From: Eledone cirrhosa
Lineage: Eukaryota
NCBI GenBank assembly: GCA_964016885.1
Contig: OZ024742.1
Coordinates: 74,710,001 to 74,774,000 of the forward strand
Direction: 5' to 3'
Length of the DNA: 64,000 bases
Under the pieces are notes generated by a model. It worked only from the letters and a program-made list of their open reading frames with translations, did not search any database and was not told the origin of the DNA. Position 1 is the first letter of the stretch, and every line of letters starts with the position of its first letter. The translations under genes and the position numbers were made by a program. Below, piece by piece: positions 1-64,000 of this stretch.

Positions 1-283
1 GAAATTGAACGAAGTCTGTGTTACACTGTCTTCTGTAATCAGTAAAGTAATCTATGATACATTAAAGAAAGACGATATTATATATAAACTGCATTAAGAG
101 AGAATTAGCGACGGAAATATATGCGATGTTTTTATAAGTGTTATAAATATAACCGGAAGTGTTGACTTTGAAAATTTTAAAGCAGTGAATCTTTAGATAA
201 ACAATAAAATATATTTAATCAAGAGTTACAAAATTTAGTACATAAATTATGTAATATTCGTTCATTATTTATTCAACGTAAAA

Positions 284-468
284 GGGCGGTGGATTGGCAG
301 TATCGGTAGAGGGTCGGACGCCATGCTTTCCAGCATAGTTACGTCCCTTTACGATCTGAGTTCAAATCCCGCCGAGGTTGACTTTGCCTTTCATCCTTAC
401 GGGGTCGATAAAATAAAGTACCAGTAATGCACTGGGTAATTGCTGGCCTTGTGCCTAAAGTAGAAACA
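284..468 (+). mobile_element. tRNA-derived SINE (octopod-type, family A)
   Basis: B-box-like GAGTTCAAATCCC; body GCCTTTCATCCTTACGGGGTCGATAAAATAAAGTACCAG; 18-bp target-site duplication ATTATTTATTCAACGTAA at 264-281 and 469-486; further copies in the window. Confidence 0.9.
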
Positions 469-640
469 ATTATTTATTCAACGTAATCCAAGTTATTTTA
501 CAAACGGGGTAAAAAAATATATTCTGAACGCAGTCCCGCACTCCTTTCTTTATTGTAGTTAAGATTTAAAACAAAAATATCCCAACTCCATTGGGTATTT
601 CAGGGGGTCACTCACCAAGAGAATATACACAGATATCATC

Positions 641-1623
641 TTGGAGACGGTTCGACTGTTCCTTCCCCACACGATCAAGGTAAGTGATCCTTTCTCACTC
701 ACCCGTTCCTCACCCAGCATGGCTGTACTTAGAATAGGCAGTGTAAATGTACGTGGCCTGGGGTCATCTTGGAAGCAGGTCCACCTGTTTAACGACCTCA
801 GGTCACTAAACATAGATGTGGTGGCCATCAGCGAGACCAGAATCTCCGAAGCACGAGCCTTCGCACCGATCTTCGGTGGCTAAGATGTATACGCATCTTC
901 CAGCCGTCCGGAAGCGGAGGGGGGGGGGAGCGGAGTTGCTGTGCTTATTCCGAGAAGCTTGGATCTCGCCATACGGGTCATCTTCCTGGACCAAGAACGT
1001 AAGTCGGTGGTGCTGGACGTGACTGGCAGTGAAGGCAATGCTTTCAGGCTAGTAGCCGTTTACGCCCCAACAGGGGCAAGACAGCCAGATTTCTTCAGAG
1101 GTCTAGAGACTTTTCTTGGAACGTCCCGCTCTTTAGTGTGAGTGGGTGACTGGAACGGTATCTTAGATGCACGCTGGGATTATGTGGGGCTAGTAGACAG
1201 ATGAAGAGGGTGTAAAAACCTCAACAACCTGCTCAGACATTTTGAACTTTCTGACAGGTATAGACTGGATTATCCGAATGTGCCAATGGGGACATGGGCA
1301 AACCGCATCGAGTCATCCAGATCGTATATAAATTGGATATTCTGTAGTGAAACAGACAAGGTTAGTTTAGGTTGTCCTCATTTTAAAGTAGTCGACTACA
1401 CGGGCCACAAATTTGTGATCTGTGAAGTTGACTTAGATAGACTCCATAGGCAAGGGCCCGGTTACTGGAGCTGAACGCGTTCCGGCGCGCGAAGCTTACA
1501 GAGACCGGATTAGCCAATTAGTTAAGCGTGCGTTGACGGGTGCGATCGTCAACAACATGTGGCGGTTTACCCTGAAAAGGACAATTAGAGTAGAATCGAT
1601 AAGGTTTAGCAAAGTGGTAGTGA
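641..1623 (+). mobile_element. Tx1/L1-like LINE ORF2 fragment (APE endonuclease), disrupted
   Basis: Broken frames give SVNVRGL...DVVAISET, RLVAVYAP, GDWNGILD, GPGYW; closely matches the reverse complement of about 35490-35925. Confidence 0.85.
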
Positions 1624-2399
1624 ACATTATGCTAAGAATTTAACCTACGTTCGTGCGATATTTAATGGATTCGATGAGGGAAGAATTCTTGTGGGAAAAG
1701 CGAAACGATGTGTCACATCGCCAACAATAGAATCGAATTTGACACAGAGTGTTTGATACTATTTGCCACTAAAGAATTTAATTTAAAAAATCGAAGAGTT
1801 CACAATATTCAATTGAAGAAACATTTAAGTCTCACTGGTTTGAACTTTGCCCAAGATCCCTGCAAAATAAAAAAAGTACCTGAGCTCTAGATTACAGGAA
1901 AACAATCTTGGATGAATTTGCCGAATGGAAAACTCGTCAATATCTCCCATGGAATACAGTTTCTTGTTTAACTGTCAACCTACATGAGCTAGTGTCGAGC
2001 GTGGTTTTTAAATGCTCGGTTAAATACTAACTAAAGACAGATTTTTATTTTTCTACTGAGAGCGTGGAATTTTATAATGTAAACAATTTTGATTTTGCCA
2101 TTTGATGTTGTTTTTTTAATGAATAATAAAGATCTTAAGTTAAAATTTATATCTTTCGGTCTCTATAAAGCATACAAATTTTATCTAAGGTCTAAATAAG
2201 GTCTAAAATTTTATCTAAGGTCTAAATATTTTAATGTCTAAAAAATTGCCCTAATCATAAGGTATATAAGATGATTTATGCTTTAAAAGTCTCTCTTGGA
2301 AGATGCGCATCACCATAGAATTTAGGGTCTATATTGGGACACATTTTATTGGCTAGATATAGAAACCCCAGAGTTACCTCCCCGCATGCATTAACTCCC

Positions 2400-3278
2400 C
2401 TTAGCCACACACACACTTCCGGGCGGTATTCAATGGCGTCTCTCGAAACGTAACAACCTCCTGTATCGAACTAAAGAACACCAGACTACGATCTCTAACT
2501 GGATTGTCGTGGATTATGTGAAGGGCATATAATCGAAATATACACTCCCCTGACCATGAAAATGCCGAAGTACATGAAATACTTGACATCCCTGCGCTGT
2601 GCATCTCCAATACTTATAACACTTTTAATGCTTGCACTATCTTTAATGCTTATAATATTTCTCCACACACAGACTATATCAATCATATAAAGAATTTGCC
2701 ACCAGATCTACCAACCTAACACTCTTATTTACCTACCTAAGTGCCTCTACCACACATATCTCTCTGCCACACTATATAAACAAGACGCACATGCGTGCCA
2801 CACATATAACATTTGCACTATATAACCACTTATCTTCATGTTGTACTTTAATCTATATCTTTGATTTTTGATTGTACCTATTAATATAAATGTAATCTCG
2901 AAGTGTGTACTGCCACTCTAAATTCTGTAATGAATGTTGACCCACAATGTTTGAATATGTATCAATGTTTGAATATGTATTGGTATGTCTCTCGGCTGAA
3001 AAGGAGGTCATATAACTGTCCATGCATTAATAAATTGCTCCGAAGAATCCAAACCTCGGTTTGGAGGAAACAGCTGTAAGCACAATAATGTTTTGAACAG
3101 TTCTTTGATTCTTATATTTCATATAACTGTAAATCATCTGATGTTTTTACATTGAGCTACTTAACTTACTGGTAATAAGGTAGTAATACATTACTGCCTA
3201 CCACTATTTAGGGTGTGTGTAAAATACTTACAACTGCTTAAGGTTTTGTATTTACATAACCATAAATAGTATAACTAA

Positions 3279-3280
<2 letters not shown>
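2400..3280 (+). mobile_element. Decayed PLE 3' end (possible GIY-YIG remnant plus pseudo-LTR)
   Basis: Weak RTKEH-like remnant near 2467-2481, an HHR at 3036-3082, and termination in (TA)n. Boundaries approximate. Confidence 0.45.
3036..3082 (+). ncRNA. Type I hammerhead ribozyme motif (one core substitution)
   Basis: TGCT-CCGAAGA-A-TCCAAACC/GGTTTGGA-G-GAAA-CAGCTG-TA-AGCA: stems I and II pair, stem III is palindromic, core reads CCGANGA instead of CUGANGA. Confidence 0.7.
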
Positions 3281-3332
<52 letters not shown>

Positions 3333-3336
<4 letters not shown>

Positions 3337-3927
3337 AATGAAGAATTAGAAATAGAAGCCAGGAATATCCGTCATCAGTGGTCTACTAGCCATCATAGGT
3401 ATTTCTTCGCATTACAGACCATATACCTCAAGCTAGGGCGATACAATAACTAAATTAAGTTATTGGGATAAAAAGAGTTGGGCGGAGAAAGAGAAACAGG
3501 TAAACAAACACGAATGGTGAGGCAACGTAAAGAGAGGAAAAAATGAGAAAATCAAGTCAATAATTGATTTTGAATATAAGAACTTGCGAGAAGGCAAAGA
3601 CACATCTTGGCTTTGCGGATGTGAGCGAGGAAACAATCTCGTACGGTGTGGGACGATGCTCGTCAATATTCGCAAGTTCTTATATTCAAAATGAATTATT
3701 GACTTGATTTTCTCATTTTTTTCCTCTCTTTACGCTGCCTCACCATTCGTGTTTGTTTACCTGTCTCTCTTTCTCCACCCAACTCTTTTTATCCCAATAA
3801 CTTAATTTAGCTATTGAATCGCCCTAGCTGGAGGTATATGGTCTGTAATGCGAAGAAATACCTATGATGGCTAGTAGACCACTGATGACGGATATTCCTA
3901 ACTTCTATTTCTAATTCTTCATTTATT
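3333..3927. repeat. Fold-back inverted repeat (about 257-bp arms, 80-bp spacer), pseudo-LTR-like
   Basis: 3333-3589 is the near-exact reverse complement of 3670-3927; flanked by TA tracts; each arm carries the permuted HHR-like motif. Confidence 0.9.
3824..3889 (+). ncRNA. Candidate non-circularly permuted hammerhead (mirror copy 3371-3436, - strand)
   Basis: AGGTA-TA / GAAA-TACCT (stem III), TGGTCT / AGACCA-CTGATGA (stem I), outer helix CTAGC/GCTAG; stem II not formed in this copy. Confidence 0.55.
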
Positions 3928-3970
3928 ATATATATCATAATTGCCAGAACACAGCTCGCCATTTTTCATT

Positions 3971-4109
<139 letters not shown>

Positions 4110-4416
4110 GCAGAGGTTATATTTAATTTGTTGGAATTCAACAAGCTTAACAATTTTTATAACTGATATAAAGCACTCAACAGTTTAGTGGAGTAAATAT
4201 ATTTACATCTATTTTGTCTCTCTCCCCTTTTACATCTATTTTCTTCCAACAGTTTAATTTAAATAAACCGTTGTTTTTTCAATTTTTCTGACACTCATTT
4301 GCATACTCACTGACAACTTTGTATCGCCCTCAATTATCTTCACTATCCAGCGAATTTCAACCGTTGGGGTCGTCTTTTTTCCGGGTATGTCAATATTTAT
4401 TTATAAAACAAATCTG

Positions 4417-4482
4417 TATTTTATCTGATGAAAGCACACCATAATTTACCTTGGTCGCCCTTGAAATATATATAATAAAATA
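4417..4482 (+). ncRNA. Type I hammerhead ribozyme in a pseudo-LTR related to the Naiad-type PLE
   Basis: TATTTTAT-CTGATGA-AAG...CTT-GAAA-TATATA-TA-ATAAAATA: perfect 8-bp stem I, intact core; homologous to 51471, 53986 and 57598 copies. Confidence 0.85.
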
Positions 4483-5187
4483 ATTATGGTTTTATAAATA
4501 TAGTTTCCATTTATTAATATATTGTATATATATATATATAGTTACAATTTGTTTACAAACCGAAGGATTTAAGAGTTGATAATCCACTCATGTGGTATAC
4601 TAGAGAAGGTATTCTGATAGTTCAACCACATTACAGTCAAGGTCTTAGCTGTTATTAACGGTGTTTTCTTTCATATATGTATAAACACTACAACACATAA
4701 AACATTAAAAACAAAATATAGCGTTGGGTTTGTGTATCTGCACAAAACTACGCTCCAAAAACATCTGTCCCATATTAACGTGTCCGTACGTATTGGTTAT
4801 TTTGTATGCTTTTATGTGTTATGTGCGCATTTATGTATATGTAAGTGAGTATTTAAATAAATCAGTTTTCTTTGTGGAGATACCAAAACCTGTTACTATT
4901 AAAATGATATTATAGAAATGATTAACTCTTTTATTCATTTTTTAAAACTAGGCCAACGGAAATTTTTTTATATACACTGATGTCAAGAGCAGAATATTTT
5001 GCTCGTTCTTAGTATTAGGGTAACCGGATTGCTTGTCTGTTTGTTCAACTGTTGTTTTTTTTTGTTGTTTTTTTTAAATAAATGGCTGTCTCTATATTTT
5101 CTTTCTTTCTTCCTTACTTTCTTTCTCGAGAAATCTTAGTTTAGCTTGTGTGGTAAATAGTTTACTATGGTTTTAAATTATCTAATA

Positions 5188-6174
5188 CTAGCTGAATTAC
5201 TTGGTGTTGCCCGGGTTACTGCTGTTCTTATTCAGATTAGTGAACAATAAATATGAAGATATGTTTTTTTTCTCATAATTATTTCAAAATATCTATATTT
5301 TATTTTTAAAATATCAAAATTGTAATGATAATAGAGTTTAGAAATGAAAATCTGTTAATCTTGAAGCACCTTAGGGTAAACAATATTCATTGTGTAATTT
5401 TTTGTTGGTGTCCAAATGAAAATATTGTTGCTACACACTCACATACATACACTCTCACATACACTCATATACATATACTAAGACATGCATTCACGCAGAC
5501 ACACGCATAGCTTTTCACCTCATTTTTTGTCAGTCGCTACATATGTATATGTACGTTAACTCAGTGTCAATTCTGTCATATATATTCTTAATAATTACGG
5601 ACTAGGACAATGGGATTGATGAGTTACTATCTGTATACAACAACTACAACGGTACGCGATGGGGCCCACCCACAGCCCCGGCGGACAGAATGGAGAAGGC
5701 GTTTCCCCGGAAGACGGCAAGAGAGACGCACTGGAAAAGCCACTCCAACTCGCGGGGCTCACACCTGTGGCTGGCCAGCTCAGCGCCTATGGTGGTGAGT
5801 AGTGTAGATGTGTGTGTGTATTTAATAATGTACCTAATGAACGCACACACGCACACACATATTCATATACAAAACGTGACGTCATTGTGTTGTTTTCTAT
5901 TGTTTTAATCCAAATAAAAATAAAAATTATCACACATACGCTCACACACACATACACCCACACACACATACACTCTCACATATACTCACACACACATACA
6001 CTCTCACATACACCCACACACTCTCACATACACTCACATACATATACTAAGACAGCACACAATGATATACATAGTCTAATACTAATACCTTGTAAAATTT
6101 GATTTAATTTGGTCGAACCGTTTCAGAATGCATAGAAACAGACAGAGAGACAAAGAATTTTATATAGAGAGAGA
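5188..6174 (-). mobile_element. Non-autonomous Helitron
   Basis: Minus strand starts TC and ends with a subterminal hairpin plus CTAG; inserted between A and T; the paralogous empty site CTAATA|TTTATT is at about 23174. Confidence 0.9.
5640..5802 (-). mobile_element. 3' fragment of the CRE-like retrotransposon nested in the Helitron
   Basis: Closely matches 32335-32490 (LLTTIGAELAS.RCEPRELEWLFQ..SLAV.RGNAFSILS). Confidence 0.85.
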
Positions 6175-6903
6175 TTTATTAAATAAAGGAGCTCATTTCC
6201 GAATGTACTTAGGTTTTATTTTGTAGTGGGTACTTATACGATTTGGATATGGGACGATCGCGTTCTTGTATAGTTTTATTTCCCTTCTATCATATAAATA
6301 GGCGCCGTATTGGCAGCGGTTAGAATGCATGTGAGTGTATGTGAGAGTGTATGTATGTAAGTGTGTAGCAACAATTTATTCATTTGGACACCAACAAAAA
6401 TTACACAATGAATATTGTTTACCCTAAGGTGCTCCAAGATTAACAGATTTTCATTTCTAAACTCTATTATCATTACAATTTTGATATTCTAAAAATAAAA
6501 TATAGATATTTTGAAATAATTATGAGAAAAATACATATCTTCATATTTATTGTTTACTAATCTAAATAAGAACAGCAGTAACCCGGGCAACGCCAGGTAA
6601 TTCAGCTAGTATTAGATAATTTAAAACCATAGTAAACTATTTACCACACAAGCTAAACTAAGATTTCTCGAGAAAGAAAGTAAAGACGAAAGAAAGAAAA
6701 TATAGAGACAGCCATTTATTAAAAAAACAAACAAAAGAAAAACAACAGTTGAACAAACAGACAAGCAATCCGGTTACCCTAATACTAAGAACGAGCAAAA
6801 TATTCTGCTCTTGACATCAGTGTATATATAAATATTTCCGTTGGCCTAGTTTTAAAAAAATGAATAAAAGAGTTAATCATTTCTATAATATCATTTTAAT
6901 AAT

Positions 6904-7091
6904 TGTTTGTACTTTTTGGCACAAGGACAGTAATTATCCCAGTGTATTACTGGTACTTTATTTTATCGACCCCGTAAGGATGAAAGGCAAAGTTAACCTC
7001 GGCGGGATTTGAACTCAGTCCGTAAAGGGACGTAAGTGTGCTACAAAGCATGGCGTCCGACCCTCTACCAATACTGCCAATCCACCGCCCT
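6904..7091 (-). mobile_element. SINE family A
   Basis: Reverse complement of the 284-468 element; 16-bp TSD ATATCATTTTAATAAT at 6888-6903 and 7093-7108; absent from paralogous sites near 4900 and 22905. Confidence 0.9.
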
Positions 7092-7384
7092 CATATCATT
7101 TTAATAATAACAGGTTTTTTGTATCTCCACAAAGAAAACTGATTCATTTAAATACTCACTTACATATACATGAATACGTACATAACACATAAAAGCATAC
7201 AAAATAACCAATACGTACGAACACGTTAATATGGGACATATGTTGACATTTTGGAGCGTAGTTTTGTGCAGATACACAAACCCAACGCTATATTTTGTTT
7301 TTAATGTTTTGTGTGTGCGGATATTGGGGTGTTGGAGTGTTTATACATATATGAAAGAAAACACTGTAAAGAACCGTTAAGAAC

Positions 7385-7810
7385 TTGGCTGTAATGTGGT
7401 TGAACTATCAGAATACCTTCTCCAGTATACCACATGAGTGGATTATCAAGGTTTTACAGTTAGCCAAGTTCCTTAAAATGCTAGTAGTGGCTATCCAACA
7501 CCTGACCAAGTACTTCACTTTGCCTCTTAGAGGTGATAAAAAGCAAATTGAATCTGGTATCATAAACTACCTAAAAGCATCTTGTAGGATGCTTGTCAGT
7601 GCTGCTATTTTTTCTCTCGTTAAACCTGCTCACAAAACATTAACAATAGAAATTAATCCAGAAGTATCTCCCGCATTCATTTTGTTTTGTTTTGTTAGTT
7701 TATTTTTTGTCTGCGACCTCAAGTGGTATGGGCCAGATATCAACTATATCAAAAAGCAATTGAAACTCATTACACAACACTCCACAGACATTAGAATGGC
7801 ATTTGTTACT
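7385..7810 (+). mobile_element. Decayed non-LTR RT fragment (R4/Dong-like)
   Basis: WLNYQNTFSSIPHEWI resembles WIDYKKAFDSVPHSWI; F.CDLK.Y resembles the YxDDLKLY motif. Paralog at about 22220-22650 (-). Confidence 0.55.
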
Positions 7811-7899
7811 AGAACATGGAAACGATGTACTCTTATTCGCTCATTTATTCCTGGAAGGTTCGTGGGTGCAAAATCCTCGAGCACGCCTTCTAGCGGGTC

Positions 7900-8430
7900 C
7901 CGTCAGAAGCATCCCCTCCAATCGATCCGGTTGGATCCCCAAGCGAGACCAGCCAAGCTCATGGATGTTATCCAACTATTTCGCTCGGGATCCACCCCTG
8001 GTCTCCTGCCGGTTGGCCTTGCCCGTAAAATGTGTCCAGCGATTATTTCTTGAGACATTCTAATCACATGTCCGTAATATTGGAGCTGCGATCTCTCAGT
8101 TCGGTGAATTAGCGACACTACCTGAAGCGACTCTCTATCGAGAAACTTTTCTCCAAAGACCCGTCGGAGGAACCCCATTTCGGCCGATTGGCGTATTTGA
8201 CTTTTACACCTACCCCCCTTCTTCTGATGCTGAACCTAACGCATTACTCTACCAGCTCCTGTAATTCTTACTCTTAATTCAGACTCCTGCCTTACATCAA
8301 TCGTGAAAACGGCCTCGAGATACTTGTACACCACTCCCTGATTCAGTTGAACCCAATCCCATGTAGGGTGCACTACAGGAGAGGCTTACCAAGGAGGCTT
8401 GCAGGGGTCATCCCTCTGTAATCGGAACAG
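7900..8430 (-). mobile_element. RTE-clade LINE 3' fragment
   Basis: EMGFLRRV...ERSQLQYYGHVIRM...RPTGRRPG; paralog of 21510-22110. Confidence 0.8.
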
Positions 8431-8469
8431 TCTCTATTGTCTCACTTTTTGAAAACTGAGATTATCACT

Positions 8470-8805
8470 AAAAGGGGTAAAGACCCCCCTTCTGTCACGA
8501 ATGACTATGGAATTTGCACTTAGTGAGTTACCCTCTGAGGCAAATATCCGGACAAAGCTGTTGGTGGAAAACTATCAGTTTCCCATGCATACCAGCCTCC
8601 CCTCTCCACGCCACATAGGGAAAGGCAATGGCCGATACAGCTTTGCACCAGTGACGTTGCAACTCATTTCTACAACTGAGTAAACTGGAACAACGTGAAA
8701 TAAAGTGTTTTGCACAAGGACACAACACATCATACGGTCCGAGATTCGAACTCTCAACCTTCCGATTGCAAGCCCAATGCTCTAACCACTAAGCCATGCG
8801 CCTTC
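8470..8805 (-). mobile_element. tRNA-derived SINE (family B)
   Basis: Minus strand begins GGCGCATGGCTTAGTGGTTAGAGC (A box) ... GAGTTCGAATCTC (B box); a decayed relative lies at about 38590-38800. Confidence 0.8.
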
Positions 8806-9981
8806 AGAGATTATCGCTATTGATTGCCATTGCTTATGTCTCTTTCCAGAGATCCAAGCAACCGGGTACATTCGAGCGAGCCCGAGTATATCTTCTCTAT
8901 TCAAGGTTTTAAAAATCTCGGGTCGATTTTCATCCTTCCCAACAGCGTTGCCACATTGGAAAAACCAGATGGCCTCAAGTAATACCATGCCTTAATATAC
9001 GTTTTCCATGAAAAATGGGGACAGAGTGCAAAGCTTCGACGATTCAACTAGTCTCATAGACAATTCACAAAATTGCTAGAGGAGCCTTTACAAGTCACTA
9101 CTGACAACTGACTGAGCCATCTCGCTTACTCTCTATTTTGTCGTTTATCTTTTAATGTTTAAATTAGTTACTAGATAACTGTTGAATTATTTACAATCAA
9201 ACTCAATTCTTCTTTCTCTTTCTATTTCTCCCCACCTCTCTTTCTTCCATACACACGAGCACACACACACACACACACATTTATGGAAACATACGAAGGT
9301 ACATTGACTATGAAGGAGTGATGCTAGAGCTGTGGAATCTTGCATGCATCAATTTCAACTCTTCTTATTAATAACCGCTTTGTTTCTTTCCAAAGATTAT
9401 GTTGAAAAATAAACCTCATTTGGTCTCCTCTAAGTATTCACATTTTTGTTTTTTGTTGTGTCCCCTATCTAGACCTAGGGAAAGAGAACTTTGAACAAGT
9501 GCAAGACTTTGTGTGGCTTAAATTCTGGAAACATATCTTGGTAAGAGGATCAGTCTTTAATTAAACACAACTAAATGATTGGAATGCAAGCAGTAAATAT
9601 TGATCAACTATTTGATAAGGTTGTTATTGATAAAGCAGAAGTTTGGGCGAGTATGAAGAAAAATGGAATTCTCTTTTTATTTGTTTTGTTCATTGCAAAG
9701 ATATATACATATATACAAAATGTTAAATGTCTCAGTCATCTAGTAGGATATATTCTTTGTGTTCCGGGTACTTCTGCGCCAGTTAAAAATTTGTTATCTC
9801 TAATAAATAATTGTTTTTACTTTTTTGGCACAAGGCCAGCAATTACTCAGTACATTACTGGTACTTTATTTTATCGTCCCCGTAAGGATGAAAGGCAATG
9901 TGGTCAGATAAGAGGAGTAATGTGGTAGAACGTAGAATCAGGCTTTTCTAAAATAAACATTCTCTTATATTTATATATAAA

Positions 9982-10164
9982 GGGCGGTGGTTTGGCATTA
10001 TCGGAGAGTGTCAGACACCATGCTTTGCAGCATAGTTATGGCCCTTTGCGTTCAGAGTTCAAATCTGCCGAGGTTAACTCTGCCTTTCATTCTTACCAGG
10101 TCGATAAAATAAAGTACCAGTGATGCACTGAGGTAATCGCTGGCTTTGTGCCAAAAGTAGAAAC
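9982..10164 (+). mobile_element. SINE family A
   Basis: Homologous to 284-468; 16-bp TSD TATATTTATATATAAA at 9966-9981 and 10165-10180. A partial minus copy lies at about 9808-9897. Confidence 0.9.
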
Positions 10165-10834
10165 TATATTTATATATAAATTTCTGCAATTCTGTCACAA
10201 CATGTAAAGAGAGAAGAGTAGTTTGACTACCTCATACTACTCCTCTCCCTTTACGCATGCTCTCTGCGTGGATGTATGTGTGTGTAAAAAGAAGGAGGGT
10301 GGTGGTGAGAAATCTATAGCAAAATATCGGCTGGCGTTCCATTTGTTATGCTGTGTATGTGTGTATGTGTTTGTGCGAATGTATGTCTGAGTGTGTATTT
10401 TTGTAAGTTTGTTTGTGTTTATATTTTGATACTCATAAATATAAATGCATGCATATGCACATACACACACGCACACACATATACACATACGCGTGATCGT
10501 GTTGAAACAATTCCTAATAAAAGACAAATAGTACGTCATACCTGATAACAGTAGTAAGAAACTCTCAGGAGAGCTGGACGGTAAAAGATTTTAAGAGAAG
10601 AAATCCGCCTCAAGCAAGCGTTTCGGCCCTCAACTTCACACACGTATCACTTGTGTATTTGCTAGTATCTGTTTTCATAAAAGAAGAGAGGTAAATTCAT
10701 AGAAAAGCAGCCGGTGGGGTTCGGTGAGGGATTGTCTATTTTCCTAGATTTTTTCTTTTTTTAAACTAATCTGATCTTCAACCCACTTGCATATTTGTTC
10801 GGCTATCTCTCTACATCAGTTTGCCGAACACTCA

Positions 10835-10899
<65 letters not shown>

Positions 10900-11137
10900 A
10901 AATAAAATAACAAGGACGATTCGCGGATTACAGAGTCGGGTCAGATCGATACAGATCGAACCTTGAGCTGATCAGTGGCGAAACGCGCGTCACCAACCAA
11001 TACCAATCGTCCTTGTTATGTTATTTTATTTCACTATAATACATTCTGTCTAGCTCTACACCTCGACACCGAAGTGAACCTAAACATCGAGTGCTCACAC
11101 GGGTGAAACTAGAGTAACGCCAATTTACACTCCCTGG

Positions 11138-11139
<2 letters not shown>
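10900..11139 (+). mobile_element. Truncated PLE pseudo-LTR with 3' half of an HHR and a short 5' inversion
   Basis: GAAAC-GCGC-GTC at 10980-10991; 10900-10920 is an inverted copy of about 11006-11031; TA tracts on both sides. Confidence 0.65.
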
Positions 11140-11233
<94 letters not shown>

Positions 11234-11405
11234 CTGTGTTTGTGTGTGTGTGCATGTATGCATGTATGTATGTATGTACATATGTATGTATGTATCTCTC
11301 TCTCTATATATATATATGCATATATATAGAGTTGTATGGTTGCAAGAAAATTGTGTCCGTAGGCGGTATGCCGGTTGAGCACTCGATGCTCGCGCAGAGC
11401 AGAGT

Positions 11406-11741
11406 ATAAGGAACAAGGATTCAGTGTTGCATCATAACATATTTAATAACATATTACATATGTTTCACTATCGATCAGCTCGAGACAAGAGCTATTAGAG
11501 ATCGAACCTGACTCTTTAATCGAAAGATCATCATATGTGCTTGCTATATGAACTCGTCTTAGATTAGTTAAAAACACATAGAATCGGAGATGAGTTCATA
11601 TAGCAAGCATATCTGACGATCTTTCGATTAAAGAGTCATTTTCGATCTATAATAGGTCTTGACTCGAGCTGATCGATAGTGAAACATATGTGATATGTTA
11701 TTAAATATGTTATGATGCAACACTGAATCTTTGTTCCTTAT
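11406..11741. repeat. Fold-back inverted repeat (154-bp arms), one HHR per arm
   Basis: 11406-11559 vs 11588-11741 are reverse complements; HHRs at 11450-11539 (-) and 11608-11697 (+). Confidence 0.9.
11608..11697 (+). ncRNA. Type I hammerhead with extended stem II
   Basis: CATAT-CTGACGA...GAAAC-ATAT-GTG-ATATG. This copy has GUG at the cleavage site; the mirror copy has GUA but core AUGAUGA, so the consensus is canonical. Confidence 0.75.
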
Positions 11742-11752
11742 CCTTATAGTGT

Positions 11753-11800
<48 letters not shown>

Positions 11801-11803
<3 letters not shown>

Positions 11804-12831
11804 GAGCGGAACAAGCAAACATTAAACAATCTTTTAAATATATTTAAAATACGATTTAAATATTCACCTGTTCTAGTGCTGTGACCGACGGTTTCGCTTA
11901 TCAAAAGATTGGAAATTCAGAGAATTTCCAATGGAAAGAATCACCTCTTCAGATAGCTATTTCCACACCACAGGGCACAAAGCCTTGTGGTTAGTAAATA
12001 TATCACTTTCTGCCCGATGCATGAGGTCAAGCCATTAAAGTGACCCACACATAAATAAGCCGTAAGAAAAAGCGGGAATTATAGAGTTGTTGAAATTTCA
12101 TGTTACAAAAATAGCAGCACGATACATTTTTTTCTCTACATAGAAGGAGACTACATATAAATGATATAAATATCCCAGTAGGTACTAAGTACCCACAGAA
12201 AAATACATGGTGTCTATAACAGTTGTTGTTCAATGGTACTAATTTGAGATACCAGAACTATAAAAATGAGCGGAACAAGCAAACATTAAACAATCTTTTA
12301 AATAAATAAAAATACGATTTAAATATTCACCTGTTCTAGTGCTGTCACCGACGGTTTCGCTTATCAAAAGATTGGAAATTCAGAGAATTCTCAATGGAAA
12401 GAATCAGCTCTTCAGATAGCTATTTCCACACCACAGGGCACAAAGCCTTGTGGTTAGTAAATATATCGCTTTCTGCCCGATGCATGAAGTCAGGCCGTTA
12501 AAGTAACCCTGTAAGAAAAAGCGGGAATTATAGACTTGTTGAAATTTCATGTTACTAAAAATAGCAGCACGATACAACATTTTTTTCTCTACATAGAAGG
12601 AGAATACATATCAATGATATGAATATTCCAGTAGGTACTAAGTACCCACGGAAATATACATGGTGTCTATAACAGTTGTTGTTCAATGGTACTAATTTGA
12701 GATACCAGAACTATAAAAATGAGCGCTCATTTATAGTTTTGGTATCTCAAATTAGTACCATTGAACAACAACTGTTATAGACACCATGTATATTTCCGTG
12801 GGGACTTAGTATCTACTGGAATATTTATATC

Positions 12832-12835
<4 letters not shown>
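11801..12835 (-). repeat. Tandem 464-bp HHR-bearing units plus fold-back (retrozyme/pseudo-LTR-like)
   Basis: Units start at 11801 and 12265; palindromic turn ATGAGCGCTCAT at 12719-12730, then inverted copy to about 12835; TA flanks. Confidence 0.85.
11878..11957 (-). ncRNA. Type I hammerhead ribozyme (second copy 12341-12420)
   Basis: Minus strand GCTAT-CTGAAGA-G...C-GAAAC-CGTCG-GTC-ACAGC with a long hairpin in stem II. Confidence 0.8.
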
Positions 12836-12866
<31 letters not shown>

Positions 12867-13040
12867 TTAATTTTGACCCAAACGCTAGCCCATACCATCA
12901 CCACTATCCCACCCCACCACATCTACCTTCCGATGTTTGTCGTGGAATAAGCACACATTCATGCAAAGAAATAGGACCGATGTTTATATACACCCATCAT
13001 CCCACCAATCGCCACATACACTGTATTTTCATTTGAATAA

Positions 13041-13130
13041 CTAGTCTGATGAGCAGGTCGATACTAGAGTCGGGTTCATAACGTCCGTCTGTGACGTTGA
13101 GCCAATCCTCTGCGAAACGCGCGTAATGGA
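13041..13130 (+). ncRNA. Type I hammerhead with extended stem II
   Basis: CTGATGA-GCAG...CTGC-GAAAC-GCGC-GTA; stem I weak. A related 3' half lies at 23905-23978 (-). Confidence 0.75.
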
Positions 13131-13256
13131 TCGATACACAATAAAAACATAAATACCTGTAAACGAAACTTCATCGTTTTTCTTAATATATACATTCTAC
13201 CTGTGCATCAAGTGCTTATATATACATACATACATACACACACACATATATATATA

Positions 13257-13975
13257 TGTAGCTAAATCTGTCCAAGCCTTGAACCTTGGGTGACACATAA
13301 AGCTCAAACTCTAGGTCACCACCCTTTTGGTGTGAACAGGTTCACGGGTGGGCTCTCCCCTCAAGGTGGGAGAGAGAAAGCGACAGGTATATAAAGCCTG
13401 TATCATCCCACGTTTAAACAGAGAGATCGGAGCACTACTATACAGACCAGCTATGTGAAAGATTCACCGATACTTTCAGGTCCCAGAGGTCTACAGACAT
13501 ACAGAGAGATTGGAGCAGTAAACTATTACAAACGATGTGAAAGATTCACCGCTACCTTCAGGCCCCAGAGGTCTATAGACATACAGAGAGATCGGAGCAC
13601 CACGATACAGACCAGCTATGTGAGAGATTCACCGCTACCTTCAGGCCCCAGAGGTCTACAGACATACAGAGCGATTGGAGCAGTAAACTATTACAAACTA
13701 TGTGAAAGATTCACCGCTATCTACAGGCCACAGTGGTCTACAGTCAATTACAGACCATTACTCTCTCTCTATGGTCTCAGACTACACCAGCCTCATGAAC
13801 CAACAACAAAATAACATTGTCAACCTTCGCAACTCGTGGTAACTTGTTTAATGTTCTTTTTGATTGAAGTGAAGTAAACCTTTATATATATAAAGTAAAT
13901 CGGCCATTCTTGTTATTTCATCTAACAACCATGTTATAATCATCTAACAATTTCTTACCAATACCCTTCGTTAAA
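13257..13975 (+). mobile_element. Possible solo LTR with internal 82-83-bp tandem repeats
   Basis: Starts TGTA within (TA)n; TATATAAA at 13388; four units at 13418, 13501, 13583, 13666; no canonical CA at the 3' end. Confidence 0.4.
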
Positions 13976-14083
13976 TATATATATATATATATCCGGAGTA
14001 ACCAAACCAACCTGCGCACTTCTTCGAGTGCTCCAATCTGCATACTGAGGTGTTAGTATACAACCAACATATACTAAAAAAAA

Positions 14084-14142
<59 letters not shown>

Positions 14143-14151
14143 AAGTTTGTC

Positions 14152-14217
14152 CTCATCAGTGGCCATCCAACCGTCGTAGGCATTTCGTCGTATTAAAAGC
14201 CATATACCTCAGGTTGG
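14152..14217 (-). ncRNA. Candidate non-circularly permuted hammerhead
   Basis: Minus strand CCAACC-TG-AGGTA-TA-TGGCT...C-GAAA-TGCCT...GGTTGG-AT-GGCCA-CTGATGA-G; helices covary with the 3824 copy. Confidence 0.65.
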
Positions 14218-14755
14218 TGCGAGCAACGGCTAAAAAAAAGTCGTTGGGACACGTAAATAAAGGGGACGCTAGGGTAAACAAACAAAATGGTTTAAGCAGC
14301 AGAAAGTGATGAAGAAGGAAACAAGTCCCAGATTTCTATGAATATAAATTCGGTGGAATCGTGAACGAGAGAATAAAGACCATCAAACCTGGTTGAAATG
14401 TGAGCAAGGAAGGAATTTCGCACAGGTCTAACGGGAGGAAGAAGGGGTCTGGTCTGCGAATTCGGTAAACATAAGTTCTGTGAAGTCGCAGACGAGAGAG
14501 AGAGAAAAAAAATTCATACCGGCTTGGCCAAGTGCCCGCGAGAAAAGGATTACGGACAGGTCAAACGGGAAGAAAGGGGAGGAGGAGAGGTAGTGACAGA
14601 GAGTGAGTGAGTGAAAGGTGAGGAAGAGGCTAACAGAGAGAGAGAGAGACTGCTAGAAAGGGTAAAGACACAAAGAACGAAACAGACTGGTGGCAGCGGA
14701 GGAAAAAATATATGTGTAAATATGATAATAATGGAGCTGCGGCGCTGCAAATGGG

Positions 14756-14806
<51 letters not shown>

Positions 14807-15212
14807 TATATATACTGTGAAATTAGAAGATAAGTTGAAAATGTGGATCAATGTCTTGTTATCTTAAAAAACTTGAACCATCATATTTTGCAACCCTTAT
14901 CTTTTACATAAGATTAAGCCTTGTACATTCTCTATATTTGAAATATTTTTCATTGTTTACTTTTTATTGTCATATTTTAATTATATTTAACATTATTTAT
15001 TTTGAACTACCCCAAAGCAATAACTTTCCATAACTAATATTCATACGTAATTAATTATGTCGCTTACAGCATTTTTTAACCCAGTGTGCAATACTGGTGT
15101 TTTTCTTTCATATATGTCCTGATTTTTTGGTCATTTGAAAATTCTTCATTTTGACTACGCGTGACAACTTACGTAACGCTGTATTATCTTTATCTGACAA
15201 TATTATATTATA

Positions 15213-18200
15213 CTATCAGTTTAGCCCGGCGTTGCTCAGGTTTGTTCATTTGCTATGAAAAGTTACATACAGGTAAACGTGGCTTGAAAGCCAATAAGCT
15301 TATCAATTAAGTGCATAAAGCAGTTGAACCGGTTATTAAAAGTTACGAACTAATTAGCATTTTGGACAATCAATGATGGGTTAATAATCTTCCAATAGCG
15401 AATTTAGCAGACCAAAGTTGCAAGATAGTGGCCCTGATGGCGCTGGGTGTCAGATCTGTCCGCCATGGGTGACCATACCAGGAAATAGTTTTCCAGACGG
15501 CATAGCTCCAACACCTCCAACACCTGTACCAACATCTATAGCACCTCTTTGTAGACGATATTGCGTGTCATCCTTTGAGGAGTGTAAGCAAAAAGTCTAT
15601 TCCTGCTTCCTACGCGGGAACAGGCAACACAAAGTTGACCATAGGAGAAGCATAGCTCCCCCAAATGGATGCCCTCCACCGACAATGTGTGCCCTTGTGA
15701 CTTGTTAATGGACATGGCAAAACATGGTCTCACCTGGAATTGGGATCGCCGGAAATCGAACGGGATATCTGACGCCGAGGGGAAAAGGTTCATCCTTGGA
15801 ATGAAAACATTCTCCCCTCTCCCGCACCGCGTTACAATGGTGGCCTCAATCAAGTGGGGCGTCAGTGACTTGACGACCATGCGAGTACCGTTGCACTGCT
15901 TTGGTGGACGCAAGTTCCTTATAAGCATAATGGGGCAGCCAACGTTAAGCATAAGAATGTGAGGTGGATGCCCTGGAGGCTCAAGGAAATTTAATAACTC
16001 AACCGGATAATTAACGATATCGTAGGGGTCTGATGTCCGGTCGATAGATTTGAAGATGTGCTCTTTACCGGGAATCTTCTCAATCAGCTGTTCGTTAATA
16101 AAATTAACCATGGCATTCAGAGCAAGGATGGCTCTTTCGCTGAGCCAATCGAGGTTTTTAAAGTTAGATGAGACATTAGGAAAAACTGCTTCCCAAAGAT
16201 CAGAAAAGCTGCTCACAATGTTGCACAGGGAGTCGATTGCTATGCCGCCCTTGTCATCCACAGGGACCCTGCCCTCACCAAGTGCTAAAATGTTCTGAGC
16301 AAATGTTGAAGACATGTTGTCACCATACAAATGAGCACGCATATTTGTACTCAGGTACAAACTCTTCACCTGGGGCCACAACGTGGACGCCTTAAGGCAG
16401 GCACGCACTTCATCAGCTCTTGTCCCTTTGGGGATGACAGGCAGCGTTTGCCGAAAATCCCCTGATAGCAGAAGGGTTACGCCACCTATAGGAGCCGTAG
16501 AATATCTAATGTCTTTCAGGGTACTGTCCAATGCATCAAAGGCTCCCTTGTGTGCCATTGTGCACTCATCCCAAACAATGAGGCAACATTTTTTGAGAAG
16601 CAGAGCTTCGTGTGAGCTCTTGCTGATATTGCATGTTGGTGTCTCAGTTTTTACTAAATCCAAGGGGAGTTTAAAGGTTGAATGTGCTGTCCTGCCTTCC
16701 GGTAGCAAAGTAGCACCGATCCCGGACGATGCAACGGCCAACGCAATTTGTTTCTCCTGACGAATATTAGCGAGAATCAATTTCGTTACAAAAGTTTTTC
16801 CGGTACCCCCAGGAGCATCGAGAAAGTAAATACCCCCAGTCTGATTTTGACCCGCGTCAATGATAGTTAAATAGGCCAACCGCTGGCTCGACAGAAATTT
16901 GGGCTCATTTTCCTCTAAGTATTGGGAAAGAGATTCGATGTCATATGCTGTTTCCCGCAACAAATCTGGAGCCAACGTGTTAGTTTCCTCTCTGACGGTT
17001 GACGGCAAGCCATACGTCGCCAACTCAATCCCACCCATGTCGAGGAGGGTGTCATCGATATCAATGAGTGCTCTGTTGTAGATAATGTCGCTGTAACCAA
17101 CTTCTACTGAAGGATACTGCAGATGAACCAGGCGCAAGAAATCCTCAGACATGAAGTCTCCGTACTTGACCCATAAAGATTTGGGATCACCCAATTCACA
17201 CTTTTGAAGCAAAATGGCAAAGAGTTCCCATAGACTTTTAGGTGATTTAAACAAAGCACCCTCTGCTAAAGTGGAATCCCATTGCAAATCATCTTCCAAA
17301 AGATCACGCTTAAAGGAGGCTTCCCGTTACATATCACATATTTCTCCATCAACAGGTTTGAGGTCCTGAAAATTTTGTGGGCCTACAACTTCATGCAGAA
17401 GAAGGCGGAGATGATAGCACTCATGCTGACTTGGGGGCACAGTGTAAACCCTTTCAAGACAACTGTCAAATTTTACACCAGGATATTTTCAACAGCCTAA
17501 CCTGACTTTCTTCGCACCCAAGTTTTTTTCGACCATATAAAGTAGGTACATAATTGTTTGCGCAAATGTATCGAACTGGCAAAGTTTGAAGAAACCCGTC
17601 AGAGTGGTCTCTTTCGGATCGGCGGCCAGCTTGGCGGCGGTTTGCTCCGTAAAGTAAACCCTTTGCCCATTTTCCAAATGTACCGCAAGCTGTACGATGG
17701 CGGGGTGCCGTTGGTGTAGGGGTAAACCAAATAGGCGCCAAAACGCTTCATTGCTACTGATGTACCCTGCTATTTTCAGCTTGAAATGCGAACATTGCGG
17801 CATCAGAGCCCTTATTTACATATTTGCATATGTATTTTATCGACTTAACGGAGTTGCAAAACTCAACGTTGATGTGGGCGTTGAACATCTTCGAAAGAAG
17901 CGGGGAGTAAGGGACCACCCTTCTATTGTCGACTTGACCTCCCTTTACTGTTGTGCTGAAGCCACCGTTCTCGGGCTGTCTCCGCCTGTACAGGAGGTAC
18001 CCGTCGCCACCAGTCTGAGTCTCGTCAACAAATTTTTTTGGGTATCCCTTACTGCACAACCCCCCTTTCAGACACGTGTGATGCTCATTGGGACCCGACG
18101 CACACGGACCATGAATCATGTTAGCTTTGACGATGTCATGTAATTCCTTGTCAGTTGCTGGGTTAGGGATTTCAGCCGAAATGAAGCTGCCTATGGCATT

Positions 18201-21160
18201 TGAATTGATTTTATCAGCTAACCAAATCAAAATGTGAGCATATGGCAGCCCTCGTTTTTGTCATTCGACGGTGAACATGTCACATTTTACAGCCCCTTTT
18301 TGATTAAAGCCATGAGTTTAGCCAGTTTCAGTCTGGACACTCTGGCAATGAGGTCATGTCTGTTCGAATAATTTTGCCCTGGAAAAAGTTCACAGGTTAT
18401 CTCAACCCATTTCGGATTACACGTGAATGTAATGAACAGATCTGGGCGACCATAATGGCGCACACACGTCATAGCATCCTAGGTTCTTTCGTGCATGTAT
18501 CGGGGCCCCCAACGTAGCTAGAGGGAAGGATACAAACCTTTCCAAGGTTCCGGGGATCTGCATCATTCCTTATGCCATCACGGAGGTGAATGTAACATTC
18601 AGAACGCAACTGTTTCTGATGCGTGTGAATGAAGCATAACCTTTCAGACTCCATTTTTGCAGCCATATCAACTGCAAACTGATGGAAAAGCTCTCGTGAT
18701 CTATGAATATGATTAAAACTATTCTGTCTGATCATGAAGCGGTAGGAATAAAAATCCATACAGGATACCCTTTTATTTGACGTCTCGTCAGGATTGTTTG
18801 ACGTCCCGTCCGAATTGTTTGACTTGCTTTGAGGAATGCCGAAATGGTATCCGTCTTCCCCACAAACAAAAAGCAGTGGATATTGTAGGCTGTCGTATGA
18901 CCGATGCGTTTCACAAATCCTGTGCAGCGTATCGTCAAGACCTTTAATGACAATGTCCCTTTTTTGATGCTGATCTCTATGGAGAACAACGGCTACTTCA
19001 TTGCATGCGGGGGCGTTATAGCGGCGAGCATGCTCCCCAGATGGCCTTTTCTCAGCATCAATAACGATGTTGAAGTTGGGTACAGGTGTTGATTCCAAGG
19101 CATATTTGAAGCTATGGACGTAGCTGTTGTTTTCATGAAGCATGCGTTGAACAGATTTACTTTTCTCAACCATTTACTTTTGTCAACAGATTTACTTTTG
19201 TCAACAGATTTACTTTTCTCGCCGTTAAACTTAGAAATAATAGAAATACGCATGTCAGCCTGTCTAATGTAGTCAGTTATGAAGGAGATTTGGAGAAACG
19301 TGGACTTTTCCGTTTCTTGAGGCTGGACTGATCCAATTAGATGGTATATCTGTCCCTGAACTCTAAATGTGGGCATCCACGCTTCTTCTCGGACAACACG
19401 TGCCCCGAAAGAGGTTATCTGAAAGGCACAATTGTACTTTCTGATGAGTTCAAGAAAATCTTTTGACCTAGGAGTTGTGCCAGTAAGAGGTTCTTTCAAA
19501 GGCTGCGGTGGGTCCTCTAGGAGGAGTAAATTAACCTTGCCATTGGAGCAGCACATTCCAATGGTTCTCCAGCCCACTTATTTGCACTACAGAACTTGCA
19601 AGTTAAACTTATATTCCCAATCTGGATGTCAGGCCGCATTGAGAGGTTAAGTGTTGGATCATAATTAAAAGCTTTTAAAAGCCAATATGAATTGTTTGGA
19701 CTTTTTATGCCCCGAGCAGTTTCTTTACGCCGATTGTTCTTTTCTAGTCTAATACTGCGATCGTTGAGTGATTCTTTGGCTCTAGCAGCGACAGTAGCCA
19801 CAGCATTCCAAGAATTACGGATAGAACGGTCTATACCAACAAGCTTAGCACGCGACGAAGTATAGTAAGATGTATTGCTGGCTAGACGCTCACTACGCTG
19901 GTCGTCGGTTTCAGCAGCTCTCCTATTTGCTGAACGTAAAGCAGTTTGTGACAATCGCAATTCAGTTTCCTCCTGCGACTCATTCAACCGTCTTCTTTTC
20001 TGTTTAGCTGCAGACACCGTTTTACGACCAAGATGGTCACTTATTTTGGGGGGCATTATATCTGAAAATGTTAAACAAAAACCTTATGAAATTCGAAACT
20101 AAATGGTAAACACAATTGAATGCAAGATGAAATGGCAAGGAAAAAATAGTAAATGAAGATGCAATATTCAAACAAAATTGGGGGTAGATATGACTAATTA
20201 TCTAGCAGCTGGTAGTATTTGGACGGAAAAGCAGAATATTTGGGGGGAAAAAAATCACCGAACAAACGTTTTTGCAAGCTTAAAAGTGAAATTTTATGCT
20301 TGACAGAAAGTATTGACAGGTATATTTTTAACAACGTAAAAGAAAGAAGAATATACAGGTAAACGTGGCTTGAAACCGAATAAGCTTTACGAATTCTAAT
20401 TTTAAATACCATGATCGACTGTTTTTTGCTTCATGACCTTCTCCTGACCAAAAGCAATAATTGTCCCGACTTTGAATAGAATCCGTTGGAAATAAAACAC
20501 TGGAAATATTAGACTTTATATGAAAAGAAAAAAAAACACATTAACACACACTCACCTAATCAGTATTCGGCATAATTGCAGATCTACAACACTATCGGTG
20601 TTGTCATATTAATATTTAACCAATTAAAGTCGTAAAAAATAAATAATTTAAACATTCCGATTCATGTCTTAAGCATTAATCTGTTATATGAAGTGTTATT
20701 TGCAATAAGCCGATTTAAAATGCCCCAGAAAAGCCGTATGTCAATACGCAACGCCAATGACTCCCGCAGCAGTTAAATTATAGAAAGGGGGAAGAGCGAC
20801 GGAGAAAGCAAAGCTAAGAAAATATAGGGAGGTGTGTAAAACAGTGTTGTCATATAGAGCGTGAAGAGCGACAGAGAGAGTAAAGCAGTTAAATTATAGA
20901 GAGGAGGAATGATCTATTATAGAGAGAGGGAAGAGCGACGAACAGAGTAAAGCTAAGACACTATAGGGAGGTGTGTTAAACCTCAAAGCATGATCGATTT
21001 TTGCCATTATTGTTGATTGATTTGAAATTGTTTTGCTTCATGACCTTCTCCTGACCAAAAGCAATAATTGTTTCGTCTTTGAATAGAATCCGTTGGAAAT
21101 TGTGGACGTGCATACGTTACAAACCTTCAGCACACACATCCTCAGCTTTATATATATAGA
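15213..21160 (-). mobile_element. Helitron (autonomous type, inactivated), about 5.95 kb
   Basis: 5' TC at 21160; 3' hairpin CCTGAGCAACGCCGGG with degenerate ATAG end; A|T insertion splitting a SINE TSD; contains RepHel. Confidence 0.95.
15536..20056 (-). pseudogene. Helitron RepHel (HUH Rep + Pif1-like helicase), frameshifted
   Basis: PDLFITFTCNP, VE*QKRGLPYAHIL, KYICKYVNKG; helicase DAPGGTGKT, IVWDEC, GDFRQTLPV, FAMSINKSQG; split over at least seven ORF pieces. Confidence 0.95.
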
Positions 21161-21170
21161 TAACTTACTC

Positions 21171-21354
21171 GGTGGATTGGCAGTATCAGTAAAGGGTCGG
21201 GTGCCATGCTTTGTAGCATAGAGTTACGCCACTTTATGGTCTGAGTTCAAATCCCGCCAAGGTTAACTTTGCCTTTCATCCTTACGGTGTCGGTAAGATA
21301 AAGTACCAGTAATGCACTGGGATAATTGCTGGCCTTGTGCCAAAAGTAGAAACA
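21171..21354 (+). mobile_element. SINE family A
   Basis: Homologous to 284-468; 3' TSD ATTATATAACCTACTC at 21355-21370. Confidence 0.9.
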
Positions 21355-21509
21355 ATTATATAACCTACTCTCCACTTGCATTGAGCACTCTATTTAAGTA
21401 AACAGCTGTTTCTAGGTGCAAATCCCAGTCATTCGTGACCGAAGGAGGGTGTTTACTCCTTTTAGTGATAATCTCAGTTTTCAAAAAGTGAGACAAGAGA
21501 GATTGTTCC

Positions 21510-22110
21510 GATTACAGAGGGATCTCCCCTGCAAGCCTCCTTGGTAAGCCTCTCCTGTAGTGCACCCTATATGTGATGGAGTTCAACTGAAGCAGGGAGA
21601 TATGTACAAGTTATCGAGGCCGTTTTCACGATTGATGGAAGGCAGGAGTCTGAATTAAGAGCAAGAATTGCAGGAGCTAGTGCAGTAATGCGTTAGGTTC
21701 AGCATCAGAAGAAGGGGGGTAGGTGTTAAAGCCAAGTACGCGATCTTATTCGTGTCAACCCTTAACTATGGTTATGAATATTGGGTAATGATCGAAAGAA
21801 TAGGAACGCAAATACAATCGGCCGAAATGGGGTTCCTCCGACGGGTCATTGGAGAAACGTTTCTCGATAGAGTGTGTAACACGGAGATCAGAGAGTCGCT
21901 CCAGGTAGATTCGGTAATTCACCGAACTGAGAGATCACAGCTCCGATATTACGGACATGTGGTTAGAATGTCTTAAGAAATAATCGCTGGACACATTTTA
22001 CGGGCAGCCAACCGGCAGGAGACCAGGGGTGGATCCCGAGCAAAATAGTTCGATAACATCCATGAGCTTGGCTGGTCTCGCTTGGGGATCCAACCGGATC
22101 GATTGGAGGG
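21510..22110 (+). mobile_element. RTE-clade LINE 3' fragment
   Basis: LNYGYEYW...IQSAEMGFLRRVIG...ERSQLRYYGHVVRM. Confidence 0.85.
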
Positions 22111-23451
22111 GATACTTCTTACTGGACCCGCTAGAAGGTGTGCTTGAGGATTTTGCACCCACGAACCTTCCAGGAATAAATGAGCGAAGAAGAAGAGTAC
22201 ATCGTTTCCATATTCTAGTAACAAATGCCATTCTAATGTCTGTGGAGTGTTGTGTAATGAGTTTCAATTGCTTTTTGATATAGTTGATATCTGGTCTATA
22301 CCGCTTGAAGTCGCAGACAAAAGAAAAACTAAAACAAAACAAACAAAAAAAATGCGGTAGATACTTCTGGATAAATTTCTATTGTTAATGTTTTGTGAGC
22401 AGGTTTAACGAGAGAAAAAATACCAGCACTGACAAGCACCCTACAAGATGCTTTTAGGTAGTTTATGATACCAGATTCAATTTGCTTCTTATCACCTTTA
22501 AGAGGCAAAGTGAAGTACTAATTCTTGGTCAGGTGTTGGATAGCAACTACTAGCATTTTAAGGAATTTGGCTAACTGTAAAACCTTGATAATCCACTCAT
22601 GTGGTATACTAGAGAAGGTATTCTGATAGTTCAACCATATTACAGCCAAGTTCTTAGCGGTTATTCACGGTGTTTTCTTTCATATATGTATAAACACGAC
22701 AACACACATAAAATATTAAAAACAAAATATATGGGTTTGTGTATCTGCACAAAACTACGTTCTAAAATGTCAACATATGTCCCATATTAACGCGTCCGTG
22801 CGTATAGGTTATTTTGTATGCTTTTATGTGTTATGTACATGTTTATGTATATGTAAGTGAGTATTTAAATAAATCAGTTTTTTTGTGGAGAAAACCTGCT
22901 ACTATTAAAATGATATTATAGAAATGATTAACTCTTTTATTCATTTTTTTAAAACTAGGCCAAAGGAAATTTTTTCATATACACTGATGTCAAGAGCAGA
23001 ACATTATGCTCGTTCTTAGTATTAGGGTAACCGGATTACTTGTCTATTTGTTCAACAGGTTTTCATCTTTTTTTTGGTAAATGGCTGTCTCTATATTTTC
23101 TTTCTTTGTTTCTCGAGAAATCTTTGTTTTGCTTGTGTGTTAAATAGTTTAATATGGCTTTAAATTAACTAATATTTATTAAATAAAGGAGCTGATTTTC
23201 GAATGTACTTAGGTTTTATTTTGTAGTGGGTACTTATACGATTTGGATATGGGACGATCGCGTTCTTATGTGGTTTTATCTCCCTTTTATCATATACATA
23301 AGCGGCGTATTGGCAGCGTATTCGCCGGATAGAATGCTTTGCGGTATTCGTTCCGGTTCTCTGTTTATTGAAGAAACAATGTCAGTAAGTATATGCCTTA
23401 AACTTTTAAATTCTGTGCTTTGTAAACAAATTGTAACTATATATATATATA

Positions 23452-23873
23452 TGGTGGCTGCCAACTCGTTTTCGAGTACGGCCACTACTTTATATCCATG
23501 TAGGAGAACTCCTACTGATGCGCTGAACGAGTGTGACTTTTTAGTCCAGCCAGCGACTTGAAAACTCTGGTACAAACACTACACTTGTGACAATTATTGA
23601 CACATAGTGCTGGGCCCATGGAACCATGTGACGACAAGTGCAGAGAGATCTCCAGATATAAAGCAATGCCTGTGCCATGAAGCTTTTATAGTGAGAAAAG
23701 GCACTGCACAAAGCCAGTCCCACTCTCTTAACCAAGATGATATTTACCAAAAAGAAGAACATGTCAACATCATTGGATACCATCAGAGTTGCAGGTGTTA
23801 TATCAGAGTTTTCCTTCTCCTAGAATTCTGCCTTGACAAAGGCTAAGGAGTCATCTCTCCCGGTGATTTTGGA
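23452..23873. repeat. Unclassified TA-flanked repeat, about 0.35-0.4 kb
   Basis: Co-linear similarity to 61813-62148; partial copies at 52935-53085 and 53770-53920. Confidence 0.6.
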
Positions 23874-23973
23874 TATATATATACACATATATTTATATAT
23901 ATATATTAGAAAAAACGAGGAAGTTTCGTTTACATGTATTAGATTTTTATTGTGAATCATCCTGTTTACGCGC

Positions 23974-24083
<110 letters not shown>

Positions 24084-25270
24084 CAGAATGGATGCAGTAA
24101 AAACCTGCATCCATTACTCACCAGAGTACTCGATACTTGGGGTAGTAGACTGTTGTAATTTGAAGGATTTGGGACCCCGACGGATGAGCTCCTGCCGTTT
24201 CAACAGTCATTTCCGAACGGAAATACCTGTTGAAACGGCATTTCTCATTTCTAATACGCCGTCAGAGGGGAGAAAACATGGATCTATCTAAATTGTTTTT
24301 TCGTGGCCGTTTATTTTATGACTTCAAATCTGACCTATGCGTAGCAGCATCGAATCATCGTATTAATACTGCATTTGGGTCCCCCACCACGTCTGAACGC
24401 AGTGCCAGGTATCGCACGCTTTCCTTCCGGTGAATACGGCATGGAAGATCGACCTCGTGCAGGACATCCTTTCGACTTCAATGACGAGCATCTGCTTGAG
24501 CTGGTGGAAGCTGATCCATGCCAGAAATCACGTCAATTTGCCGTAATGCTTGGGACATCAAAAACAACCATCCTTAATCACTTGCATGCAATAGGGAAAA
24601 GTGTTCCAGATTGTGCGTGCCCCACAATCTGACTGACCGTAATCGTTAATGGTGTACGGCAGCTACTTCTCTGTTCTCCTACCATCGTACAACCAACTGG
24701 TCACGGTCCATTATCACTAGTGGGGAAAAATGTTGTCTCTACATTAATGTCAAGCGATCGTAGGTTGATAAAGAGAGTGCGCAACAACGGCTAGCGATGG
24801 CTGTTCTCCAGACTCACAAGGCCCTACGCTGCGTCTGATGGAACTGGAAAGATGCTATCCTCTACGAGTTGCTCCCAACGACAAAAGCATAAGCTCTGAC
24901 ATCTATAGCCAACAACTCGACAGATTAGCGGCAAAAATCGCACAGAATCGCCCACACAATGGTCATGTTCGATTCCTTCATGATCTCGCTCGGCTGCATA
25001 CATCAAGGATGATCCACGACAATCTACTGGAGCGAGGCTGAAAGGTTCTACCATGCCTGCCGTATTCGCCCGACTTACGCCTGCAGACTGTCGCCATTTT
25101 CTATCAATAAGCAACGCAACGCAGTCGAAGGTCAAAGACCTTCGTCAATAAAATCTAGTTAAATCGGTGGCTGATGGAGTTTTTCGCATCGAAGCCAGAA
25201 AAATTCTACAGGGATGGAAGCATGTGCTTTGCTAAACGTTGGTAGACGGTAATCGCAAAAAAGATAGTTC
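24084..25270 (+). mobile_element. Decayed mariner DNA transposon
   Basis: EDRPRAG...LVEADP...TILNHL HTH region, FLHDLARLH, PYSPDL remnants; many stops and frameshifts; right TIR not resolved. Confidence 0.85.
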
Positions 25271-26040
25271 CCAGCAGCGTATTTCATTTCGGTATGGACG
25301 GGCGAATTTTAGCACGGACCATTGTTGTGTGTATTCAATATTAGCACGCTTCAGAACCCACATTTCTTTCGCCAGGGCCGTAGATCTAGCTAAACTGGGG
25401 GTTTTTAACGTGTGAGTGTGCACTATCTGTGAACTATGTTTGGTAGAGCTAATTGAAATAGCGACCGGAAAAACCTTCTAAATTCCCGGCACAATAGGAT
25501 ATTTAATTGCAAACACAAGGTTCTAAAAATCTTCGCTAAAAAGAAACTGGACTAGAACAAGATTCGGTCCATAATTCCTAGGTTATGCTACATCCTATTT
25601 GGTTCATTTCCTCTGGCATTTGAACTTTTCATACACAATGGATTTAGTAATATTCAAAACAATCTCATTTTCTTAATTCCTTTCCCCCTTACCCACTCTA
25701 ACCTACTCTTAATATCTCTTTTTCTGTCCCTCTCTTTATACCTTCTCAACCCTTATATATAGTAAACATCAAAACCTTCACCTATACCAATGGTCAAAGA
25801 ATAATTGTTCCACATCACAGCACACAGATTTATAGTGTGAAACTCTTTACCCCCATTCCTCTCTACTATCACACTAGCTGACTGTATTTCATTCTATTTT
25901 TTAACTTATTTACATTTTTTAAACGAAAATCCCATTGCTGAATTCTACCGCATAGTGAATAGTTGAATTCCACTTTCCGATGAAGTGTAATAAATAATTA
26001 AATATTGAATATGACGGAACAATATATATTGTAGTAAGCA

Positions 26041-27188
26041 CTAGCAGAATGGCCCGGTGTCGCTCGGGATTCTAAACATAGATTGGCATGTTTTATCCCT
26101 CCTTTCTGAAACAGTAGAGAGAAGTACGGAATACCTCGGCCTAGGGATGGTGTCTACATTTTGTGTTTATAAATAAGAATCGCTGCTTTCACCCTTAACG
26201 GGATCTTCTGAAACTAAAAAAAATCAATCTGTGAACGCAGAAGTAAATATTTCGAAAAACGTTGCAGCCGAAGGAAAACGGGAAGACGATACTTTGGTTC
26301 GTGAAGATGTTCCCTGGAATGAACGGAAAATAGCAAAGATAATACGTCAGCAATGAGAACAATATTTGCTCTAAGGTTCTTATATATTTGATATATATTT
26401 ATCCTTATCGAGCCTCGTGAAATAAATACGTTTGTTTATATTTTGTTATTGTGTATGCAAAATATCTGTACACGAATATATAATTATATATATATATATA
26501 TATTAAAATAACAGATTAAAGTTTAAGCAAAGAATCGCTGCTTTCACCCTTAACGGGATCTTCTGAAACTAAAAAAAATCAATCTGTGAACGCAGAAGTA
26601 AATATTTCGAAAAACGTTGCAGCCGAAGGAAAACGGGAAGACGATACTTTGGTTCGTGAAGATGTTCCCTGGAATGAACGGAAAATAGCAAAGATAATAC
26701 GTCAGCAATGAGAACAATATTTGCTCTAAGGTTCTTATATATTTGATATATATTTATCCTTATCGAGCCTCGTGAAATAAATACGTTTGTTTATATTTTG
26801 TTATTGTGTATGCAAAATATCTGTACACGAATATATAATTATATATATATATATATATTAAAATAACAGATTAAAGTTTAAGCAAAGAATCGCTGCTTTC
26901 ACCCTTAACGGGATCTTCTGAAACTAAAAAAATCAATCTGTGAACGCAGAAGTAAATATTTCGAAAAACAACACATATATACACACACTCACAGATAGCG
27001 AAGTCAATGTAACCGGAGCCTAAAGCGGTCCCTAGGGCATTGAAAATTTGAAATATCTTTTGCTCAAAACACTCACACGACAATAAGTATTACATGTGTA
27101 AAGTTTGAAAAAATCGGTTGGGTGGTTCTCGAGTTTTAGGGAGACGGGCAGACAGACAGCCAGATATTCCATGTTTTAGATATATAGG
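26041..27188 (-). mobile_element. Non-autonomous Helitron with internal tandem repeat
   Basis: Minus-strand 3' end CCCGAGCGACACCGGG hairpin then CTAG|T; 5' region with TGTC repeats like the 5188-6174 element; 5' boundary approximate. Confidence 0.8.
26175..26969. repeat. 355-bp tandem repeat, about 2.2 near-identical copies
   Basis: Units start AAGAATCGCTG at 26175, 26530 and 26885. Confidence 0.95.
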
Positions 27189-27453
27189 TATGTAGACAAT
27201 TTATAATAGACACAGAAACATAGGTCAAAGCAAATAAATTCCTAATCTCTTCACGCCGACGTTTTATTTTTCTTGGCGCAATACTTATATTAATACACTC
27301 AGTGATCTCTTCTGGACCTATATACCATATTCTTCTGCTTGGATATTTATGCTATACGATTCAAAGAACACCGTAGAGCCAAACTCTCTGGTAAGCAGCT
27401 TTCTTGTTTAAGCATTCATTTCTGATATACATAAACAAAAACCTTATCTACCT

Positions 27454-27513
<60 letters not shown>

Positions 27514-28219
27514 CACACACACACGTACTCTGTGGAGATTTGAACATGCGCTATTATACATAAAAGGTTTCATATGCTTTAATTAAGACAAAGAAAAAAG
27601 CGAAAAAGAGAAAAAATAAGAGGAAACAAAAAAAAAAAACATTGGCCACATTTATCTTTTAGAAATGTCAGTCTGCATTCCAATGTAGATTCCACCGGAC
27701 CATTTTATTGGTGAGAGAATACGGTTTTGAAAATATCAAATCTATTGGTGAAAGCCTTCCAAATATATCTATTGTTGAAGCCTACCGAGTGGAGAGACAT
27801 TTGGATTAATATTAGTATTATTGTTAATTACTCCCAGCATAGATCTGATCGGTCAGACATATCAACAAAAACATTACATCATTGATCATTGAGTCCTTTT
27901 TCAGATATACGCTATATAAGATTTTTAGACAAAAGGTTTTAAAGTGGCAGAATTTAATTAAAAGAAAACTTCCTTGCAGGTTGAGAGAATTTAGATTAAT
28001 ATATTAAAATGAGATTAAAATAATGATGTTGAATTAATCGGTCATATTAATTTATCTCCAAATATTGGTTTTGTACTGAAATGAAAATAGATAACTTATA
28101 TAATTAGATAAAAATTAGATAAAAATTTAGACAAAAATTATCCAATAGAAGTCCTTTTTTGTTTTCAAAGATTACTAGTAAATTGTGCTTATTCATATCA
28201 TTAAGATATTCCTAAAATC

Positions 28220-28320
28220 ATAAACTGTATTAAATTATGTTTATTCATGATTACATGCTATTACCCCTAGAAGGTGTAATAGCTTGTAATCATGAATAAA
28301 CATAATTTAATACAGTTTAT
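28220..28320. repeat. Near-perfect hairpin (45-bp arms, 11-nt loop)
   Basis: 28220-28264 vs 28276-28320, one mismatch. Confidence 0.9.
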
Positions 28321-29399
28321 CATTTACAGTTTATGCTTTGGTTAAGACAAAAGAAAAAGAAAAGAAAAGAAAAGAAAAAGAAAAGAAAAAGAAAAGAAAA
28401 AGAAAAGAAAAAGAAAAGAAAAAGAAAAGAAAAAGAAAAGAAAAAGAAAAGAAAAAGAAAAGAAAAAGAGAAATCATTGTAGGTTTTGATGATAAGAATT
28501 CCAGTTGATAAATCTACGGAACTACTATAATATTCAGCTGATTCGATCCAACTGTGTCAAATTCACTACTATTGTTCGCGAATTGACACATCGTTTAGCT
28601 TTTCCCACAAGAATTCCCCCTTCATCGAATCCATTAAATATCTCACGAACGTAGGTTAAATTCTTGGCATAATGTTCAGCTGCTTCGATCCAACTGCCTC
28701 ATTGAGTGACTAGTGGCTCAGGAGCTAACCCTTTGAAAAGGGCTTTCTAGTGTGGTTTTTGATTGTTGAAGCTTTTACCAACACAATGAGACCACCGAAG
28801 TTTTAATAGAAAACTTTGACTCTCAAAGCACAATTATGTAGGGGATGCAAAACACATGTCACATGAAAACAATTGAGATAAATCATCTTTCTTATTTCAC
28901 CTACTTTGACCATATACCTGGCACCTTCTGATAGTAGCAACAAGAGGCAACGCCTATTTCATGCAGGGTATCAACAATAACTTAAATCATTATTGTAGCT
29001 TGAATAATTTTGTACTAGTTTTGATCTTCCACCACTACCACCACCAAGTAAAACAAGGAAAAGTAATTAAAAACTATCTCTTCTATTGAGACAAGACAAC
29101 AATCCTAAGGGGTAAAATTATAGCTGACAGAATCGCCCTAAGTAAACTTGACTAAATATTTATTTTATCGGAGTGAGACAATGAAAAGTCGCGCTAATTC
29201 TGATTTTAACTCGGATGGAACATTCTATTGGCTTTTGTAATATTCATGATCTATTCCACGCGTTTCATTATGAATGCATGCAGTCGTTTTACCTGTTTGC
29301 AGGATAAAGTCCATTTCTCCAATTTGTACAATAATACTATTGCTTGGCATACTTTGCAGCCCCTTTTCGCTCTCGTTCTCTGGCACCTCCATATATATA

Positions 29400-32300
29400 G
29401 GTGAGCTATGCTGCCCTCTTACCAGCACTTTCCCTTCCAAACACACACACCAGCCACCCACCCCTGATGCCGCTCGGTGCCCCAGTCCCCGGCCCCACGC
29501 CCCATCCCCCACCCCTCCAAATCGACCCCTGCAGCACTTGCGGCACTACTAACAAACGGAAGAGGGGCTGGAACTGTTTGCGGCTGCTTCCACCACCTCA
29601 CCTGTGTTGGCTTGACTCGTCGAGCTTCCAATGCCCTCGCAGCGTGGAGGTGCAGGAGCTGCCACTCCCCCACGTCTTCCCAGCCACGGCTGTCTGGCAC
29701 ACCACCAGATGGGACAGCGAGCTTGCCTGACGCCCGAGCCTCGCTGGTCAACATCGCTCGGCTCAGGCGGCTCAGGAAGATCTCACTCAGGATCCCGTGA
29801 GCGGCACGGGTGCCGGTAGCCGATGCCTTCGCTTCCTCGATTGAGAGCGCCCTGGACTCCAATCGAGCCAGTGACTGGGAGCGGCTGTTCCATTTCGCCC
29901 CACTCGCCCTCGGCCTCCCCAGCTCTGGCGCTGACCGAGGCGGCCGGTTAGCAGCAGCCTTCGTCAAGGCCAATGTCTCGTCATTTGGGCGAGCGCCCAT
30001 TCCAAGCGTGCCCAGGGACTCCACACACCCCACCCTCAGGTACCCCCTATCCTCCACTCTCGAGGCCAGCGCCGAGCGTTTGCTTGACCAGGTAAACGCA
30101 AAGCTTATCATGGGTGATGTCTCGGCCGCAGTCAGAGTTGTTGCCTCAGAGGACACTGTCCTCCAACCCACCGAGGAGATCCTGGCTGCTCTGCGGCTCA
30201 AACACCCTGAGTCACCTACTGATCTCAGACCCATAGCTCCACCCGACCCCCACCTACTCCTTGTGGCTACTGATGCAGATATTATGTCCGCCATCAGGTC
30301 CTTCCCAGCTAGCAGCTGCGGAGGTGTTGATGGTCTCCGACAAGGCCACCTCAAGGAGTTGACATCTCCCCTCTCCGCCGAGGCCGGGTGCCGCCTTCTG
30401 AGTGGAAATGTGGAGCTCACCAATAGGCTCATTCATGGTGCCCTCGACCCTTACGCCCGAGGCCTCTTTTTTTCGGCCAGCCTCACCGTTCTCAGGAAGA
30501 AAGAGGGTGGCATACGCCCCATTGCAGTGGGCAATGTCTTCCGGAGGCTGGCTGCCAAGGTGATCTGCAAGTCCACCACACACGAACTGGGTGAGGAGTT
30601 TAGTCCGGTGCAACTGGGTGTCGTCGTGTCCGGTGGCTGTGAGGGAGCCTCTCATGCAATCAGGCAGTTCTTTAGCAGCTGCACCTCGGTATCGGCATCC
30701 AGAGACTCCAGGCACCTCATTGTCAAGCTTGACATGAGGAATGCCTTTAACTCTTTACGCCGGGATCATCTGCTCGGGGCCTGCCTCAGGCGAGCCCCCT
30801 CTGCCTACCCGCTGGCCTACCTGTCATATGGAGCCCCGAGCATGCTCCTAGCTGCTGATACGGTCATACCCTCGGCTACTGGGGTCCAACAGCACGACCC
30901 TTTGAGACCCCTCCTGTTCGCCCCTGGTATTGACCACATCGCCCAGAGTATCACGGCCCCTCTCAACGTTTGGTATCTGGATGATGCTACGTTGGGCGGG
31001 CCCGTACGGACGGTCTGCCAAGACCTTCAAACGGTGATTCCTGCCCTGGCGGGAAACGGCCTCCAGGTCAACTCGGCCAAGTCGGAGGTGGTGAACGTCA
31101 GCCTCGATGCTGTGAGCTTTGCAGCCTCCGTCTTGGACGTGCGGTCCATTCTCCGCCAGGTTCAGGTGACCCCCAAAGAAGATGTCCTCATCCTCGGGTC
31201 ACCGATCCACCCGCCGGCCATCCGCTCCACCATCAGGTCCTGGATTCAACAGCTCCAGACTCTCACGGGCCGACTGGGCTTGATTGACGGCCACCCAGCT
31301 CTCTTTCTGCTGAGGAACTGCTTCGCTATGCCGAAGCTCCTCTATACACTCCGCAGCGATCCATGCTACACCCAGACATCTCTCCTTGCTGACCTCGATA
31401 CTTGTATCCGAGCAGCAGCGGAGGGGATATGCAACGTCAAGTTTGACGACATAGGGTGGCAACAGCCATTTTACCGGTCAGGTATGGCGGCCTAGGCCTC
31501 CGCTCCCCGATCTCACTAGCTTTGCCGGCGTATCTTTCGTCGGTAACCTCGTGCTGCGTCCTCGTCAGCAGGGTTCTTCAAAACACAACAGAACCCTCTG
31601 TGTTCAGAGAACGTGAGGCCACCTGTGAGACGTGGGACCGGCTGGGACTTAGCCCAGTAGACGTCCCTCCTCCTTCTCCCCCTGTTGACGACGTCAAGTC
31701 CCCCCAACACACTTGGGATGCCATCCAGTGCAGCCTGGCCTCAGACAGGCTCACGCGCTAGCTCGACCAGCACCGCCTTGCTTGTTTTCGTGCAGCCTCC
31801 AAACCCCACAGTGGTGCCTGGCTCCATGTTCTGCCCTCCTTCTCCACTGGCACGCAGCTAGACAACCATAGACTGCGAATCGGCGTTTCCATGAGGCTCG
31901 GCCTCCGGATCTGCCAGCCACACCAATGTCGCTGCGGTTCCACCGCTGACTCTTTCGGCCTCCACCCGCTTTCCTGTCGCCACAGTGCCGGCCGCATTCC
32001 ACGCTATACTGCCCTCAACGAGGTCATTAAGCATGGCTTGGACGCTGCAGGCTTCCCTTCCCAGCTCAAGCCGGTGGGGCTAGATCGAGGGGACGCAAAA
32101 GGCCAGATGGCATGACAATCTTCCCGTTCCACGGTGGCAAACCCCTCGTCTGGGATGCCACTTGCACCGACACTTCCTGCAGCCGCAGCCTGGTGCAGTC
32201 TGCGACTGACTCGGGTTCTGCTGCACGTCGGGCTGAGGGGGCCAAACTCCTCAAATACCGGTCACTCTCCGACAGATTTGCGGTCGTTCCTCTGGCAGTG

Positions 32301-32510
32301 GAAACTTCTGGTGTCCTCGGCCCCAGAGCTACCTCCTTACTCACCACCATAGGCGCTGAGCTGGCCAGCCGTAGGTGTGAGCCCCGCGAGTTGGAGTGGC
32401 TTTTCCAGCGCGACTCCCTTGCCGTCCTCCGGGGAAACGCCTTCTCCATTCTGTCAACCGGGGCTGTGGGTGGGCCCCATCGCGTACCATTACATTAGTT
32501 AAATACCATT
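29400..32510 (+). mobile_element. CRE-like non-LTR retrotransposon (PHD finger, RT, restriction-like endonuclease), frameshifted
   Basis: GGIRPIAVGNVFRRLAAK, KLDMRNAFNS, GVQQHDPL, WYLDD; CxC...H..SC zinc motif; RPDG...LVWD.TC RLE motif across a frameshift; GC-rich. Confidence 0.9.
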
Positions 32511-33255
32511 CTTCATCTCATACATAGACACAAAGATATTGCATCTTTCACTTCTGCTTGTGGTTCAACAGTACTCTTAGCTTTCTCAATGCCTAGCTGG
32601 CTTCGTTCATCCTAAGACATATCTCACAAACAGTGACCACACTTGTCCACCGTTTAGGAATATCTGGAGATGCCATAGCCACAGCGGATGTTTGCACATC
32701 ATCAGCTATGGCATGCCCAGTCCTCCACGTAGGGGATGCTGACAGAAGTTGAAGAGCTCGTAATTTTCCCGTGCAGAGTTGTTGATGCTGCTGCTGTCAT
32801 TTTTTGATCTTTGGCTGTTCAATCATGTGGATAGCCAGCTCTTTTTGTTGTTTTTCTTATTATTATTGCTGTTGTTTGCGGTGTTTTAGTGTTGGTGGTG
32901 ACAGTGGCGCCACTGGTAGACAGCCGGTGTTCTGTCTTGCGGAAAGACCGCTTTTGAATACAGCGGAAGAATTTTTGTCGTCCGTCATCATATTTTGAAA
33001 AGAAATTGAGTGGAGTGTTTAGCAAAGCAAACAAGCACAAGTTTAGCCACTAAGGGCTACAGGTAGAGAAACACTAACCAGCTCCCGAAGATACAGGTCA
33101 GTTTAACTATAAAACAATATGAGATGTTCAACAAAATAAGTTGGATAGCAATGGAATATCAACAAACTTACAAGAGTGTGTCGGCAAACAAAAAAAAAAA
33201 ACAAATAAAAAATAAACAAACAAAAAACAAACAAACAAACAAACAAACAAAAACA

Positions 33256-33289
<34 letters not shown>

Positions 33290-33291
<2 letters not shown>

Positions 33292-36200
33292 TTTTCTTTA
33301 TTGGCCACAATGGCTAACATAAAGAAAAACATTAGAGACGGCACAGAACAGTACAGGACGATACAAAGTGGGTTTTGGTCGTGTAAACAGGTTATAACAA
33401 AATCGGGCTAGAAATAAAAAAATTCAAACAACAAAAATTCCCCAAGAAGGGGGAAACTTCCGAGTGTCACTCGTGGTGAAAACCACACAAAAGACCACGG
33501 CCACCCTGACCACCAGGGCAAGCACCCTCTCTCAGTTTTCCCACTCCTCAGTCTACAGGCGCATACTCAGAGCGGGCCCGTTCACTCGGACCAGACTCGC
33601 AACTTTCACCCACCTTTCAACAAACTTACTAGAAGACAGCACTTGTCTCGCCACCCTGATTTTCCTCTTCAAGTGAAACTTGAAAAAGTTAATCAGGGAT
33701 TGGCCGGAGAGGAAAGTGTCCGTCTTCAACCCTTTCAACCTTGTCCACCACACAATCTCTTTCGCCATGGCCACCAGGCAGATGAATACTACCAGCTATT
33801 CCTCTTCTTTATAGGAGGATGGCAATCTGCACAATGGGCTCAGTCGATAACCGGATCCGTCCTACACTCGACAGCAGCTGTTCGACATGGCTCCACAAGT
33901 CAGCAATCCTCGAGCACTGAACACGTGCGTTCAGGACGGTTTTGTCGTCTTGCGCGAATCTCGGACAGGCTCGGCTGACAGCACCTCCATGCCTGTAGAG
34001 CTTATGCCGAACCGGCAACGATCCCCGGTAGCACTGCCAGGCCAGGGAAAAGCGTGTTTGGCAAACGGCGACCACACCTGTTCACCGTCAAGGAAGCACC
34101 AGAGATGTCGCAGCCTCAGCGCATGTTAGCGCATCATAAGCCACGGATGCCCAGTCCTCCAAGCAACGGGTGCTGACAGCAGACGGATCGTCTGACCACG
34201 TCCCTTCCACAAAAAGCGGAAGAGGAGGCGCTCCATTTGGGTTAGAGTTGGGCGGGGGCAAGGTACGACGGTCAGGTGGTAGCAGATGACGGACGCGATG
34301 TACGCATTCGCCACCTCCATCCGACCTTTCAGAGACAGCCTCCTCTTGGCCCATTTCTCGTCATCTCGCTCCAGTTTTTCTCCATCTGGAGGTCTGGACC
34401 GAACCAGACCCTGAGCAATTTAACCGCTCCTTCCGCCCAGCCCCAACGACACTGTTGGACGGCATGGTCTTGCTTCTCCAGTTGCCGAGTTGCAAGCCCA
34501 CCGGCTTTTCCTGGTTTATCTTTGCTCCTGTCACCGCTTCGTATTCCTTGAGAGCTGACCTGTTTGGTGCTCGACACCATCACGGTGACGTCGTCGGCGT
34601 AAGCCGACATGGATCTCCCGCATCCCAGTTCGCGAGGGACCCCCACATGGTCTCCAATTTGTGCAGTAACGGCTCGAGGGCCAGTACGTACAAGAGGGAC
34701 GAGAGAGGACAGCCCTGGTGACCGAGCGCATGATGGTGAACGACTGCGACAGGTGACCATTCACCCTCACAATCGAGCAGATTTCGCTGTGCATCATCGC
34801 AGAGATCCATCCCCTAAAAACGGGCCCGAAGCCGGCCGCCTCGAGGACCGCAGCCAGTACCGATGGTCGACCCTGTCAAATGCTTTAGATTGATCCAAGT
34901 TGATCAGGGCCCCACCCGTGCCGGGTTCCTTAACCACCCTCTCTATGATGTATCACATGAGATGGAGGTAGTGAATGGATGTGTCCGGAATGGCGCATGT
35001 ATGCACCTCTCCTACCAGATCCCCGACGACAAGTGCCAATCTCTTTGCTAACACTTTGGCCAAAATCTTGAACTCTGCGTTAGCAGAGTTATTGGCCTGA
35101 AGTTGTCTATAACGTCCATCGAAGTATGCACCGAAGTCCATACTCCGATCTGGCCCGCCGCCGCTCCCGAACCAATTGAGCAAAGTGCTGTTCAAAAGCC
35201 GCACACATCTGTTCGAATTCGAGGAACATGCGCCCGTTTTGATCAGGCAAAAACCGAATTGTGAATTTGTTGCCACGTCGCGCCTCCACCACCCGGGCCC
35301 ATTGAACGGCTTTCGTCCCCTCGTGTTTCAGAGCACGCGTTCTAGCTCTGACAACGCATCCTTCATGCTTTGCGTTGAAGAATTGGTCGAGTGCCAATCT
35401 CACCGCAAGCACGTCGGTTGCGATGCCTGTCCTAAACGGCTCTTCTAGCTTTCCAAGTAGCTCTCCCTCTACTCTATTTTCCTCAATCACTACTCCTTTG
35501 CTAAACATTATTGATTCTACTCTAATAGCCCTTTTCAGGGTAAACCACCACCTGTGGTTGACGATTGCACCCGTCAACGCACGCTTAACTAATTCGCTAA
35601 TCCGGTCTGTAAGCATTGTGGTCCGACTACTTTAAATTGTGGACAACCTACACTAGGCTTATCTGTTTCCCTACAGAATACCCTATCTAAATACAATCTG
35701 GATGACCCGATGTCGTTTGCCCATGTCCACATTGGCACATTCGGATAATCCAGTCTATACCTGACAGATAGTTCAAAACGCCTGAGCAAGTTGTTGTGGC
35801 TTTTACACCCTCCTTCCCTGTCTACTAGCCCCACATAATCCCAGCGTGCATCTAAGATACCGTTCCAGTCGCCCACTAACACTAAAGAGCGGGACGTACC
35901 AAGAAAGGTCTCTAGACGTCTGAAGATATCTTGCCGGGTGTTGGCGGGGTTCTAGTAATTTTTGTCTGTAATGTCTGTGTGCTGCTTTATATGTTCTATC
36001 AGTACTCTCTTTGCACTCATTATGGCCGTGTACTTCTTTGGGGTTTTGTTTTGTTTTGTTGCTGTTTTCTTATTGCTGAATTGGGTGTGCGTGCGCCTTG
36101 TTGTGTTTGCGATGTTGGTGTTTGTGGTGATGCTGGTGGTGGTGTGGTTGTTGTTGTTGGTGCTGCTTGTGGTGGGGATGGTGATGGTGGTGGTGTTGCT

Positions 36201-37200
36201 GCAACCGCCTTGCAGCATTTACCCCTCTTTGTTTGCCCTTGCTTTCCGCCTCACACTCCATGTCGGATTCCATGGGTTCTAGGTGGGGCATGAGCTTCAC
36301 GGCTGTTGGTGGCAGTAGTGACGCCCACTCCGGCGATTTTGTCGCCGGTGTAGCTACTGCAACTGTTGGTGTTGCCGCCACTGCTGCCGCTGCTTTAGTT
36401 TTCCGTGGCCTTGGTATGGGTGCCACGGACGTTGTCCCTTACTCACCGCGGAAGGGTCTCACGCCTCTGGAGTGGAGGGGGTACGGGGGGGCTTCTCCTT
36501 TTCTGTCTTCTTCAGGCAAAAGGCCCTGAGGTGACCCTTCGACCCACAGAGATAGTACTTTGGGCGCCTCCCTTACACGCTTATGGGGAGTGAAACTCCT
36601 TCTTCGAGGTCTATAACGGGGATAGCCTCGATACACTCCTAATCAGTTTGGATTAGCATTTACATTCAAATACCTGATCTGTTCTTCATCCCTATCCTCT
36701 GCACTTGCAGTGTGGTCGTCCTCTCCTCGTCTCCGGTGAGGACAGACGCCGTCAGCTAAGGTATGGGCACGTCGGGCGGGACCTGGGTCACTTTGATCCC
36801 AGAATCTTCTACCCGCAGTAGGAGGGCAACAAAACTATCTCCCTACTCTTTAGGGTTACCAAAGAGTGAAACTTCGCCTCTTGAGGGGTGGCAAACATTT
36901 CGTCCACGGTGGCATACGTTTTGCCTCGGGTGATGTGGGTGTTGCATGCCCACACGCACCTCAAGACCTTTTGAATTTGAGCCTCCCTGGCACTCTCCAC
37001 CCGATGTGATTTTTTGCTTATAGTACGGTAAGTCACCGTACGCAGCTGTTGGTCTTTGAAAAACTCTGGTGGAGGTTTTAGGAAAACTCTATTTGATTTC
37101 CTAGACACCATGGCCCTTGCGACTGCCATCTCCCCCCTCCGTGACTATCACTGTCTCTATATTCCGGGTCACCCCCGTAAAATAAATGGTCCTTTTTCAG
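33290..37200 (-). mobile_element. Tx1/L1-like LINE, near full length but decayed
   Basis: ORF1 remnants (36809-37129 and a knuckle-like segment near 36700); EN GDWNGILD; RT EFKILAKVLAKRL, QGCPLS, AYADDVT; AATAAA then (ATT)n at the 3' end. 5' boundary uncertain. Confidence 0.85.
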
Positions 37201-38073
37201 GGGTACCATTGTTGCTGCCGCCACTGCTGGTACTGGTCTTGTTGGTGCTGGGATCGTTGTTACTGTTATTGATGTCATTGTTGTTATTGTTGTTGTTTTC
37301 GTTGATACTGTTGCTGCTGTAATTGTTGTTGTGGTTGTTGTTGTTATTATTGTTGTTTTCGTTGATACTGTTGCTATTGTTATTGTTGTGGCTGTTGTTA
37401 TTGTCACTGTTATTGTCTTTCTCAACCCTGTCGCTGGTATTTTCGTTGTTGCTGTTGTTATTGATGGTGTTCTTGTTGGTGTTATTGTTGGTGTTGTTTG
37501 TGTCAGAACCATTTGGCTGTTTTGAATCTGAAACAATATGATTAACAACGATAATTTTTTTCTTTTCTTTCGAAATATTTGTATTTTCCTTCGTTAGAAC
37601 GCTGTCTTGTTGAACTGTTGACAACGTCTTCCTCTCTCTATGCTGTCGTACAGCGCGCTCTATCTCTCTTTCTATTCGTATCCATTTTTGGACAACATTT
37701 TTTTTCCAGTGAAATTTTACAGAATATGACACCCCATAACGGGGTGTCGTATTATTTACGAGTGAATCCCCTGTGTTAAGTGGGTCACTTGCCCTAAACT
37801 CTTATCAAGTTTAAAACTTGAATAAAAGGTTAGGAGCGGTAAAAATAAATGTAGACAGCTGAAAAAAACTTTGAGCTGATATGAAGCATGGCTTCAGTTT
37901 CAATAATAATAATAATAATAATAATGATAACAATGATATGATAATGATGGTCATGATTATGCAGTTGATAAGAAAGAAAAACTGTTTGAATTATTGATTT
38001 TATTGAAATGTTATCAGTAAAGTTCAACACGTGAAATAGACCCATTTGTAGGTCATAATATAGAGTCGCTTGT

Positions 38074-38136
38074 CAGTGAATTCATATTAGCTGGAATATT
38101 AGAATATTTGTCATTTTATCGTCAACAACTAAGCTG
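38074..38136 (+). other. Possible non-coding first exon of the acyl-CoA synthetase gene
   Basis: Inr-like TCAGT at 38073 and donor CTG|GTAAGT at 38136/38137, upstream of the acceptor at 40097; motif evidence only. Confidence 0.25.
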
Positions 38137-39110
38137 GTAAGTTGATTTTCTTTCCCTTATACTTTGATATATTTTTCTTTAATGAAGGTGTTTATGTATG
38201 TAATCCATTAAGACGGGCCTCACAATTTCCTATTTCACCCGAAAGAAATATCGATTTATCTTTTAAATAAAATATATCTTACTTAATTATTTAATAAGTA
38301 TATAATTAATTTAATTACACAAATATTTCGTAATCTTGTGCTAAATTAATTTCTTTTGAGTTTCGGTATAATTTCACTGTGGGAAGTAATTCCGTCAGTT
38401 TGAAAACATATTTTGAATATATTAAAACATATGCAATAAGATGTTGCTAAGGAGATTGTTTGCCGGTTTAAAGTTTAGATTAAATCTACTTCGGAATTTC
38501 TTTATTCACACTACCTATATTCATTCATACATTCATAGCTTACATCGATCACACATCGCTTTGATCGATCGACAAGATCCCAGACTTCATTCGCTTGCCG
38601 AATAGGGTTGACTTCGTCAAATCGGACCAAGGAAACAATGGTTTCCATTGGTCTTTCCATTGCTATCTACCGGTCGCAACTCCTGGCAGAAAGAGCAACG
38701 TAAAATAAATTGTATTGCTTAAGGAGACAACGTTTGAGTATTAAACTAGCAACCTCACGATTGCAAATCAAGTCTCTAACCACTAAGCCACAAGCCTTCA
38801 CATATATTTCGATGTATTGGACTGATTGAATGTACTACTTATGGTACTTATTTTTATCGAGCATGGAACAAAGAAAGACATGCTCAACCTCAGAGTAAGT
38901 TTAAAGGGACGTAATTAAAAAATTCGCTATGTTTTTTATCTGACAGTCTACCGCTGTTGTTACACACCCGCACCAATATAAATAAGAACTGGTTCATTGT
39001 GTTTTCCGGAACTTCTTCGCTAGGAGAATACTGGTTTTTCACCGATGATTACATCGGCAAAATATTTAAACATATATACATACTTATAAAAATACAAACA
39101 TATTTGTACA

Positions 39111-39598
39111 CATCATCATCATCATCATCAGGTCGAGCTTGCTCGGCTTTCTATGACACGTTTCCTCCATCCATCTCTGTCTCTCATAGCGTTTGCCAGT
39201 TCTTCCGAAGTGCATCCAGTATCGTCCTCAAGTTGCTTGACGTATGTCTTCTTGGGACGACCAGCGTTTCTTGCTCCATGAGATGGACTCCATAACAACA
39301 CATCACCTGCTATTTCTTCCTTGCTGCGCCAACAGTGGCCAGCAAATCTGAGTCTCTGTCCACGTATTGACCTGCTGATAGGTGGTATATTGCCATAGAG
39401 ATCCTTATTTGTTGGGTGTTCCCTCCAAGACACGTTTAAAGCAGCACGGAGCATACGTGTGTATGCCCCGTCTAGCTTTTTCTCCAGTTTCGACGTTAAT
39501 TCCAAGTGATAGAGCCATAAACAAGCACATATTCCACAGCAGCTCTGAAGAAATTCCTTTTCAGTTTGGCCGGCAGGTTTGATTTCCATATTTTTTTC
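39111..39598 (-). mobile_element. 5'-truncated RTE LINE
   Basis: LDGAYTRMLRAALNVSW...RLRFAGHCWR...GRP; (TGA)n tail; 12-bp TSD CATATTTGTACA at 39099-39110 and 39599-39610. Confidence 0.9.
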
Positions 39599-39682
39599 CA
39601 TATTTGTACATACGCACACTTATTACTGATGGATTAGCAGTATGATGTTTTCAACCCCTGAAATCTCTTCCAACTCGCTTTA

Positions 39683-39822
<140 letters not shown>

Positions 39823-40149
39823 CACACGCGCGCACACACACACACAGACACACACACACACATGTAATTTAATTTTAATTTTATTTAAGGGTAATTTGGG
39901 TAAGATTGTGTAAGGAAAAATTATATATATTGTATGTTGTTAGGAGTGTATACTAAGATCAAAGCATGATGAGAGATGTAAAATGGTCATATAAACTGAG
40001 AAAATTATTCTTTTAAAATTTGCTTACAAAATAATAATATAAATAAATTAATATGTATTTTAAACTGTACTTGTAGTTTCTGTTTCCTTCTTTTCAGAAC
40101 AAAACCAATTAATAGAAATCAGAAACCCGAAGTCTGTCAATTGTCAAAA

Positions 40150-40298
40150 ATGGCTAGTTACCTTCACATACAAGAAAACAATCAGGAGATATCATATGAA
40201 ACGATTCCTGAAAGATTGCGTAATTTGAGTGAAACAGCTCCGGACAAAGTAGTGGTCGTTTGCTATGATGCAGAAAAGAAAAGACACCAAATAACCTT
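40150..40298 (+). CDS. Acyl-CoA synthetase (ANL family, ACSF2-like), coding exon 1
   Basis: MASYLHIQENNQEISYETIPERLRNLSETAPDKVVVVCYDAEKKRHQIT+TT|GTAAGT; polypyrimidine acceptor ending 40097; phase 2 matches the acceptor at 47877. Not in the ORF track. Confidence 0.85.
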
Positions 40299-40949
40299 GT
40301 AAGTACATGCGAATAATTTAATAAATTCAGGATCCCTGTGTTGCATTGAGTGGTGTAGTGCCAAAAATGAAATGAAGGAACACATCTTGTGAGTGTTGGG
40401 AGATGTCACTGACCATCACAATGAGGCCATGAATCTGTGGTTGTTGGGATAACGTAAGATATTCGGAAATTGGTTCCGAATTGAGACTGATTTTGGGGAT
40501 GGTGGTGGTGGTGAAGTAAGGGTTGTTGGAGACGGGCGTTGAGAGAAGGCATCAACACTCGTTTCAATGTCACGGTTTGACTGACTATTACATAGGCTAA
40601 TCGATCTATGTGTCAATTTTAGTAACCATTGGTTAACGATAATTGAATGTGTTATACTTGAATGTGTTAGCGACACTGTCACTCTGGCTAAAGAGGCTAC
40701 TATTATTTCGTTTGGCGGCCGGTAATGTATCACGTTAAATTTCTTTGCTTAATTTCCTATGTCAAATTATATTTCCTGTCTTATAAAGATCACCACATTG
40801 TTTCTTTGCTTGGACTTTCTATTTTTATTGGTTTTTACCGTGTTAATATTTTTCTTCTGTGAGGAATTACGTTTTACGTTTAGGTTGTCGGTCATGTTAC
40901 TCTATCTCTGAAACTCAACGATCACCATATATATGTATATATGGTGATT

Positions 40950-43400
40950 GCAAATGATTGCCGTCTACCTATGCACCTCCATCAACAGTCACCAACTCGA
41001 AACGTCCGTTCATGGCCGCTTAAGTGGCTTTTAAGTCCAGCTGCAGATTTGAACGGTCTGTGACAGACAAAAGATGTGCCCTGTAATGGGTTGACTGGAT
41101 CAGTTTGTGCCCTCTAATGGGTGGATTGGGTCAATTTGTGGGATGTCATCCCTATGTACCCTCATATGCCTTTTAAGACCAGAAATTGATTTGCAGATTC
41201 TTTTGTACACTACACATGCTGTCTCACTTAGTATTGAAGGGATAGCGCTGCATGCAGTTGGCTTTTCATGTGATTTTAAATGAGTGATGTACCTAGATTT
41301 AGAGAGCAGTAGACAATCTCACACTTCACAACTCCAGCTCCCCATGTTCTTATTGAGGTTCATACTGTAGCTTTTTCGAAGCTGACGTTTAAGTTTTTCA
41401 TGGTCAAGACGTCTCTCTTCAAACATTCTGCAGCCTTCCTTCACATGTCCTCTCCATTCAACCCTCGTTAAAGAAAGCACTTCCCAGTTCTGAACTTCAA
41501 ACTGTAGACTCTTAAGGTTTTGTTTTTTTATGCAATCTTTATATATTTTTCTTGGTTAATGCTGTAAAATAGTTGTTTTGGGAGTCTTTCCTCACTCAGG
41601 CACATCACATGGTCTACCCAAAGCATTTGAGAGGATATGATGGCACATTCAATGCACGTGTAACCAGCATCTATAAGGATTTGTCTGTCAAGTACTTCTT
41701 GTTGCCTTTTGATGTTTAGGATTCGTCTTAAACACTTTTGATTAAAATGTTCAAGCAAATTAACGTGTCTACGATATACTGTCCACGTTTCTGAAGAGTA
41801 CAACAGAGCACTCACAGGCCTTGTACAAAATAATCTTGATATTGATATTGATGCCATGATCCGCCCACACTCTCTTTTCAAGTTTTCCGAAAGTTACAGA
41901 GACCTTCTGAATGTGCAGGTGTATTTCTGCATCCAGCGAACCATCCCTCGACAATGTACTGACCAGTCAACTACGCCCAAGCTAGTTTCATGCACCATTA
42001 TATTTGGCTCAATATATGCCTCCCCTAGTGATGGAGTGAACATTACTTAGTTTTTTTCATACCAAAAGCATTACAAGAAGCTGTAAAACAATCCATGATG
42101 TGTTGCATGTCATCTTAAGAGTGATCCAGAAAGCCAACATCGTCTTCATACAGGAGTTCTCTAATTAATATTTGCAACACCTTGGATTTGAAATTAAATC
42201 TTCTTAGGTCAAATATTCTCCCTGTAGTTCTAACCTGCAATAGAACAGCTTTTGCACAGTCCTGAAATGCATGAGTCAGCATCATAGCAACAACTATTGA
42301 AAACAGTGTGCGAGCCGGGATATCTCCCTACTTCACGCCATTATCAACTGGGATTACATTGGACAATTCTCCATTCAAGACACATTTCTGTGCAGTCGGA
42401 CGAATATACCAATAAACTTTGGTGGCCACCCTGTTTCCCTAGCATTTTCCACAGCGCTCCTCTGTTCACCGTATCAAAGGCCTTTGTCAGATCGACAAAA
42501 CCCTGATACAGAGTAACCCGCTGCGCAATACATTTCCCCGGTATTTGCCTTGCAAAGAAGATCATATTAATCGTCCTTCTGCCCGATCTAAAGCCATTTT
42601 GGGATTCAGCGATGATTGTAGGACAAATGTCCTCCATCAACCTGTTCAACAATAATTTGTTGGACCACATACTGGACGCAAAACTGTTTTGAATCCTTTG
42701 CGTTATAAGCATATTGGATATCTTCAGAGGCCATATATTTTTAAAGTCTTCTCAGCTCGCGTTTTAAGATGGCTTTATATTCTTTGTATGTCTTTTTAAT
42801 AGCAGTTAGATTCGTGGGGCACTCTCCCAAAAACTTTGCACGAAGATGTGTGTTTTTTCTTTAATAGTTGACTGATAGCCTAATTATTATCATGAAACCA
42901 GTCTTTATGCGTTTTTATTTTCGCTCTGAAAGTTCTTTTCTTCCTATTGCATACAATTGATCCCTGAAGTTTATCCACGTTCCATCAAAGTCAATATTAT
43001 CCAAACGTTTATTCAAAGCCTCACATACTTCTTGTTGTTTAGCTTTCCAACATCAATAAGCTTCAGTGTTTTGATCCCACACATACGAGACTTTTTCCAA
43101 ACACGTAACTGAAACTCCCCCCGAACCATCTTATGGTCTGTGTTGCCTTCTGCACTGCACATCACGGGTAAATTGACATCATTCAAGTCGCCTACTCAGG
43201 TTACTATGAAATCTATCATGTGGCCAACTTTTGACTTTGGGTATATCCAGGTAACTTTATACTCCTTTTTTTGCGGAAGAATGTATTACAAATGGCTAGG
43301 TTGAGTTCTGAACAGAGCTCAAGTAGCTCCAGACCATTGTCATTCATCTTACCGATATATATACCCGTTAATAGAATTGTGTTCATTGTTCCTTTAACTG
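40950..43400 (-). mobile_element. Decayed RTE (BovB-like) LINE in the intron
   Basis: NDNGLELLELCSELNLAICNTFF, ESQNGFRSGR, FVDLTKAFDTVNR, LLYSSETWTVYRRH, RLPKQLFY. Confidence 0.85.
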
Positions 43401-43801
43401 GCGTGGGTATGAAATTAATCCTGCACGCATGCGTAGATCTATCAACAAGGTTAATATTCATATAGTCGGACAAAATAAACGAGTCCAACCTGCCACTAGA
43501 AATAACATTCAATATAGACTGTCTATCAGCTCACCATATAGGGAGTAGTAAATTATACATTAGTACATTTGTCATAATATACATAACATCTCAATAAAAA
43601 GATATCGTTAAAAAAACGTCATTCAGAGAAGCAAATACGTATAGAACATCTTATAGGCAGATTACTGTAGTTTCAAAGTCTAAAAGAATATATATATATA
43701 TATTAGAAAGTGAGGTTTTTTTACAAAATGAAAAGTAACCGAGGTGTCCTACACGAGTGAAAGTCTAAAGAAAAAGAGATGAAATCGAAAATGCAACTGG
43801 A

Positions 43802-43911
<110 letters not shown>

Positions 43912-43985
43912 TATGGTACCTTTATCGGTTTCGCAGTTCTACCAGTTTTTCAAAAGTAGAGTTGAGATGGAGGGTCTGTGGTTTT

Positions 43986-44039
<54 letters not shown>

Positions 44040-44310
44040 AATAGTTTATAGCTTTACATGTTTGAATACAATAAATGTAATCAGGTATTTTCGAATATTA
44101 ATAATAATATTCGAATCGGTTGCAATTACGCAAATAGCCTCTTTAAGCCATGTGAGTAGAATGACACCACCATTCTTGCTCTTGTGTATACATGAAACTG
44201 TCTGGCATATCTGGTGATATGCAAATCTGGCTGATCAGTGGGTCTGCTAATATGCAGATCTGACTGATCAGGCAGCCTGCTAATATGCATATGTATATGT
44301 ATATATAGAG

Positions 44311-44351
<41 letters not shown>

Positions 44352-44358
44352 TTGTGTA

Positions 44359-44414
<56 letters not shown>

Positions 44415-44418
<4 letters not shown>

Positions 44419-44742
44419 AAAGGTAAACAGAAATAACAACACAATCGGTACAGTATATGGAAGGTATATATTAGGTTAACGCTTGATATAGCAGGAAGAG
44501 GGTCTTAACGTTTCGGACGCTAGTCCTTCATCAGAAGAAAGAATGAGAAATAAAATAGATTGAGGGGACGGGCGGGATGGAATTGGAAAAAATGTCTTTA
44601 GATAAAAATAACAGGTCCATTCATGTTGACATCTCTTGCAAAACTGTTGATGCTGGCGTTTTGTGTGTGATTTGTTTTTTTAGAAAAGTGGATGATGGAC
44701 CGCGTCTACTTGAAATGGAAATAAAACCGTCATGTGCGTAAG

Positions 44743-44825
<83 letters not shown>

Positions 44826-45848
44826 ATAGGTCCGTACGAATCTAAGAAGAAATGTGTGTGTATATATGAGTAAAAGAGTGTGTGTGCATGTAAGTACGAA
44901 GCTATGAGCAAAAGTATGTTAGTATAAAGTGTGTATCGGCATGTATTAGTAAGAGAAGCTGCTAATGATCAAGAGAAAGCGATAGGAATCTAGGGGCCTG
45001 ATAATGGACGGGGTATTAGAGAAATTGGGGAGGTGAGTTGAGTCCAAGAGGGGAGAGGACCCAAGGCGGTGAATCAGACTTTGTTCAGTCCTGATGCGCG
45101 AGGCCTGTGATCCATGATGTAAAAGGACACCCAGGACTGAAACATGTAGGGAAGAATGACCAGAAGAACAGAAATGACAGGCGACAGGAGTATCCAAACC
45201 GAGCCTGTTGTCCCTCAAATGTTCGGCAAAACGGTCCGCCATACGGCGTTCCGTTTGTCCGATATGTAAAGACCCGCAAACGGAACACCGAAGGGCATAG
45301 ACTACGTGGGTGGATGTTCATGTGAAGGAATGGCGGATACGGAACGACCCGTTAGGGCCTGTAAGAGTGGTGAGGGTGAAAATAAAGGGACAAGTGTTGC
45401 AGCGGGAACGGGAACAAGGATGAGAGCCGGGTGGAGTCGTGTTAGAAGAAGAAAAGGAACTGCGAACCAGGAATCGCGGAGGTTGCGGGCGCGCTTAAAA
45501 TCAAAAATAGGTGGGTTTGGAAAAAAGCGAGAAGTGACGGGGTCAGAAGAGAAGATACGGAAGGAACGGAGGATATGTCGCCGGAGTGGTAGGGTGATGG
45601 GGTGATAGGTGAGAGGGAAAGGAACACGGGTATTGGGAGGGCGGGGGTGAGGTGAGAGGACTGTGGTGAGGTCTGTTTCACGAGCGCGGGTGAGAGCAGC
45701 TTGGATCAAGGTGGGGGGATATCCACGCTGGATGAAGCAGGTAGCCATGCGAAGGGAATGGGTTTCGAAATCGTCGTCCTAGCTATAGAGTCGACGAAGA
45801 CGGAGGAATTGGGAATAGGGTATGGAGTGTTTTGTGTGGGTTGGACGA
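44415..45848 (-). mobile_element. 5'-truncated Penelope-like element (RT thumb + GIY-YIG + pseudo-LTR)
   Basis: SIPYSQFLRLRR, FIQRGYP, LTYHP, RNLRD, RFAEHLR...PVA.HF; HHR at the 3' end. Confidence 0.9.
44503..44538 (-). ncRNA. Minimal type I hammerhead ribozyme
   Basis: TCTT-CTGATGA-AGGAC-TAGC-GTCC-GAAACGTT-AAGA: intact core with minimal palindromic stem III. Confidence 0.85.
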
Positions 45849-46030
45849 TGTATATATTTTAAAAATGTTTTTTTCGTTCTACATGGGTGAATACAATAAA
45901 TGTAATCTGAGATTTTCGAATATTAATAATAATATTCAATTTGTTTGCAATTATGCAAACAAGCCTCATTTTTATAGCCATTTCAGTAGAATGAGCCCCT
46001 CATTCTTGCTCTTGTGTTGGCATGTAAACA

Positions 46031-46080
46031 GAACTGCAGACACTAATGTCTCTGGGTATTACCCTTCATCAGTACAGTTC
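46031..46080 (-). ncRNA. Type I hammerhead motif (GAAA to GAGA)
   Basis: GAACTGTA-CTGATGA-AGGGT-AAT-ACCCA-GAGA-CATTAGTG-TC-TGCAGTTC: 8-bp stem I; within a repeat also at 44053-44290 and inverted at 46335-46465. Confidence 0.7.
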
Positions 46081-46140
46081 ACTGTTCACCTGCCAACTTC
46101 AGAGCTAGTGAAAATATGATATTTTCTAAAATATACAGTG

Positions 46141-46240
46141 ACTGATCAGCCTGATTTGCATATGAGCAGACTGGCTGATCAGTCAGATTTGCATATTAGC
46201 AGATCCACTGATCAGCCAGATTTGCATATCAGCAGACTGG
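46141..46240. repeat. Three 33-bp tandem units, each with octamer ATTTGCAT
   Basis: CTGATCAG...GATTTGCATAT.AGCAGA repeated three times; inverted relative at 44215-44290. Confidence 0.75.
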
Positions 46241-47877
46241 CCAGTCAGTTTCCTGTATACGATCGATCAATGGCCGGCTTTACCATATTAAAAAAAAATT
46301 TCGCTCTACATGGCTGAATACAATAAATGTAATTGTGTTCATGCCAACACAAGAGCAAGAATGAGGGGCTCATTCTACTGACATGGCTTTAAAATGAGGC
46401 TTGTTTGCATAATTGCAAACGAATTGAATATTATTATTAATATTCGAAAAACTCAGATTACATTTATATTTATAAACGTCCAAGTAAGACACTTGTTCAT
46501 AACAATCCCGCATACGAGAGTTTTACATTTCAAACCCTGCTAAAGTCAAATGGATGTTTGATATGAACATTAAGTGACTTCTGATTGCGATATTAAAGAT
46601 GAAAAAGCTACCTTCTATTGAGTGTAATATCTTTTCGGTGTATTTAAATATAATTTAAATTGGTATCCTTACCAGCTATTTAAGACAAACATCTAAATAT
46701 TTTAAAGAGCATCACAAAATCAGGGTGGCTAAGTTATTCTACAAGGATCAAGCTTCTTATCAAAGGATCTTTTAGTATTGCAATAGGTGGTAAGGAACGC
46801 TGAATAATAGAAGTAAGCTCCCGGTGAACTGCCCCACGATTTGGTTTCTATTTCTGCTAATGGGTTTTGAAAAAGTGCGAATGATTCAGCATCTCATTTC
46901 AACTTTAATATACAGTTCCTTGCAGTAGTCAAAGTTGAGTAATATTGGGTCTAAAGTGAACTAGTACTAAATGCCGTAGTTTAAACTGATCATTCTCCCA
47001 GAGAGGTTTTTGTATGCACCAATGCAGATATGTCATATCTTCCAGGTTAAACATATCTGGAACAATATATCCACAATCTGTTATACAATCGAGTGTCTGA
47101 ACTGGCTGAACTGTTCAAATTTTCTTCTACCAATTGTTACTTATTTTGGGAATTTGATTGAAAATATATTTGCCTATATATACTTTCACTAGTCCGCCCT
47201 AGTTATAGCACTATATTTTGTTAGAAATATGAGATATTTTTGTATTCAATTAATTATTAAGAAGCACCATGAGTTCGGAGAAAGGCTTTATAACGAATCT
47301 GTATTTTATCAATTTGTGTTATCAACTTCAATCTGAGCATCCACATTGATGATATAAGAAACTGTTTCTGTGTTTACTCACTCGCATATGTATAGATTAT
47401 ATAGTTCTGTGTCAAACAATGAATATATTAGTCATGTTTATTACACTCTTCTGTTGGTTTTGTGTCTCACACAGCATATGATCCGTTGGTTATCACTGAA
47501 CATTTAATTCTTATGTGTATCGAGTCATGTCCGCTTGACAGAGCTCGACTCAGTCGATGTTCTACCCACTATATAAATGGAAGTAACATTTCGAAGTAAA
47601 GAGACACTAATCAATTTTACACTGCTAACATTATGTGCAGTGGTAAGTTGTTAAAGTGGTATATATTTTCAGTTCAGTGCTCAGATTACAGAGTTTGATA
47701 CCTTAAATATATACAGATACAGTACAGCGCTGACAACAGAATTGAAACTTTCGGGATTTCTCAAGTAAACTCTGTTTTCTTTATAGAATATATGAATGTA
47801 AAAAAAAATCTAATGTATTATGCCATAAGGACGCTATGGTTTATAGCATACATACCATCTGTTATTTGTATTTGCAG

Positions 47878-49360
47878 GAAAGAAATGTATGATATTGCGT
47901 TGAAGTTTGCCAAGGTTCTGATGAAACTAGGAATTAAAAAAGGAGAGAAGATTGCATATTGTGTTCCTAACTGTGTGGAATGGATGAGCTACGACATTGG
48001 AATCATGATGACGGGGGCATATTCTATAAGATTAATGTTTGGATTGGCAGATATGAAATCTGTTTTAGAAGGATGTAGTGTAGTTGTATTTGGTTCGAAA
48101 TCTATTTGGGATAGTTTTCTGTCTATTGCAGAGATAAACGATAACGGAAAGATATCTAGTAGCGCCTGCCCTAATTTAAGAATAGCTATTGATGTCTCCA
48201 GCACATACAGACCACCCAATGCTTTATCTGCTGCTAAGTTAATGGCAGAAATATATGATGATGATACAATTGAATTTCCTTACATTGATCCAGAAGACAT
48301 TGCAACAATCAATCAGACTTCCGGTACTACTGGTGTACCTAAACGTATTTGTCACAGCCATTTTGAGTACTTAAACATACCACATGCAGTTTTAGAAAGT
48401 AATAGTATTATTTCTGATATTTCATTTAGCAATCGCCCAATGGGATATATTGGAGGATATCCTTTATCATTGTTAACCGGAGGAACTGTACACGTATCAG
48501 GAGATGTAGAAATGTTGAATGATGAGAATAACTTAGATTTTCTCATAAACATATGGCAACAAGAGAAATGTACTATAGTTGGGGCTGCAACACAGGACTT
48601 GAAACGACTAAGCAAACGCGAATTCCGTGTAAAGAAGATAGTTGCAGGTGGAGATTTGATTACACGGGATGCAATAGAACATTCTTTTAAAATTGCAGAT
48701 GAATTTGTAATTGCTTACGGAAGTACTGAAGCTTTGATTATATCTTTAAGAGTTTTTACCCCAGAAAATATTTCAGAACATCGACAAGGAATGCTGGGTT
48801 ATATACTTGGAGGTTCAGAAATCAAGATTGTTGATAATGAGAAAAGAGTTGTAGATATTGGAAAACCGGGTCATTTGTATTTTCGAAGTAAGTGGACAAC
48901 ACATCAATTTCTGGATGGTACATCATGCCTAGAAAATGGATGGTATCCAACGTCAGATATTTGTTACTTAACAAAAGATAGTGAACTTATCATGATTGGA
49001 AGAAGTACAGACTTTATTAAAAAGTGTACAGTAAAGTTATCAATTAAACTAATTGAAGATTATGTCGGACGTCACTCAAGTATAGAAGCAGTGGTTGTCG
49101 TAGCAATTCCAGACAAGGATGTTGGTGAACGTGTGTGTGCATGTGTTACTGTATTACCTGATCAGGAGTTCAATGAAGATAAATTAAAGAAGTTCTGTGC
49201 AGAAACAATGCCACAACCAACTAACTTTGATTCAGTATCGATGCATCCTGATCATATAGTATATTTTCCTTGTTTTCCACTTTTGGCTAGTGGCAAGTGT
49301 GACAGAAAAACTATAACAGCTTTGGCCATTACAAAGGTTAAAGATTGTAACGATAAATAA
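47878..49360 (+). CDS. Acyl-CoA synthetase (ANL family, ACSF2-like), coding exon 2 (terminal)
   Basis: Acceptor TTTGCAG|G; uninterrupted 493 codons; P-loop QTSGTTGVPK, AYGSTE, GWYPTSD, IGRSTDFIK, PLLASGKCDR; spliced product about 543 aa. Confidence 0.95.
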
Positions 49361-49429
49361 TGCAAATGTTAAGACTAAGACGCTTTTTTCACATATCTAT
49401 ATTTAACCTTACTTATCCTATTTAAAGGA

Positions 49430-49512
<83 letters not shown>

Positions 49513-49518
49513 CATACT

Positions 49519-49565
<47 letters not shown>

Positions 49566-49796
49566 GTGTGTGTGTGTATGTGTGTGTGTTTCTTTAGGTG
49601 CTCGTTCGTTGTTGTTTTTATCTACTGTAATTGGCATATATACGGTCAAAATTGTATTTATGGTATATCCCTCTAATGCTGTAATTGATTCCACTCTTAT
49701 GCCAAGAATTTGCTTCTCGCATCATTAAGTCGTGGTATATGGACTACGTCAAACGCTTTCGACTTGTGCTGCCGAAGTTCAAATACAACTCTAATG

Positions 49797-49873
<77 letters not shown>

Positions 49874-50227
49874 GACACACGCATATTTAATGAAATTAAT
49901 ACTTTGCGTAATGTCCTCCGTGTTTGAAATGTGGTCGTGCCAACCTGAATTACTAAAATAATAGTTGATCTCTATACATCACAGTAAAGATTATCATGTA
50001 TCCCTAAAGATCGATAAATGTAATCGTTAACGGATGAACTATGAAAAGATGTGTATTGGGATAATGTATTGTTAATGTAATAAAATACTTTAACACAACT
50101 CGTACTCGGATTGATTGCTTTACCAACATGAATATTTATTACGAAATTCAACTACACTATATACATATACATGTATGCCTGTCTGTATGTATTGTTGTAT
50201 GTATGTGTGTGTGTGTATATGTATGTA

Positions 50228-50270
<43 letters not shown>

Positions 50271-50328
50271 TCATACATACATATATATATATATGTATAT
50301 ATATTAATATATACACACACGCACACAC

Positions 50329-50371
<43 letters not shown>

Positions 50372-50399
50372 GGAAGTACTATATAGAGAGAAGAGGCTT

Positions 50400-51574
50400 G
50401 AGATACTCTGTAGTGTGTTAAAGATATTTTAATGCTTTAATATCTCTGTATTAATATATTGATATTTGATTATCTCTATACAAAGGCCATTTGTGTGTAT
50501 TAACATGCATATAAAAGGTTTACAGAGTTTATTTATGTGTTCGTATATATGTCTGTATATGTGCATAACGATGCTGGAAAACTCACGCAGATATTTATTT
50601 ATACATATATATATGTATATGTATGGTTCTGTGTGTATATGTTGATGTGTTGTGCAGGCGTGCATAATATTAAATACATGAACGATCATCATGTATGTGA
50701 GGACATGAATATTAATCGTATGTTTTATGTATATATACTGTGAAATTTTTATAACACAAGAAATGTATAAAAGTGATCAGGTGAAATCATTTGTATGTCT
50801 ATATTATTGACTAGAGTAGACATAATTTTCTCTTCTTTCTTCTTTTTTCAGAACGTACATATGCGTGTATATATATATACATATATGTATCCGTTTTTTT
50901 ATAAATAGGGTAATTTTTGAAGATTTTAACTCAGATTTTGGTATATTGACCTCAGAGTTTTAAACTAAACATATGGTCATTATTGAACAATGTTATTTTC
51001 TCATACTATATATCTATGTCTCATTCATAAATATTGATATTTGCATTTTTATTATTCATTTCATATGAATTGTTAATTCAACTTAATATGACATGACGTA
51101 AAGTTGTCACTGTATCCTCTTCTCTCTATATAGTACTTCCTCTCTCTTGAGTTTCTCTATCTGTATGATGAATTATTATCTCTCTGTTGCTTTCTTTTGC
51201 CTTTCTCTTTCTTTTTTCTTTTTCATTTCCTCCTATCTATTTATATATATCTTCCTTTTTTCTCTCTCTCCTTCTTTTTCTCTCTCCTTCTCTCTCTCCG
51301 TTTTTTCTTTCTCTCCGTTTTTTTCTTTCTCTCCGTCTTTTTTCTAACTGTGCTTAACACTATAACTAATAAAATAATTATAAACATCTCACTATCCAGA
51401 CAGCTTCCAAAATTAATGGTCGCTTCTAATAGGGTACGTCAAAATTATTTATAAAACTGTTTATATATTGTATTTTATCTGACGAAGGCATGCATATTTT
51501 AATTTGGTATCCCTGAAATATGTATAATGAAATTAATATGGTTTTATAAATATAGTTTCCATTTATTTAATATC

Positions 51575-51575
<1 letters not shown>
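50400..51575 (+). mobile_element. 3' UTR/pseudo-LTR fragment of a Naiad-type PLE relative, with HHR at 51471-51534
   Basis: Diverged reverse complement of about 53945-55240; TATTTTAT-CTGACGA-AGG...CCT-GAAA-TATGTA-TA-ATGAAAT. Confidence 0.8.
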
Positions 51576-51628
<53 letters not shown>

Positions 51629-51926
51629 CTCTGATTGTTTAATTTATTAATTTTTCATTGAGCCAAAAAGTGACCAGTTGCAAAACACGTATATGTATGT
51701 GTATGCATATATATATATGTAAACTTTTATATGTAATAATCTCCCACTAGGTTGAGATACAAATTTGGCTGTATTGGGCTGTGCTTTCTAGCAAAAATGC
51801 CACCAGTCGTAAGCAACTACCACACCCCTTCCAACTTGACCGCGACTACGTCACGATTTTTAGCCATTTTGAAATGAATTCTTGGCGTGATCGTTTTGGA
51901 AAATTTGATGTCTAGATATGAGCGAG

Positions 51927-52012
51927 CTTCCTGAAGAATCCGGCGCTCGAGTTTATATAATTATTACATAATTATTGGATAACTCAAAACACGGACGAAA
52001 CCATGGTAGAGG
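51927..52012 (+). ncRNA. Type I hammerhead ribozyme
   Basis: CTTC-CTGAAGA-ATCCG...CGGAC-GAAAC-CATG-GTA-GAGG; palindromic stem III. Confidence 0.8.
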
Positions 52013-52268
52013 TATTTAAGTGTATTCTATTTTCTCCTAGTTTATTTTAAACCTAATTCTGCTTAGTTGACTGTATCTAGGCGATTACGCTGTCGAAATA
52101 TTCGATAAATATTCCACTACGGCCGACGTGAAGCGCTAGTTTTGGTTATTTGTTGGAGATTCCTTCATAGAAGCGTCATTCGTATAGCCTGCTCTATTCG
52201 ATTTTTTATATAGTTAATTATGGTAATTGGGAGAGGAAATAGTATATATTTTATCTTGTGATTCTATG

Positions 52269-52470
<202 letters not shown>

Positions 52471-52742
52471 ATGGACTGGGAATCGAGCTTACAACCTCAT
52501 TGTTGTGTGGACTGTTGGATTTCTATTCAATTTGCACGTGCTCGCACATTTGCATATGGATCACGTGACCTGGGCGGTTAGTCATCGTTGGTGTTAAAAA
52601 CTCGGTCGCAGACTGCCACTTACTTTATGTTATTATGCTACTGCGAGAAGGGGCGTTTTGGTTGTTTCATATAAATTACACAAATTATTTGATATGACTC
52701 GTTGTGTTTTCTCTGCGAGTACCGAGAGGAATACAGCATATA

Positions 52743-52800
<58 letters not shown>

Positions 52801-52878
52801 TGCTTACACACTTTTACAAATTATTCCCTGTGATTGTTTCATATGTTTATTTTAGATATATATATGTCAATCAATTTC

Positions 52879-52937
<59 letters not shown>

Positions 52938-53278
52938 ATTTTTAGGATGGAGTGAGGGACTCCTAGTCCTCATTAAAACATCTCTTTAGGAGAAGGTTAC
53001 TCTGATATAAAACCTGCGACTTCGTTTGCATCCAATGGTGTAGACCAGTTCTTCTTTTTGGGTAAATGTATTCGATGTTCAAAGATTAGTGTCTTTGGAT
53101 TTGTACGTGTGTTATATAGTTATAGAGGTATTTATTTACGCTTTAATTTATATTTTTAATTATCGTGTCTATAGTCTGCCTTTCATAGGTTATAGATTCC
53201 ATACACTGGTGGGTTTTTTCCCCTGTTTTATTGATAACGCACTGTATACCTCTCTCTGGTGTGTTACCTTTTCAACAT

Positions 53279-53319
<41 letters not shown>

Positions 53320-53364
53320 AAGTTAAATAAAAAGTCAAATGATTAAAATTTAGCTTCGTTTATT

Positions 53365-53419
53365 ACTGCTATATATATTTCAGTGACAGCCATCTTTGGC
53401 TGTGACCTCTTCAGGCAGT
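53365..53419 (-). ncRNA. Type I hammerhead ribozyme (second copy 60590-60644, +)
   Basis: ACTGC-CTGAAGA-GGTCACAGCC...GGCTGTCACT-GAAA-TATATA-TA-GCAGT; the 60590 copy has TAAA for GAAA. Confidence 0.85.
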
Positions 53420-53529
53420 TTGAAATAGTATGGTATAGACAAGTACATATGTTGTTGAGGTGTATAATATTGTCAATACTCTGATATGCCCAATTCCTGG
53501 TTGGGTTATTATTTCACTGAGGAACTTGA

Positions 53530-53575
<46 letters not shown>

Positions 53576-53944
53576 ATGTTGAAAAGGTAACACACCAGAG
53601 AGAGATATACAGTGCGTTATCAATAAAACAGGGAAAAAACCCACCAGTGTATGGAATCTATAACCTACGAAAGGCAGACTATAGACACGATAATTAAAAA
53701 TATAAATTAAAGCGTAAATAAATACCTCTATAACTATATAACACACGTACACATCCAAAGACACTAATCTTTGAACATCGAATACATTTACCCAAAAAGA
53801 AGAACTGGTCTACACCATTGGATGCAAACGAAGTCGCAGGTTTTATATCAGAGTAACCTTCTCCTAAAGAGATATTTTAATGAGGACTAGGAGTCCCTCA
53901 CTCCATCCCCAAAATACTTTATATATATATATGTATATATATAT

Positions 53945-56900
53945 ACGATATTAATAAATGGAAACTATATTTATAAAACCATATTTATTTCATTATACAT
54001 ATTTCAGGGATACCACATTAAATTATGGTATGCCTTCATCAGACAAAATACAATATATAACAGTTTTACAAATAGGTTTGACGTACCCTTTAAAATACAA
54101 CCATTACTTTTGGAGGCTGTCTGGATAGTGATTTGTTCATATAATAAGTCATAGTGTGAAGCACAATTAGAAAAAGACGGAGAGAAAGAAAGAGAAAAGA
54201 ACAAAGACAGAGAGAGAGAGAAAGAAAAGAGAAAGAAAACCTAGAGAAATATCGGAGAGAGAGAGAAAAGTATGGAGAAAAGAAAGAGATAGATAAAGAT
54301 AGGAGAAAATAAAAAAAGTAAAGAAAAGGAAGGAATAAGAAAAACAAAGGAATAAGAAAAACAAAGGAAAGCAACAGAGAGATATCAAGTCATCATACAG
54401 AAAGAGAACCCCAAGAGAGAGAAATACTATATAGAGAGAGGGGGTGGGGGGTGACAGTGACAACTTTACGTCATGTCATATTAAGTTAAGTTAACAATTT
54501 ATATGAAATGAATAATAAAAATATAAATATAAGTATCAATATTCATGAATGGGACATAGATATATAATATGAGAAATGTAACATTGTTCAATAATGACCA
54601 TATGTTTAGTTTAGAAACTTGAGATCAATATACCAAAATCCGAGTTCAAAATGTACCCTTGGTATAGAGATTAGTATTTTATGCAAAGACATACAAATAC
54701 ATATGTATATATACATACATATAGATACGCACGTCCTGAAAATAGAAATTATGTTTACTCAAGCCAACAATATAGCCATACATAACGTAAATAATTTCTC
54801 TTAATCACTGCTATTTGTGTTATAAAAATTTCACAGTATATATATACAAATATATACGATTAACAATCATGTCCTCATATATACGATTACCATTCATGTG
54901 TTTCATATTATGCACATCTGCAACATACCTCTCAACCACATAGATATATACACACACATATATACACATACATATGTATAATAAATATTTGCGTGCGTCC
55001 TCATGCATCACTCATGTATATATACAGACACATATACAAACACAAAAAATCTATAACACTTTCTATGCATGTTAATACACACATATGCATTTGTATAGAG
55101 ATAATCCAATATCAATAAATTACCAAAGGGTTATAATTTGTAAATATAACCATAACAATACAAATTTAAAATGCAACTACACAGTCAAAAGAAATCTAGA
55201 AATATCAAAGCATTAAATATTAAAACACTATAGAGTATCTTAAGTTAAAATAATATGTTTTATATATTTAGTATAGAAATTTATCCTACGTATATCTCAA
55301 TCAAGATATTGAGAGGGTAGACTTGTGAAAGTTATGAGAAGCTATCATAATCAAAACAAATAAAAATAATTTAAAAGATTTAAAAAATTTTAAAAACCCA
55401 ATGATTCTACAGATAACCTTATATTTATATTTAATATAGAAATTTACCTTACGTATATTTTATTTAATACATTGGAAGTATAGACATTTTAAAGTAGTTT
55501 ATTATATCCATGTTTATATTTAGGAAGGAAGTTTAAAAAGAAAAAGGTGAAGGAATCTAATGGATTATCGACAGGTTCTATATATTAACTAAAATTACTT
55601 AATTAATTATACTATATTTTAAATTTATATTTATATTTAAATGTTGAGTTCAATCTATGTCTGCAGCAACTGAATAAATTGTTTCTCAGATTAAGGGAAT
55701 TTTTGGACTTTAATATAAAGAATATTTCTTCAATACAAAGATCACAATTTTCTGAAGAGGAATTAAAAGGAGTGCCCTTTGAGATAATATTCCAATTCAT
55801 CGAATGTTTAATATTATCTCGTTTTAGGTCCCATAGTAGGCTAGATAGCGAAGTTGAAGATTTTTTGTTTGGATCTGTGAAAGAATTCTTATGATTATTG
55901 AAGCGAAATTTAAATACTGTAGAGGTGGAACCAACATAGTTAAATGAATTTAAATTAGTTTTAACATTACAATTGTACACTACATTTTTAGCTAAGCAGT
56001 TGTTACTTAACGAACAGTTAGATTTATTTCTACAGTTACAGTTATTTAATTGAATATTGTTTGGGTTATTATTGGTATTTTGGTTAGGTTTTAAATTCCT
56101 ATTATAATTCTATTAATATTTTGTGCTAAGTTTTTGGTGGACGAGTAAGTTAATTTTATAGTGTGTCTATTAAAAATTGAGTGATATTTATGTGTTCTAG
56201 GGAAGCGTGTGTCAAGAGCTTTAAAGAATAGTTTAGCAATAGGGGTTTTAATATTTAGTGAGAAAGGGGGAGCAAACCATAATATATTTCTAGTTCTATT
56301 TCTTTTTCGGCTTTTGGAATTATTGTAATGATTTCTATTATAGTTGTTAAAGTTGTTACCGTAATTGAAATTGTTATTATTTTGGTTAGTTTGCTTATTA
56401 TTATTATTATCGATGTATTTAATTTTATTTCTATATCCAGCTCTAGCTAATGCTTCGTTGTAATACTGCGCTTTTTCATCAAATATATTTTTATTAGATG
56501 AAATTCTTGAAATTCGTTCTTGAACAGAGTTCACTATAGTATTTTTAACAGATCTGGGGTGATTAGAGTTAAAGTTGACATAATTCAAGTTCTCATTTAG
56601 TTTGTGAAATGGATAATGAAGACATGTGTTGAGGTTTAGTGTTACATCAAGAAAATTGACTATTCTATGGTTATTCTCTATTTCTATTTTTAGATTAAGG
56701 TAATTAAAACATTGTATAATTTGTTTTCTTTTTCTATTTAGTTCACAGCTATTATATTCTATAAGTAAAAGCATGTCATCACGATATAAACCTCCGGTTA
56801 CACCTGGTATTTTTCTATGTAGCGAATTAATTATAAATAGGCCCACAAGGTCCGTTACCTGAGCTGAGTCTGATGATCCCATAGTTATGTCGGAATTATT

Positions 56901-57790
56901 ATTTCTATCTGCCCTAGTCCAGAGTTGGTTATTAAATTCTATCAATGTTTTCCTTGCCGATAATATAATGTGCATTTCATTGCTAGTTAGGTCAGTATGT
57001 TTAAATGCGTAATTTAGTGCCTTATTCAGTAGATTAGGAGTGATAGATGAATAGTAGTTAGCGATATCCAGCTGAATAAACTTATTATTAGAGTTATATT
57101 TAATTTTTTTAAACCAATCAATAACCTCACTAGTTCCTTTCCATAAATTTAAGTAAGATAAATTAGGTAAGTTTATAATTTGTTGTATTACCCTGTCTAG
57201 AATAGTTTTGCTAAGTTTTCCCAGGTCAGATTTGGATGGTGCAATTAATCTGACTGGTAAGTCATTTTCAAAGCTTCTTTTGTGATCCTTCATATTGATC
57301 TTGGGTTTTCTAGGCATGAAGGGTTGTGTTTTATTCTCAATGTCTAATTCATGCATTATACAAGATGCATCTGTATTAAGTTTTTCCAGTTCATCCTTAC
57401 TTGTTACCTTGTACTTTTTCCTTAGTTCTTTGTCTCTCTGTCTTTGTTCTTTTCTCTTTCTTTCTCTCCGTCTTTTTCTAATTGTGCTTAACACTATGAC
57501 TTATTATATGAACAAATCACTATCCAGACAGCCTCCAAAAGTAATGGTTGTATTTTAAAGTGTACGTCAAACCTATTTGTAAAACTGTTATATATTGTAT
57601 TTTGCTGATGAAGGCATACCATAATTTAATGTGGTATCCCTGAAATATGTATAATGAAATAAATATGGTTTTATAAATATAGTTTCCATTTATTAATATC
57701 GTATATCTACTCCAAAAATTTGTCGAGTGCTTTATATCAGTTATAAAAATATTTACTTGTTGTATCCCAACAATTTTAAATAGAAATTTT
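53945..57790 (-). mobile_element. Naiad-type Penelope-like element with 5' inverted pseudo-LTR
   Basis: ORF plus 3' pseudo-LTR with HHR at 53986-54050 (-); inverted copy of the 3' end at about 57433-57790 with HHR at 57598-57661 (+). Confidence 0.9.
55612..57430 (-). pseudogene. PLE reverse transcriptase + GIY-YIG endonuclease (5'-truncated, one frameshift near 56100)
   Basis: QLDIANYYSSI, MGSSDSAQVTDLVG, GLYRDD, FLDVTL, SNHP, ILWFAPPFS; linker CNCRNKSNCSLSNNC; VVY...YVG, RF.NH, CDLC, CRH. Confidence 0.92.
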
Positions 57791-58531
57791 GTATATATGT
57801 ATATATATATAAAAACTAGAAATTGATTGACATATATATATATATATCTAAAATAAACATATGGAACAATCACAGGGAATAATTTGTAAAAGTGTGTAAG
57901 CACACATAGCTAAGTAGGTAACTAATTAAAGTTTAACTAGAACTTCAAAAATTGATTAATCTTCTCGTGTATATTTCATTAAAGAAATATATTTCACCAT
58001 TAATCGGTCGGTAAACCACAGTAGCCAAATATCGTATTTTCAACAAGGGAGAAGATCTAACTATCTGTGTTTACACAGAAAATTCAAATCTGCGAATGAC
58101 TAGCAGCACGTGTCGTATCTTTTTAAAAATACACATCGTATCAGCTTCATCCCAGTGGCGTGACTAGGGTTATCGACAACTAGAAATAGCAGCCGAGTCC
58201 TTTCAACTGAGTTTGCTCTACAATTAAGGGGCTGTGTGTATATCCAAAATTAAATTAAGGGTGTCATGTTGGAGAGACATGCGCCATATCCACCGTAGAA
58301 TATGCTCCAAGATTCCAATGAATAGATCCGAGCATTCTATTTTAACATGAAATTGATTTACATATATATATATCTAAAATAAACATATGAAACAATCACA
58401 GGGAATAATTTGTATATATATATATATATATATACATCTACATATATACATATATATACATATACATATATATACATATACATATATATATACATATACA
58501 TATATATACATATACATATACACAGGGAATA

Positions 58532-58624
<93 letters not shown>

Positions 58625-58659
58625 TCGCCGTTATGTATATATATATATCTGTATCTATG

Positions 58660-58749
<90 letters not shown>

Positions 58750-60690
58750 TATATATATATATATATAGATATATATACAATATGTTGAAAAGGTAACATA
58801 CCAGAGAGAGATATACAGTGCGTTATCAATAAAACAGGGAAAAAAACCCACCAGTGTATGGAATCTATAAACTATGAAAGGCAGACTATAGATACGATAA
58901 TTAAAAAATATATATTAAAGCGTAAATAAATACCTCTATAACTATATAACACACGTACAAATCCAAAGACACTAATCCAAAGATATGTTTCACCAATAAT
59001 TTGTTGAAAGAAATGGGTTAGCCTCGGTTCATCAGCGTGTGCAAGGCTATACATTTCAGACAACACTAAGAGAATTTTAAAATTGACTGTCCAGCTACAC
59101 GTGGGAGAGAGTAGTCACAGCGTGTTTAAGGGCAATGAACCAGTGGCCTCTGAGGGACGAACTGCTAGAAAGGGCAGCCCAAAGCCACTCAGAGAAGTGT
59201 GCCCAACCAAACAGAGATAGGAAAGACTGTTATTAGGAGCGAAATATCACGATAAATTAACGGAGGCATAGGCCCTCCCTATTCCCTGTAAATAATGTGC
59301 TCAAAGGAGAAGAGATCCTGAGCTCTTTAAAATACAATATGTTGTAAAGGTAACACACCAGAGAGAGATATACAGTGCGTTATCAATAAAACAGGGAAAA
59401 ACCCACCAGTGTATGGAATCTATAACCTATGAAAGGCAGACTATAGACACGATAATTAAAAATATAAATTAAAGCGTAAATAAATACCTCGATAACTATA
59501 TAACACACGTACAAATCCAAAGACACTAATCCAAAGATATGTTTAACCAATAATTTGTTGAAAGAAATGGGTTAGCCTCAGTACATCAGCGTGTGTAAGG
59601 CTATACATTTCAGACAACATTAAGAGAATTTTAAAATTGACTGTCCAGCTACACGTGGGAGAGAGAAGTCACAGCGTGTTTAAGGGCAGTGGACCAGTGG
59701 CCTCTGAGGGACGAACTGCTAGAAAGGGCAGCCCAAATCCACTCAGAGAAGTGTGCTCAACGAAATATATATATTTTCATTTTCATTTTTCATTTTCATT
59801 TTCATTTTTCATTACTTTTTCATTAATTTTTCATTTATTCTCTATTTATTATTTATTTTCTGTTTTCTTCATTTTATTGCCTTCTATTTCTTCATATACA
59901 TGGCAGAACACCCCCACCCCCACCACCACGAGAGATGGTGGCAGGAGGGATGAAGAAACACACACACAGATACTTCTAAATGTCAGCAGCAGCAAGACAT
60001 AGGCTGACCACAACACCAACAACACTATCAAAATAAGGGTACAGGTCAGATGTACTTAACAATAGCAAATAAAAACACCACAGGGAGCCTCATCCCAGAA
60101 AGAATTTCTATAGACTTTTGACTGAGGAATGCTCTCAAAACTGATCAATGGGAAGAGTGACCTTACAAATCTTTATAACATTGAGATGGGTATAACATAC
60201 ACACATTTTATTTGATTATTTGATTATTTTATTTTGTTCCTTTACCATCTTATCCCTTCTACCACTTTATAATTTGTTTGAGCTGACTCCAACAACAACA
60301 CCACTACCGACATAAGAGTAGAGGTCAGATGTACCTAACAGTAACAAGAACAACCACTACAGATTGCCTTGCCTCAGAACGAATTTCTATAGACTTTTGA
60401 CTGAGGAATGTTCTAACAACTGACCAATGAGAGGAGAAGAGGTCCTCTGACGCTGAAATTCGTTTGTTTAAATTCATATGATTCCAGTTCTTCAGTGAAA
60501 TAACAACCCAACCAGGAACGGGGCATATCAGAGTATTGACAAAGTTAAGCACCTCAACATGTGTACTCGTCTCTACCACACTAATTCGGACTGCCTGAAG
60601 AGGTCACAGCTAAAGATGGCTGTCACCTAAATATATATAGCAGTAATAAACGAAGCCAAATTTTAAACATTTGAATTATTTATTTTATTT

Positions 60691-60756
<66 letters not shown>

Positions 60757-60949
60757 CGTTTCTGAATTTGTTTAGCAAGATTCTTTATCTAAAATCGTGT
60801 GTTGAAACCGATATTGTTATACTTTGGGAGTGTCATGTTGCCAATAAGAAACACACGCACCAGTTGCTTTCACTTCAATTTATTATATATTTATAAATTT
60901 ACAAATTTACAAATTTCTGGTTGGTTGGTTGGTTCCAAAACCAGATAGT

Positions 60950-61700
60950 TGTTTATATATAATCATAGTCCTTTCGTTACACACTCTGTGACCTCTTCAG
61001 TGACTGGGGATTCCTTTCTTTGTTTCTGTGCCTTTCCTTTCTTCTGTCCTACGCCATTTTGTTTCTGTCTGTGTGTTGTGTGCTCAGTTTGCGCATGCGC
61101 CACATCCGGGTGTCTGTGTGTGTTTATGTTCATTTATCTATTTGTTTATTTATTTATTTATTTATTTACATGTTATTGGTTGGTTGTTTGTTCTATGTGT
61201 GTGTGTGTTTTCATTTTGTCCTTAATTGTAAGTTGTGATGTTGCTGTTCCACTCATATTTTCTATTTAATTTTGGTTGTAATTCTTTTATGTTTATTGCC
61301 TCTGTAATTTGTCTAAACATTGCATCTTTTCTGTGTGTAGATTCTATTTTTATTTCTATGTTCTCTAATTTACTCTTGTGTTCTATCTTAGCATGTTGGT
61401 AGAGTACAGATGATTCTTTATTATCTTGAAGGTCTCGCCAGTGTTCATTTATCCGTTCCCCTATACTACGAGCTGTCTCACCTATGTACACTATATTTTT
61501 GTTTCTACATTGTCCTTCAGTACATCTTATGCTATACACTACATTTCTAGTTTTACAGTTAATATGGGGGCTTATTTTACAGGTTATACATTTCTTATCT
61601 ATACATGAGGGTCTTTGAAACGGGTATGTCTTGCTAATAAGTGTTTTTACGGAGGTACCTAGTCTTTCTACTATCTTAATATTGAGTTTATGTTTATTTA
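60950..61700 (-). mobile_element. PLE 3' fragment (GIY-YIG) with decayed HHR at 60967-61006
   Basis: VYSIRC...YIGETARSIGERINEH...SVLYQH...RQITEA...LN; AGTCA-CTGAAGA...GAAA-GGACT lacking stem III. Confidence 0.85.
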
Positions 61701-62148
61701 GGGCCCTTTATTTAGGGCATTGCACGATAGCATTAATTGATAATTATTAATAATGTTATATCGTGCAATGGTCATACTCGATAACGAGGGGGCAGCCATC
61801 ATATATATATATATGATGGCTGCAACTCGATTTCGAGTAATGCCATTGCTTGATACTTAAGCATGAGCATCACGGGCATGGCGTCCTAGTCCTGATAGAG
61901 GCTTGCCTATGGTCATAAATACCATGCATCGCAAAAAGAATGTCACATATCAAGCAATGCCTGTGCTTGAAGCTTTTTTAAGTGAGGAAAGGCTTTGCAC
62001 TGAACATCGAATGCATTTACCCAAAAAGAAGAACTGGTCTACACCATTGGATGCAAACGAAGTCGCAGGTTTTATATCAGAGTAACCTTCTCCTAAAGAG
62101 ATGTCTTAATGAGGACTAGGAGTCCCTCACTCCATCCCCAAAATACTT

Positions 62149-62193
<45 letters not shown>

Positions 62194-62198
<5 letters not shown>

Positions 62199-62478
62199 GA
62201 TGAAATCGAAAATGCAACTGGAGTCTTATTTAAAAAATATAAATATATATATTTATTTTGTTCCTTTACCGGTTTCGCAGTTCTTCTGCTTTTCAAAAGT
62301 AGAGTTGAGATGGCGGGTCTGTGGTTTTTCTCAGATGTTAGAAAAACCACAGACCCTCCATCTCAACTCTACTTTTGAAAAGCAGAAGAACTGCGAAACC
62401 GGTAAAGGAACCAAATAAATATATATATTTAAAAAAAAAAAAATAAGACTCCAGTTGCATTTTCGATTTCATCTTTTT
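62194..62478. repeat. Fold-back pseudo-LTR pair with variant HHR in each arm
   Basis: Arms 62194-62331 and 62340-62478; CTT-TTGAAAA-GCAG-AAGAA-CTGC-GAAAC-CG-GTA-AAG at 62372-62408 (+) and 62263-62299 (-). Confidence 0.85.
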
Positions 62479-62540
62479 TCTTTATACTTTCGCTCTTGTA
62501 GGACACCTCGGTTATTTTTCATTTTGTAAAAAAACCTCAC

Positions 62541-62673
<133 letters not shown>

Positions 62674-63290
62674 AACTAGAAATTGATTGACATATATATA
62701 TATATATCTAAAATAAACATATGAAACAATTACAGGGAATAATTTGTAAAAGTGTGTAAGCACACATAGCTAAGTAGGTATCTAATTAAAGTTTAACTAG
62801 AACTTCAAAAATAGATACCTTATAAATTGATTAATCTACCTTGTATATATTTCATTCAAGAAATATATTTCACCATTAATCGATCGGTAAACCACAGTAG
62901 CCAAATATCGTATTTTCAACAAGGGAGAAGATCTAACTATCTGTGTTTACACAGAAAATTCAAATCTGCGAATGACTAACAGCACGTGTCGTATCTTTTT
63001 AAAAATACACACATCGTATCAGCTTCATATCAGTGGCGTGACTAGGGTTATCGACAACTAGAAATAGCAGCCGAGTCCTTTCAACTGAGTTAGCTCTACA
63101 ATTAAGGGGCCGTGTGTATATCCAAAATTAAATTAAGGGTATCATGTTGGAGAGACATGCGCCATATCCACCGTAGAATATGCTCCAAGATTCCAATGAA
63201 TAGATCCGAGCATTCTATTTTAACATGAAATAAATTTACATATATATATATCTAAAATAAATATATGAAACAATCACAGGGAATAATTTG

Positions 63291-63322
<32 letters not shown>

Positions 63323-63436
63323 CATATATATACATATACATATATATACATATACATATATATATGCATATACATATATATACATATACATATACACAGG
63401 GAATAATATATATATATATATACATTTTTTTTACAA

Positions 63437-64000
63437 AATGAGGTTTTTTTTACAAAATGAAAAATAACCGAGGTGTCCTACACGAGTGGAAGTATAAAGA
63501 AAAAGAGATGAAATCGAAAATGCAACTGAAGTCTTATTTTTTTTAAAAATATATATATTTATTTGGTTCCTTTACGGAAAGAGAAACAAATTCAAGGTAC
63601 GTCCAATATTCTATCATATATCTCAACACACAACCCAAGAAATGCGGAAGCTTACAACACTATTCACAATAACATCCCACTACTAAAACAAAACCCAAGA
63701 ATGAAAAAAGCCCTTGAAACACACAAAATAATCAAAAGCAAAAGACAACCAAAATCACTGAAAACATTACTCACCAATGCCAAATTACCTACCACAAACC
63801 CACAACCAAGTATCAAAAAATGTGGTCGCTCTAATTGTGGAACCTGCACTAACCTCATTGAAGGCAACACGTTTACATTTAAATCAGGACAAAATTTTAC
63901 TGTAAAAAATCACTTCACTTGCTCATCAAAAAATCTAATTTATGCCATTAAATGTAAAGGATGCAATGAAGATTATATAGGACAAACTAAACTCGCACTC
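63437..64000 (+). mobile_element. PLE fragment (linker + GIY-YIG start) preceded by an inverted pseudo-LTR; runs off the window
   Basis: + frame KRQPKSLKTLLT...CGRSNCGTC...FTCSSKNLIYAIKCKGC...YIGQT; 63437-63575 matches the 62194 and 43700 repeat family. Confidence 0.85.

Follow-up and report, generated by a model that had tools for sequence, protein, structure and literature searches.

The window, a 64-kb stretch of Eledone cirrhosa DNA, carries four decayed end-pieces of Hydra-type Penelope-like retrotransposons (PLEs), each with a dimer-type hammerhead. The strings from which the initial annotation had described a shared stem II module were all found in place in the window, and the four sites do fall into three distinct repeat families, with flank identities of 0.61 (A-B), 0.45 (A-C) and 0.45 (B-C). 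The features of the locus are as follows.

10898..10921, minus strand: inverted short piece of the 3' end of the family A copy's element, joined 5' of copy A (from sequence)
10922..11140, plus strand: family A copy, 3' end of a Penelope-like element, 5'-truncated, CUGANGA absent, extending to the long end at a (TA)n tract
10933..10937, plus strand: GAGUC, module 5' strand of copy A
10965..10968, plus strand: GAGC, module 3' strand of copy A, 11 nt before GAAA (10980)
11085..11095, plus strand: conserved tail element CAUCGAGUGCU of copy A
11330..11565, minus strand: family B, minus arm of an inverted pair, damaged core, left end approximate; GAGUC 11514-11510, GAGC 11481-11478, GAAA 11466-11463, tail hairpin at about 11378-11391
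11582..11744, plus strand: family B, plus arm; CUGACGA 11613-11619, GAGUC 11633-11637, GAGC 11666-11669, GAAA 11681-11684
13038..13133, plus strand: family C hammerhead; CUGAUGA 13046-13052, GAGUC 13067-13071, GAGC 13099-13102, GAAA 13114-13117, palindromic stem III, GUA 13123-13125
13140..13145, plus strand: AAUAAA 3' of the family C cleavage site, a likely poly(A) signal
13205..13215, plus strand: tail hairpin of the family C copy, immediately 5' of the (TA)n junction

The two family B copies form a 163-bp inverted pair. The plus arm (11613 copy) has the cleavage triplet GUG, which is not NUH, and a mutated upper helix; the family C copy (13046) has an intact hammerhead core and a weak stem I. 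All four are decayed insertions, and the roles proposed below for the module are probably no longer performed in them. When the window was scanned with a covariance model built here, the four sites were the only strong matches (63-90 bits, the next best match reaching 26 bits), three of the four having belonged to the training set. Rfam returned no match in the window at the gathering score; below that threshold, 116 matches were obtained in 4 loci, mostly microRNA models on simple repeats, with no ribozyme or epsilon family among them.

Other repeats were also observed in the window. The interval from copy B to copy C contains, at 11795-12843, a tandem duplication of 464 bp and, after it, a 114-bp inverted copy in a PLE-like layout, and a family C 3' remnant that begins at GAAA, without the module, lies on the minus strand at 23897-23978. 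A Hydra-type element with a plain-hairpin hammerhead occupies 54000-57660 (54042, minus; 57605, plus), with relatives at 4425 and 51479. The window further contains Helitron fragments (15536-20083), a reverse transcriptase of LINE type (29801-31495), a 553-aa frame without interruption for an AMP-binding enzyme (47699-49360) and a GIY-YIG fragment (61222-61707).

The carrier element was characterized through additional copies from the same genome. Upstream extension of family D revealed broken open reading frames with the motifs MRWRAF, PDKTG and CxCX5C (the copy L128 reads MRWRAF and PDKTG), which match features of the Hydra clade as given in the available part of PMC8557442. The layout of one family D copy (L131) comprises a hammerhead, an ORF start about 250 nt further on, a stop, a 3' region of 1.8 kb, a second hammerhead and TA repeats. 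The module lies on the coding strand within the pseudo-LTR. For family C, an endonuclease of its own was found 1.2 kb upstream of the hammerhead (L509), and both families D and C possess the CxCX5C linker and C-terminal endonuclease; the Pfam GIY-YIG model gave no match on the family D fragment. Family I shows a Hydra-type N-terminus (RIRWCAY) in copies that appear internally deleted. The family (L396, L375) resembles a short non-autonomous Hydra derivative composed of a pseudo-LTR, about 80 N-terminal codons and a 3' region. At the level of sequence, families D, C and I are linked to Hydra-type coding sequence, likeness to the published Hydra proteins being judged by eye. The carrier of families A, B, E, F, G, H and J was judged by the shared hammerhead, AWUAAA (not in F) and tail hairpin (not in E), and not by an ORF.

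The encoded proteins have diverged considerably. Families C and D share 59% identity over 111 reverse transcriptase (RT) residues and 42% in the endonuclease, and families I and D 37-40% at the N-terminus. In an RT tree of sequences from this genome only, C and D grouped with one unassigned row (support 87/93); in the corresponding endonuclease tree they were not resolved, and a single clade was not rejected (p-AU 0.295). Several other Hydra-type families of the same genome have plain stem II hairpins, and all 26 Hydra hammerhead rows of File S2 in PMC8557442 show a stem II of 3-7 bp without the module. As far as the available text of that paper goes, RxRW, DKT, the CxCX5C linker, the C-terminal endonuclease and (TA)n targets are common to the Hydra clade and the present elements, as are a hammerhead near the 3' end and inverted 5'-truncated copies. 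The size differs as a descriptive trait, L131 being about 4.9 kb and the Hydra clade generally below 3 kb (PMC8557442, in part). A Neptune-like PLE lying beside one copy was rejected as the carrier, as no module was found near the copies of its 784-aa ORF. This young PLE family (L062-L070), with overlapping frames of 455 and 784 aa, was represented by at least 150 copies near 97% identity and formed tandem units of 4.7-4.8 kb; no hammerhead was detected in it by the pattern used.

The CUGANGA core was intact at 11613, at 13046 and in 4,478 genome matches, absent from copy A and damaged in the family B minus arm. Stem III is palindromic (CGCGCG, CATATG or CAATTG) and is accompanied by a GUA or GUC triplet. 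In stem I, 77% of the cells were paired and three of four pairs changed on both sides. An AWUAAA word follows the cleavage site by 5-15 nt in nine of the ten families defined below, and was not found in the two rows of family F among the matches listed. In families I and J (L359, L404), stem I extends to about 20 bp (15-25 bp in the copies folded) and partly sequesters AAUAAA, an extension that could suppress polyadenylation in the upstream pseudo-LTR. According to the accessible portion of PMC4209133, the minimal type I hammerheads of PLEs share with the present ones the CUGANGA and GAAA cores, a short palindromic stem III, a short stem I, the location in a pseudo-LTR and the occurrence mostly as solo or inverted copies. 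They differ in stem II, which does not exceed about 7-8 bp and has a plain loop there, and which here measures about 20-25 bp and contains an invariant internal loop.

The abundance of the module was analyzed in the genome of the same animal (3.0 Gb), with the reversed pattern as control. A 5'-anchored pattern gave 4,488 matches (137 in the control), a pattern restricted to the core and the 3' strand gave 5,305 (13), and the full motif pattern, with the core, both strands and GAAA, gave 4,478 (0). A pattern departing from the fixed spacing yielded 39 matches vs. 27 in the control, and its sole use was to reveal families H and I. The copies fetched were part of the first 100 matches listed for each search, and they were sorted by eye into ten families, A to J, of 2 to 25 copies each among those matches; family F is thin, with 2-4 copies. 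Families A-G were found with the pattern fixing the 3' strand, and H, I and J with a pattern containing the motif. A covariance model trained without these last three families assigned 26-48 bits to all ten loci given from them. Pattern matches were also obtained in metagenomic (89 stretches) and viral (1 stretch) collections, none with a PLE protein match among those listed; they were dismissed as chance, the best scoring 22.8 bits vs. 26-48 for true families. Both collections are poor in animal DNA and say little about other animals; the module is so far known from one genome and mostly from dead copies.

The invariant part of the module consists of two strands, GAGUC opposite GAGC, a nine-nucleotide motif kept across the ten families. 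Its identity between families was 0.98, compared with 0.39 in 38 flanking columns (45 family pairs, among the matches listed), and eight of its nine columns were invariant vs. none of the 38 in the flanks. These values do not fit close relatives of uniform identity, the outcome that would have told against the initial annotation, and they support its proposal of a conserved accessory domain in hammerhead stem II. The conservation was also observed where a search had left one strand free. In the seven families not found through the 5' motif, identity was 0.97 in the motif and 0.50 in the flanks; with the 5' strand unconstrained, GAGTC was exact in 85 of 111 distinct copies and within one mismatch in 107 (among the matches listed); and with the 3' strand unconstrained, GAGC occurred at the fixed distance exactly in 23 of 30 copies and within one mismatch in 28 (again among the matches listed). 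The distance from GAGC to the catalytic GAAA is 11 nt in nine families and 12 nt in H, and the 23-44 nt between the two strands are always filled by a hairpin. The conserved word had been given as AGAGUC. The part that stands is GAGUC, together with GAGC; the first A does not, and the word becomes R-GAGUC. In 29 copies related to the one at 13060 and collected by homology only, this first position was G in 25 and A in 2, and AGAGTC was read in just one. A protein-coding constraint on the arm was excluded by indels of 1-2 nt between families, and a Pol III B box by the presence of GGTTCGA in families B and D only.

At the RNA level, the motif is predicted to fold as a two-sided AG/G internal loop with a neighboring pyrimidine bulge. 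The predicted order is lower helix, short bulge, Y-R, R-Y, G-C, AG opposite G, U-A and C-G, followed by the bulged pyrimidine, the upper helix and a variable apical hairpin. The R of R-GAGUC covaries with its partner, the pair being A-U in five families, G-C in four and mismatched in F (among the matches listed); for the pair below it, C-G was read in four families, U-A in two, U-G in one and A-G in three. The next pair above the motif is G-U, G-C, A-U or U-A depending on the family; the helix there reads GGG/CCY or AGG/CCU in most families, GAA/UUU in H, and is led by U-A in I. The bulged pyrimidine is U in six families and C in four, and a fold free of the bulge is possible in E and H. For the three invariant pairs, which do not covary, pairing is a prediction only.

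The initial annotation had drawn instead a one-sided bulge of 8-9 nt ending in AGAGUC. This shape was not sustained: four or five of the six letters have complementary partners opposite, and two pairs at the 5' edge change on both sides between families. In a 37-row alignment, the two-sided structure paired 81.3% of the cells with 13 pairs changed on both sides, compared with 77.9% and 10 pairs for the one-sided one, six of the rows (E, F) being one column off, which lowers these counts. Constrained folding gave a lower energy for the two-sided form in 89 of 100 testable copies among the matches listed, after 11 of the 111 had been dropped as the constrained pair was impossible in them; in family F it was preferred in only one of three copies. 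In the minimum-energy fold of the 10926 copy, CAG pairs with CUG and UC with GA. The upper helix of the earlier drawing folds in only one of the four window copies (13060), where two copy-specific changes break the family fold. RNAalifold gave no useful consensus on the 37 rows.

The one-sided shape could still represent the second state of a switch, in which GAGCY would have two alternative partners, RGAGUC and the segment immediately above it; pairing with the latter would leave GAGUC exposed as a bulge. In families B and D the alternative helix shows full complementarity; 76% of its cells are paired with one pair changed on both sides, and three of its pairs hold in nine of ten families. 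Its central pair, however, is C-A in six of ten families, and its formation would cost on average about 5-6 kcal/mol in five families and destroy the apical hairpin; we consider such a switch very improbable.

The predicted loop was compared with known RNA motifs. In the kink-turn consensus, two stems flank a 3-nt bulge and the tandem sheared G-A pairs adjoining it; by inspection, no register of the present loop gave both flanking stems, and no Rfam match was obtained. The bulged-G or loop E consensus has AGUA opposite GAA; here AGUC stands opposite GAG, with the C and the GAG in all ten families, and this motif was likewise rejected. A likeness was noted to the arginine sandwich ASM4 of 7SK RNA, in which, according to the available part of PMC6189040, a single bulged pyrimidine also lies 5' of a G-C and then an A-U pair. 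It differs in that the bulged letter is C in four of our ten families and that E and H can pair without a bulge, so that the U:A-U triple, which a bulged U forms there with the A-U pair beyond the G-C pair, is not general, and no counterpart of the adjacent AG/G loop was found in that part of the account. Nor was a description of the motif found in the accessible parts of the literature searched (PMC4209133, PMC8557442, PMC11167929, PMC6189040 and 10.64898/2026.07.22.740005). The structural module is real and apparently undescribed, within a kind of ribozyme and a retroelement clade that are already known.

Conservation could also act at the DNA level, with AGTCR as the downstream promoter element (DPE) of an internal pseudo-LTR promoter and GAGC as the site of a second factor. 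The DPE consensus is RGWYV, which AGTCR fits. The pseudo-LTR lies just 5' of the ORF and likely holds the promoter (PMC11167929, in part). A promoter would leave unexplained the paired changes between the strands and the hairpin ever present in the spacer of 23-44 nt, and by eye no initiator-like word was seen at a fixed distance in families C and D; we consider this reading improbable.

The explanation that we rank first, with an even chance of being correct on the sequence evidence, is that GAGUC/GAGC constitutes a sequence-specific protein-binding site, probably for the RT of the element itself. It was placed first because no co-conserved RNA partner was seen at a fixed place in stem I in the ten families, and because a PLE hammerhead tested in the available part of PMC11167929 cleaved only when its own protein was added. 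The ligand would read the letters kept constant at places where other base pairs would serve equally well, and the purine internal loop and bulge would open the major groove for it. The most likely ligand would be the RT-endonuclease encoded by the element itself; bound at a distance of about one helical turn from the core, it might mark the RNA as a template and help or gate the folding of an otherwise weak dimer-type ribozyme. A further step, in which the RT bound at GAGUC/GAGC would choose between cleavage and copying of the RNA, is unlikely. The main argument against a universal RT site is the absence of the module from other Hydra families: since many of them in this genome, and the 26 published rows, have a plain stem II, not all Hydra proteins need the module. 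The ligand could instead be a host protein.

Alternatively, the loop might be the receptor of an RNA tertiary contact, made with the extended stem I, the loop of the tail hairpin or a dimer partner, that would stabilize the active fold without protein. Contacts between stems I and II are the known role of the peripheral parts of hammerheads (PMC4209133, in part), and the 11-nt register is kept in nine of ten families despite an apical part that varies between 23 and 44 nt. Stem I can also be extended to 15-25 bp in the folded copies of I and J, and a second conserved element with a YGAG loop is present in the tail of nine of ten families. Against this, stem I offers no invariant partner at a fixed position, the offset and pairing of AWUAAA varying by family; the loop is further from the core than the canonical loop II; and by eye no complementarity of the tail loop was seen that changes with the motif. 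A tertiary contact is possible in our judgment, although rather unlikely.

The initial annotation had also suggested priming at the module. Hepadnaviral epsilon has a one-sided bulge between two helices; the bulge templates the priming of cDNA. The present module resembles it in being a stem, an interruption and a stem on the RNA of a reverse-transcribing element, and a candidate site for binding of the polymerase, and differs in its two-sided loop and in the insertion ends, which are not at the loop. These ends were mapped by eye in 30 distinct family D copies, picked among the matches listed by a pattern downstream of the ribozyme. Downstream of the cleavage site, 15 of the 3' ends lay at a distance of about 50 nt, 13 at about 130 nt and two in between, the short and the long ends both abutting TA repeats. 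None of the 30 copies had its 5' junction at the cleavage site or its 3' end at the motif. The position of 28 of 30 ends at either of two sites past the ribozyme speaks, indirectly, against epsilon-like priming at the module. Considered along with it was a 3' splice site, YAG|AGUC, for which the hammerhead core would serve as the branch point. YAG|AGTC is present in families A, B and D, about 18 nt 3' of a CTGAN word, and in Penelope of D. virilis the hammerhead coincides with the end of an intron (PMC4209133, in part), but the A is replaced by G in C, H, I and J, which removes the acceptor. Either reading, priming or splicing, is scarcely credible.

The ends recall those of PAc, the Poseidon element of Anolis, as presented in the available part of PMC11167929: two discrete 3' ends bound the tail in both elements, and neither gives a sign of insertions beginning at the cleavage site. 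PAc belongs to a different clade, its tail measures 30-40 nt vs. about 80-100 nt here, and an internal-loop motif in stem II is not described in that part of the paper. The Anolis element has two start sites and uses uncleaved RNA, and its protein-binding region was mapped downstream of the ribozyme (PMC11167929, in part). In the present elements, a small hairpin with a YGAG loop was found between the two insertion ends in nine of the ten families, but not in the three rows of family E. The tail word TCGAGTGCT was also detected 3' of the plain-hairpin hammerhead of the window (54000-57660 element), and the tail end of the coral consensus Hydra-2_Amil perhaps holds a similar hairpin. The tail hairpin is a candidate RT-binding or initiation signal, more widespread than the module and a rival to it as the main RT site.

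PLE hammerheads cleave poorly on their own, and the one that was tested together with its protein depended on it. A fixed motif among diverging stems, loops and proteins (37-60% amino acid identity between carriers) provides a precise target for tests, with the plain-hairpin Hydra families of the same genome as natural controls. A binding site for the RT would show how RNA is recognized by a telomerase-related reverse transcriptase; should the protein-gated choice between cleavage and copying be true, no RT-recognition motif within a hammerhead would have been defined earlier.

Further arrangements of the module were observed in the genome. In the lower helix of an additional family, e.g., at 13081089 and 36622696 of G000:C1, GAAU faces GUUC, which is probably a further compensatory change. 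A 64-bp tandem array is made of the stem II arm of family J alone (L401:2900-4100; G000:C4, about 79.433-79.434 Mb), and a 48-bp tandem array of the 5' half of family A lies at about 300.829 Mb of G000:C3.
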